NCBI GenBank assembly: GCA_001938485.1
Contig: MQRK01168236.1
Coordinates: 1 to 64,000, forward strand
Direction of reading: 5' to 3'
DNA: 64,000 nt
Source: Girardia tigrina
Taxonomy: Eukaryota
Part shown: piece by piece, positions 1 to 64,000 of the stretch
Position numbering within the stretch: position 1 is the stretch's first letter
Layout of the letters: each line of letters opens with the position of its first letter
Translations under genes and position numbers: made by a program
Notes under the pieces: model-generated
Told to the model about the DNA's origin: nothing
The model's database searches: none
The model's input: the letters and a program-made list of their open reading frames with translations, nothing else

Positions 1-319
1 GAGCCATCATAATTTGTCGCCGAAGTTGGTTATACGGTTCGGCGTGCTGTATGATTGCTGCAAGGTGTGGTGCAAGAATTTGGAGTTGTTCTGCTGGAAT
101 CGCGCTGAGCAGGTTCTGAAACAGACTGTTCTGCGACTTGATGCGGATCGCCTTGAACCTGAAATCCATGAAGTCCAACCATACTTTGGGTGAACCGGTT
201 TGATCTACAAAGAATGTGGGTGGCGAAACCTTTAAAGAGTTTGTGTCCACATACTCATCTGAGATATGATCGGAGTCCGTATCGTTGCCCCCTAGTAATC
301 CGGTGTGATAGTCAAGCAT
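1..319 (-). mobile_element. LTR retrotransposon gag N-terminal fragment (DUF7041-like), running off the window start
   Basis: Not in the ORF track. Manual translation from the ATG at 319 gives MLDYHTG...KVSPPTFFVDQTGSPKVWLDFMDFRFKAIRIKSQNSLFQNLLSAIPAE...EPYNQLRRQIM, which fits the P-x-F...P..W....E..F...I.S...F..++..+P...PY..L+ pattern of Gypsy-type gag N-termini. Confidence 0.6.
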
Positions 320-3300
320 AGTGTGGTCTGTAATGCCGTATTGTAGCCATGTTATGCAACCCCTTAATNNNNNNNNNNNNNNNNNNNNNNNNNNNNNNNN
401 NNNNNNNNNNNNNNNNNNNNNNNNNNNNNNNNNNNNNNNNNNNNNNNNNNNNNNNNNNNNNNNNNNNNNNNNNNNNNNNNNNNNNNNTTATTCTGATCGA
501 TATGTAGCGTCTGTGTGACGGATTTGGTGTGGTTGTAATCTGTTCAGTGCATATGATAGTGTCTGTTTCTGTAGGTAGGATATGGTGAGCTTTAATGTGT
601 CGTGTCATGTGGTTTGTGTGGTCATCGGATGTGAAAGTTGTCGTCAGATTGTGCGGTTCCACTTGGGTTATAATTACTTTTATTTTATAATTAATTTCAA
701 AATTTAAATAATTTTTAAAAATTTTGTTATTTTTCCATTTACATATCGGTTGAAAAGAGTATTTAAGATAATTATTTGAAATATTAATATATTTAACATA
801 TTTTAGTTTTTTATTTAATACATTTAGTTGGACGGATGAATCGACAACAAAGGAACTTACATGAAAATTCATCGATAAAGTATCAGCATGTCGCGTCTGT
901 TCAGTTGTTGTCGTCGTCTGTCTCTTTGGGTGACTGGTTACGTTTTTCAGCATCTTTCGGTTCTCGGCGGCGTGACGGTGGTCCATGTCGGCATTGGATT
1001 GTTGATCCCGTCCTCTGTGATCCGTGAAGTGGACTGGCGGCGTTGCGCAGTTACTGTAGTGGCTAGAGCTTTTACTTCTGACACCATTGAGGAGTGGGCG
1101 CCACTTCGTCTATGTGAGACCTGAGCTGGCCCGATTGTCGTAAATCGATCCTGGGAATTGGATCGCGAGAAACTGCTAAAAAAAATAATACCCTACCAGT
1201 TTCGGATGGCGTTGGGATATAGTGGGGGCCGCCATCTTGCCCGACAGCTCCGGAATGATGTCGATGCGATTTGAGGTCCGGTGAGTTGTCGAACAGNNNN
1301 NNNNNNNNNNNNNNNNNNNNNNNNNNNNNNNNNNNNNNNNNNNNNNNNNNNNNNNNNNNNNNNNNNNNNNNNNNNNNNNNNNNNNNNNNNNNNNNNNNNN
1401 NNNNNNNNNNNNNNNNNNNNNNNNNNNNNNNNNNNNNNNNNNNNNNNNNNNNNNNNNNNNNNNNNNNNNNNNNNNNNNNNNNNNNNNNNNNNNNNNNNNN
1501 NNNNNNNNNNNNNNNNNNNNNNNNNNNNNNNNNNNNNNNNNNNNNNNNNNNNNNNNNNNNNNNNNNNNNNNNNNNNNNNNNNNNNNNNNNNNNNNNNNNN
1601 NNNNNNNNNNNNNNNNNNNNNNGAAAATCGAAACAGTTTTCGACGCATAAATCCTCTAATGAGCTGATATGCATTTTGGAGATATATGAAAGAAAGAGAG
1701 AGATATAGGTAGATGTAAACAGAGGTTGTGGTAGAAAAAAATAAACTTCAAGTAGAAAATGCCAGAATGAGATAAAAAGAAAATAATCGACAAATATTGA
1801 AAATATTTATTGTCATTAAAAAGATTTGAATAATCCACCGGAAATTAAGATTTATTTAAATGGTTAAAACAAAATTAATTTAGTTAATTCTTGTCTTTCA
1901 AATTAATTTCCGACATTTTTTACGTTCTAATGTTGTCGATTCACACCATTTTTTTAAATTAAATTTCGTATTTTTTTTGCACATTTTTTTGTTAGTTTTG
2001 ATAAAATTAAATTAGTTGATTAATAATTAATTTAGTTAAAATTAAATTAATAGTTAAATTAATAAATTGTGGTCACTACACTCCTTTTCGATTCAATTAT
2101 TTTACTGTACACATAATTATTAAAGTAAAAATTTATTTTTAATATATTTATATTTTAACGTTTTATTTGTATATTATTAGTTCCTTTAAAAATTTTGATA
2201 TTTCTCTATTTTTTAAGTCCTTATCATTTTTTAAAAATTTCATCTCCAGCTATTCATACCTTTTAAAGTATGCTAATCTCATTAAAAAATAATGTAAAAT
2301 AATAAAAAAATAATAACTGATTTTTGAATCATATACAATCTATCTATAAACATTCATAGAGATTTCTACCAGATTTTGTATGGACGACTTTATATATTAT
2401 ATAAAAACAGGGTCTTCTTAAACTCTTATATCGTCAACAATCTAAAAGCTTTAAAATCAAACATCGCTCTAAATGTCTATGGGGTTTGTTTCACGAAATC
2501 TTTGCAATACTACTAGTTTACATAGAGGTAATGAACGTAAAAAATATACTTGTCATCCAAGTTAGTGTTGCTTTCCATGAGCATTTGTTTTACAGATTCA
2601 GTGAGTAAAGCAAAATGAGCTTACAAGATTTATTTACGAATGCATTAACTTTTGAACTTCTTTTTATAGAGAATTCTTAATTTTTAACTAACATTTGCAA
2701 GTTTCTATACACATTTACTACCATCGATAAAATGTAGTAGTAAATGATAACTCTGTTTACAATTAAGATGCCGGCTTTCTAACCGAATGGCGGTGGCCAG
2801 CACCTCTTAATTGTGTGGGAAGATGCCGGAATTGATCAACCAGTTCCGTGGACGCCGGTAACCGATCGTACTGAGTGGCGCCCAGCAAGTACATTGTTGA
2901 GTAATGAACAACAATCGGTCGGCTGCGGCTTCCCGTACCACGTTACCGGCCCAGTGACCGCCGGATCTGCTCGAAAGAATAAGCGTTGCGCTGAATCCCC
3001 CCACAAGACACCGGATCGCCCGTCGGTGGGATACAGTGTGCTCATAGTGCACCGCGGGTTGAGATGTGGCGGCGTCCATTTCGGCTGAATTGGTTCAGTC
3101 CACCATTTGATAATGTGAATTGGCGGACTAAACATTTTGAATAACGTGATTTGATAAGAAATAATGAGGGAAAGAACGACAGTTATTTTTTTAATTCCCT
3201 TTACTTGCACGATATTCTTTTTATTTGATTTTTTTCCAGTTTTTTTTCATAATTTTGAATACAAACAAACAAAAGTTTTTTTTGTTGATAATCGGATCAC

Positions 3301-4037
3301 TACAACAATGAGCCCTTTTTGTTTAGATCATCATCTTAAATGATACAAATAATAATTATATTTGTATACAATAGTTATTATTTCATGATATAATAATATT
3401 ATTAATAATATTATTTTTTTGATATAGGGTGATGAAATTCTAAAAATTAATTAATACGACAATTTTGTATAATAAATTACATTATTTTCTTTTATTTTGC
3501 AATTTTTTTATATTTTGTCAAAATTATGATTGATTTGTTTTTATTTTTTTAAGTAATTTTTTATTTTGTTTTCATCGTTTCAACAATTTTCTTATTTACA
3601 TTCTATCATTTCTGATGCTTTATTTCCAGAAGAATTTTACGGTGCAAAACAACAGAAAAATATCACAATTGATGACATAAAATATAAAATTATAAAAATA
3701 ATTTTCGATGTGAAAATATTTGATTAATTTTTTATGTGACTTTTCCATTATAATTTTAACAAATCAGAATTTTTCTCATCATATATGAAATAATAATTTA
3801 TTTAAATGTTTTTGTTTTATTATTCTTTCAATATTTTAAAATTTTATAATCATTTATGATTTATAATCGATTAATTAACACTTGTTTATTAATTTTAAAA
3901 ATAATCTTTTTTCTTTAATTTTTAAAAAAATAATAAAACTGTGAAAACTGGAATTAAATAAAAACAATTAACAGATAGACAAACTGTATTTTGAATTATT
4001 CACAATACTGGCGAATTACCAATTTAAACAAAAATAA

Positions 4038-4254
4038 TTAAATCGCACTCTCCCTTGCATTCAAGACACAGACGCTTTCCGTGCACTGCAATGTTCTGCT
4101 TTTCTTTATTGCATTCACCCCTGCGCAAACGTAGTCCGCAAACTTTACTGGTCGGACAACTGTTCGTTGCGGCCTCGGTTTGATCATCTCGTCAGCCGGT
4201 AGCTGGTTGCTCTCGTAGTCGTCCCTTGCTCGGTCCCACGGCTGTTCGTCCTCA
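4038..4254 (-). mobile_element. 3' end of a Gypsy pol (integrase C-terminal tail) remnant
   Basis: GC-richer island translating to ...PRPQRTVVRPVKFADYV, the typical RPxRxxxxPxxxxDY tail of Gypsy pol. Confidence 0.5.
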
Positions 4255-4269
4255 TTGTCTGAACTGTAC

Positions 4270-4490
4270 ACTAAATTGGGTACACTGGCTTGCAAGGGAA
4301 GTAATCCAACTGATAGTAAAATGGCAAAAGAACGGCTTACGTTAGTCTTTCTCACCAATGCTAGTGGATCTGACAAGCGTATCTTTGTCATAGGAAAATC
4401 GGTCAGACCACGGTGTTTTAAAGGATTTAAAAATGTTCCTCTGCCATATTTTACAAATTCGATTTATGGATGACAGCTGACCTTTTCTTA
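4270..4490 (+). mobile_element. pogo/Tigger DDE_1 transposase fragment
   Basis: TLACKG...KMAKERLTLVFLTNASGSDKRIFVIGKSVRPRCFKG...PLPYFTN, then (frameshift) WMTADLF. Confidence 0.85.
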
Positions 4491-5857
4491 TATATTTGTA
4501 AAACACTATCTGTGAAACATTCGTTGAATCCATGCCATGTAGACTACAGGCTTGTATTCGTAATCGTGGTGCTACTGCACACAGTTACTGATTATGTGTC
4601 TTTATTTTGTTTACTGCTTTCTGTTTGCTTTCTTTTTATTCTCAATATAGTGCTTTTCAGTAATAAGCATGTATTTTTATCACCGTTCTGAGTAATATGA
4701 AACGAATTGTATATGAATATAAATAATTTATCATATTTTTATTTGTTTGCAACTTTCTGAAATATAAATATGGTGCGTTAGAGTTAAAAACGTTTGAAAA
4801 ATATTTTGAAATAAAAAAATATAATTAGCAAATGACTTTAATATCAAATAAATATAGATTGAACAAAACTCCTAAAAATAAATAAATATAAATGATGATA
4901 TAATAGAAAGTATGTGACCATTTCTATCAACAATTTATCTGATAATTAAGTATAATTTCGTAAATGAGAAAATATCAGAAAAATAATTAGAAAATATCAA
5001 TGAAAAAACAGAATTACAAAAATCAGAAAACTTGAAATATATAAAAATGTATTATGGAAAATATAACGAAATAAAATATAATATATCATAAAACTTGTAT
5101 CATAATATATACATTACATTTATTTTTTTAATATATGATTAATAAAACATTATTTAACAATGTTAATCGTGATGAATACAAAAATGTAAAATTAAATCTT
5201 AATATACGAAATTTGAAACTAAATTAAATTTGTCTACAAACTTTTTTGTCTATTTAAGAAGCAGAATGTGCAGAATATAATATAAAATATATTACACGTG
5301 TATTTCAACTTACATATATTGTTCTGATCTTCTATCTTACAGTCAAACTCATTATTGTTTCCTTTTTTTCTACAACAGTCATCTTTTGCTTTTGTGAAAT
5401 TGAAAAGATATAATTGAAAGTATAGACACAGTCATCTCAATGATGTACGTACGTCCATAAATTCTTCCAATGTTTATATGGGATTATAAATAAACTTACA
5501 CAAAGATTGTTCAATTTTCGTAAGTTGATGTACTTATAATAAGGATTTAGATTAGTTCATATTCTTATAATTATGAACTATATTTGAAAAAATGTATGAC
5601 AAACATAAATTGTAATCGTTGTTCGTCCGATATTCCTGAATTAAATTTTTTTTGAAATTGCTTTTATTGAATTTCAAACTTTTTTTATTTCTTGATCTTC
5701 CAATATTAAAAATGTGTCCCTTGTACGACAACTAATTTTAGTTGAGTCCGGTAACAAATTCTTTGTAAACTTTAAGTAATTTGAATCTGTTTTATTCTTC
5801 TAACAATATCTCCATGTATTGCCCTAAATCTATTTCTTAATAATGACGTACGATTAC

Positions 5858-7820
5858 TAAGGCCCACAATTTACCGCAGCCTGCAGAATTTAGTGGATTT
5901 TAGAGAAAAAAACTCCATGTCGTGGAATTACCCTACCAGTGCTAAAAATAGTAGTGCATTTTTTTAAAAAAAATATTGAAGAAATGTATTAAATAGCTAA
6001 TTTTGTGGCAGTAATTAATAATTACTTTTTAATTTCCGATATGGAAATTATTGAAATATTAGTGTTCGGATTATTCACAGAACTTAAAAAGTAATTGTAT
6101 GCCATATTTTATTTCGTTAAGTAATTCAAGCTGATGTGACTACATTTTGGAGTGCGTTACAGGATAGACTACCTTGATTAGCAGCACTTGCTACAGTTTA
6201 CATTTTGTAAAAATAGACTCAAATAGTAAACAGAATGCGTCTATTTTTACTACAAAATGAATTATAAAAAGAACAAAATTATGATCAAGTCTTAACAATA
6301 ACACTTTAAATAAAAACTAATGATAAATAACCTTTATTCAGACATAAAGAACATAAATAAACTTTTCCTAATCACACGGTTAATAGTCATAATTCTGTTA
6401 ACTTTTCCATCAATAACTTTTTATTGATTTTCTTAATTTTCTTTTAATTATCATCTTATTGTAAATTATAATTATTCATCGTGACATTTATTTATCATAA
6501 AAATCGAGAATAAAAAGATCAAAATGATTGCGGATGGAATCAGTCTTTTTTGAGAGTTACAAAAGTTTGTTTGGCAACATTCTGTATTGATGTGGAACCT
6601 TCGAAAGATATCACACGTTACTGGGTAACAGTTTCTGATGGCTGATTCTTTAACGATAGACGCCGTGCATGATTTACAAAGACTCGATTTACCGCTTGCG
6701 GAGAATGAGTCGTAACAATCAACAAACAGAATTGATAAAATTTGATTTCAGACCACTGTAATACTCAGTTTCAAATGGATGTTCTTGAGCTCAACTAAAC
6801 AGTCCATCCAATCCAAATTACATTCTCGTTCTCAACCCTCTCAAGCAGAGAATCAATTGTGATTGTTTTAGAAGAAATCTTTCGATTGAAAGTCATCTCA
6901 TTATTCCACCTAATCTTTTATTTGATATCCTTCTATTTAATTTAGCCAGCATCTTTTTCAAATAAAATTGAATTCAACGTTCGTTTTGTTTGTTAACAAA
7001 ATATTGTTTTCAGTTGATTCTGTTTAATTTTCTTTTCTTGAAGAGGATGTGTTTGATTAATATGAAACTTGTTTACTGTCTTTATTTAATTGATGCAACG
7101 TTTTTNNNNNNNNNNNNNNNNNNNNNNNNNNNNNNNNNNNNNNNNNNNNNNNNNNNNNNNNNNNNNNNNNNNNNGAACACCAACAACCACACTTCACTAA
7201 ATACAAAAGGTACCAAAAATACACAGGACTCCCTATGTAAAAAGGAAAAAACCAATCACACCAAGGCCTTGTACAAAAACAAAAGAAAGAAAATCACATA
7301 CACACATAACCAAAAAAAATAAAGAATCAGTAGGGCACTACACATTTCACTACCGATCTCTTCTGTTGATGTGTAACGTTCTTTCATAAATTATGAATTG
7401 GTGTGAAATAAAAGCATTTAATTAGATAATAATAACATTTAAATTAAATTCATTTTTAACAATTTGATATCATTTTTATTATTTTGGGTTTTTATTAAGA
7501 AATGATTAAAATTATAATTTTTAATTAATATTTTTAGAAATTAAATATTTTAAAAAAATTTAGAAAAAATGTTCGAATACTCATCATAAAAGTAGAAATA
7601 ACAAAACGAATTAGAACAATGTACAATTGTGAAATATCTTCTGAGAGTTGTAATGACTCTAATTGTGACAAATAAAAAATCAAATGAAAATGATCTCAAC
7701 GTTCTTAACAGTTATTTTACTTGTATTATTATTTGTTTGTACATGTTTCAGGGAGACACACAATATGCCGCTGTATGCCGTGGAATTTATCTTTTTTTTG
7801 CCGCCTAATCGTGGGCCCTA
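5858..7820. mobile_element. Non-autonomous hAT element with 8-bp TSD
   Basis: TIRs TAAGGCCCACAATT (5858) and AATCGTGGGCCCTA (to 7820). Perfect flanking TSD ACGATTAC at 5850-5857 and 7821-7828. Internal hAT dimerisation-like fragment DVTTFWSALQDRLP*LAALATVYI at about 6130-6205. Spans an N gap. Confidence 0.85.
7430..7710 (+). mobile_element. Partial LTR (family A, 3' half) nested in the hAT element
   Basis: Aligns by eye to 36600-36900 and ends GTTCTTAACA. The start is approximate. Confidence 0.7.
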
Positions 7821-8442
7821 ACGATTACCTTCAGACAATCAGTTATTCCTAGATCATCTCAGATCTAAAAGGTCTAAAGAAAAACTTTTCTCAAGCAATC
7901 ATAGAACCAATTTTCTAGAATATATTGAACTTCTATTTGAGCGTAAAAGCAAAAACTTAGTTGCAGACATAATGTATCACCTTTACAAATCTATCACACG
8001 AAAAAGGTCTTTCAAACAGAAATTATAAACTTGCGTCATTGCAGAGTTTTGTGTTTATGTGAACTTTGTATAAATAGAGTGAATTTCAAAAAAATAAAGA
8101 CTTTCTTGTCGTTAATTTGAATAATTTCAATAAAAAAATTATGTCGTACGATTTGTGCATTAATGGTATCAATGATAAAAGTTCTGTCATATTTGACATT
8201 GGAAACTCTTTAACATGTTTTGGATTTTGGAAGAATCATCTCTGAGATCGTTTATATAGCTCAGTGCTTCCCAAACTTTTTGAATTTCGGACCGCTTGCT
8301 TAATAATTATTCTTTCTGCGGACTCCATATCAATATTTTTATTAAAATTGTTCGTACTTATGAACATTTTAATGAAAATTAAAAACATTTCTATTAGAAT
8401 TACGCATTAAAATTAAATTCTAATCATTTGTTATTTTTAAAA

Positions 8443-9120
8443 TAGGGCTGTAACGGTGCACCAGTGCACCAAAATGAAAAGTTTGTTTTGGTTATTTATT
8501 AATTTTTAATAAATTATTTTTAATGAAGACTGTATTGAATCGACGGTTTCATGAAAAACGAAACATAATAATAAACAATTTACGTGATGTAGATCATTTG
8601 TCACTAAATACAGATATCTGGACTTCGAATAGCCAATGTGGTTATATTTCTTTGACTGTAAATTATATTACCGATAATTTAAATTTGAAAACTCATCTTC
8701 TCACCACAAAATAATTTTCGGAAAGCCATACAGGAAAAAATATCGCTAAATAAATTTGTACAATCTTGGACGATTAGAAGATAAATATTAGTATCATTAT
8801 TGTAATTGTTATAGATAATGCTAGAAATATGACTGCTACATTTCCAGAGCATAAATTTAGACATGAATCTTGCTTCGCACATTCAATGCAGTTATCTGTA
8901 TCAAAAAGGTTATATTATGTTAAAAATTTACTGGAAATGTATCGGAAGTTGGTTGGATATTTTAATCACAGTACTCTGGTTACTTAAACTTCAAACATTT
9001 GTCAAAAAAACTTAACCTTCGAAACATAGGTTGTTTCAAGACTCCATAACTAGATGTAACTCTTCGGTTGACATTTTAGAGCGTTTATTGGGAAATAAAA
9101 TTTCCATTCTGCAGTTTTAC
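8443..9120 (+). mobile_element. Ac/ZBED-like hAT transposase fragment nested in the Buster element
   Basis: Begins with a TAGGGCTGTAACG TIR-like end. Encodes SLNTDIWTSNSQCGYISLTVNYI, then HTG.NIA, IDNARNM, CFAHSMQL and a TR(W)NS-like motif, with stops and frameshifts. Confidence 0.8.
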
Positions 9121-9504
9121 AGTCATATAAATGTGTTTCAGTAACTTTTTAGCTTTGTTTTAATTCTTTTAATTTTAGTTGAAACTAGTAATTTAAAAAA
9201 TTAAATTTTTTATATCCATTCTTTATGCAGACAGAACTCTACTTTGCTAACAAAGCTTTAAAATTTAAAAAATTTAAATTAAAATAACACAATAAAAATG
9301 AATATAAACTACTTATAATTTATAAGTAGATATCTTGTAATTAATATTGTTCCGGAACTCCGAATTTTCCGTTTTTTCTCATTTTGGGATCTTAAAAAGT
9401 TTTTCGATCAAATTTTTACATAATCATTTATTGTCATCAAGAATGAGTAACTGCAAAGTTTGAGAAAATTTATTAAAAGGCTTTCAAAAACAGGTTTCTA
9501 AATT

Positions 9505-9507
<3 letters not shown>

Positions 9508-9540
<33 letters not shown>

Positions 9541-9590
9541 NNNNNNNNNNNNNNNNNNNNNNNNNNNNNNNNNNNNNNNNNNNNNNNNNN

Positions 9591-9622
<32 letters not shown>
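9508..9622. repeat. (TA)n microsatellite spanning an assembly gap
   Basis: Direct observation. Confidence 0.95.
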
Positions 9623-9627
<5 letters not shown>

Positions 9628-9834
9628 GAAAGTAAGTTAATAAAAAGAATGGAAAAATATAGAGGTTTCTCCAAGTATTTTTTATGCATAGTTTCTAATT
9701 GTTTTCGAAGTTTAGAAAGTTTTATTGCATCGTTCGACAATATTTTCTGACATAACACAAATAGGTTTTTCAGTATCATTTACATAAGTACATGTACATC
9801 CGAGTTGTAAGTAGTCATCGCTGTATTTTCGTCC

Positions 9835-10280
9835 TTTTAAGAACATCAATTTGACTTTTCATATTTTTATTCACACAACAATATGGATTGTCCTTAAGAC
9901 ATTCTTTGTCAAAGCTTTCGTACGATTGCATTCTAAACTAAATTGATTAATGAATTAATTCGTATTATTTTTAGCAAACGGAGACATAAATAATTTATTA
10001 AAATATGTACTCAAAACTTATTGGATAGAAATTAAAATTATTAAATTATTATTAAGATTATTAATTATTTAAAAAATATTAATTTGATTTATTTATTAAA
10101 AATGGTAAAAATTAATTAACTTATTTAAAATTTTACGATTATTTGAATTTAAAAATAAATTTAAATATTACATATTTTTAGATTATAAGAATTCAAATAT
10201 TAATCATCCATCTGGGTAGGAGAGACACAATTATAAATCAACATGCAACAGTAAAACACAAAACATCAAACATTCAAAAT
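9835..10280 (-). mobile_element. LTR family A copy (reverse orientation)
   Basis: Reverse complement contains TCTCCTACCCAGATGGA and the 3' block ATGCAATCGTACGAAAGCTTT...GTTCTTAAAA. Confidence 0.75.
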
Positions 10281-11792
10281 ATAATATTATCTTTTTTGGA
10301 TGATTCTTTCGAAAAATTAATTTATTCGAAAAAATAGATTATACCTTGGTTTCAGATTTATGAATAAGAGTACATAAGAGTACAATTTTATCAGTACAAT
10401 TTTAGCAAATAATATATTTAGCATAAATTATAAATTCATATTACATTGTCGTCTTTATTATATTTTATTTTATAATATTTCGTAGAATAACGAATTTGTT
10501 GTTTTTAAAAAGGTCAAGAAATGGAGGATACTGATGATCACCAAATATTAGAAAAAATAATTAAAAATAAGAAAGATAAATGAAAGTGATAAGGTTTAAA
10601 AGGAGATAAGACAGACTGCTTTTTGTTTCAACATCATGGTCATCTGCTAAATTTGCAAATTCACATTGAAAGTCTTTGAAAAGTTTAATCTGCAGTTTAT
10701 TTTATTTCATTTTTTATAAAATTTATTTGATCATTTTGTGGACCAAAGTTTGGGAAGCACTGATCTAGCCAGTGATTAAACAAGAAAACGAAACGAAATT
10801 TTTGTCAAACATTGTTAATGCAGAAGACGAAAGAAATTTTCTGATAGATTTTCTATATGAAATTTATTATTGAAGATTGTTAGTAAATCCGAAAGATCGA
10901 GTTGTCGTTGTCTAATCGATATTCAATTCGTCACAGAAGAGAATTTTTGGCAAACTTTCTCCTTAAACATTTTGACTCGGTTTTAGTGATTGACTGTGGG
11001 TACAAAGAATATAACCCGGTTCCTGTGTTTGAAGATTTTCATTTATTAAAAAACTTGCAGGCGGCCCTCTCCAAATTTCTACTCTAACAAGGGTGATTTA
11101 GTTATTGAAAGAACCTTTAAGTAAAAACAAATTGTTAGTTCTTCTTACTCTTTCAACGTATAAGAAGTCGGTCATCGTATGTTTCAGATGAAATTTATCA
11201 AAGATTTGTCCTTACTTAACGAAACATTTTTATTGTTAAACACAAAATCTTCATTTCAAGCACTTTTTTAAAAATCTTTTCATAAAGAATAATAATAATA
11301 GTTTTTTTAAAGTATAAATTTTTGTGATTAAAATTATTTTTATTTTTAGTTACCCGGTAACCTTCCGTTTTAATGAATGAGTACTATTAAAACAAAAAGT
11401 AATAGTAATTCAAAAATTAATCAACATAAAAATACTGGTTTTCTATTAAAATATAATTTCATTACCGGATGTTGTGATTTCTATTTCTTTTCTCTTTTTT
11501 TTCCTTTTATTATGTCAACCCACATAACTTCCTTACCAGTCAAACGAATACGTGTCACTTTGTATTTATTCTCCATAACAAGTTATTTATTTATTTTAAT
11601 TTTTGTCTGCAAAAAATTTTGTATTAAGAAAATCATCATTTATTTTCATCCCTAAAATTGGATAAATGTAATATTTATCATAAAATCAGTAAAAATTACC
11701 TTTCGAATTCAGAACTAATATTTTTGTTATCAACATTCTTTTCTTTTTTTATTATAATTATTAATTTATGATTATTTATATAATTTTATTAT

Positions 11793-12485
11793 TGTATGTT
11801 GTGTTTGATATTTTAAATCCATTAGGATTGTGTTTCTCCCACCCAGATGGAGGATTGACATTTTCAATGTTGTGAACCATTGGATTATTCAAACAATTTC
11901 AAAAATGTAAATAACAACTTTAAAATTAAATTAATATATTTTAATCAATGAATATTATAAGAATTTTCCATATTGAAAATCCAAAAAATTGATAAACTTT
12001 TATTTTTATTACACAATCAAATAATGTGCGTCTAAAATTAATTACTCTGATTGATTTAAACAATCTCAGGAGTTTTTTTATATATTCAGGATCCTTGATA
12101 TAATATGATTTTGATATAAATAATTATATGTATTTTAATTTATAAATATATAGTAATTAATTATTCTCAAAAAAATATTATAATATTTGAATCAAGTTAT
12201 TTTAAATTTATTTAAATATTTTAATAGTGTATTATAAAGTAAAGATTTATTTAATCATAAATAATATATTTAAAAGGAATTGAAATACTTTTGAAAATAA
12301 TAATAAAATATTTAAGTAAGGAATTGTAATTTATATTTCTTCAAATAATTAGAAGTTTATATTAGAATTAAAATTTATCAATCAAGAACGATGTCTAACT
12401 ATGAAAGTTTTGTGGAGAATTGTCCTGGAGACAACTCGAGTTCTGATGTCAATAAATGTATTGGAATATATATGTGTTCTTAATA
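11793..12485 (+). mobile_element. LTR family A copy
   Basis: Contains TTCTCCCACCCAGATGGA (about 11835) and the 3' block ATGTCTAACTATGAAAG...GTTCTTAATA. The 5' boundary is uncertain. Confidence 0.75.
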
Positions 12486-14314
12486 ATATTAATAGAAAGT
12501 AAATTAGTTCGTAATTTCAGATTTCTATGGATGTGTATTTTATATTTTATTAATTATATTTTATACTTACTTAATTAACATATTTATATTATTATTTATT
12601 TTATTACGCTTCTAAATATATATATAAATTATAAATTAAATAATGATTCGTCTGATTCAGATTCTTTTAAAATTAATATGAACTAAAAGTCTTTGTTTAT
12701 TAATTATAATCTCAAGTTATTTGACAATTTTTTCATATATATACACCGATAATGTGTTACAATTTAACCAGTCATCCAAGGTTTGCAATGAGAACCGTTT
12801 CTTTGATACATATAGCCACATTTCAACTGCATTCTTGTAGCCATTTTTAAAAATAACTTCAGGAAATTAAACAACATTGAGGAGAAAAAATTGCTTTGAC
12901 AGAGTAAGTTTCTTGGAAAGTTTTATGTGAATGACGATTGTTATCGTGATTCTGCATTGATGAATTTGAATTTTCAATCATCTCAAAAAAAATTTTATTT
13001 TTAAAAAAAAAGTATTCATATCACCAAAATTCTGTTTCATATATTTTTAAAAAATTTCTAACGGAAATATTTTATTTAGATTAACAAACGCGTGTAAAAT
13101 ATTATGTACACAAAAATAACTGGTTTAAATTTATTTAACTTAATTTTCTTTTTAATAATTTATATGAAAAGTTTTACTTTTAAAAATTAATGTAGTGTCA
13201 AAATTTTTAAATTTCATATTTTAATCACTAACAACATCGATAAGTCAGTGCAATGTTTCACCTGCAAAGTGACTGAAGATTCAACTGAGAAAAACTAACT
13301 GAGCATCACCATATCCGAAACACGACTCATCTCCAGAAGAAGTCTTCCAGAAGAAGTCTATGATATCTCATTTCCCTTTTCCTTTCACTCATATATGAAA
13401 TTTTATAGTTATTTTTATTTTACTTTAGTTTCTCATTAATATTTATTATTTTTATAAATTTTCCAAAAACTGTTAATTTTGAATAATAATTTCCCAACAT
13501 TTATTATTTATTATTGCATCCATTATTATGGAATAATTATGTACAGAAATATTTTATTATCCTTAAAAGTTTTTAATTCATTAAAAAAACATTTTTTTTT
13601 AATTTACTTCTCAAATTTTTGATACTTGTTTTAAAAAATTTAATAATACTTTTTAATGTTTATTTAAATCTCAAAATATTTATAAATTTCGTAGAAAAAC
13701 GAATTTTTTGTTTTTAAAAAAGGTCAAAAAATGGAGTATACTGATGACCACCAAATATTAGAAAAAAATAATTAAAAATAAGAAAGATAAGAAAGATAAA
13801 TGAAAGTGATTGGGTTATAAAGGAGATAAGACGGACTAATTTTTTGTTTCAACATCATGGTCATCTGCTCAATTTGCAAATACATGTTGAAAGTCTTTGA
13901 GAAGTTTAATCTGCAGCTTCATCATGAAGCAACCGAGAATAGATTCATTAAAGAAACAAATATAAACTTCCAATGCTTTTAAATATTTTCCTCCGTTATT
14001 AAAGGAAAGCAATGGTATATATGAACGGATAGTTAATGTTGTGAGGAATATTTTAAATTTGGTATGTTGAGTTTAGTATTGGAAAATTGATATTTTGGAT
14101 GTTCATGATGAATAGTTATTTGAGCATAATTTGCATTTTAAATTATAACATAAGATTTTAAAAATCTTTAAAAATATTAAATCGTTTAAAATTTGAATAA
14201 AAATAATTTTTAACTTATTTTTAAATTAATTAAATAAATGTTTTTCTTCAAATAAAATCATTTTTAAAATTAAATTAATTTTTAGATAAAATTATTACCA
14301 AAATTATAAAAGTA

Positions 14315-15772
14315 CCGGCATTTTCTGTTTTCAAAAATAGGCGCATGCTCCTATTTTTGGGGACAAAAAACTGATTTTTTGCTTCCATTTGAATTGATCA
14401 AAAAATTGATCATAAGAGTCAGATAACAATAACTGTGTAAGCATTCATTATAGCTGTGATGAGTAAATGTATAAAAAATTTAATTTTTATTAATTAAGAC
14501 ATTCTTTTTCCTTATTTAATATATAATTGAATTTATTTTTTATATAAAATGGAATTTCGAGGTAAAATGGCAGTTTCCAAAAATAAGCACATGTGCCTAT
14601 TTTTGGGGACAAAGTGGAACACCTAAAAACATAAAAACTACCGTGTTTCCCCGATAGTAAGACACCCCCGATTGTAAGACGTATCGGGAGTTTCAGAAGG
14701 GTCAGCTAATATAAGCCGTACCCCGAAAGTAAGACATATGTCTTACTTTCGGGGAAACACGGGGGGATTTGCCTACAGTGACGTGTGGTACAAAGAGTGG
14801 GGCTGGGGGTGCGGGCCGCACCCTGGGGTGGGGTGCCAGGCCAGTGCCTTCCCCCTCCGACTGAAGAGACAGCGCCGTTTTGATCAGTCTGCCGACAGGT
14901 GTCACTGGCTCTGTGTCCTCCCGGAAAAAGGTCAGTGCTGGTCATACAGAGAGAGACCAAGGAGGGGGAGCGGATGTGTGAAGAGATTCTCTGCAGCTCT
15001 TATTTTAACCGCAAGATGCAGCTGAGGAGGACTACAAGTCCAAACATACCGGGCTGTGTGGGCTTACAGTTCTCCTCTGCTGGAGCAGCAATAATGTTTT
15101 CCGTGGTTCAAGGACTATCTGTGTGTGGAAATCAATGACTACATTGAAAACCGAATGGAGAGAAATGTACATGGGAACTTTGTGAAGCCCAGACTGTCAG
15201 AGATTGTTAACTGGGTAAAGAATTCTTGGAATAAGATCACTAACACCTGCGTTGCAAATGCACTGCGAGCTGGCTACCTGGAAAAAGCCTGCTCATTTCA
15301 GGACAGTGCCGTTGCTACCCATGAGAAATATGGGCCAATGATTCGGCAAGAAATGTCTTCCCGAGAGTCCCAAGAAAATCCACAGGAACCTAAGAGTGCG
15401 GATGTTTATGATGATATCCCGAAGAATGATGACATGGTTGTCATGGAATAAATCTGTTTTATCTTCCAGTATTCCCCTGTTCGTTCTTACCATTTTTCAT
15501 TGTTCTACATGTTATGCAATGTTGTAACAGACATTCTTGGCACTTCCTTTTATTAACCTGTTTTGTGGTGAATACAATACTATTCAGGTTGTTAATAAAT
15601 GTTAATTTTATGGTTAAAACAAAAAATTCGACAATTTTTTCCCAATATAAGACATACCCCGAAAGTTAGACATAGTGGGGCTTTTAGGGATAAAAAGAAA
15701 GTAAGACAATGTCTTACTTTCGGGGAAACACGGTAAATACAAGCGCATGCGCTTATTTACGGAAAATCCCGG
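14315..15772. mobile_element. pogo/Tc1-mariner-superfamily MITE (TA TSD)
   Basis: TA|CCGGCATTTTCTGT...ACGGAAAATCCCGG|TA, with subterminal AAATA(G/A)GCGCATG repeats at both ends. Confidence 0.8.
14641..15733 (+). mobile_element. pogo-like deletion derivative with near-perfect TIRs
   Basis: TA|CCGTGTTTCCCCGATAGTAAGACA...TGTCTTACTTTCGGGGAAACACGG|TA (23/24 TIR match). Internal DDE_1 C-terminal fragment GNFVKPRLSEIVNWVKNSWNKITNTCVANALRAGYL (15125-15451). Confidence 0.9.
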
Positions 15773-16639
15773 TAGAATTTTAAAAATAAAATTTGAAAAT
15801 CATTTCAAATAAAAATTTGTTCGAATTTATTAAGGAGACATTAACAAAAGTTAATCAACTTAGAAAGATGTCAAATTATGAAAGTTTTGCTGAGAAATGT
15901 TCCAATGACAATTCAAATTGTGATGAAAATAAAGTTGTGAAAACCCATATTGGTGTTCTTAATAAATGTGATGTAAGGAAAGAACTTGTATAGAAAAGTA
16001 TTCACATCAATATAATATTTGTTTCTACAACTAAATTTTTTAAATATGTACAACTTAGAATCGGAAAAGTCAAGAAGTATTATAATGCAGAAGATATGAA
16101 TATGTTTGGACATAGCATACATTAATGCAAAATATGAAGATTGATGTCCATAACATTATTTTTTTTACAGTTTCACTGCATTATTCACAAATAAATACTT
16201 TCACCTAATGTTATGAAATTTTAAAATTCCATGGACATAGTCATTCACAGTAACGCTACGAATCGCAAAACATTCTGAACATTCTTAAGTAAAGTTGATG
16301 CAAAATATAGAAACATGTTGTCTTTCTATGAAGTAGGGTATCTTAATTAGCTTTTATTGTTGAGGTTATTGGCAGATCATCTCAAAACATAAAAGACAAT
16401 GCTAAAAAACGAAAGGAAGAGTTTTATTTATAGAAATTTAAAGTTCACAGTTAAAAATATAGTTATTTACTTTAAAAATTTATTATTTTCTCAGATCAAA
16501 GCAATGATTAAAAATACAAAACAAATATTAAAAATCAAGTTATTCCGTGATGCATTATATTTTTAGAAAGAAAATTTTTAAATGTATGAAAATCCATGTA
16601 AATTGTAACTAACAAGTACCCATCATCGTTTATAGAATT

Positions 16640-16960
16640 AAAAACATTTCTTGAACTTTTCCGATCTCCCCGAACTCTTTCAAGTGCTGAAACATGGTTG
16701 CCTTGTCTATTTCAAGGTACTTGTCAACATTTTGTTGTATTTGCGTTGGATTTTCATCAAAGCAAGCTCTCCAAATGATCATTAAGCAGCTTTTTGGGCC
16801 TTAGTTCTCTTGGCTCTATCATGGAACCTTCCAAACCACTTTCGACAAGCCCCTTGAACCGACGCTTTATTCCCATAAACGGCACAATTTTTTCTAGCTG
16901 CGTCAGACAAGAGTTTTTCTTCATGGATTTTTAAAAGTATTAAATGACGGATGTGAATGA
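16640..16960 (-). mobile_element. mariner transposase N-terminal (HTH_48) remnant
   Basis: HIRHLIL...AARK.CAVYGNKASVQGACRKWFGRF...ENP.Q...L...LEIDKATMFQHLKE, frameshifted. Confidence 0.75.
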
Positions 16961-17299
16961 TATCGAAATTCCTCTCAAAATAAGCTCAATTAAAATGCCT
17001 TGATTGAAAAAGTCTTATAAAATAAAAACTATACTAATTATGAAACTCATTGAAAACTAAATCAATATTTTAATCAATTTGATTATAAAATATAACTGTA
17101 TCAAAAGAATGAGCATAACTAACCTTTGAATACACTTAATAGAAAAGACTTCAAGGAGAGCAGTTTAGAATCAGATTTTTAAAAACTGAACAATTTTACA
17201 GAATCAATGATATGTATATTTGGAAGTACATAAATTTGTGATTAAACATTTTGTGTTTGATTTGATTTTAGATTTTTGATTGATTTTTGATTTACTATG

Positions 17300-17835
17300 T
17301 AAAAAGTCCCAAGCGGAATCCAGAGAATAAATAAGATTATTGTAGAAGAGATCCAAGAACCTCAGGAAGGCATGTTAGCGATGAAAGAAATGGAATATGA
17401 ACATACTATTCCTGAGGGTGTAGAAGAATTTGATCCAGCCGCCCTAGAAGCACTCGTACAATCTTATAGTTACAGAGTAGGAGTGCAACAGGGGGGAGTA
17501 TTATGTGTTGAGGATCAAACAGGATCAAATGATCAATCTGAGGATGAGCTAGTCTTCAATCTAGATAGGACGAGGAGTGGAGATTCATCGGAGGATGAAG
17601 AAAACTCATCATGGGAGGAAGACTTGACCTTCGATGATGAGTTATTAAGGATGCAGTGATTGAAAGTGTCGGGCTTTGCGGAAACGTTCATCCAAGTGAT
17701 GGGTGCGGGGGTAAGCCGCTAGTGAAAGAACCCCTGTGGAAACCAGGGCCGGTGTAAAGGACGCCTTCGGGCCGATACATGTGGCGAATTTATTTATGTA
17801 CCAACCGAGCACTTTTGCTCAATGACAAAAAAAAA
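17300..17835 (+). mobile_element. 3' end of an RLE-type (NeSL/Utopia-like) non-LTR retrotransposon, copy 1
   Basis: GIQRINKI...GVEEFDPAALEALVQSYSYR is homologous to GIHRLNRV...DVENIDLRALNEFFNS*SYR of the 30.5-31.1 kb copy. Followed by an acidic tail, a structured 3' UTR and a short A-run. Confidence 0.6.
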
Positions 17836-18191
17836 CATAGCAAAGATTTTGTATTTATTTACTTTTCTTTAAAAATACTTGAAAGCTTTTCATTTTTCTT
17901 GAAGTTTAATAATCTTCCATAATATTTTGGGGAAATAAACTCAGGGACTTTCAAATTTGATTTGTTTTGAGAGTTTATTATTCGAATTTCCTTTGGCTAA
18001 GTTTATCCATTTTAATTTGCTTTTGTAATGTTTCGTATTGTTTTTTCTATATTTAAACCAGATATATATTAATAGAACTATTCTTATTTTTCTTATTTAT
18101 TACACTATATAAATGTGAGTCTATCTGATACATTAAAATAATTGGTAATCCCATGACCTAAATGATCTTAGCACTTTCGAAAGCAAGATAT

Positions 18192-18490
18192 ACATGTTAG
18201 GTTGGATAAGTAAACCGGCCTGACAAAGAAAACGAATTCTAAAAAAAACCATTTTTATAAAACAACAAGCTTAACGTATGTAGGCATGATTCTTCAACAT
18301 AATGCAATTTTGCTCCAAAAACTTCTGCCAACAAATAATCAACTCAGAAAACACCTTTTTGCAAAATTCTGTGGGTATGTGGCGAAGAAATCCTCCTCGG
18401 TGACCTTCAAATCTTTTTTGGATCACAACTGGGCCGCATATCAAATGATTCTTTAACTGCCTAATTTGGGATGTAAAGTGGATAGCCCAC
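18192..18490 (-). mobile_element. mariner 3' end remnant
   Basis: F..IPTEFCKKVFSELIICWQKFLEQN resembles the mariner C-terminus. TIR-like sequence near 18195-18230. Confidence 0.55.
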
Positions 18491-20111
18491 AAAACAATTA
18501 CTGAAATTATAAACTATATTAATTTATTTATTCACAAAAAAAACTAAAATTTGCTATTACATTTTTTACCTCTCGTCGGGTACTTATTGAACGCAACACG
18601 TATATTACAATTCTTCAGTCAAAATTTGACGACAAAACATTACAAAATAATGAAAAATCCCTTTTTCTTGTACTTTATTCCCGGGTTGAAAACTCCACTT
18701 ATTGATGTTAAGGCTTTGGTGTTTGAACTATTTACAAATAGAACGACATCTCTGGCTGCACTATGTATATACACAGAATAATAATGTTTATTTTACTGGA
18801 TTTATAATGTATTTAATCGGTAATTACGAATGCATCTGCAGTCATAAGAGACCAACATAACTGTCAAACTGTTATATTATAAGAATCAAAGTTACTATTA
18901 AACATTCTGTCAGTTGGAAAAATTTGCTATATAACCATGACTTATGTAACTGAAGTTTAGAAATTTTTATGTTATAATCAGATCGAATTTCGATTGTTAG
19001 ATTTACATTTCGATATTTGAATACTTTGAAAAATTTCCATTCAAGATCTTTGGATGTTTTCTGTTTGTAAGGAGAAAAAGAGATTTCAGGAATACGATCA
19101 TTCTTTGAATCATTATCATTCGACTGAAAGTTATCCGATTTCTAAATTTGATTCCTTCTTCTACTTCTAATAACTCTAGCTTACTAAAAATACTTCCAAC
19201 AATTTTTCTAAGTTTCCACTGAAAGGTACTGAGTTTACGTACAGTAATCAGTAGGGACGATGGCGAGGCCCACGAGATTTTTACATACTTCTTACGTTGT
19301 GAAAGGGTTTTCTTATGAATATTTACAACAGTAATATTTTAGGGTTATCGTAATCAAACTACTCTGTTTTTATTATTTCTAGATAATATACATATTTTAC
19401 GTAAGTAATGAAAGCATTAATTAATTGCTGACTGTAAAACTAGTTAATAAACGGATACGATATGTTGATTTATTAACTCGTTTTAACAAATGTTAATATA
19501 TATAATAATAATAAATTTTAATTTGACTAAACTACATTAATAAATAATGAACTAACAGGAAAATCACAAATGTGTGCTGTCACAGTGAAACAGAAATAAA
19601 GTTGATTGTTAAATAATTGGAAAATCGATATAAAATCTTGATAATTTGATTTGTTATTTGAGTAATTAAAGACGCGGCGATTGTTCTGATCGACGATGAG
19701 ATGAACAGAGGACGGGTCGTCAGTAGTCAAATAAATTGAATTGCAATTGCAAATATTAGAATTATTAATCGAGCTCAAGGGAGATTCTTCGAGTTAGAAA
19801 CAATTGTTGGGTTTTGTAGAATTATTGTTATTGATATTGACGACTGCCGATGGCGACGAATAAGGATGGGAATTGAAGTGAAATTGAGATTGATATTTGA
19901 GATAGCGAATGTTGTTGTCGAATTGTTTCTTGAATTATTATTGTTGAATGTTTTTCTGTTGATTTATTAGCAATTTGACTTTAATCTGTTCTTCGATACA
20001 CGCGAATCATTTTTCGGTTTGTGGCACTAAATTTAGGTGAATTAGATAAAACGAGTATTACATTTTTAATATCGATTTTTTATGTATCGATTTCTTTTAT
20101 TTTTTTATTTA

Positions 20112-20160
<49 letters not shown>

Positions 20161-20607
20161 TATATTTATATATATATGAGTGACTGTAGGTCACTACAGT
20201 GGGAAAATTGTTAGTGTACTCCTTACATTTTAAAATATTTCTTTGTTTTAATTCACCTATAGATTGCATAAAAGTAAAACTTAAATACTCAAAATATGTT
20301 CTTTATTTAGTGGAGAATATAGAATAAAAATTATCGTGTCATTAAGTAAATTGATAAAAAAAAACAAATAAAAGAACCTCAAAGTTGTCGAAAGAAATTG
20401 TAACAAAAATGTTCAAAAAATTGCATAAAAGTCAAAAATTAATTTAGAGGAAAAAAAAATAATTTAATTATTTCTTTTGGTTTCTTTTTTGTAATTTTGT
20501 TATTCTCATTTTTTAATGATTTTTCTATTCTTTTATATTGTTTGTTAAAAGATTGTTTTTTTAGTTGTTAGATATTCATCTATATTAATAATTTATTTTA
20601 TTATTTG

Positions 20608-20609
<2 letters not shown>

Positions 20610-20638
<29 letters not shown>

Positions 20639-20688
20639 NNNNNNNNNNNNNNNNNNNNNNNNNNNNNNNNNNNNNNNNNNNNNNNNNN

Positions 20689-20733
<45 letters not shown>
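20610..20733. repeat. (TA)n microsatellite with gap; another (TA)n lies at about 20115-20155
   Basis: Direct observation. Confidence 0.95.
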
Positions 20734-20736
<3 letters not shown>

Positions 20737-20754
20737 CGAGTCTTGTGAACCTAA

Positions 20755-21210
20755 GTTTAATATTTTGAAAATATAATTTGATTAAAGCTTTTTTATGTAA
20801 TTATTGGACATGTTTCGATGTTTACATACATCATCATCAGCAACTTTTAATACAATTTTAATAGATACATTTACTTTAAAAGGCCTATTACGAATTAAAT
20901 ATTATTATTTATTAAAGTGTTCTAGGGTAATAATGGCAAAAATATTTTAATTAAAAATTTTAAGTATTGAAATAACCTTACTTTGCCCATTCTGAATGTT
21001 AATTGATGGGTTGTAGTGTCTTATTAGTAGAGATTCACAAAACTGTCGTTCGTAATGTGAATCAAATCCCTTTCGTAGAACAGAAAACTCATCTTTTGAA
21101 ATGGATGAGGTTCTATCCTTACAACATAACCAATGATCAAGAACCTTACTCGAACGACTCATTTGCGAGTGCTCGCTAATCCGGGTTTTCAGATGACGAT
21201 TTGTCTATCC
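20755..21210 (-). mobile_element. Penelope-like element 3' end (GIY-YIG endonuclease C-terminal half plus pLTR)
   Basis: IG*TNRHLKTRISEHSQMSRSSKVLDHW...F.VL....ERQFCESLLIRHYNPSINIQ, i.e. the GxT...R..EH...E...I....P.+N GIY-YIG signature. Confidence 0.85.
20803..20844 (-). ncRNA. Minimal type I hammerhead ribozyme (Penelope-associated), apparently intact
   Basis: Minus strand reads GUUG-CUGAUGA-U-GAUGU(augua.a)ACAUC-GAAA-CAUG-UC^CAAU. It has the core CUGAUGA/GAAA, a 5-bp stem II, a palindromic stem III ACAUGU, a GUC cleavage triplet and stem I UUG/CAA. Confidence 0.85.
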
Positions 21211-21412
21211 GATGTTTTACTTTTTGAACTTTTAAACATTTATTCAACATAAAGTGTAAATATAAGATTCTTTCAAATAAATAAATATAATTAAATTAAA
21301 TCTTAGTAAAATACCCTACAGAGTATTTTCATTTTAAAACCATTATTACCAAATAATACTTTAATAAATAATAATATTTAATTCGTAATATACCTTTTAA
21401 AGTTAATGTATC

Positions 21413-24400
21413 TGTTGGGTTCTTGATCAAAATTATAATTCATTAACACCAAATTTTATTTTTTAATTATAATTGCTTAGAAAACTTTTGATTTTAAATA
21501 TTTCCTTATTTTAAAAATTCTTTATAAAAATTAAATGTTTCAAAAATTTTAAGAGTGAGTCTGTCCTTCACATTCCCCGGTTTTTTGAAATTTTTTAAAT
21601 TTTTCAACATTTCGTATTATTTGTTTATCATTTGTATCCTTCAGCCTATAGCTCCTATCATGAATCTTTTCTATGATTTCATATGGTCCCTCAAAATCTG
21701 TCTTTGCATTTCGTTCTTATTTCCTTCTGTATCCAGACCATATCTTCAACTTTGTATACTCTTTTGGTCTCATTTCCTTTCAGGATGTTCTTTTCTTTTA
21801 TTATTTGTCTTGTATTATCTCGGTCTATTTTGCTTCCACTGTACAACTGTTGTCTGTCTATTTTCTTACTAAACACCACTTCCGCTGGAATGCATCCCAT
21901 TATTTTTTGTTTTGTTGCGTTTTATACGAATTCCACTTCTGGTAATATATGTGCCCAACTGATGGCATTCCTTTCTATTAAACTAGCTTGAATGAATTCT
22001 TGAATGGTCCTGAATTGTCTTTCGATTATTTCATTTGTATTGTGGTGGTATGGACTGGAGAAAATTATTTTAACGCCTTTATTCTCCAACATTTCTCTAA
22101 CTTTTTTTGCCTCGAAACTCTTTCCACAATCAACAAGTATCTTCTTTTGTCCACCAAATTTTAATATCCATTTTTGTAATATTGTTTGTACAATTGTGTC
22201 TTTTGATTGCCGTCAAGCTGATGTACTTGCTAAAGTGATCTATCATTCTGAGAATGTATCTTTCACTTCTTACTGTCTCATGCCACGGTCATATATATCT
22301 ATATAAACCTTTTCAAATATTTCTGACGCTGTTATTTTAAAGTTTTCTTCCTTTGTCTTCGTGATCATTGTCTTTGTTTGTTGGCACTCTATACATGTTC
22401 CGACTACCTCCTTTACTGTTTTCTTTTCTTTTTCCATATCAAACTGGTCCCTTAGATATTCATATACTTTTTCTTCTCCTATATGACACAATAATCTATG
22501 TGTCTGTATGATTAAATCGTTCCGTTTTTCTTTTGCTATCCATTCTTTTTGACCTGCTCTTACTGGGATCCTTGTAGTCACTGCTAACAATCTAGTCTTA
22601 TTCTGACCCTTTTCAGCTTCTTCATGTTCCATTTGACACTGGGTACACGTGTCGCAATTTTGTCTGGATAGCATATCCGCGTTGTTGTGTAGTTCTCCTT
22701 TCCTGTATTTTATTTCTATATCTAAACTGCTCAAGTAATTCATCCACGTTTGGAATTGAGCTATTAATGGTTTCTTTGTATGAAACATGAACGTTATAAC
22801 TTTATGTTCCGTTCTCAGTTTAAATTTTTTCCCGTACAAGTAATGATTGAAATGTTGGCAGAAGTAAAAAATTGCCAAAAGTTCTTTTCTTGTTATGCAA
22901 TATCATTTTTCGTGTGCTGACATAGAATTTGATCCATATGCTATTACTTGCTCCTAGTCTGATTCAACAATCTGCGATAATACCGCCCCTATGCTGTCAA
23001 AACTAGCGTCTGTATCTAGAATAAACTGTCTCTCGAAATTTGGAAAAGTCAATATATATCCGTTATCAATGCTTTGTTCATGTCCTGAAAAGCTATTTCA
23101 CATGTATCTGTCCAAATTAATTTTTCTTTATTCGAGCCATACATTCCTTCCAACATTTTAGTTTTCTTCGCATATCCATTTATGAACCTTCTGTAGTAAT
23201 TGCAAATTCCTAGAAAACTTCTTAAATTTTTTATACATGTGGGTCTTTGAAAATTCTCTATTGCTGCTATTTTTCCGGGTCTGTCTGTATCCTTTTATCA
23301 TTTATAACGTGTCCTAAAAATTTTACATCTGTCGTAATATTTTACATTTCGTTGGTTTGATTCATAATCCTGTCTCCTTTATTCTTCCAAATAATTCTTT
23401 GACTACGTTATAATGTTCTTCCTTTGTACTTGTTGCTATTAATATGTCTTCCAGATAAACTGATGCTCCCTTCTTTATCGGTTTTAATACTTTGTTTATT
23501 AGTTCCTGAAATATTCCTGGGGCTGCTGCTATCCCGAAAGGCATCCGTTTAAAACAGAATTGTCCTGATTTAGTGGAAAACGCCGTTTTTTCCTGTGATT
23601 CTTTGTCCAATTCTACCTGGTAGTACGCGTTTCCTAAGTCTATTGTGCTGAAATATTTGGTTCCATATAGCCTATCCATCATTTCCGCTATATTTGGTAT
23701 GGGGAATGCCTGTCTCTTTGTAATTAGGTTTAACTGTCTGAAATCTAGACACAGTCTGATTTCATCCTTGTCTTTTTTCCAAACGCATACTATTGGTGTA
23801 TTCCATTGTGAATTACATGGCTTTATTATTCCATTTTCCTCTAGATTTTTGATTGCTTCATCAAGTTTGTCCTCTAAGTGCACTGGCTACCTTCTCGGTT
23901 TTATGTTTATAGGTCCCCTGTTGTTTCTATTCTGTGTCGTAACTAGTTCCTACAGCCGATATCCCAATCGTTCGCCAGGAATATGCTTTGATATTGGTGA
24001 ATTATTTCTTCTAGGGCTTTATCATTTCGCATATCGATCATTTTCAATGCTTCCTTTCCTCATTCTTCGTCTGTGATTCCTTTTCCAAACTTTGCCTCGA
24101 TTTTGCATATGTTAATTTTACTCGTATCCTGTTGTTTATCTTATTTCCATTGTAGCTCTATTCCGAATTCTTTCATTAATCGCATGCCTTCAATCATGGC
24201 TGGTCTTAAATTATTGACTATTATAAATCTTTTTTTTCTATATTATCTCGCTCTTCCCGGTATTCTTCATTCTCCATCATCGCGATCTGTCTTCCTCTTT
24301 CGAATCCTCTTCTGTAGTCGTCTGAGTTCCGGTTTCCTGAGCTTTTCATTTGGGCACCTGAGAATTGTCGGCTATCACTTTGGGTTCTCCTTTGATAATC

Positions 24401-25377
24401 AGTTCTTTCTTGATATCGTTTATTCAAATTCGTTTAACATTCTTCAGCTCTATGTCCTGGATTGTTACATCTTTCACATCTTACTTTTTTCCATTCTCAT
24501 CGCACATGACCTTCTCCACATGCATGGCACATGATCTTCTTCTGACTTTTAGATTCATAACTTTTATGTCCTACTTCCTTACAGTTCCAACATGTGATAT
24601 TGTTCTGCATAGTAGATCGTCTAACAAAGGAATCTCTTTTCCTCGTCATGTTTCTTGTTGCCATTGGTGTGCCTGTTTTGATCACATCTCTATATGTTGG
24701 TCATATTGCGTGTACCGCCTTTTCCATTCTCCGGACTTCGTCTACTTTCTTGATGACTTCCTTCACTTCTGTTAATTCTTTCACTTCTCTAAATCTGATT
24801 TCTTTCATCACGTCACTATCTTTTGACCCGTGAATCAGAAGGCATTTCTCTACCTCCGTCTCTGTCCACTCATGTTTCATCAATTTTGCCGCCAACTTTT
24901 TTGCTTTAACGAAGAATTCTTCCACTGATTCTCCAGATCTCTCGAAGTTTACCACCTCCATCAAATTCTCCATTAATGTGCTTTTCGTCTGGAAAGCTTG
25001 TCGTAGACGGGCTTCATATCCCTTCACTTCGGGACCCACACTTTCGTATATTGTTACGAATTCGTGTGACAGTAAACCAATTACCAATATCTTTAGCATA
25101 CTTTCCGATACTTTGGCCACTTTGCGCAAGCCGAAATGAATGTTTCAACATTATCTTGTAGCGTAAATTTATCTGGTATGAGCCTCGAAATTAGTTGTTT
25201 GCTGGCGATGGTCGACATGTTGGGTTCTTGATCAAAATTATAATTTATTAATACCAAATTTTATTTTTTACTTATAATTGCTTAGAAAACTTTTGATTTT
25301 AAATATTTCCTTATTTTAAAAATTATTTATAAAAATTAATTGTTTCAAAAATTTTAAGAGTGAGCCCGTCCTTTACC
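21413..25377 (-). mobile_element. Ty3/Gypsy LTR retrotransposon, internally deleted and pseudogenised, with both LTRs
   Basis: 160-bp LTRs at 21413-21572 and 25218-25377 (about 9 differences by eye) and a TATC TSD. PBS-like TGTCGACCATCGCC follows the 5' LTR; PPT-like AAAAAACCGGGGAA precedes the 3' LTR. Contains gag with zinc knuckles (CWNCKEVGH, CHACGEGH), RT (RLCLDFRQLN, MPFG, YLED instead of YxDD), RNase H (LDTDAS, TEHK, NADMLSR) and integrase H2C2 plus a partial core. Confidence 0.95.
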
Positions 25378-25400
25378 TATCTATTAAAATTGTATTAAAA

Positions 25401-25442
25401 TTGCTGATGATGATGTATATAAACATCGAAACATATTTAATA
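25401..25442 (+). ncRNA. Hammerhead ribozyme copy 2 (mutated near the cleavage site)
   Basis: TTG-CTGATGA-T-GATGT ATATAA ACATC-GAAA-CATATTTAA. Core is intact, but ACATGTCC has become ACATATTT. Confidence 0.7.
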
Positions 25443-26295
25443 ATTACATGAAAAAAGCTTTAATCAAATTATATTTTCAATATATAAACTCTAATTTAAT
25501 ATTTTCTAAATTACTTTTGTTCAAGTTTTTAAGAAATCGATTATTGTACAAGTTTTGGAACTTCGTTTTCCATAATAACTGAATAATAATGGCAAAAAAA
25601 TATTTATTTTAATTGAAACGACTTTACTTTGTCCATTTAGAATATTAATTAATGATTTGTAGTGCAGTAGAAACAAATCCTTAGAAGCATTCTAAAGTTT
25701 CTTGAATGACATTTGTCCTAATATTAAATTCCCCACATAATTGTAAGTAAGTAACAAATTTTTTTTTCTTGACATTCTTGTCACTACGATGAATTGGAAT
25801 TATCAAATTGAATTATACAATAAGACAATAAATACAATTACACAGATCTTATGTGAGGAAAAACTAAGAGATAGTATGATATAGGGATTAGTTCATAGAG
25901 TTTGGAATTTGTCTTTCAATTTTAAAATCGCAGACAATCGTTTAAATAGTTTTAAACGTTTAAGAAACAACATGTAAACAAACAAAAAGAATGATCACAA
26001 CATTAAGGTTACATTGGTCAAATTATCCACAAAAACAAGGGTTAAAAAAGGATTACATGAAAAAAAGACTTCGAAGAGTGCAAACAAATAAGTAAAATAT
26101 CCTGAATGATTTAGAGCATTTAAGAAGAGTTTTTTTTACAAGAAGATAAGTAATTTCCAAGGGATATTAATGATATCTAAAGTCCAAAGTTTCAAGCTAA
26201 TTTGATTTATAAATTTAATTTTCATGAGTGTAAAAACTCGTAAATTACAGAGGCAAATCATCATCCCTAAAAGTGTATTAGTGGGCATTCACAAT

Positions 26296-26716
26296 TGTGA
26301 GGTATATTTTTGAATGGTGTTTATTGTGTGTTGTTTGGTATGTTGTTTTAGGATTGTGTTTCTCCCACCCCGATGGAAGATTGATATTTTAAATATTTTA
26401 AAACGTCGGGTTGTTTAATGAATTATTAAAATTTAAATAATCACTTTAAAATTAAACTAATATTTCATAAATAATATTTTAATAATATTTTCTTAAAATA
26501 AATAACAATTATTTTAAATTTAAAGTATAAATTATTTTTGTGATAATTAAATTGTAATTAAAATTTGTTTGAATAATAAGACGTTAAAGAATATTATTAA
26601 ATATTATCAATCAATAACAATGATGAGCTACGCAAGTTTTACGGAGAATTGTTCTAGTGACAATTCAAATTGTGATGCAAATAAATGTAAAGAAAATACA
26701 ATTAATTTTCTTAATA
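26296..26716 (+). mobile_element. Solo LTR (family A) with 5-bp TSD, inserted in the Penelope GIY-YIG region
   Basis: TGTGAGGTATATTTT...TTCTTAATA. TSD ACAAT at 26291-26295 and 26717-26721. Confidence 0.9.
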
Positions 26717-27039
26717 ACAATTAAGTCGATCGAGTAAGGTTCTTGATCATTGGCTACATTGTAAAAATAGAATCTCTTCTGTTTTAAAGAATGAGTTTTC
26801 TGTTTCACAGAAAGGCTATCATTTACATTGTGAGCAACAGTTCTGTGAATCATTATTGATAAGACACTACAACCATTTATTAATATTCAAAATCGGCAAA
26901 ATTTTAATTCTTAAAATTCTTATTAAAAATAAATAAAAGATATTGTCATTAATACCCAATAAAATTCTAAACAAGTTAATATTGACTTATAAAATCTCCT
27001 ATTAAATAACATTTTATTATCTTACCCAGTACATTATAA

Positions 27040-27078
27040 TTGTTGACGATGGAAAATGAAATTCCAAAACATGTATAA
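27040..27078 (+). ncRNA. Hammerhead ribozyme copy 3 (degenerate core)
   Basis: TTG-(t)TGACGA-T-GGAA AATGAAA TTCC-(a)AAA-CATGTA. Same position in the pLTR and same ACATGT stem III, with a different but paired stem II. Confidence 0.55.
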
Positions 27079-27115
27079 TAATAAATTTTTAAAAAAGCTT
27101 TAACAACTTATTTTT

Positions 27116-27117
<2 letters not shown>

Positions 27118-27169
<52 letters not shown>
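27118..27169. repeat. (TA)n(TG)n compound microsatellite
   Basis: Direct observation. Confidence 0.95.
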
Positions 27170-27731
27170 ATGGTGGGTGCTTTAGGTTGGACAATTTATT
27201 TTCTTGAGATACTTCGAACATTTTGTAAAACTGTTTATGGACAAGTTGTTATTTACTGTTGTTCCAAGAACTTCTAATTTACGAACAATTTGTATAAAGA
27301 AGTCCACAAAACGCATTTTTGTGAATTAACAAAAAAACTCTCATAAAATTAAAATATTAGTTGAATCAGAAAATTAATTAATCCTCAAATTTCATTTCAA
27401 AAACAATAAATTATATATAAAATATAATAAATATTTTTAAACAATAATAACTTATTTAATAAAAAAAATTTATTTATTTTATTATCGATATATTAAAACT
27501 AATCAGTAATTGATGAACCACATACACATTTTATTCTTAAACTCCCTCAAATCTTCAATGACATCCTTCTACCAATGAAAATCTCTATTCATATCATTTC
27601 CCATTGAAGGAATTTTATTTAGGAAAGTCCCCGTATTGGTGAATCAGATTGCTACCCCAAGAATCATTAAATGATAATTGGTTCACTATTAATTTATAAC
27701 AGTTTTGCAATTTTAGATTTTATTGTTTATT

Positions 27732-27950
27732 ATGATTGCTGCACTATTTGCCCTTTATTGTCTTGTCTTTTCTTTTAATATGGCCCATGCGAATTTCTAC
27801 CAGAACTATGGAAATCTGGAAGAAGGTTCTATGAATCAACCTTTAAAGTGGTGGTTGACAAAAATTATGGCCAACAAACCTCTTTCAGCTGACGAGAATT
27901 CCGATTTCAACAAACGTGGATGGATGCCCCATTCAAGGTTCGGAAAATGA
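27732..27950 (+). CDS. Secreted neuropeptide precursor (72 aa) predicted to yield GWMPHSRF-amide (RFamide)
   Basis: MIAALFALYCLVFSFNMAHA is a hydrophobic signal peptide with an A-H-A cleavage site. An acidic spacer (ADENSDFN) precedes a KR convertase site, the peptide GWMPHSRF, a G amide donor, then K and stop. Possible splice acceptor TTTTAG at about 27717 and AATAAA at 28027. Confidence 0.88.
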   Translation: MIAALFALYCLVFSFNMAHANFYQNYGNLEEGSMNQPLKWWLTKIMANKPLSADENSDFNKRGWMPHSRFGK

Positions 27951-28216
27951 AAGTTCACAAACGAAAAGAAAATTTGAAGTTATATTTATTAACTGATAAG
28001 ATATTGTGATTTAATTTAATTATTTAAATAAATTTCTTGTTTTAACTTTGCGTCTTTTTACTCTGATCTGAAATGTTTAAAAAATTATTAACGTTTAGTA
28101 AAATGAAAAAAAACTTTAAAATTTAATTTAAAATTTTAAAAAAATAATATAAAAAAATTATTGAAAAACAAAATTATTATTTAAAATTATAAAACAGAAT
28201 ATCAAATTTATTGCAA

Positions 28217-28218
<2 letters not shown>

Positions 28219-28265
<47 letters not shown>
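28219..28265. repeat. (AAT)n microsatellite
   Basis: Direct observation. Confidence 0.95.
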
Positions 28266-30283
28266 CATTCTTGGTAATGTCTTTATAAAGTGTTAATTTC
28301 ATAATAAAAGTGTTTTTATATTGATAGTAAAAAGTTAATTTTATAATAAAACAATTCAAAAGCTTTTATTAGCTCACTAAATATTTTGACCTGAAGTAAT
28401 AAATCTTAAAACATTTTTTGTACTGTGTTCCAACTGAGCTGAAGTTTCGTCCAGCTGTTGGTGTTGGTTGTCACTTGAAGAAAACCCTTTGATTTTCAAT
28501 TCTGTTGGAGTAAAAGGGGGATTAATTTGAAATTTAATGTTATATTAGAAAAAAGTAATAGTTGATAAATTTTATGCTACAAAGATACGACTTAGATTTA
28601 CCTGTATCAGTACATATGAAAATAAGTATTTTTAAAATAATAATCACAGAATAAATATGCAAAATTATGGAAAAAATCTATTTAAAAAAAATTTGAAGTA
28701 AATATCAAAATGATTAAGTACTTTTTATAATGTTTGATTTTTGTAAGTAATAAAAAATGATTTTGCAAAACAGCAACACAATTTACATGCTACTTATTCC
28801 CCTTAAAAATAATTTAAATGGCAAATTCCCCACAAAAAAGACAATTTTCACCTCAAAATTTGCTTTAAAAATTTTATATTAATTAACATTTTTCCTTTAT
28901 ATTATGTGAGAATTATTTATATTTGTAAAAGCAACGAATTTGACAAATTAACAGATATGCAATAAATTCGTTACTTTCACTATATAAAAAATGATTAAAC
29001 GGTGAACAAACTAGGCTAATCAAAAAAAATATTTGATGAGCCTAATTATGTAAAAACACAAAAAAATAAAACAATAGTCAATAAACATAAGAAAATTAAT
29101 TGTCTAACAAATTTTTAATACAATAACAACACAAACCGCGGAAAATAATAAGTTAGTCATAGTTATAATATTAATTATGTTAATCAATTAATTGATTTTT
29201 GTATTGCAGTCTTAAATTTAATTTAATTTTTGTTAATCGCCTCCTCGACAGGATGAATCGCGCGCTGAAATAATCTCTTTATAATTTAAAATACGATGCA
29301 CAAAAAACACGCTGTTTTAATTCCAGGCAGAATACCAATTAATAATTAACGAACAATTCTCGATCTCGATTTTTTTTACTTAAAAAAGGTTAAGATTAGA
29401 TCACATAACGTCAGAGGACGTTTCACGTTTAAAAATAACGAACATTCAATCATCATAGTCTACATCATTCATTCGTTTGTTGTTTACTTCGCTCTTTTTC
29501 TTTGAGTTTCTTCCAGAACTCGATCAACATCGCAAAAAGTGACGTAAATAATAAATAAAAAATATAAATCATAACAACAAACAAACGCACAACAGATCAC
29601 TCGGTCGAATACAATTCACAAACAAAAAAAAATAAAAATTCACACAGCTACACGAAACTAAAAGACCAACAAAAAAACAAAGAATAAAAAATCACATCTT
29701 AAAGAATTATTAAAAATTAAGGTATTAAAAATATTCTAAAAATATTTTATGAAAACAAAATTCATCCATTTAGAAATATATTTATTGACAATATATTTCC
29801 ATGGATCATCCGTCATCTTTAGGTCACTGATTATTTCAAAAATGATGATTATGTAATCGATTCCATGATATCGCGCTAATCAGAAATTGTCAATAAGCTG
29901 CTTGAGACTACCAATAATAACAAAATTACACAGAATTTTGAAATTATCAATATTAACATCACATTTAAATTTTTCTAATGTTCCGTATATATTACTCTTA
30001 CTCTCTTTTTGACCATATTCATGAATTCGTTTACAAAGATGACGGACAGTCTATCCAATGTATGTGGCATCGCACCCATTACATTTATATTCATAAACAA
30101 TATCAGAACAAAGTGTTAAGGTGTTATAGATTTATAACTGAACATATTTGGAATTTTATGATATCGTGATATAATTTTTTAAATTTAAATCTTTGTTAAT
30201 TGCTTTTAACAATGCATTTTTAAAGCTTTTAAATCCCTCAGAATAAGGTACAATATTTAAACATATTATTAATATCTAATTTC

Positions 30284-30467
30284 TTCGATTTCTTTCTTCG
30301 ACCCATTAGGAGACGTAAAACTCTGATTTTTCGAACTATCTTTCAAATGTATGTTATCCACTGTTTCTTTTATAAATTTTTTCAGAAAAGATATAGAATA
30401 ACCATTCTAATTTAACAAAAAAATCAGAGTTTTGCTTCTCCTGATGGATCTAAGAAAGAAATCGAAG
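30284..30467. repeat. Imperfect inverted repeat (about 48-bp arms), MITE-like
   Basis: TTCGATTTCTTTCTTCGACCCATTAGGAGACGTAAAACTCTGATTTTT versus AAAAATCAGAGTTTTGCTTCTCCTGATGGATCTAAGAAAGAAATCGAA. Confidence 0.7.
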
Positions 30468-30509
30468 TATCATTATATATATTGATATATATCTTATATC
30501 TTAAATATA

Positions 30510-31145
30510 TATTAAAGTACTCCTACGACACACAGGCAAATATGACTCATAAGAACACTAAGAATTTGAATCATTATAGGTCGCTAACAAATGCATTCCA
30601 ACGGGCAATACCGCATAATACTGTACTGTTCCACACCTTTCAGGTAGAGTGCCTCAAAACATGGGTAAAGAGAAGTACAAATATTCTGACCAGTCTACAG
30701 ATCCCACTGAATCAAATTCGCAATATTGCGATCGCATATTCAGTATCGAACATCACATATTCTTTGGAACTATTGGAAATTCATAGAGATGGGAAGTGCC
30801 GCGGGATTCACAGACTAAATAGGGTCAAATTGCAAGATTATTTCAGTCTGGTGGATTCCATACTGAACATAGACAAACCAGACAGTGTTGAAGAGCCCCA
30901 GATGGATGTGGAAAACATTGATCTGAGAGCCCTAAACGAGTTCTTCAACTCATAATCATATAGGATGAGCAACAGGACAATTACTTCTCTTCTGAGGAAT
31001 ACTCATCAGAAGATGAAGTATAAAGCATAAGGCTTATAAGATATATAGGTAGACGGAAACGATTACCCCAGTCAGATGTGCCGGGGGAAGCCGTATCATG
31101 AAATAGCTTTGGCTATGTGGATTGATGTAGGACCGAACAAAATGG
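30510..31145 (+). mobile_element. 5'-truncated RLE-type (NeSL/Utopia-like) non-LTR retrotransposon, copy 2
   Basis: KYSYDT...K..HYRSL...F......V.FHTFQV(E)CL(K)TW....NIL..L.IP......A...S.SNI.YS....EIHRDG fits the C-terminal half of NeSL/Utopia restriction-like endonucleases (KY..L...V...VG.LG.W...N...L..LG+...S..I..S......H..G). Shares its 3' UTR with the 17.3-17.8 kb copy. Confidence 0.65.
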
Positions 31146-31559
31146 AAAATGCAACACACACAATTTTATCAAAATAACGTTCGTTGAGTCATTTCAGTCG
31201 GTTTACATTTATTATTATAATGCATAATGCTTAAAATTCTTGCCTTTACTTCTGTTTCTAAAATTTTTAATCCACTATTTTAAGTTATATTGATTTAATC
31301 AAACCATGTCACATTCTCAAAATATTTAAACATTAAAATTGAAAAACTAAAAATCCCCTATTTAAATATATCTCATAAAAAAATCCATTTTAACTGAGGA
31401 AACTAAAATGTTATAAAAGGATAATTAACAGTATCAATATGAGGTTTACAACATTTATTAATATCACAAGCGCATTCACTATTTGACATTTTCTTGATCG
31501 ATATATTTCTGAATTCATACTAATTATTTTCAATAAATGAAAATCTTTGAATAAAAATT

Positions 31560-31834
31560 ATTAATTACAAAGAATTTAATTGGTTGAAATTAAATCTAAA
31601 CATTTTAAAAAAAAGAACATATTAAATTAATATATTAAAATTTTAAATTACATTAAAAAATAAATAATACATTCAAAAATTATTTTAAATCTTTTTNNNN
31701 NNNNNNNAAATTAAATTATTTTTAATTAGTAAGAATCAAAGAAAATATCAATCATCCATCTGTGTAGGAGAGGCACAATCCGAATCAACATACAACATGC
31801 ACAATATCAACACACAATTCAAAACATTCCTCAC
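31560..31834 (-). mobile_element. LTR family A, 5' part (reverse orientation)
   Basis: Reverse complement begins TGTGAGGAATGTTTTGAATT and includes CTCTCCTACACAGATGGA. Confidence 0.75.
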
Positions 31835-33631
31835 AAAAATAATAAAATTATAAAAGAATAAATAAAGTATTCATATTAAAAGTCTGATTCATGTTCGTTT
31901 CAAGAATGAAAAGTAAGAAAAGGTTGTGACTGTCGTAAAAAGACAATATGTTTCAATAATTAAGATATATTAAATTCATTTTAAGTTAAAAATTTTCAAT
32001 AAATTTCTAAAATATATTAAAAATTATTTATGAAGTCGTTATTAAATTTAAGTTTATTCTAACATTTTAATTCACTAAAATAAATGTAAGCGGATTTTGG
32101 AAAAATTTTATGAAAAACTTCCGTTTGAAGCTTTTATGTAAATGTCTCGAAAGTTATCAGTCGTATTTTGTCTTAATAAATGCCTCCTGAATAACAAAAA
32201 AAATTTTCCTCATTTTGTTTTGTAAGTATAAAACTTGTGTAGCGATCTCAAGTATTTAATTAAAAATTTTAGTTTCATTTTTTATTAGTTTATACTTAAT
32301 TGTTTATACTTTTAAACGATAACAAATTTTATGTATTATCAAATATGTTTAAAATCTTTAATTTTAATATTATATTTTATTATTCTTTAATTTTTCAAGC
32401 AATACTTGATAAATATTTATTTTTGATCGATTATTCTTAATTCATTTTAATTATTTTTTTATTAATAAATATCTAAATAAATATTAATTGCGAGAATTTT
32501 TGGAAACTCTTTTAAATTTTTGAATTAAACAAAACATTTGAAATTAATATTAAAGTATAAAAGTAAAAAAATATAAATGTATTGTAATGACGATAAAATG
32601 TTGTATAAAGTTAGAATATTAATAATAAGTAAAAATCAATATTTTAGATAAAATTTAAAGTAATAAGATTGGTAAATAAAATAGTTTTGAAAACGAATTA
32701 AATATGAGATCTTAAGAATAATTAAACAGAATTTAAAAAAATTTTTATACAGTTAATACAATATGAAAATAAATATCATAATAAATATTAAAAATTAAAG
32801 AAGTTTAATAAAATAATCATTAAAAAAATACAATATTTAAAAAATACAAAATTAATATATAAAATATTTTATAATAGTTTATTTTATAATTTAAATAGTT
32901 TAAATGAAAAAAAGTTTTATAAAATTAAATACAATACAAAATTTCGAAAATAATTAATTGACATATATTTACAATTATTTAGATATTATTTTTAGATATT
33001 ACAGAAAATTAAAGTATGCAAATACAATATTTTAGTACACTAGAAAATATGTATAACAACATACTGTTTCATGACAAAGTACCTTATATACACTGTATCA
33101 CATGTCCTTTACTTAAAAAAACTAATGATAAAATACAAATTTATATATTAATTTATTAATACTTTGAAATACATAGAAATATAAAATCCATTGTAATTAT
33201 TAATGTAATTAATAATTGAATTATTAATGGGATCCTTGAAGCTGATGCTGCAAAGTGAAATATTTATTAAAATATTAAACATGCATAGGAAAAAAGCGAA
33301 ATTCGTAGTACATTTCATATTAAGTTTCTGTAAGTTATGTAGTCTATTGAACATGGATCAACGCAAAAGGAATCTAAGTAGTAGTGTAAAAAAATTATAG
33401 TAAACATTGTGCTTTTAACTCCTGTGAGAAGTGTTCCTGTTGATATGAATAGAAAGAAGCAGTTAATATCTGCACCAATAATAATTTGGACTATGGATAA
33501 AAGAACAAATAATCCGCAAGTTTTTTTATGGATTTGAATCGTTTTTGAAGCGGAAAAAATCGTAGAAATTTTTCATTCTAATTAAATATATACTTGAAAA
33601 TTTTTATATTTATCTTTTCAGTCTATGATTA

Positions 33632-33710
33632 TGGGTTAGGGTTAGGATTAGGGTTAAGGTTAGAGTTAGGATTACGGTTATGGGTTAGCGCTAGGGTTTA
33701 GGTTAGGATT
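33632..33710 (+). repeat. Degenerate interstitial telomeric (TTAGGG)n-like tract
   Basis: GGGTTAGGGTTAGGATTAGGGTTAAGGTTAGAGTTAGG... Confidence 0.8.
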
Positions 33711-35439
33711 CATTCGATCCTATATTAGATTCTTTTCACTTATCAATTCATTTGAGTACTACAAGTATATTTATTATGATAAAAAACTTTTATATTTCTT
33801 ATAACAGATAATGGAATGTTTTCGTTTGTAATGGTTATTAATTCGAAAGGTATTAGTATCAAGGGTTATTTATTGCTCAATGTTTATAAATAAGAAGGGA
33901 ACAGTTAACTGCACTGATAATTGAAAACGACTTAGATCATTCTAAATTCAGTTTATTAAATAAAGGGAAACGGTTAATGTAAATGTATAAAATATTAATT
34001 GTTCATAAAATCAATAAATTTTAGACGAACTTAAATATTTTTGAGAAGGTTCCCTAAAGCAATAGCCGATATTCTGATGAGGAAATATCGCATTTCTTCA
34101 CATTTATTACTTATTAAATCATGGTAAAATTTATTGATTATTATCATTATTAAATTTCATAAATAATAAATTAATTAAATTTTAAAAATATATTAAAATT
34201 GTGAATACATTTAATATAATATATATTATTTTGTGAGTTTAGGTTAAGTGAAAAATTTAGGATTAAAAGTTAGAGGTTTTAAGTTATAGATACACATTCT
34301 TAGGTAAGTTTCAAATAAAAAAGGTTTTTACAAAAAATAAAACAATTAGTAATGTTTTTTGTAATATCTCGCGATATCTTTAAGTTGCTGTTGACCTGTA
34401 TCATCTGTAGAGCAATACTCTAAACTGCCAGCTCTAGGTGGTTGGCCAAGAACAATCCATGCATATATATATGACTATATGATAATATAAATACATTAAA
34501 ATTAAATAATAAATAGATTTTTAATAAATTAAATAATTTATTTGAATATTTAAATATTAAATTTTAATTTAAAATTTGAGAATTCAGATCAAGAATAGAA
34601 TTCAATAACTTTAAATATTTATTTATATGACAATTACTTTTTCCAAACAAATTTACTAGGAACAATATTTTGTTAATTTGCACAAAAACCAGTTATCAAA
34701 ATTTTATTATAAATATCAATATATAAATTTTAGGTTTAATTAGATCATTAATTAGATACATTAATTATAAAATTTTTAATGACTGTTTTTTAAAAAATAA
34801 ATCAACTGTTTCAAAAAATTAATTATTTACCAAATAATTTTAAACTTCTAAAATTTTCAAATAACTTTAATGTTTAAAAATTAATGTTTTACGAATTACA
34901 TTTTTATTAAAAAATTTCATTAACTTATTTCTGAGAATTACTTTTTAAAATTAATTAGAGATATATTTAACTATTATTCTTTCAAGAACTTTTGATTTTA
35001 GATATTTGTTAATTTTAAATATTCAAAAATTTATGAGTTTGCCTATAAAATTTCGACGAGCAATTTGGAATATAATAATTTCGCCAATTAATCTCAAACT
35101 TATACAAATCGAGACTCCGATTGTATATATTTTTAGATAAATGTTATATATATTTCCGACCCACCTAATTCCTTTTCAAATCATTTGACTAAATTCAATG
35201 ACTATTACAATAATAAGTTACTAATATTTTTTATTCAACCCAGAACTCATTACTCATTTTTCAGTGATTAACTAAAAAATCTTTTTAATCCATCTATTTA
35301 ACTGTTATAGTTTAATATATTTTTATTAAATAATTTCGGGATAAGGCATATTCATAGGAATCATATTCATTCAATGAATTTTTTATGAATATGTTTTATA
35401 TATATTTTTTGTTATGAATATATATGTATAATTTTCTGA

Positions 35440-37900
35440 AAGCGAAAATAAAATTTTTACGCCATATAATAAATTCTCAGGGTATCACAACAGACCAGAC
35501 CAAAATTGATACGATTGTTAATTTTGAGCGACCCAAGTGTGTTACAAATTTAAGAAGTTTTTTAGGGCTATGTAACTATTATAGGAAGTTTATTAAAGAC
35601 TAATCCAAATACTCCAAGAGTTTAGAGAGCTTGTGTGGACAGAATAAAGAAATATTATTGTCACACCGCCTTCCAGAAAATGAAGAATGCACTTTCAAAA
35701 ACTCCAGTGTTAGCTTATCCGGATTTCAACAAAGAATTCATATTGGATACGGACGCGAGTTTCGACTCCATAGGAGTAGTTCTGTCTCAGAAAGACAAAG
35801 ATGTACATGAGAGAGTGATAGCTTATGGAATCACACTCAATGAGCAAATATGAAGTAGGGTATTGTATTACACGAAAGGAATTGTTGACCATTTACTACT
35901 TTACCGAACATTTTAAGCATTATCTGTATGGTTAGAGATTCACGTTAAGAACAGATCATAAGGCACTTACATTTATGATGACGACAAAAAAACCAATCAC
36001 GCAACAGTTCCAAATGTGGATTAATTTACTGAGAAGTTTAGACATGGACATATAGTAGCGAAAAGTATCCATCACAACAATGCTGAATTTTTGTCACGAA
36101 TAAACTGTGAAAACTGCGTCCAATGCCAAATGAAATAAGAAGATGCTAAACGAGGAAAATGGAAGACAGAAATCCTCACTCTTATGACAAAATCAAACGG
36201 ACAACAATGGCCATATAACAATGAAGAAATAAAAGAGGTAACTAAAACGCTTCAAATAGGTCATTCAAAATAATTTAAGATTGAAAATGGAATAATTCTA
36301 ACAAAAGAAGGTAGAATATGGATTCCAGAAGAAAGAAGGGCAGATTTTATTATGGAAATACACAAGCTGTTATGTTACGCAGGAAGTAAATTGGTGTATG
36401 TGAGGAATATTTTAAATTGTATGAATGTGTAAATGTATGGATGCTGTATGTTGATTTAAGTATGTTGAATTTAGAATGGTGATTCTCCCACCCAGATGGA
36501 AATTGGTATTTTTTTATTAAGTTTAAAGTGATTGGCTATTCGAACATAATTAAAATAATCATTTTATAAGTTCATATCTTTAATTTTAGAATTAAAATTA
36601 AGTTTAATAATTTTTAGTAAAATTTAAATTAAATGCATTTTTAATAATTTGATGACATTTTTATTATTTTAGGATTTATTGAAAAATGGTAAAAATTAAT
36701 ATTTTTAATTAATATTTTTTAGAGGTTAAATATTTTAAAAAATAATTTAGAAAAATTGTTCGAATAATCATGATTAAAAACAGAAATAAGAAAACCAATT
36801 AGAACGATGGCAAACGATGAAAGACCTTCTGAGAGTCTTAATGACTCCAAATGTAATTGCAATAAAGATTTAAACGAGACTTGTTTAAATGTTCTTAATA
36901 GTATATGACTACATAAAAGCAGTTTTCGATATAAGATGAGTGAAAACACAAAACAGATCGTCGAAGCGTGTGAAATATGCCGAAAACGAAAAACCATGAC
37001 AACAAGATCGAAAGAAATAACGCTAAAACAAAGTGCAGAAGTTCCATTTGAAAATATTTTTATAGATTTTTGTGGACCGTTCAAACAGGTGTATCAAGGG
37101 AAAAAATATATATTGGCGATTATTGACCAATTGAGCCGATAAATATGATTACATGCCGTAGCTAAACAGGATGAACAGACAATAACAAACGTATTGTTTA
37201 GAAACTGGATTTTAAAATTTGGTGTACCTCGCACCATACATTTAGAATGTGGTAAGGCATTCCAATCAAAGGTGATGAAACAACTATCAGAACATTACAA
37301 AATCAATTTACAATTCTCGAGTCCACACCATCATACCACTAATGGGTTGATAGAAAAGCAGTTTAGAACTGTTCTGGATTACATAACGACATCAATTAAC
37401 GATAAACGGGGAAAACTTGGGTAGATATTTTACCGGACATCAAATATACCTTAAACGGTACTGTTCAAGAGTCTATTGGAATGAGCCCTGCAGAAGTTGT
37501 TTTTGGATTACGAATTAATAGACAATAGAATGAAACGAATAAAATAATCAAATACAGAGAGGAAATTTTAGAGACAGTTAAGAACAACCAAAAGAAAATT
37601 CGATACAATAACGATAGAACTTATCAAAGAGAATTCCAAGTGGGGAAATACGTGTTAAGCAAAGTGGGAGGAAATACTACAAAAGATGCTAATCGATACG
37701 AGGGACCTTTGAAAATCCTAAAAATGACTCGATAGAAGTTATATATTGGAAGGGGAAAACGGTGAAAAGGTTATAAGAAATATAGTTTGGCTGAAGCCTT
37801 TTAAAGGAGGGGAATGTGAGATATAATTAATAACTTAATAATAATTTTTAAATAAACTAAATTAAATTAAAAATAATAATGGTTCAAGAATACTTTTAAT
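35440..37900 (+). mobile_element. Gypsy pol remnant (RT end, RNase H, integrase) with PPT and start of 3' LTR
   Basis: LRSFLGLCNYYRKFI, PVLAYPDFNKEFILDTDASF, TDHKAL, HKLLC(H)AG...CEIC, IFIDFCGPF, FSSPHHHTTNGLIEKQFRT and a Y.GP motif. PPT AAAGGAGGGGAA is followed by TGTGAG at 37815. Confidence 0.92.
36399..36900 (+). mobile_element. Solo LTR (family A) inserted in the integrase zinc-binding domain
   Basis: TGTGAGGAATATTTT...GTTCTTAATA with TSD GTGTA/GTATA (4/5). The pol frame rejoins as ...AGSKLVY|DYIK... Confidence 0.9.
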
Positions 37901-38096
37901 AAAACTCTCTATTTAGAATTTAGATAAATTAAAATATGTCATTAAATAGGACATATTTTAAAGTTGTTTAAATAATCAAAAATAATATGCGAGAATTTAA
38001 TTTTGGATTACAAATAAATTTGAGAACAGTATTTTCGTTATTCCTAAAACTAATTTCAAAATTTCAGTTAACAAATTATTTCGAAAATTAATATTT

Positions 38097-38612
38097 CTAT
38101 GCAATATTACTTGAAAGTTGTATTTTCATTGCGTTAAAATGAATTTGAGTCAACGTGATTGGAAATACTTTAAAATTACTTTTGTTTCCCAACAAAAAAT
38201 CTCCGGCGGGGTCAAGTATTAACGTTCGGGCCCATAGGAACGCGCCCTGAAGTTCAAGCTCTTCCTCATTAATACGATTTTGATTATTCAATTCCAAAGT
38301 CTTGATAATTCGTTGGGCATTTTGATTATTTTTTATAAAAGCTAAATTATTCGCGTTACCAATTTCTAAGTTGAATTGCTTGAATAAAGGATGATCTTCG
38401 TCTATTGATCATCTTGAATTACCCGTCGAATGTCCTTCTGCTTCCGCTGCTGCCATTAGGACATCCAATCTTAATTCTTCTAAGAAACTTGTTCTTTCTA
38501 AAGTTTGTTTATTTTCCCGTTGAACACGATAATTTCTTAGAAATTATTTATACATTTTCAATCGCATATATTCTTCTGCCAATTTCACACATTCGGCGTT
38601 AAGATGAGCCAT
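38097..38612 (-). pseudogene. Unidentified coding remnant (about 170 codons, two in-frame stops)
   Basis: One frame from MAHLNAECVKLAEEYMRL... to ...LQGAFLWARTLILDPAGDFLLG..., in GC-richer sequence. No family recognised. Confidence 0.35.
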
Positions 38613-38984
38613 ATTATATCTTGCTTTTTTGACTCTGTCGATCATTAAATTCCTTTTAGCAGTTTTCTTTTCGGTATCAAAATGTTATATTATAATTAAT
38701 ATTATAATTAAAAAATCAATATTTCTATCTATTTTATTAGCTATCAAAATTTAATTATAAGTAATTTAATAAAACAAACAATCATAAACCTTTTTTATAA
38801 GGTTTTTTCCCTCTTTTTTTAACAATTAACATTTCAAGTTAACTAAAATAATTTTAAAGTATTTTCTTTCATTTTTAATTTTTAACATTAATTAATTTTT
38901 TATGTAAATATACATATATAATTTATTGGAATCGGAATTAAAAATTCCAATTCCAAATTTTATTTTTGATTTTCATCTTGAACA

Positions 38985-39309
38985 GTGATATTCGAATGAT
39001 GATATATTACTGCTGGAAACGCAATTTAAATCCGTCGCTATATGTAAAGAGATGAATGCATCACTTGGAAGGGGTGCTGTTAGTGAGAGCACTTGCCGTC
39101 GATTCAAGTGGTGTTCGACCGTTTGATTGAGGAGAAACCTCGTAGTTTCTTTACTAAAGAAATTGAAAACTCCCAGAACAGTGGGAGAAGTGCGTTGCTT
39201 ACAATGGACAATACTTTGAACACATTAGAGATGATGATGAAAATAACAATAAATGCTTATCTTTCACTTCTCTATAAATCAGTCAAGACTTTCTGGACAG
39301 ATCTGTATA
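38985..39309 (+). mobile_element. mariner internal-deletion derivative
   Basis: N-terminal DIRMMIYYCWKR...SLGRGAVSESTCRR joined to C-terminal FFTKEI..LPEQWEKCVAYNGQYFE. TIR-like end CAAGACTTTCTGGACAGATCTG|TA. Confidence 0.75.
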
Positions 39310-42300
39310 AGATCTTTGGGACCTAAAATTAACGTTCAAACTGCATTCTCTACAACAGGGGTTCCCAATCTTTTTTTTACTCGTGCCCCCCCAAAATATA
39401 CTTGCACTCGTATATAACTAAAACTTTGGAAAAGAAAATATCTTATTTTCAAAAGAAATTGTGATTGTTTATTTTTGAATTAATTTAATTATTTTGAATT
39501 TTTTTCAGCTAACAAAGTTGAGTTAAAAATATTTTGTGACAGAATTCTTGTTTTTTTGAATATAAAAAGAATTTAAAAATTTTGAAATTTGTTCTGGTTA
39601 ACAGTTGAATTGAAATTGAGATGGAGGAAATTTAGGAATTTGACAACGCAGGCGTCGATATGACTGTGATTTGCGAGAGCGCATTCCATGTCAACTTCAA
39701 AGAAGTTCTGGAGAATTCAATGCAGACGGTGTGTTGAGAGACGGAGGACGTGCTTTCTGTTATGGATGATTGTCAAGGATATCTGTCAAGGTTGAACGAA
39801 AAACATTGATTAAAATTGTGCCCGGAATTTCAAAACTCGTTTTATGAAATCGTTTCTTTGAAAGATACAAAAGAGGCTCTTGGTTATGATCTAATAACAA
39901 TGAAGTTTAATACAGAACAGAAAACGAAAGTGTCAAATTCGGTGATTGCAGGCCTGATCAATAATTTCCGGAACAATTTACAATTATCAAAGAAAAATAT
40001 TATCTGACCGCCGTGTGGGATGAGTGAGTGCTGGTTCCCTCCTCAACTGGACGCGGAGTTTGGATTGTGGATATTATCATTAATTTCTCTGGGACGGGGA
40101 AAAGAACCATTGATAATTAATGAGCTAGGTCAATAATTATTATACTAAAATGGTCCGATACGAATTCAAAAGCATTTAGTGTCCTATATGGTGCAACAAT
40201 CCTGCTAAAACATAGACTTGTCAACCTCTGCAACTTCTTAACGATTTGGAAATGAGATTTCTCGAGGCCACAGTGTCACCAATTTTGTTTATTCAAATAA
40301 CCCTCACTATGTCAGTTCACCTCATCCGTAAAACGTGTATTCTGGTTTGTCAAAAAACCATTATCAATGAAGCTCGGAAGTTCAAATGCAAACTCTAAAC
40401 GTCGAATTCAATATTGCTCCTTCAGAGGCTGATAGATTCAAATTTTAAACGTTTTTATCATTAAATTTTTTTAAATATATCACTTAACTATATAAAATTT
40501 GACACCAATTTGTTTCTTGACTTATGCAGTAATAACTGATAATTAACATGGACTTTTAGTTCAGTATGAAAGCATAAATAACAATTTTTATCAATATGTT
40601 GCAAATATTCAAAGCAAGGGTAAATTTTTCGGTGACAATAAGTTTAGCTTTCTTGCTTTGGGCATCAAATCTTGGATACTACATGATTCCAAAAATCCTA
40701 TTCTAATTCTTGTTCTACAGATTACCTGAAGAAATAGTTGAATAGCACATTGAATCAAATATATTGAACCATATTTGCATATACAGAATGCAAAAAAGGA
40801 TCAGAGTTATATTCCGGCTGCTGTCATTTTCTTGCAATGTTGTACCTATAAAACTGTTTAAAACGGTATATATTTCACTATCGGTGGTCTCAGCATAAAA
40901 AATCAGGTAAGCGCAGCGTTTTATCTAAGTTTAAGATGGCCAAGGCATTAATCTAATTAAAAAAGACTGGAAATTGCAATTTAGTGTGCAGCTCTTAGTA
41001 GAAGTGATACTACGAGCAATAAAGCTATTCAAAGTCCAAACAGAGTACGTATCAGTTCTCCTCTGACTTTTGTCCTCTGATTGTTTCTCCTCCGACGTTT
41101 CTCATCCGATTTTTCTACTCCGATCGTATGTTCAAGGATAAATTCTTTATATAAAATGAAAAAATATGAACTTAGAATTTCAAAATTTTGATACAGTGAC
41201 AAAAAATTTATATTCAATGGCAAAATTTGAACAATTTTAATTTTTATTTGATAAAATAATATAACTAAAGCTCTTTCAATCATTTTCATATGAGGTATTA
41301 AATTACATCAGTGTTTTTGTTCGGAGGAGAAACAATACCATTTGAAGACTTGCTGACAGTGTTGTTGCCTAAACCAGTAACTTTATTTCTATAAGTAGTT
41401 TTTCGTCCATACTCTTGAGATGACAATTTCCAGGATCCTAAAGTCGTATTTTCATTAATTTTCTTTTATCAACTTATCCCAGTCAATCGAATTAACAATT
41501 CGATTTGGCACTTAAAAGAAATTTAAAAAAAATTAATTAACAAAAAAATATTAATGTAAATTAAACAAATATTTGAGATTTGTTTAAATAATATGTAAAT
41601 GTTGTGAATTCAAAAAATAAAAGTTAAATGTCGGAAATCAGATCGTCTTGTGATTTATCTGCTGTAAAAAATTGTATATTATCGAACACTTCATGTCAAA
41701 AGCGATTTATCGTTTGAAGTCACTTACATAAATTGTTCCCGTTCAGATCGGAGAAACAATAATGTATTTGTAGAATAATTAGAAAGTTGATTATTTTTTG
41801 ATGAATTTTTATCTCATAAAATAAAAATTCTCAAAAATGTACACAGACAAATGATTGTATCACGGAAAGAAACAAACTCATATTTACAATGACATGGGAA
41901 ATTGGTTTATTTATTAATGTAATAGATTTAAGAAACTCTAACTAAATATAAATCAATCCTACGGGGCATGAAAATAATGTTGATACTTATTATAAAAATA
42001 TTTTAAATGAATCTTTCCCTCGGGTTTGGAAAAGATATAATTTAAAATTATATTTTCAATATTAATTAATTTAATAAAAGATAATATTTTTTATGTAAAA
42101 ATAATAAAATTTGGTTAATTGAAAAATATTTATACAAAATTGAATCAGTACTTTTTAGTTTCAGTTTGGTAAAATTGATTCGAAAATTAATTTTCATTAA
42201 TGTATTCATCCATGAGCCTATCGTTTCCCTCTTAACACTGAGTTTGAAGATACACTAATTTCCTTTCGGCGTATTTTTCAATTTTTCACATCAATTTTTG

Positions 42301-43764
42301 ATACCATCATCCTAGCGATATAAATCCTTTAGAAACCAGTAGAATGAAATCAAGAAAACAGACCACGATAAAAAACAGTTAAGGAAAGTGAGATGACTAA
42401 ATCCAATCCTTAATCCTCTAACGACTGATTTTTTTTTTAGTTTTAGTTTTTATACTAATAAAAATCTATTATTTTCATTTCTCGAAAAATCAACAATTAT
42501 GATAATTCAAGTTTACCATTAACGAAATCAAAACACAAAAAATATTTTTATAATATATTTACCTTCACTAACTAATTTTATTTTGAGATATATAGTATCA
42601 GTAATACTATCGGAAAAGTATCACGAACTATCATTAAAAATTTGTAATAATTATACTATTAGGATGAAAATAGTATCACTAAAATGTTATTGAAAAATTG
42701 AGTGGTGATAATATTAGGTATGATTATACTATTAGTTATCCGTTATATAAACATTATGAATTCATTGTATTCGTAGTCTAAATAATATCTTTAGTGACTT
42801 GAATTATTATCACGATTAGATTTTTACTAAACCACTTAAAGTTTGCTGAATTTTATAAAAATTAGTCATACTAAAAGTTCCAATCATAAAAGTACTTTAA
42901 CAAAAGACATAAATGATGTAATGGTTGTTTGAGTATATAACAGTAACCTTCGTCATAGGTATAGCATAAGCATAAGTACAGTATTTTACCGATAACACTA
43001 CTGAAACATGTTAGAAAATGTTTCAAGAGAATTAAACTAAAATTATAAATTTATTCACTTTCATTCAAAATTTTCTTTTGTTCTTAACGTCTGAATCATT
43101 TAGCATATTTTGATAAAATTATTTACTTATAGCTATAAGTAACACTATTTTTCAGTTATAGTGGATTTTTTTTATTAAAAAATACTTTTCTTGATGGTTT
43201 CAACTTTTGTTTTTTAAATGTGTTAACAGATTAGTAATACAATATATATTGTTTTTTTAATATAACCTTTATTACGAAATAAATGTTTATTCATTCCGAA
43301 ATATAATTTTTTAAAAAAACCTTAGATTTCGTAATAAATATTATTTAGTATTCGGAATTTAGTTATTCAGAAATTGATAAATAAATTTGATTTTCTTAAA
43401 AAAAATTTATGTTTAAAAATTTCTAATAATCCCGCATATCCTTCTTTTTCGAACTTTTTTTAAAAAAAGAATAATCTCATAGGGGCATTATAGGAAGTTG
43501 TAGAGTATATACTAAGAGCGGAAAATAATTCAATTAAATAATTTCTTTGAATTTATTTGTCTTTAGGAATTGTTGATCATTTTTATTAACAAATAGTTAA
43601 TATAAATATGTATAACAAACAGCCAACATATTATGAAAATATGTCTTGTAAAACGTTCCTATGCACATGGGTAAACTCTTCGATAACTACTTTGAGATGT
43701 TAACACCTCATTTTAACATTTATTGACAACAAAAAATATTATTTGGAATATTTCCAAATCGATA

Positions 43765-43865
43765 TGTGTTTAGAAATGTTTTTCTTCCTACCATGATGGA
43801 AAATTGGTATTTTGAATGTTCATGATGAATAGTTATTCGAGCATAGTTTGTATTTTATATTACAA
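43765..43865 (+). mobile_element. Internal fragment of LTR family A
   Basis: GGAAAATTGGTATTTTGAATGTTCATGATGAATAGTTATTCGAGCATA matches about 14080-14130. Confidence 0.7.
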
Positions 43866-43899
43866 TTCTTACCATTCTTTCTTTTAATCTCTGAAAAGC

Positions 43900-44263
43900 T
43901 TCGTCACATGCTTTTGTTCATATTATTTTCTTATCCTTGTTTTTGCCACACATGCCATCTAAAACTTTTCAATATCTTGCATAATCTGTTATGAATTTCC
44001 TGTAATAATTTGTCAAACCCAAGAAACTCCTTAGATGTTTAATACATGATGAATTTTGAAACTTGTTAATCGCATCAATCTTTGTTTTATCAGTTTCTAT
44101 ACCATCTTTACTTATTACGTAGACCAAAACTTGGTCTTTTCTACTAGATATTGGTATTTCTCTGGATTTATCCTTAAACCTGATTCTTTGATTTCTTGAA
44201 ACAATTTTTTTATTCTTTGTAGATGTCTTTCTTATCTTTAGAAAATATCAAGATATCGCCTAG
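43900..44263 (-). mobile_element. Gypsy RT/connection fragment
   Basis: LGDILIFSK...VISKDGIETDKTKIDAINKF...HLRSFLG. Confidence 0.8.
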
Positions 44264-44271
44264 TCTAGGGT

Positions 44272-44487
44272 GATCAGAACCGTTGCTAGGGGATTATTAA
44301 CCAAACAGAAACGTTTTTGGGTAATCGCTACCGTTGGTATGGTAACGACAACCAATCAGAAGCGTTTCCAAGAAAACCGGAACCGTTGCCGTGGAAACCG
44401 CGATCGTTGTTATGGTAACCGCGACTGTCGCGATGGTAAGGGGTAAACCCCCCGGGGGTGGTGCCGAATGCCAATTTTTCCCCTACT
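44272..44487. repeat. GC-rich island with tandem RFX X-box-like palindromes (21-bp period)
   Basis: GTTGCTAGGGGATT, GTTGGTATGGTAAC, GTTTCCAAGAAAAC, GTTGCCGTGGAAAC, GTTGTTATGGTAAC, GTCGCGATGGTAAG. Confidence 0.7.
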
Positions 44488-44489
44488 TG

Positions 44490-44770
44490 TGGGAAGTAAA
44501 AGCAATATTAAGAGAAAATGGAAAATGTTTGACTGGTGAAAAATTTAAAGACTTTTACAAAAGATACGGAATAGAACAAAGATTTAGTAGCCCATTTCAA
44601 CATCAATCAAACGAGCTAGCAGAAATAACTATTCAAACAATGATAGATATGATAGTTGGAAAGGAAACCGTGCCTCCACATTAAATTTAGAACCAGAGAA
44701 CAGAGTTTCTAAGTGAGCAATATTCAGCCAATGTACTTTAAAAGCTCTATTTGAATTAATCGGATAAATC
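44490..44770 (+). mobile_element. Gypsy integrase core fragment
   Basis: ILRENGKCLTGEKFKDFYKRYGIEQRFSSPFQHQSNELAEITIQT. Confidence 0.8.
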
Positions 44771-46698
44771 GAAACAATTTCTTTTACTGGATTATTATTT
44801 ATCAAAGAATTGTAAGGAGATTTAATCATTTTTATTAGTTTTTGTTAAGTTGACGAATTAATACAGAATATAAACAATCTCTTTATTATGACGAAACATA
44901 ACATGCAACACTTTTTTTGAACAATTGAACACTTTTTACATGTTTTATTTCCATTAATTTTACAAATTTCCATCGCACAACAATTGAACTCGAAATTTTC
45001 CATAATATTCACCCAGACTAAGTCGTAACTGCTCTGCCCTAAAATGATTTTCGTCTCACAATCATACTTCAGATATAGAAATTCTGGCTTCAGAGTTATC
45101 AAGTTTGTTCACAGCTTCAAACAATAATGGATCTAGAATCCAATCCGAAATTTGTAACTTTATCAAAATTGTAACTTTAAAAATAAAGCTTTTATTCATC
45201 AAATTTTGTTTAAATAAATTAATTTATCACTTTTTTATTGAATTAGAGGAGACATATAAAGGCTTAGATTTTATGGAGATTCCTAACATGGTGCAGTTTT
45301 GTAAAAAAAACAATTTTCTAATATAAATAATTTTTTCAATTATAAAAAGTTTTTCTTGTGTAAATTATTTTGAATGAGGCAGTGCATGTTGTATTTCGGA
45401 TCTAGTTGTCGATTAATATTTGTGAGTGTTTTATGATTTAGACTGTCTGAACTGAATTAAATTGAAAATATATTATTATTTAAAAATCAAATTAAAATCT
45501 AAATGAAAACAAATGAAAAAATCGATCGTGATTGTTTCTTTTTTTATTATTTCCGATTTTAGTTTTGTTTTTTGTTGGATTTTTTTGTTGTTGGTTTTTT
45601 TAATCTGGATTAAGATTTGTTGGCATTGATTTGAAATTTTTTGAAAGTTTTGAGATTTAATTTATGATTGTTGAAGAGTTACAATGAAAAACGACTCTTT
45701 AAAATTCCGAAAAATAATCAGAAAAAAAGAAAATAATTAAGAAAATAAATATTTAGGATTTTGGTGAGCTCGTATTTTTTTTAATTTTAGAAAAATGTAT
45801 CGCATAAAACATTTAAAAGATATTTTATTAAAAATATTTAATTCTAAATATTTAAAAATACTTCATTGAACTAGATTTTAAAAATTGTTATTGAAAAACA
45901 TTTTGAAATAAAAGTACTAAAATAAATTTTAAATTCATCTACAAAAGTTTAACCTATAAAATTTTAGGATTAACACAAATAAAGTTAAAAACTATATTGT
46001 GCTTAATTTTATGTGAATATAAAAATTTTAAGGATTAATATAACTTAAAAATTGATTGTAATTTATAATTATTTAATGAAGCAGCAAAATTGAATATTAA
46101 AATTTAGTATTTAAAATTAAAATTAAAGAACTAAAATTGAAAATATATAATTTAATGTTTAATAATGAGTGGAGTGGCGTTTCGCATCCAATCATTATTT
46201 TTAGTCCATATAGTCCGTCATACACAAAATATTAACGATTATCAGTTTCACCAAATCCAACATCGTATTCAACAATGTGAAATGGAAATTGTTGGGAAAT
46301 TTCTTGTAAAATCTTTTGTTAATGTCCAACAGATTTGCGATAACTCTGAACAAATTGAAACGACTCGACGAATCGCGTTCTTTGTCGACAATAGGCGCAC
46401 AACACTCGCGATATGGCTGTCGAATTTTCCGTCGATCAAACGATTTTCGTACGCGAAATTAATTGAAAGTTTGATCAATTTGTACAATTCTTTCCATTTT
46501 TTGTCTTCTACATTTTCATTCATTGATTTTTGATTTGATAAGAAAAATTCAAAACACAGCGTTTGAAAATTGATATTTTTTATTTAAAACCTTGACAACA
46601 ATTCTGCAGAGATTCCGCTTTTTACATTTTAGCATATTAAAACAATTAACATTCCAAATCAACAAACATGAAAAAATATGAATATGAAATATGAAAAG

Positions 46699-46736
<38 letters not shown>

Positions 46737-46741
<5 letters not shown>

Positions 46742-47710
46742 CAATCCGATCTTTTCGAAAATTACCAAAGAAAAGGGGAATAGTCTAACTCAACTATTCA
46801 TCATTATGTTAAGATAGGCCCCATCTAACACAATTAACCCCACAGACCGCAAGGATCCATAGGCATTATGTCAGACGGAGCCAGAGTTCACCTCATTTTT
46901 CTACCGACCCAGAGAGCTTTACCGAACCATTTTATTTAAACATTTAATTAAAAAATCCTTAATTAATTAAATAAATTATCGGGATGATTCAACGTGAATC
47001 ATGTAACCGCCTGATTTTCCGGATGCATCCGCAGACGAGAAGTAAACATGCCCTCTGACGACCTGAATCAGTGATAGTTAAAACCGAAGCGAATAACCGT
47101 ACGAACCACTTACCAGAATGACATGTGTAATTACCCTCAGCGATAATAATCGTAGAATAATGGCATCCTGTAAACACACGTCCTGTATCCGCGAGCCAGG
47201 ATAAACAGTCGCAACAATCACCAACAGATAGACGCATCAAAATAACTAATGGAATGGCAGCGACATCCTGGAGGCAATGTACGAATACGGGTAGCAACCT
47301 AAAGATAAACAGATGTCAAAGGAAACCAGTAATGATTATCATGCAATAACGACCCCCTCTCTTCCATCCTGTCGTTGAATAGCAAACAAACATCTCTTAA
47401 ATATACTGCCGACATTTCGCTGCGAACCTCCAGGAACGAGGGATTTTCAGATAAACAGGATACACATAATTGCAAACCAGCAGCTGCACCAATCCAAAAC
47501 ATACATGAAAATCTGGCAAAAACAGCTAAATTAAGTCCTCACACAGAGGATGCCAGAACGCGTCGGACAATATATGCGCCCAATCGGGTATAAATACCCG
47601 ATGCAACTCTGCACAAGTGACACAAATTTTGACAAAAAAACTTAAACACGTAATTTCACCGGCACACGATTTTTCATAAAATTTTTTGCACAATTTATTT
47701 GTTCGCAATA
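46737..47710 (+). mobile_element. Probable solo LTR of a different family, adjacent to (TA)n
   Basis: TGTTGCAA...TTCGCAATA inverted termini, GC-richer non-coding interior and a TATAAATA box at about 47590. No TSD seen. Confidence 0.4.
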
Positions 47711-47828
47711 AAAAGAAGAGAAGGTGTAAATTTATAACTAAATATTTCAACGAGTATATTTTGTTTTATGTTATGATAATCATTTTTGTTAATTAATATA
47801 TTTTATGGTTGATAACTCTTATTTTATA

Positions 47829-47909
47829 CTCCCTCTGTCCCATATTACTGTATAGTAATTAATTATTACTGTATAGTAATAACTATATAGTAATATGGGA
47901 CAGAGGGAG
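47829..47909. mobile_element. 81-bp Stowaway-like MITE
   Basis: TA|CTCCCTCTGTCCCATATTACT...AGTAATATGGGACAGAGGGAG|TA: perfect 21-bp TIRs and TA TSD. Confidence 0.9.
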
Positions 47910-48299
47910 TATTATTTTCATAGATTAAAATTATTCGCTTTAAGTTTTCTTTTATTATTATTGTCGTTACTAATCACTGATATGTCAATGATAAAAAGGG
48001 GCACCCTCTTAGTTGGCGAAGAGACCAGAGAAAATGACAATGAGACTGGTTTTGGTGTAGTACAAGATATGAGTGAGGTTGAAGGGGTGGATAGTCGATT
48101 GAATCGAAGGGAGTGGTGTGTAAATATCTATGTATAGGGATTAGTGTAGAATGGCGAATTGATTAATGATATTGAAAGCACAAAACGGTTGTATAGATTA
48201 TGTATAGTGAATACGGTTAGTAAAAGCGTGTATATAAATTGATGGTTGGTAATATAAATGGTTGATAATAAAAACGAAGGGAAGCTAGAGAGAGACAGC

Positions 48300-49900
48300 T
48301 TTAGAGATAGAGTCATTGTTGGAAGGAGAATGCGAGTATTGTAGGGGATAAGTGGAGATGTAGTAACAGTATGTCTTCAGAAATTGGCATTGTTAACCCC
48401 TTATCGACAAAGGAATGGTTATAGCTTTCTTAATCTATTGAGGGTAAATTGTAAGTATCGTTTATAAATATTATAAATAAAGTGTGTATTATTTGATTAT
48501 CGGTAACTGTTAAACCTAAATAACCTAAATAAATATTTAATGATATTTGATGGTGACTACTGTTTGATTATGAACGACAATAATTTTAGATAACATCTAA
48601 TCGTAATAATATGGTGAATGATATTTGAATATAAATAATATTGGCTTTAATGGTAGAATTAAAATTGTAAATAAGCTTTAAAATGATATTGGATTGTAGT
48701 AATGTTGAATTATAGTTGTTAGAATCTGTGGGAACACCACTCGGAGAACAAATATCCATCACTAAATTATATTTAATAATCACAATTAATTATCGGATAT
48801 TGAAAAATTGATGGATTGCGTTGATTTTCTGATAATTNNNNNNNNNNNNNNNNNNNNNNNNNNNNNNNNNNNNNNNNNNNNNNNNNNNCAATTATTAAAA
48901 CAATTTGTTTTTTTTATTTAATTTACATTAAACTTATTTTTAATAAATTTATTTAATTATTTCTTAAAAAAATTGAGGAACTAAATTACTAAAGTTTTAT
49001 TTTTTTGTTAAACCGGTATTTTAAAAAATTATATTTAATTAACTAATTTAACTTAATTTCGATTGTCTATTTCAAAAATTTTCCGTTTACTATTAATTCC
49101 TAACAATAGTAATGTCTGGGTATCATAATACTTGATTATACCAATGTCTGGTTACGATAATAGTAGATTAGTCGAGGTGATTTCTTGAGAGATTATCTGA
49201 TTATAATAACGTTGGATAATAACAATACTTGAATGTGATAATAACGGATCACTTGAGGTGAGAGTGTATCGAAAAGGTGAGGAGTTCCAGAGTAGATGAC
49301 TGATGAGATGATTAATATAAAATGGATGGGCTCAAGTTGTCGGATTGGCGTTTAAATTATAGTGCTAAATTTCATCGAGGATCTTCCTAATGTTGTAAAT
49401 CGAATGTGAACTCAAAGCGTTTCAGTTAAACCATACAAAGAATATTCTAGGTTATAGTAACCAATAATGAACCTCGCGAATGCAGTGGGAGTAAGATAAT
49501 GCTAAAGGAATTCGGGTCTTTCAATAAAATTTGAAGTTTGCAGGTTGTGTGAAAAGAGTAGTTGTTACGAATGAAAGGTTCAAGTACAGGTAAAAGCAGC
49601 AGTATAACCGAAGTAATAACAAGTCGAAATAAATTTTGTAACAAATAAAATACCTATAGTTAAAGTTCACGTTTAAAACCAAACCTGTCCAGGATTAAAA
49701 TTAATATATCGTTGGTAATAACGCGAAGGAAATGAAAGTCAAAAATGTTATTATATGATCGAAAAGTATTGGCAACGGCGAAGAACCTTTTGGATGTGAG
49801 GCAGGTCGGCTGCAGAATGCAAGGGGCGCGTGGATTGACCGACGTTTACTTCCTCGAGGCACTCTTCGTTCGACATAATTAATAAATCAATACTTAAATT
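48300..49900 (-). mobile_element. Highly decayed Penelope-like RT remnant
   Basis: VFYLLQNLFRLVITS...PVLEPF resembles the FY.LPK+H...RP+IS...L.P motif. Other motifs are only faint. Confidence 0.3.
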
Positions 49901-50145
49901 AATAGAGAACAATATCAATCCCTTCTGACGCTGCGACCACCAGTCGGGCAACACCCGTTACTGGTTAGAACCCGAAGGCCCTCCATAGCGCATACAACTT
50001 GTTCATATGCGTGGAGGAGACGCGTCCGTTCCCTATATGTGACAAAATATCGACGAGGATATGGAGAGGTATGAAGTATATACGAGTTCCCCTTGAACTC
50101 AAAAAACGGATGGGGGCTCTGAGTCAACAAAACTTTTGTCGAGAG

Positions 50146-50184
<39 letters not shown>

Positions 50185-50585
50185 CGTGATAATATATATA
50201 TATATTAAAAATTATCACAATTATAATAATTCTCTCCTTTTTTACTTATAATTAAAATATAAATTAATAATTAGATAAATAATTAAATATAGTCTATTTT
50301 AAGTTAATTATTACAAACTAATTATTTATTTTAAAATTAACAAACCTTATTATGACATATATTCGGTCAATCACTCAAAATATATCCACCAATGAGTAAC
50401 GGTTAAAATAAATTTTACATTAATAAAAATTATAATAAATGCGAAATTGACAATTAATTAATGTTGTTTAAATAAACGAATTTTAGTAGAAATATAAAAA
50501 TATGTGTAATTTCACGAAAAATAAATTTTTAGTGTCAATTATCTTATTTTCTAATTATTTTCCTTAAATTTAAAATAAAAGACGA

Positions 50586-51098
50586 TGTGAGGAATATTTT
50601 AAATTTGATATATTGAAATTGGTTTGTTGAATTTTGTATGTTGAGTTTAGTATTTGGAAATGCATTTCTCCCACCCAGGTGGGAAATTGATATTTTAGAT
50701 GTTCACGATAAATAATTATTCGAGTATAATTTGCATTTTAAAGTACAACATAAGATATTTAAAAACTTTAAAAATATTAAATCGTTTCAAATTTTCATAT
50801 TAAAATTTAAATAAAGTAAATAGTTTTAACTAAGTTTTGAATTAAATAAATGTTCTTTCTTTCCATAAAATTAATATGTAATTAAAATTATTACTAAAAT
50901 TACAAATTTTAACTTTAAAAATAAAATCTGAAAATAATGAAAAATTTGTTCAAATAGTTGTTTATTAAAAAACATTAACTAAAAGTTATCAATTTAGAAC
51001 GATGTCGAATTACGCAAGTTTTACTGAGAGTTGTCTAAAAGACAATTCTAATTGTATTGAAAATAAAAGTTTGAAAACCCATGTTGGTGTTCTTAATA
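50586..51098 (+). mobile_element. 5' LTR (family A) of a Gypsy provirus, followed directly by a PBS
   Basis: TGTGAGGAATATTTT...GGTGTTCTTAATA, then TGGCGACACACGACC at 51099. Confidence 0.92.
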
Positions 51099-52727
51099 TG
51101 GCGACACACGACCACGTGATTCCGAACATCAGAAGTACGGAGATTTTTTATTGATCAGAAACAAAAGTTGAGACATTCATAACGAGCTTTAACAGGTATA
51201 CGAAGATAATGGGATTTTCAGAGGAGAGGAAAATCTTATTAGCAACACTATATATGACTCCGGATGTCATAATAAATATGAAGCAGCGGCAGGTGAAACA
51301 TGTGAAGAGAAACTAAGATCCGCATTTTCAAAGGAAAAATCTATCCTGGATCTAATGAAGGAACTGGTATAAATGAGAATTGGATCCAGCGATCCAACAG
51401 TAATATTTAGAAAGGCTGACGAAATTATTGAAAAGTTAATTGAGAAAAAGTTGGGTAAAAAGGAACAATTAAATTTGGTCTACGCTAATCTGATAGATAA
51501 CGAGAACGTACAGAAAAAAATAGCTGTTAGAGGTGTAAAGAAATCTGAAGAGATTGAAGACATTCAAACGAGAATATTCGAATATGATAAAAAGAAAAGA
51601 AATGCTCCTGTAGCGGCATATAACACAAAAAGAGAAAATGAATAGAGAACAGTGGAAAATAAAAAAAAGAACACCAAGACCACAGAACGAGAAACTCGAA
51701 GAACAAGAAACAAGAAGAAATTTTAAAGTTCAAAAAACTACCTGTTGGGAATGCCAAGAAGAAGGGCATGTTAGAAGAGAGTGCCCAAACGTGAAGTGTA
51801 GTCATTGTAATGGAAAAGGGTATTTAAGAAAACAGTGTTATGAAAACCCTAATAGGTTTAGGGAGCGTGATCAATGGAAAAGGGATAATGGAAATAATCG
51901 ATGGAACAACAGACAAAATTAGTCGAATCAACGGTATAGAGAACGGCCAACATACACGAATAGGAAATACCCAGTAGCAGAAGTGGACGAACTAGATGAT
52001 GAATTGTACATAAGAGAAGACTCTAGAAAAGGAGAGTATTCTGAAGGAACGTATAGAAGAGAAGATGGCAAAAGACTGGAATAACCCGTGGGTAACAGAA
52101 AATTCAGAAATGATCAGGGAAACGAGGACGCACGATCACAGGCAGAAGTGATCAGTGTGCTACAATAGGAACTCAATGTTGGTGTATGATTGATTGTATG
52201 TATGAATGTGTCTGTGATTGTATGTTTGATGATGTGTTTGAAAATATTCCTCTGGAGATGTGTAGATTAGATAATGAACCTGAAGAAGACGATGATATAT
52301 GTGCTAATATGGATATAGAAAATGAGAAAAAATAAAAAAAAGGAATGCTGAAGATGTATTGATATTACCGAAGTTTAACATAAATTATAAAGAATTGAAA
52401 GGTAGACCAAGTATAGAGTTCCAAATAAAGAATAAAAATGTCAAATGCCTGTTAGATACAGGAGCTCGAGTCAACGTTATTAAAGCAGAGATAATTAAAG
52501 ATATGAAAGATGTCAAGATCAAAGAAACTAAAAGACGAATACATTGTGCGAATGATTCAGAACTAATAAACTATGGGATTGTTCAACTTAAAGTGATAAT
52601 TGAAAGAATGCAGAAAACAGTGGATTTCTTTGTGGTCAAAGACTTAGATCCAGAAATGATTGCAGGAATAGATTTCTTGGACAAATTCAGGATTAAGTTA
52701 AAGAGAGAACCATCAAATATTATTTAA
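51002..52727 (+). pseudogene. Gypsy gag (two zinc knuckles) and aspartic protease, truncated and frameshifted
   Basis: EIFY*SETKVETFITSFNRY gag N-terminus, knuckles CWECQEEGHVRREC and CSHCNGKGYLRKQC, protease CLLDTGARVN...IAGIDFL. Ends at about 52727. Confidence 0.9.
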
Positions 52728-55349
52728 ACAAATACACATCCATATTTTTCATGTTAAATATTTCATTTATTAAATATTTTCATTTAATGTTTTTCAAAAT
52801 ATTGTAAAATATTAAACATGTAACACTATATAAATAATTCTTTAGAAATTATAAGTAAAATTTTAAATCAATTATTATACGAATAAATAATTATGCGAAT
52901 AACTTATAGACAAGTTCAAATTAATGGAAAAGCAAATTAAGTATGTTAAACAAGATGCATATTTGTGATTGATAAAACCATCATTCAAATCGAATTTATA
53001 ATATTGAAACAAAATTTATTAATAATACAAGATTATGCATTCATAAATAAATATATGAACCATTTTCACAATCAAAACTTCAAAAAGATGAATCATCATT
53101 TTGTATGCTATTTTAATTTTTAATGTTAAAGGTTATTTTATTTAGAAGGACATGGCAATCAAGTGATATATGAGTCATTAAATTTGAAACCAGGACAAGA
53201 TTTTTTATTTGATTTATCTTTTATTCTAAGTTCTACAAGTCGAGTACGAGTCCTAATAGCAAAGGGTCGAAATTCCCAAGTACGAAAATCAAAATTTTTA
53301 AATGTAATTCTTTGATAACAGTCATAAAATTGAATGCTACTCAATTCAGAAATCGAAACCATAATACAATCAATTTTTATATGGTAATTTATACTGTCCA
53401 AAGTAAGTATCTAAATTTGAAAATTAAAGTGTCTTAACCCTAACGTTAATTTGAGCCATGAGGGGTTAATTTAAATTTTTATCTCGCCTGAATAATTAAT
53501 ATTTTTTAATTTAAAGGGTAAAATATTTTTATGTTAATATGCTTATTCAATATTTTAAAATTAAAAATGATATAATAAAACAACTATTAAAAATCAAAAA
53601 CGTTTTTAAAAATAAAATATTTTTAATGTGATTTTAAATATTTTAAAAAAATTAAAAATGATATAATAAAAGAAAATCATAAAAAATAAAATATCCATTT
53701 AAAAATAAAAAATATCTTTTAATGTATCTATTAAATATATTAAAATTAAAAATGTCAAGAAAACAAAAATATTAAATATTTATTTATAAATAAAAATATT
53801 TTTAATAAGCAATTTNNNNNNNNNNNNNNNNNNNNNNNNNNNNNNNNNNNNNNNNNNNNNNNNNNNNNNNNNNNNNNNNNNNNNNNNNNNNNNNNNNNNN
53901 NNNNNNNNNNNNNNNNNNNNNNNNNNNNNNNNNNNNNATTTGGGTCGAGATAATTAAATTAACAGGAAAATTTGTTTTAAATATGTGAATTGTTATATAA
54001 ATAAATTTTGGTGTTAAAAAAATGAATCCTGATATTGAGGTTGCAACCACTTCTCATATGAGCATCTTAAATTTGGACATTATGAGTGATTAATGGTCTA
54101 ATTATTTTCTAACTTGACTCAATATTTAAAATTGAAAATGAAGAGATATAACCGTTTTTTAATTGATGTCTTTAATCAGGACTTTCAAAAATAACAGTCA
54201 GAAACAATTAAAATTTTGTAAACATGGAATGATTAAATAACAAATTACCTAGAAATAATAAAACTAAATTGAGAACTATATATTCAAATAACAAATATGA
54301 AAAGAAAATTCATCAAGAAATTGTTTTTTTTTAATAAACAAGTTGTTTTAGTGAATAAGAATAATTTTTGAAAGCTGGACGATTAAAACATTTCTGTAAT
54401 TGATCTACAGAAATAGAAAGATAGAAATATCTTCTAATTTTTCATATACTTAATACATCTATTTGACTTGAAAATAAATGGAAATGTTATAAAAGCTGAG
54501 ACTAATATTTCAAGTGAAAATATTCAGTATTATAATTTACTAGAGATTTTTAGTCCGGTGTGCGGGTCTTTGTTGGTTGCTACAATTTTCATTAGTTTCA
54601 ATAATTTCTCTAAATTATTTTGTTCCTATAATAAAACCCGTTATGTATGACGAGGGAACTAAATTTTCGTCTTTGAAAGTTTCTGTTTTAATTTATAAAT
54701 CGTAGTTATAATTTATTATTTCGAACTAGGTATTTAATTTTTCTATTTTTTTAAATTTATTTTTTTTAATTTAAAATTTTTATAATAAGTAAAAAGAAAC
54801 TATAAGAATAATAGTAATAATAATACAAATAATAAGCGATAATAACTCGATAGCATCAGGGTAAATGGGTTAAAATTGCAAAAAAACAGTATAAACATTT
54901 GTAGATAATTGTAAAACGATTTTTGCCAAAAAAAGTAAATTACTTTAATTATCTACTTACAGTTGTATATAAATAATATGAGCGTTATGCATAGAATCAA
55001 TCAATCATTCAATCACCTACAGAATTGGATTATTATATAAGATAATACTAGCTGAAGCATTACTAATTAAGTATTTAAAACCATATTTAGATTTGGGAAA
55101 TGATTCCTCCAATAATTTATTGTAATTTGTCTTTGCTTACTTAAAGCTTCGTGGGGTAAATAAACGTAAAGCATTTAGAATTACCAGTGTGTAATTTAAC
55201 GTAATATTGGTTTATGTATAGTTGTTTTAATAGTTGGAAGGTAAGGGCGAGGGTGGAAAAATAAATAAAATCTTTTCCGTGTTATCTACAAGTTTTCAAA
55301 AAATTAATGAAAAGAATTAAGTTCATCTGGGAGGTTTTACATTCTCAAT

Positions 55350-55870
55350 GGTTCCAGTGACTTCAGATCATCGTGCTGCAAGTTTGAAGCAACAGCAACG
55401 ATCTGCGAAATCAACAAAACGGCAGTGATGACGATAATTCTGGAAGAACGCGCCTCTGACCTTTACTCTGAGATGACAAGTTGTTCCTCCGCGATCATTT
55501 GTTTGAAAAGGCAAGCGTTGAGGTGCATTTTCTATGTGTAAACCGTCACAATTGAAATGGTATTGTAGAAACCAGCTACCGTATGATAAAAAGAATGGCC
55601 ATTCGGAACGGAAACAAACTGGCGAAATGGTCTCTTGGTACAACGTGACCCCAAATACAGATGGTGTGATCCGATCATTAACCTTGTTATGTTAAAAAAA
55701 AGTTGGTGGTGCCGAAAGTATTTGCTCAGACTCAATCAGGACAGCAGTAGACAGTGAAGAATTAAAAGCTGAGAATTGTAGACAATATGTTCTTCCAGCT
55801 CGTGTCACAATACACCTATTTGATCAAGTGGAAGAGCGTGACAAGGTGGGGAGGCCGCCATTACATTAAA
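55350..55870 (+). mobile_element. Gypsy integrase core fragment (a different family)
   Basis: NGIVETSYRMIKRMAIRNG and EMVSWYNVTPNTDG in adjacent frames. Confidence 0.7.
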
Positions 55871-58800
55871 TTGTGGTTAACGAAACACCTTATGTTCGGT
55901 TTCGTTAAATTTAGAATTTTTAAAATAAGTAAATTTTATTAAAAAAAGAAAAAAAATTTTATTGTTTTTAAGTAAAAATTAAATTGATATATATATATTT
56001 ATATGGTTATGTGTATATATATATTGAAATGAACATTAAATTACGTTTTGTTTAAAACGTTTAGTTATTAGTTATTTTGAAAATATTCGCGGTAACTCCG
56101 CTAATTTGTGAATGTAATAATAATAAAAGAGTTTTATACGAGAGATTGATTTCAATTATTATCTAAGAAAATTATTCATGCCATTCGACTATATTTTTAA
56201 TGTGGATTATTTTGTAAAGACGTTTGAAAATAATCGTGTAAAAATTATCGATCGGAGATTGTATATCAAAATTTGTGAAGACATTCCTGATAAATGGTAT
56301 AAATTTATGAGAATAATTCAAAGTTATAGAAACAGTATGGGAACGAAGTCTTGGGAAATAATCACCAACAAACACGGTGTCAAACCGACCACTGGTGTTC
56401 ACGAAAGCGACAGTGATTAGCGATTGCAGAGATACGACGTTTACGTTACTTCGGGAGTTCATGGAGAGTGTGCGTCGATCAGCGTCATGGTTGAGTTGAA
56501 TTGTATCACTCTCGATTACGAACTGAATTCGATTCTTGGGAAATTATTTCAACCAGATTATTTCATCGGTGGGTCCTCAAGTGGTTCTAATGATTGCGAA
56601 AGAAAGATCAAGTGTTCAGATATTCCCAAATCGGTCGGTGCGTTCGGACGATTAATAAATGTATGTCCTTGTATAATTATTGTGTTTACTTATATAAAAA
56701 TAAATGATAATAATAATAAAAATAATAAAATTAAAAATATTAATAAAAATAATAAAAATAGGAAATTTAGTCAAAACATAAATGATAATAAAAATGACAA
56801 TGACGTGACCGAACACTTTCCTCTTCCCTTAGTGACCCGCGGTGGGTCAAGATATAATAAAAGCTTCCACTGCGCTGCTGCCGCAACACCTTACCTCAAT
56901 GGTTTGACGATGACGGTGGAATTCCAGTTAGAAAATAGCCAGAATAGAACAATCGATACAAAGAGGATCAAACTCCTTGAATATGATGAAAGTGGGAGTA
57001 ACGAACCTGAATCTCGACTGAACCAACTGACAACTAGCGCGGTTAGATGATTTTAAGTGTGCAGGTTTCCAGACTCTAGACAATCTCCGAATTCCACCTT
57101 TCTCTGTTATTTTCTTCCTACGGTTTACCTCAAACCACAATGCAATCGTAATATTTCACTATAACCCACAGATTTTCTATTTGTGTCTCTGTGCATTGAA
57201 AGCAATCGGACTTTTAATGTCATAAAAAATGGTAAAAAAAATAAGTAAAAATTTATCGAAGCTATACTTTAGAAGATTAACGTTGTACTTGAAAATCATT
57301 GCATTATAATGCTGGATGAGTGAAATTCATTTGCATAGCAGGTAACATGACATGTAGATATATATTTATAGAAAAAACTGGTAAACAAATAAATTTCAAA
57401 TAGAATAGTAAAAATACTTAAACAATTAAACATACAACGACGTTATACAGTCGTTCATATCTGGTCTTTCGAAGATTTAATCGTGAGATTTTTTATGTTT
57501 AGTAGAATAAAATAATTTTACTTAATAAATATATTAAGTGTGATAAATTTAAAATATTTATATATACCTTTTTTCGTTTCATATTTCAATGCATCGTATT
57601 TTTTATTGTTTGCGGGTGTATAATTCTTTTCTAAATGAAAACTGGTTCTTCGATAAGAATCTTCCCAAAAAATTATTCATTGTAGTTATTAAAAGAAGTA
57701 AAGTCAGTTGTTAAAAACCATTATTTTTATTTTCAGAAAAAAAACCGCTGTTCGAAAATCAGATGTTATAGTTCAGATGTGGGTTTGATCTGACTGACTT
57801 ATTTCTAACAGTTAAAATATGTACTTGACATTTAACTCCATTAATTGTGTTGCTGAACTTCGTGACTTCTGGTGAATTTATTGAAATATTTTATTCCGTC
57901 TATCTGTGTTTCATGAAGTCATTTGTATTCCAATGTTATTTTGTTATTTTCATTAAAAAAAGAATTTATAATATTATATAAAAAATTTAATTTTTTTTAA
58001 AGAGAAAGGTTTTATTTTTGGATGAAATAATGAAAAATGTTTTTGTTTTAATATTTTAAATGCGGTAAAAAGTTATTGATTTGAAATAAAAGGTTGTAAA
58101 GTGGAAATTAAGAAATAAAGCTTTAACGCGTTAATTTATGTTTAAATGAAATAAATCGGTGTTAAATTTATGGTTATGGCTTCGATTTGTGTTCATACTG
58201 AAAATTATAATTGTTTTTGATGTTAAAATGTCATCTGAAAGTCGCCTTAATGGTGCTATCACGTTGACAAAATAAAAAATAAATTAAAGGACGGAACGTA
58301 TTGCTCTGATTTCAAAGATAGGATCTCCAATCAAGGAATGGATTGTAATAAAATTAATATTTGGTCTTCGTCAAATTATTAAACTCCATATTACGAAAGT
58401 AAAAACTTTTCTTCTAATCTTTGCCATTCTCGCAACGTCTTATTCCAACCCGGTCAGAATTTCGATGTCTTTTTGAGAACCTAACCAATGCTGTTTCACC
58501 ACAACCTCTCTTCCATGCTAACTTTGCGATCAACAGCAGAATTTTATCTAAATTACTGAAATAATTTTTTTAAATTTCAATTTTTTGAATTATGAATATT
58601 TTCTGTGATATTGATGAGGTTTTATTGGAATTATATATTGGTTATGTACCTGTAGTTTTATTGCTATTATCCTATTTATAATAAACTCTGAATAAATCAG
58701 GTGTCAAGCATAAGTAAACACTGTGTAATATAAAAAATCATCGTTAATACGGAATCTTTTTTACCCGAATGGCCATTTTCATCTGATTCAGAAGTTATGA

Positions 58801-59107
58801 AAAAAAGAGAGAAATATTGATGTACACCAAATTACAGGTAGTGACATTAATTTCTGAGTTATGGAAGTTATTTTGCAAACTACTTTAAAGAATGGATTAA
58901 AAAACATACAAAAAATTAACACAAAGATGAATAGCATACACGATAAAGTTGATGAGATTTTAATAATTATGAAGAGACTATAATTAAAAATTAGAATTTT
59001 TAGTATGATTGGAACATTAGATTATTAAAATAACAGAATGTAGAAGATCGATCTTATTGAAGATGTTACTGCAGTATTTGCAGTTAATGTTAAGAATGAA
59101 AGCTGTA

Positions 59108-61377
59108 CAGTCAGCTCCGCTTTAGTTGATAGCTTGTAGACTAATTAAAATTATCCACTAAAGCGGACTATCCCATTCACACATATGTATACATGTACAT
59201 GTACATTGTCTGCTATTAGCCAGCTTAATGCTGTTTCCACCTCCTGTGACGAGGACACTGCAGACAAAGGAGGCACATGTTTTTTTTGTTTTTGTTTTTT
59301 ATTTTTTATTTTTTTTTCTTTTTTACTTCATGCCTTTTTATCTATATTTTTGAACCCATATACACTACATGCACATGTACACATATGTACATAAACACAC
59401 ATTCATGCAATAAATTTTAATAGAACAGTTGTAGTCCACAGTGAAATGTAGGAACAAGTTTATTAATGTTTCTTGAAGTAGTCCAGAATAGAACTTTGCT
59501 TTGCAGTTTTCTGTTCGACTTTTATTCTGCATCTGATACACATCATCATAGTTGTTGCAGCCATTTGCTTCCAGAAATTTCTGAATGACATCAATGGCCT
59601 GCAGAGTCATTGGCAGGGTTGGTGGTGCGCAAACGGTTGCTGGTTCGGAGTTCATGTTCATATCATCCGGTTTGTAAATGATAGCCTCATCGAGTGTTAT
59701 GTCTGAGTTTGCATCGACAAGTTGATATCGTTGCGTTGTTTCCATCGTTCTAACAACCCTGTTGATGCTATGAAGTTCACAAAGTTCGCGCGTCGAAAAC
59801 AGTTCGCAATCGTTGTTGTTTCAATCCTATTTCATCCATGTATGACAATTTGTAGCGCATTAAGAAGAGAAAGCTTTCGTGCTATCTGAGCTGCAGTACC
59901 TTCGATTACTAAAATGAGTTGACGAAGCATGAGCAACTTGTAGTGCCTTTTGAAGTTCGCAATGATTTCCATATCGAGCGGTTGAATCAACGACGTTGTA
60001 TTTGGTGGCAGGAAGGTTAGTTTAATGTTTGTTAGCTTAATATCGGTTTTGTAAGATGCACAGTTGTTGCAGAATAACAGAATGTTTCTATTTAGGAGCT
60101 TCATCGAACGAGCAACCTTCAGTAACCACTTATACCACAGGTCAGACACCATCCAAGCATTGCGGTTGGCTTCATACATAACTGGGAAGTTCTTAACATT
60201 TTGAAACATCGTGGATTCTGACTCTTTCCGATTACAAACTGCTTTAACTTTTCTGATCCATCCATGTTCGCAGCAAGAAGAATAGTTAATTTCTCTTTGC
60301 AGATCTTAGCACCGGACACAGATGAATTCTTGAACGCTAATATTATATCTGGAAGAACTTTCCAGTATATCCCGGTCTCATCAGCATGCATTGCATGGAT
60401 GAACATCTTTCAGCAGATCTGGAAGCACATCAGTGATCCATCGTTCAGCACTACAGTTATCCGCATCCTGTTTCTTACCATGCTGTTTCATAAAGTTGGT
60501 ATCGTTGCGTTGTTTCCATCGTTCTAACAACCCTGTTGATGCTATGAAGTTCATTCTATTGATTCCAGGCTCCTTTGCAATCTGCTCTGCTTTAGATTTG
60601 AGAATTGGTTCACTTAATGGCAGCTGTCTACCTGATGCATAACTGAACCAATGCAACAAAGGCATTTTCTACGTCTGCCGCATGTCCAGCATGTTTTCGT
60701 TTCATGTTCGGATTTTTATTATTTTCCTATCAGTTAAAAGATTATCCTTGTTACTAGATATGCTAGATATTACAGCTTGTCCTACATCATATTTCTTAGC
60801 TATTGCCGTCTGTGTTTCTTTTTGCTCAATCAACTTAATAATTTCAACTTTTTGCTGCAGTGTCAACACTTTAACTTTTTTCTTATCCATAATTGAATTG
60901 TATTGAGCGAATGAATTTTGTGAAAATTATTTTTAATTTAATTTTGGCATATATTTGCAGTTAACTGCTGATTCAGTGCGGTTAACTGCTGATTCAGTGC
61001 GGTTAACTGCTGATTCAGTGCGGTTAACTGCTGATTCAGTGCAGTTAACTGCAAGCCACTGTAGTTGTTAGCAAGAGGTGAAGAGGTTAAATTCGTCACT
61101 GTTTCTCTGTGTGTATGAGAGAGTAGGATGTGTGGCTATCGTAGGCAATAAAATTTTGCCAATGTACTGACACTATTCACTAAAGCGGAGTAATTTATAA
61201 TAAGGTCAATAGCCTTGGTACTGTAGAAAATTATTCACGAATTATCCTCTTATCCGGTATTCGCTAAACCGGACATGTTTACCATTGATATCAATAACAA
61301 AAAAAGGGACCGAAGACTCTCTATTCACTATAGCGGATTATCCACTAAAGCTGTATCCGCTAAAGTGGAGCCGACTG
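59108..61377 (-). mobile_element. Near full-length Tigger/pogo transposon, transposase pseudogenised
   Basis: TIRs CAGTCAGCTCCGCTTTAG and CTAAAGTGGAGCCGACTG, with TA on the left. HTH-psq (MDKKKVKVLTLQQKVEII), CENP-B HTH (LLHWF...LPLSEPILKSKA...FIASTG), DDE domain (ADETG, NRNAWM, FLPPNTTSLIQPLD), split by frameshifts over about 60890-59480. Confidence 0.95.
60960..61052. repeat. 21-bp tandem repeat, about 4.4 copies, in the Tigger 5' UTR
   Basis: Unit GTTAACTGCTGATTCAGTGC(G/A). Confidence 0.95.
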
Positions 61378-62071
61378 AATAATGAACTTCGAAGACGAAT
61401 CAGTGGGACAGGCTCATGTGAAAACGATCAAGTGCTTCACTTCATGCATTCAGTGGATTACACAGAAACCTGAGTGCACATCCATTCAAAAATACCAATG
61501 AGAGAATTGGTTGCCTTTTGGATAAAGTTTAATTAGGTAGATAAATATTAAGGATTTGTTTAAGGGTAACTTTTGTTTATCCACTAAGCCGAAATTTTTT
61601 TTGTGTGCATAAATAATATGTTTTGATAAATATTACCTAAATGTAATAAACATACATTTATGTATTAAGTAAAAATTCGTATTTTTGGGTGCTTTACCTG
61701 AACTTTTTAATATTATATGCAGGGTGACCAAAAGTCAAAATTGAAATGTAAAGTTATTTTTAAAAATTATACACAAATCTGTTATTTTTTAAAGCACAAC
61801 CATATTGTGAAGGAAGTTATTAGGTCAAAATAAGGTCTAAATTTGACGTTCGGTCAAAATATTGAAAAATGCGTATTGTTAATTATTTAGAGTAATAAAT
61901 ACAATAAAAGTTTAAAAAGCGAGACATTTTTTAATAAGTTCTATTTCATTGAAATAAAATTCTTGCTTTTTTAAATTTTTATTGTATATTTATTTATAAA
62001 CAGCGAGAAAAATCACAGGTGGTGAAGTTCTTATTACCCATGTTAGAACAGCCTTAACGCACGAGAATATA

Positions 62072-62465
62072 CAGGGTGCGGCAGCTATTTGAGAACAAAA
62101 TGACATAAAGTTCAAAAAATGAATATACAACAGAAAAATAACATTTATTACAATTTAAAATTTTACATATATTAACACGTACATTCAATGTGACTACATC
62201 ATTCAATGAAACCGCCATTAGCGGCAATAACGGCCTCTACACGTCGTCGAAACCGACTGCAGGCAGTAATTAGATGGGTCTTTGGAATGTTTGCCATTGC
62301 ATCCACTATANCAGATTTGAGAGCTGTAATGGTGTTGTGGGAATGACTATTGGAGTCCCTCTCAACTACGCCCCACACGTAAAAGTCCAAAGGATTGACA
62401 TCTGGTGAGCTAGGAGGCCAAACATTAGGTGTCACGTGGTCATGAAAATTATCGGCCATCCAAAT
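62072..62465 (-). mobile_element. maT/DD37D-type Tc1-mariner 3' end
   Basis: WPPSSPDVNPLDFYVWG...ACSRFRRRVEAVIAANGGFIE*. TIR TA|CAGGGTG. Confidence 0.85.
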
Positions 62466-62599
62466 CAGCTCATATACTATAAAAGCAGCGTACAATGATT
62501 TAAGTACTGTATCTTTTCAAGATTATCCGTTCAATATAACTGGCTACATAGCAAAACGTTTAGAAAAGAACGAAATACTTGATGTCGTCCATCATAAAC

Positions 62600-62775
62600 G
62601 ACAGTATATTTCTCCCAGCACTTATTCGTTGCTGCTTAACTGCCAACCCAACTCGGCTGATGTTGAACGCTTCTTTTCTATTCTTGGTAACATTTTGCGG
62701 AAAGATAGGAACTTCATTCCACCAAATGCTGTTCACTATTTGCGTTTAGCATATAATAAAAACAAGGAAGATTAA
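62600..62775 (+). mobile_element. hAT C-terminal dimerisation domain fragment
   Basis: SADVERFFSILGNILRKDRNF...LRLAYN. Confidence 0.75.
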
Positions 62776-63062
62776 TGACATCATCTAATACATCTTTTGT
62801 GTTTAGAAAAAATAAATCGGGTTTGGATTAAGACTTTTTTCTATCTTAAAGGTGTTAAGATAAGGTAATTTGTATCAACTCTTTTATATTTAAAAAAGAA
62901 AGACAAAAATCGTTGATAATAAAGTCCAGAAATATATTTTTTAGGTTAATTTTAAGGTCAACCTGATTATATGCAATTCTAGTTTATTCTGAAATTATAA
63001 CGAAAACTTAAATGTAAAATACAAAGTAATTAAAAATACTATAAATAATTTATTCTCATTAA

Positions 63063-63360
63063 CTAGCGCGCTCGGCCCTCTCTTTCCGGGGGTTCAATTT
63101 TTTTTATATTATAAAAGCCCAAGTAACTCACTGCCTGCCTCACTGCCTCACTAACGCTGTAAGGTAAATTTTTGAAATGATTTTATAATCAATAAAGAAA
63201 GCGTATTTTATCACTTTAATAAATAATTTCAAATGACCTTTAATTTTCGAATATACAAAAATTATTATTTCAACTAATTTGTTTCTTAAAAAATTTGTGG
63301 GTCTGATTACATAATATGAGCGTTAGTGAAGCAGTGAGTGACATGGGCTTTTATAATATA
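63063..63360. mobile_element. Small Helitron-like or foldback element with inverted arms
   Basis: 63105-63158 (TATATTATAAAAGCCCAAGTAACTCACTGCC...TCACTAACGCT) is inverted at 63319-63360. A GC-rich stretch ending CTAG|T on the minus strand at 63063 resembles a Helitron 3' end. Confidence 0.55.
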
Positions 63361-64000
63361 TTATTTTCCAAATGTTATTAAAAAATTATGATTTGTTTAA
63401 ATAATCCGAATTATAAATTAGATATTTAAAGCTTAATTTCAATATTGACAAACAAATACAAATAACATTAATATTGATACTTAAGAAAACAGATTTAATT
63501 AAAAATTTGAATTAAAATCGGACTAACATACTTCAATAATTAAATATCAAATACGTTTTCTTGTTATCCAAAAAACACTTTAGATTATAAGAAAATGAGT
63601 AATAGTAAAAATCGTGTAATTTACACAAAAAAACAACTCTCAATCGATGATAAGTTCTCATCGCATCTAAATGCAACGACAAATAGCACATAATTTTTTA
63701 TTTTTCAAATAGGTAATCAAATTATTTCAACGATTAAATTAATAATTTAAAACAAAATGACTCATTATACAACAATATCAACAACATGCATCAAATGAAA
63801 TTTCGTTCCTTAAAATAGCAACCAATTGTTTGAATATCGACAAATTTATTTTATTGATTTAAAAAATTTGATGATAAAATTGTTTTTTTCTATTTTGATT
63901 TTTGAAATTGAAAAACAAATATAATAATATTAATAAAAAATGAATCAAGAAATTAATTACCAACCGATGAATCAACAGAATCCCGATAACCAACAGATTC

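Follow-up and report, generated by a model that had tools for sequence, protein, structure and literature searches.

A gag reading frame that opens inside the LTR in Ty3/Gypsy elements of Girardia tigrina

We analyzed a repeat-rich stretch of 64,000 nucleotides from Girardia tigrina (contig MQRK01168236.1), called the window here, which has 28.5% GC. It contains a decayed and truncated Ty3/Gypsy element of a family that we call A. The 5′ LTR of this element (50586..51098, + strand) is 513 bp long, with loose ends of contigs at 50585 and 51098. At 51098, 73 and 69 contigs from two sequencing runs depart from the window into unrelated flanks, and the same terminal motif closes the 3′ LTR of a relative on contig L001. 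The LTR is followed by a broken gag (51098..52168, +), which encodes a helical capsid and a zinc knuckle, and by a protease remnant of pol (52326..52719, +), where the element is cut off. A preliminary description of the window had given a TGA as the single break in gag. However, we found a stop at codon 51 (51152-51154), two frame shifts (near 51274 and at 51662-51678), more stops and the truncation near 52719. The window copy of the family A element is dead. In family A, the pol frame opens right after the gag stop with a Cys/Asp-rich, TG-rich low-complexity stretch (L001 1311-1370; window 52170-52240).

Family A LTRs are 410-510 bp long, and our census of their copies covers the 64-kb window. 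The U3-like part has a near-palindromic box that is conserved among family A copies (50669..50684, +). This box is GC-rich, lies ~70-85 nt into the LTRs and is perfect in the 50586 copy. Its counterparts occur near 11835, 26361, 36484 and 43785, and a 5′ fragment of a family A LTR is found at 43766-43865. The box is possibly a transcription-factor site. A candidate core promoter (50945..50995, +) would consist of a conserved AT-rich box ~45-55 nt 5′ of the ATG described next and an Inr-like ATCAAT 10-14 nt 5′ of it. Region 50500-51300 had no match in Rfam, and a search of viral contigs for relatives found none.

The end of the LTR encodes a leader of 32 codons in frame with gag (51002..51097, +). 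The preliminary description had placed an ATG about 95 nt before the LTR end in seven copies. We measured 97 nt from ATG 51002, the LTR limits being backed by contig departures and TSDs, and found all seven leader translations in the sequence exactly as they had been written. The context of this ATG is homologous among copies, and all 11 that were examined have a purine at −3. The frame was said to stay open to the LTR end in most copies, and it does so in five of the seven named ones, being closed in those with ATGs at 12391 and 7619. An eighth copy had been overlooked (ATG 31489, minus strand, 22 codons); its frame is open, for a total of six of eight. The proposed continuation of the frame across the LTR junction into gag is seen in the window element, and occurs without a break in relatives. 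One RNA-library contig covers 50944-51694, and thus the ATG, the junction and part of gag, but its source could be DNA, or it could have been joined across the repeated R.

The other copies in the window are solo or orphan LTRs. One solo LTR (14040..15964, +; ATG 15868) has a perfect 5-bp TSD, and its frame stops 9 codons past the LTR. It is split by an insertion (14311-15775) that has inverted ends; a pogo/Tigger-type remnant (DDE_1, HTH_Tnp_Tc5) lies at 59832-60668, and a 21-nt unit forms four to five tandem copies at 60956-61060. A solo LTR of the P0032 subfamily (26296..26716, +; ATG 26620) also has a perfect 5-bp TSD, and one of the P0026 subfamily (36399..36900, +; ATG 36807) has a 5-bp TSD with one mismatch and sits in the integrase region of another element. 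In both, the frame stops 2 codons past the LTR. It stops after 6 codons in two minus-strand copies, one of the P0003/P0021 subfamily (9835..10283; ATG 9931, matching P0003; 5′ boundary approximate) and the eighth copy, which belongs to the P0027 subfamily (31422..31835). The frame is closed at codon 31 in the copy at 11785..12485 (+; ATG 12391; 5′ boundary approximate) and at codon 19 in that at 7370..7710 (+; ATG 7619), which is related to the copy at 36399 and likewise belongs to the P0026 subfamily.

Solo LTRs had been proposed to donate a promoter, an ATG and an open frame to host sequence, which would seed chimeric proteins. Consistent with this proposal, five of the seven solo or orphan copies in the window have no stop in the frame up to the LTR end, gene callers have predicted LTR-flank ORFs elsewhere (P0014, 40 aa; P0031, 82 aa), and the frame of the L001 3′ LTR extends 22 codons to the contig end. 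However, the five open copies read out for only 2, 2, 6, 6 and 9 codons beyond the LTR end, the frame itself contains AATAAA, and no host gene was recognized beside any copy (40 of 71 ORFs scanned, and 4 more besides). Donation of an open frame to the flanks thus found no support in these copies, and we consider a donor role very unlikely. The database entries P0014 and P0031 are gene-caller products, and gene callers will go on predicting spurious LTR-flank proteins.

Searching with the window frame retrieved two uninterrupted Gag proteins that start with the leader. A full-length Gag profile, whose length range would have admitted a leaderless Gag, yielded eight family A clusters with Gags 40-95% identical to P0005. 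All eight representatives have an in-frame leader, whose last residue is Asn and which is followed by Met-Ala-Thr. The leader is 22-32 codons long from the homologous ATG, and some members have an additional upstream ATG. Of the 103 listed members of family A, the leader is found in 70; another 4 begin at the junction, and 29 do not match the junction pattern. Three clusters have 16 members, 15 of them listed. The unmatched members are mostly internal fragments, and P0019 and P0020 are unrelated members of clusters. P0039 is full length and has a leader without the junction Met. Two partial proteins were left out of the eight clusters: P0029, with a leader of 25 residues, and P0030, with one of 35. 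The database Gag proteins are gene-caller products, which speak to the open frame and not to its use. Gag has a zf-CCHC domain and, as predicted by AlphaFold, a helical domain at residues 53-201. The best fold matches of this domain are the dArc, copia and Ty3 capsids, all of them weak, with none at E ≤ 0.001. Residues 1-41 have a pLDDT below 50 and no confident structure.

Contig L001 carries the whole layout. Its gag ATG lies 67 nt inside the 5′ LTR, and its pol overlaps gag in another frame, has the Pfam order PR-RT-RH-IN and contains one break. A purine tract (PPT) precedes the 3′ LTR, and the 5′ and 3′ LTRs agree at 228 of 248 columns. The pol frame crosses the purine tract and has its stop in bases 1-5 of the 3′ LTR (L001 4473-4477; in the family B element described below, near 21568-21572, −). 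Because it runs this far, the internal region has no non-coding flanks.

A sister family, B, is represented in the window by a decayed Gypsy element (21413..25377, −) with LTRs of ~159 bp that are 95% alike. Its Gag is 30% identical to that of family A, and its pol has RT, RNase H and integrase in the Metaviridae order. In the window element, the 3′ LTR has the leader ATG (21443) but the 5′ LTR lacks it. We considered family B as a leaderless group, but relatives with a 10-codon LTR-encoded leader in three of three clusters rule this out. Among 41 listed family B members, 27 have the leader, 4 start at the junction and 10 are unmatched. In two of the three family B clusters (P0109-P0111; window 25216-25218, −), members encode either Ser or Ala at the second junction codon, so that the third base of the PBS-like motif of family B varies (TGT or TGG). 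We infer that a mismatch to the CCA end of the tRNA, re-copied from the primer in every cycle, could keep such a polymorphism. The sequence GATCAAGAA occurs at 21135, 26748 (−), 21428 (−), 25233 (−), 31499 (−), 34587 and 5697 (−). These sites are near family B LTR ends, just 5′ of one family A ATG, and within a third repeat, present at 21009-21165 and 26718-26874; the sequence is possibly a shared initiator.

The leader codons overlap several signals. AATAAA (51062..51067, +), likely the poly(A) signal, forms the codons Asn-Lys and lies 35-40 nt from the LTR end in 11 of 11 LTR copies examined. A GT-rich stretch and the integrase-recognition (att) end make up the last leader codons (51082..51098, +). 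The accessible part of PMC3601003 describes this arrangement in LTRs of animal Metaviridae, with AATAAA first, then a GT-rich stretch, then the terminal inverted repeat.

A hairpin is predicted inside the leader (51027..51049, +), in the same register in all seven long-leader copies. It is stronger than shuffles in three of these seven; 90% of cells pair, versus 22-48% for slid versions, in a structure that was derived from the same sequences. Covariation in the hairpin was not above shuffles (162/500), and short-leader copies have a different fold. All seven copies use GAC for the Asp encoded in the stem. At 36807-36854 and 7619-7666, a 6-nt shortening can be read as the loss of 3 nt per hairpin arm, which keeps both the stem and the frame.

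A second possible start lies at the junction (51098..51105, +), where an ATG arises from the final base of the LTR together with the TG that opens the PBS-like motif TGGCGAC. With A at −3 and G at +4, its context is stronger than that of the upstream ATG. The PBS-like sequence in common is only ~7 nt long, TGGCGAC. The junction ATG is present in every full-length cluster representative, but its conservation proves nothing, because the LTR end and the PBS-like motif force it.

The frame upstream of the junction is open more often than expected. Four equal-length leaders in the window have no stops (column shuffle, P 0.002-0.005, 3000 trials). We also simulated the evolution of random sequences along the Gag tree until they had diverged to the identity seen among the leaders (40,000 runs). 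All eight frames were open at the end of 0.7% of runs, and open with the ATG kept in ~0.003%; under the mildest scaling tried, these values were 16% and 2%. These frame nulls ignore indels and sites held by RNA or DNA signals, and the subfamilies are not independent. Sites held by such signals have a lower chance of gaining a stop than the simulations assume. By chance, an in-frame ATG at least 22 open codons upstream of an arbitrary point is expected in 1.2-1.7% of cases in LTR interiors and in 6% in the whole window; for 10 open codons, the values are 3.7-6% and 12%. Net leader lengths differ among subfamilies by whole codons (96, 93 and 66 nt), with compensating gaps in some leader alignments. 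In the 200 nt upstream, 13 of 74 gaps are multiples of 3, counted over 11 non-independent pairs in AT-rich alignments. The leader frame and its ATG are retained far beyond chance.

The composition of the leader also follows the codon phase. T makes up 58% of third codon positions, versus 23% and 19% at the other two, with p<0.05 in five of six leaders and in none of five upstream controls. In nine related leaders, Cys occurs 27 times versus 5.9 expected (4.6-fold up) and Arg once versus 16.7, and Ile and Tyr are depleted. A Cys lies three residues before NK in seven of the eight family A clusters. Part of this residue bias may be driven by nucleotide composition.

The residues themselves appear loosely constrained. 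Leader identity between clusters averages 29%, versus 55% for the capsid. Many differences at third positions had been noted, but differences at codon positions 1, 2 and 3 number 52, 53 and 54 (6 pairs among the four equal-length copies). The pN/pS ratio is 0.67-0.75 versus a column-shuffle median of 0.85-0.87 (P 0.17-0.28), in a test on four decayed copies that has little power. Contrary to the idea that it varies like coding sequence, the family A leader does not vary as ordinary coding sequence does. The preliminary description had named conservation due to RNA structure or the poly(A) signal as an objection to a coding leader. This objection applies in part: the conserved residues lie on AATAAA, the GT-rich stretch, the att end and likely the hairpin.

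These data bear on whether Gag starts only at the junction ATG, with the upstream frame a by-product, inherited from one ancestor, of the RNA and DNA constraints (hairpin, AATAAA, GT-rich stretch and att end). The even spread of substitutions and the unremarkable pN/pS are in keeping with this possibility, as are the fixed AATAAA spacing, the invariant GAC codon in the stem and the strong context of the junction ATG. Some retroviruses have AATAAA in U3, and if this were true here, the upstream ATG may lie upstream of the transcription start site. However, a junction-only start leaves unexplained the length changes by whole codons, the retention of the ATG over eight clusters, the codon-phase composition and the separate 10-codon leader of family B. 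The lack of covariation above shuffles and the different fold of short-leader copies also argue against the hairpin as the constraint. We regard a junction-only start as quite unlikely.

The proposed Cys/Asn-rich leader, with a gag frame that begins within the LTR, holds at the level of the ORF, given its presence in eight of eight clusters and the avoidance of stops; as the start of the protein, the in-frame junction ATG competes with the upstream one. Our preferred reading, to which we give a probability of roughly three in four, is a compact Ty3/Gypsy lineage in which gag opens at the LTR ATG. Full-length RNA would likely be translated from there, giving a Gag with a tail of 22-32 residues that is rich in Cys, Asn, Ser and Asp and predicted to be disordered. 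Four observations underlie this reading: the limits of the LTR, a frame that is open in uninterrupted relatives, an ATG whose context is homologous among copies, and codons that coincide with AATAAA and the att end. Transcription would start ~10-15 nt 5′ of the ATG, at the Inr-like motif, in which case R and a very short U5 would be coding, as in Ty1. From the LTR ATG, the frame passes AATAAA, the end of the LTR and the primer-site motif before it enters the capsid gene. A scanning ribosome would reach the LTR ATG first, and a stop or shift behind it would cost Gag, so selection would act on the frame and little on the residues. Residue identity would be set mostly by the overlapping RNA and DNA signals, and leaky scanning may add a shorter Gag from the junction ATG. 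The R-U5 region is likely doubly used, for RNA and DNA signals and for a loosely constrained Gag tail.

A related possibility is that the upstream ATG is translated and the leader counts only as an open frame, a neutral linker that the protease removes or that is tolerated, while the main functional Gag starts at the junction. It overlaps our preferred reading, the sole difference being that the peptide has no role. The low conservation, the variable length (10-32 codons) and the predicted disorder fit a neutral linker, whereas the strong residue bias and the Cys before NK in most clusters do not. We consider a neutral linker a serious possibility, although at less than even odds.

A bolder proposal is that this Gypsy lineage is coding from wall to wall, with gag starting in the 5′ LTR and pol stopping in the 3′ LTR, and that leaky scanning yields two forms of Gag. 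The longer form would carry a Cys-rich tail whose codons overlap the poly(A) signal, the hairpin, the att end and the PBS, and this tail would act as a lipid- or metal-binding substitute for a matrix domain. This proposal is speculative, and we think it unlikely.

Among known systems, the elements resemble Metaviridae in the PR-RT-RH-IN order of pol, the overlapping gag and pol frames, the gag with capsid and nucleocapsid (a zinc knuckle and weak Arc/Ty3-like capsid matches), the two LTRs and PPT of L001, and the 5-bp TSDs at solo copies. A search with the RT found generic RT clusters only. The ICTV profile of Metaviridae describes non-coding LTRs, a U5 of 75-250 nt and a PBS of 18 nt (PMC7879559). 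By contrast, in the present elements an open frame covers the LTR end, U5 would be shorter than ~25 nt, the PBS-like sequence spans ~7 nt and pol stops in the 3′ LTR. The coding LTR is a variant feature that gives no grounds for exclusion from Metaviridae. According to the accessible part of PMC4974528, the 5′ PBS segment of Ty3 adjoins the 5′ UTR. Tf1/sushi elements prime themselves with an 11-nt PBS complement at the RNA 5′ end, as stated in the accessible part of PMC7175516. Self-priming of this type found no support here: the longest contiguous pairing to the PBS in four LTRs is 6-7 nt.

In the openly accessible literature, we found no Gypsy element with an LTR-internal gag start, although repeat databases (Repbase, GyDB), subscription papers and supplements may describe one. 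In its accessible part, PMC3286476 reports only a one-base overlap of PBS and LTR, and the corresponding parts of PMC4580426, PMC10974842, PMC4202319 and PMC5408684 contain no Gypsy gag start in an LTR. Annotation that places the gag start 3′ of the PBS would lose the N-terminal part of the protein.

The closest parallel in layout is Ty1 of Saccharomyces cerevisiae, which, according to the accessible parts of PMC5454406 and PMC4974528, has a 53-nt UTR and a PBS at nt 95-104, inside GAG. To judge from these parts, in both systems a short 5′ UTR leads into a gag ORF that contains the PBS, and the coding sequence doubles as RNA signals. They differ in that the domain order here is that of Gypsy, the integrase-before-RT order of Ty1/copia (Pseudoviridae) being absent from L001, and in the AATAAA within the frame and the second in-frame ATG at the junction. 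Moreover, the LTR-encoded stretch of family A is 22-32 codons long, versus ~14 codons before the PBS in Ty1 by our own arithmetic from the same sources. The Ty1 layout, with the primer site within gag, is thus now found in Ty3/Gypsy elements of 11 subfamilies, a group whose LTRs are described as non-coding. In our preferred reading, one stretch would encode protein and at the same time provide the poly(A) signal, the integrase end and the primer site, under selection on its frame and not on its residues.
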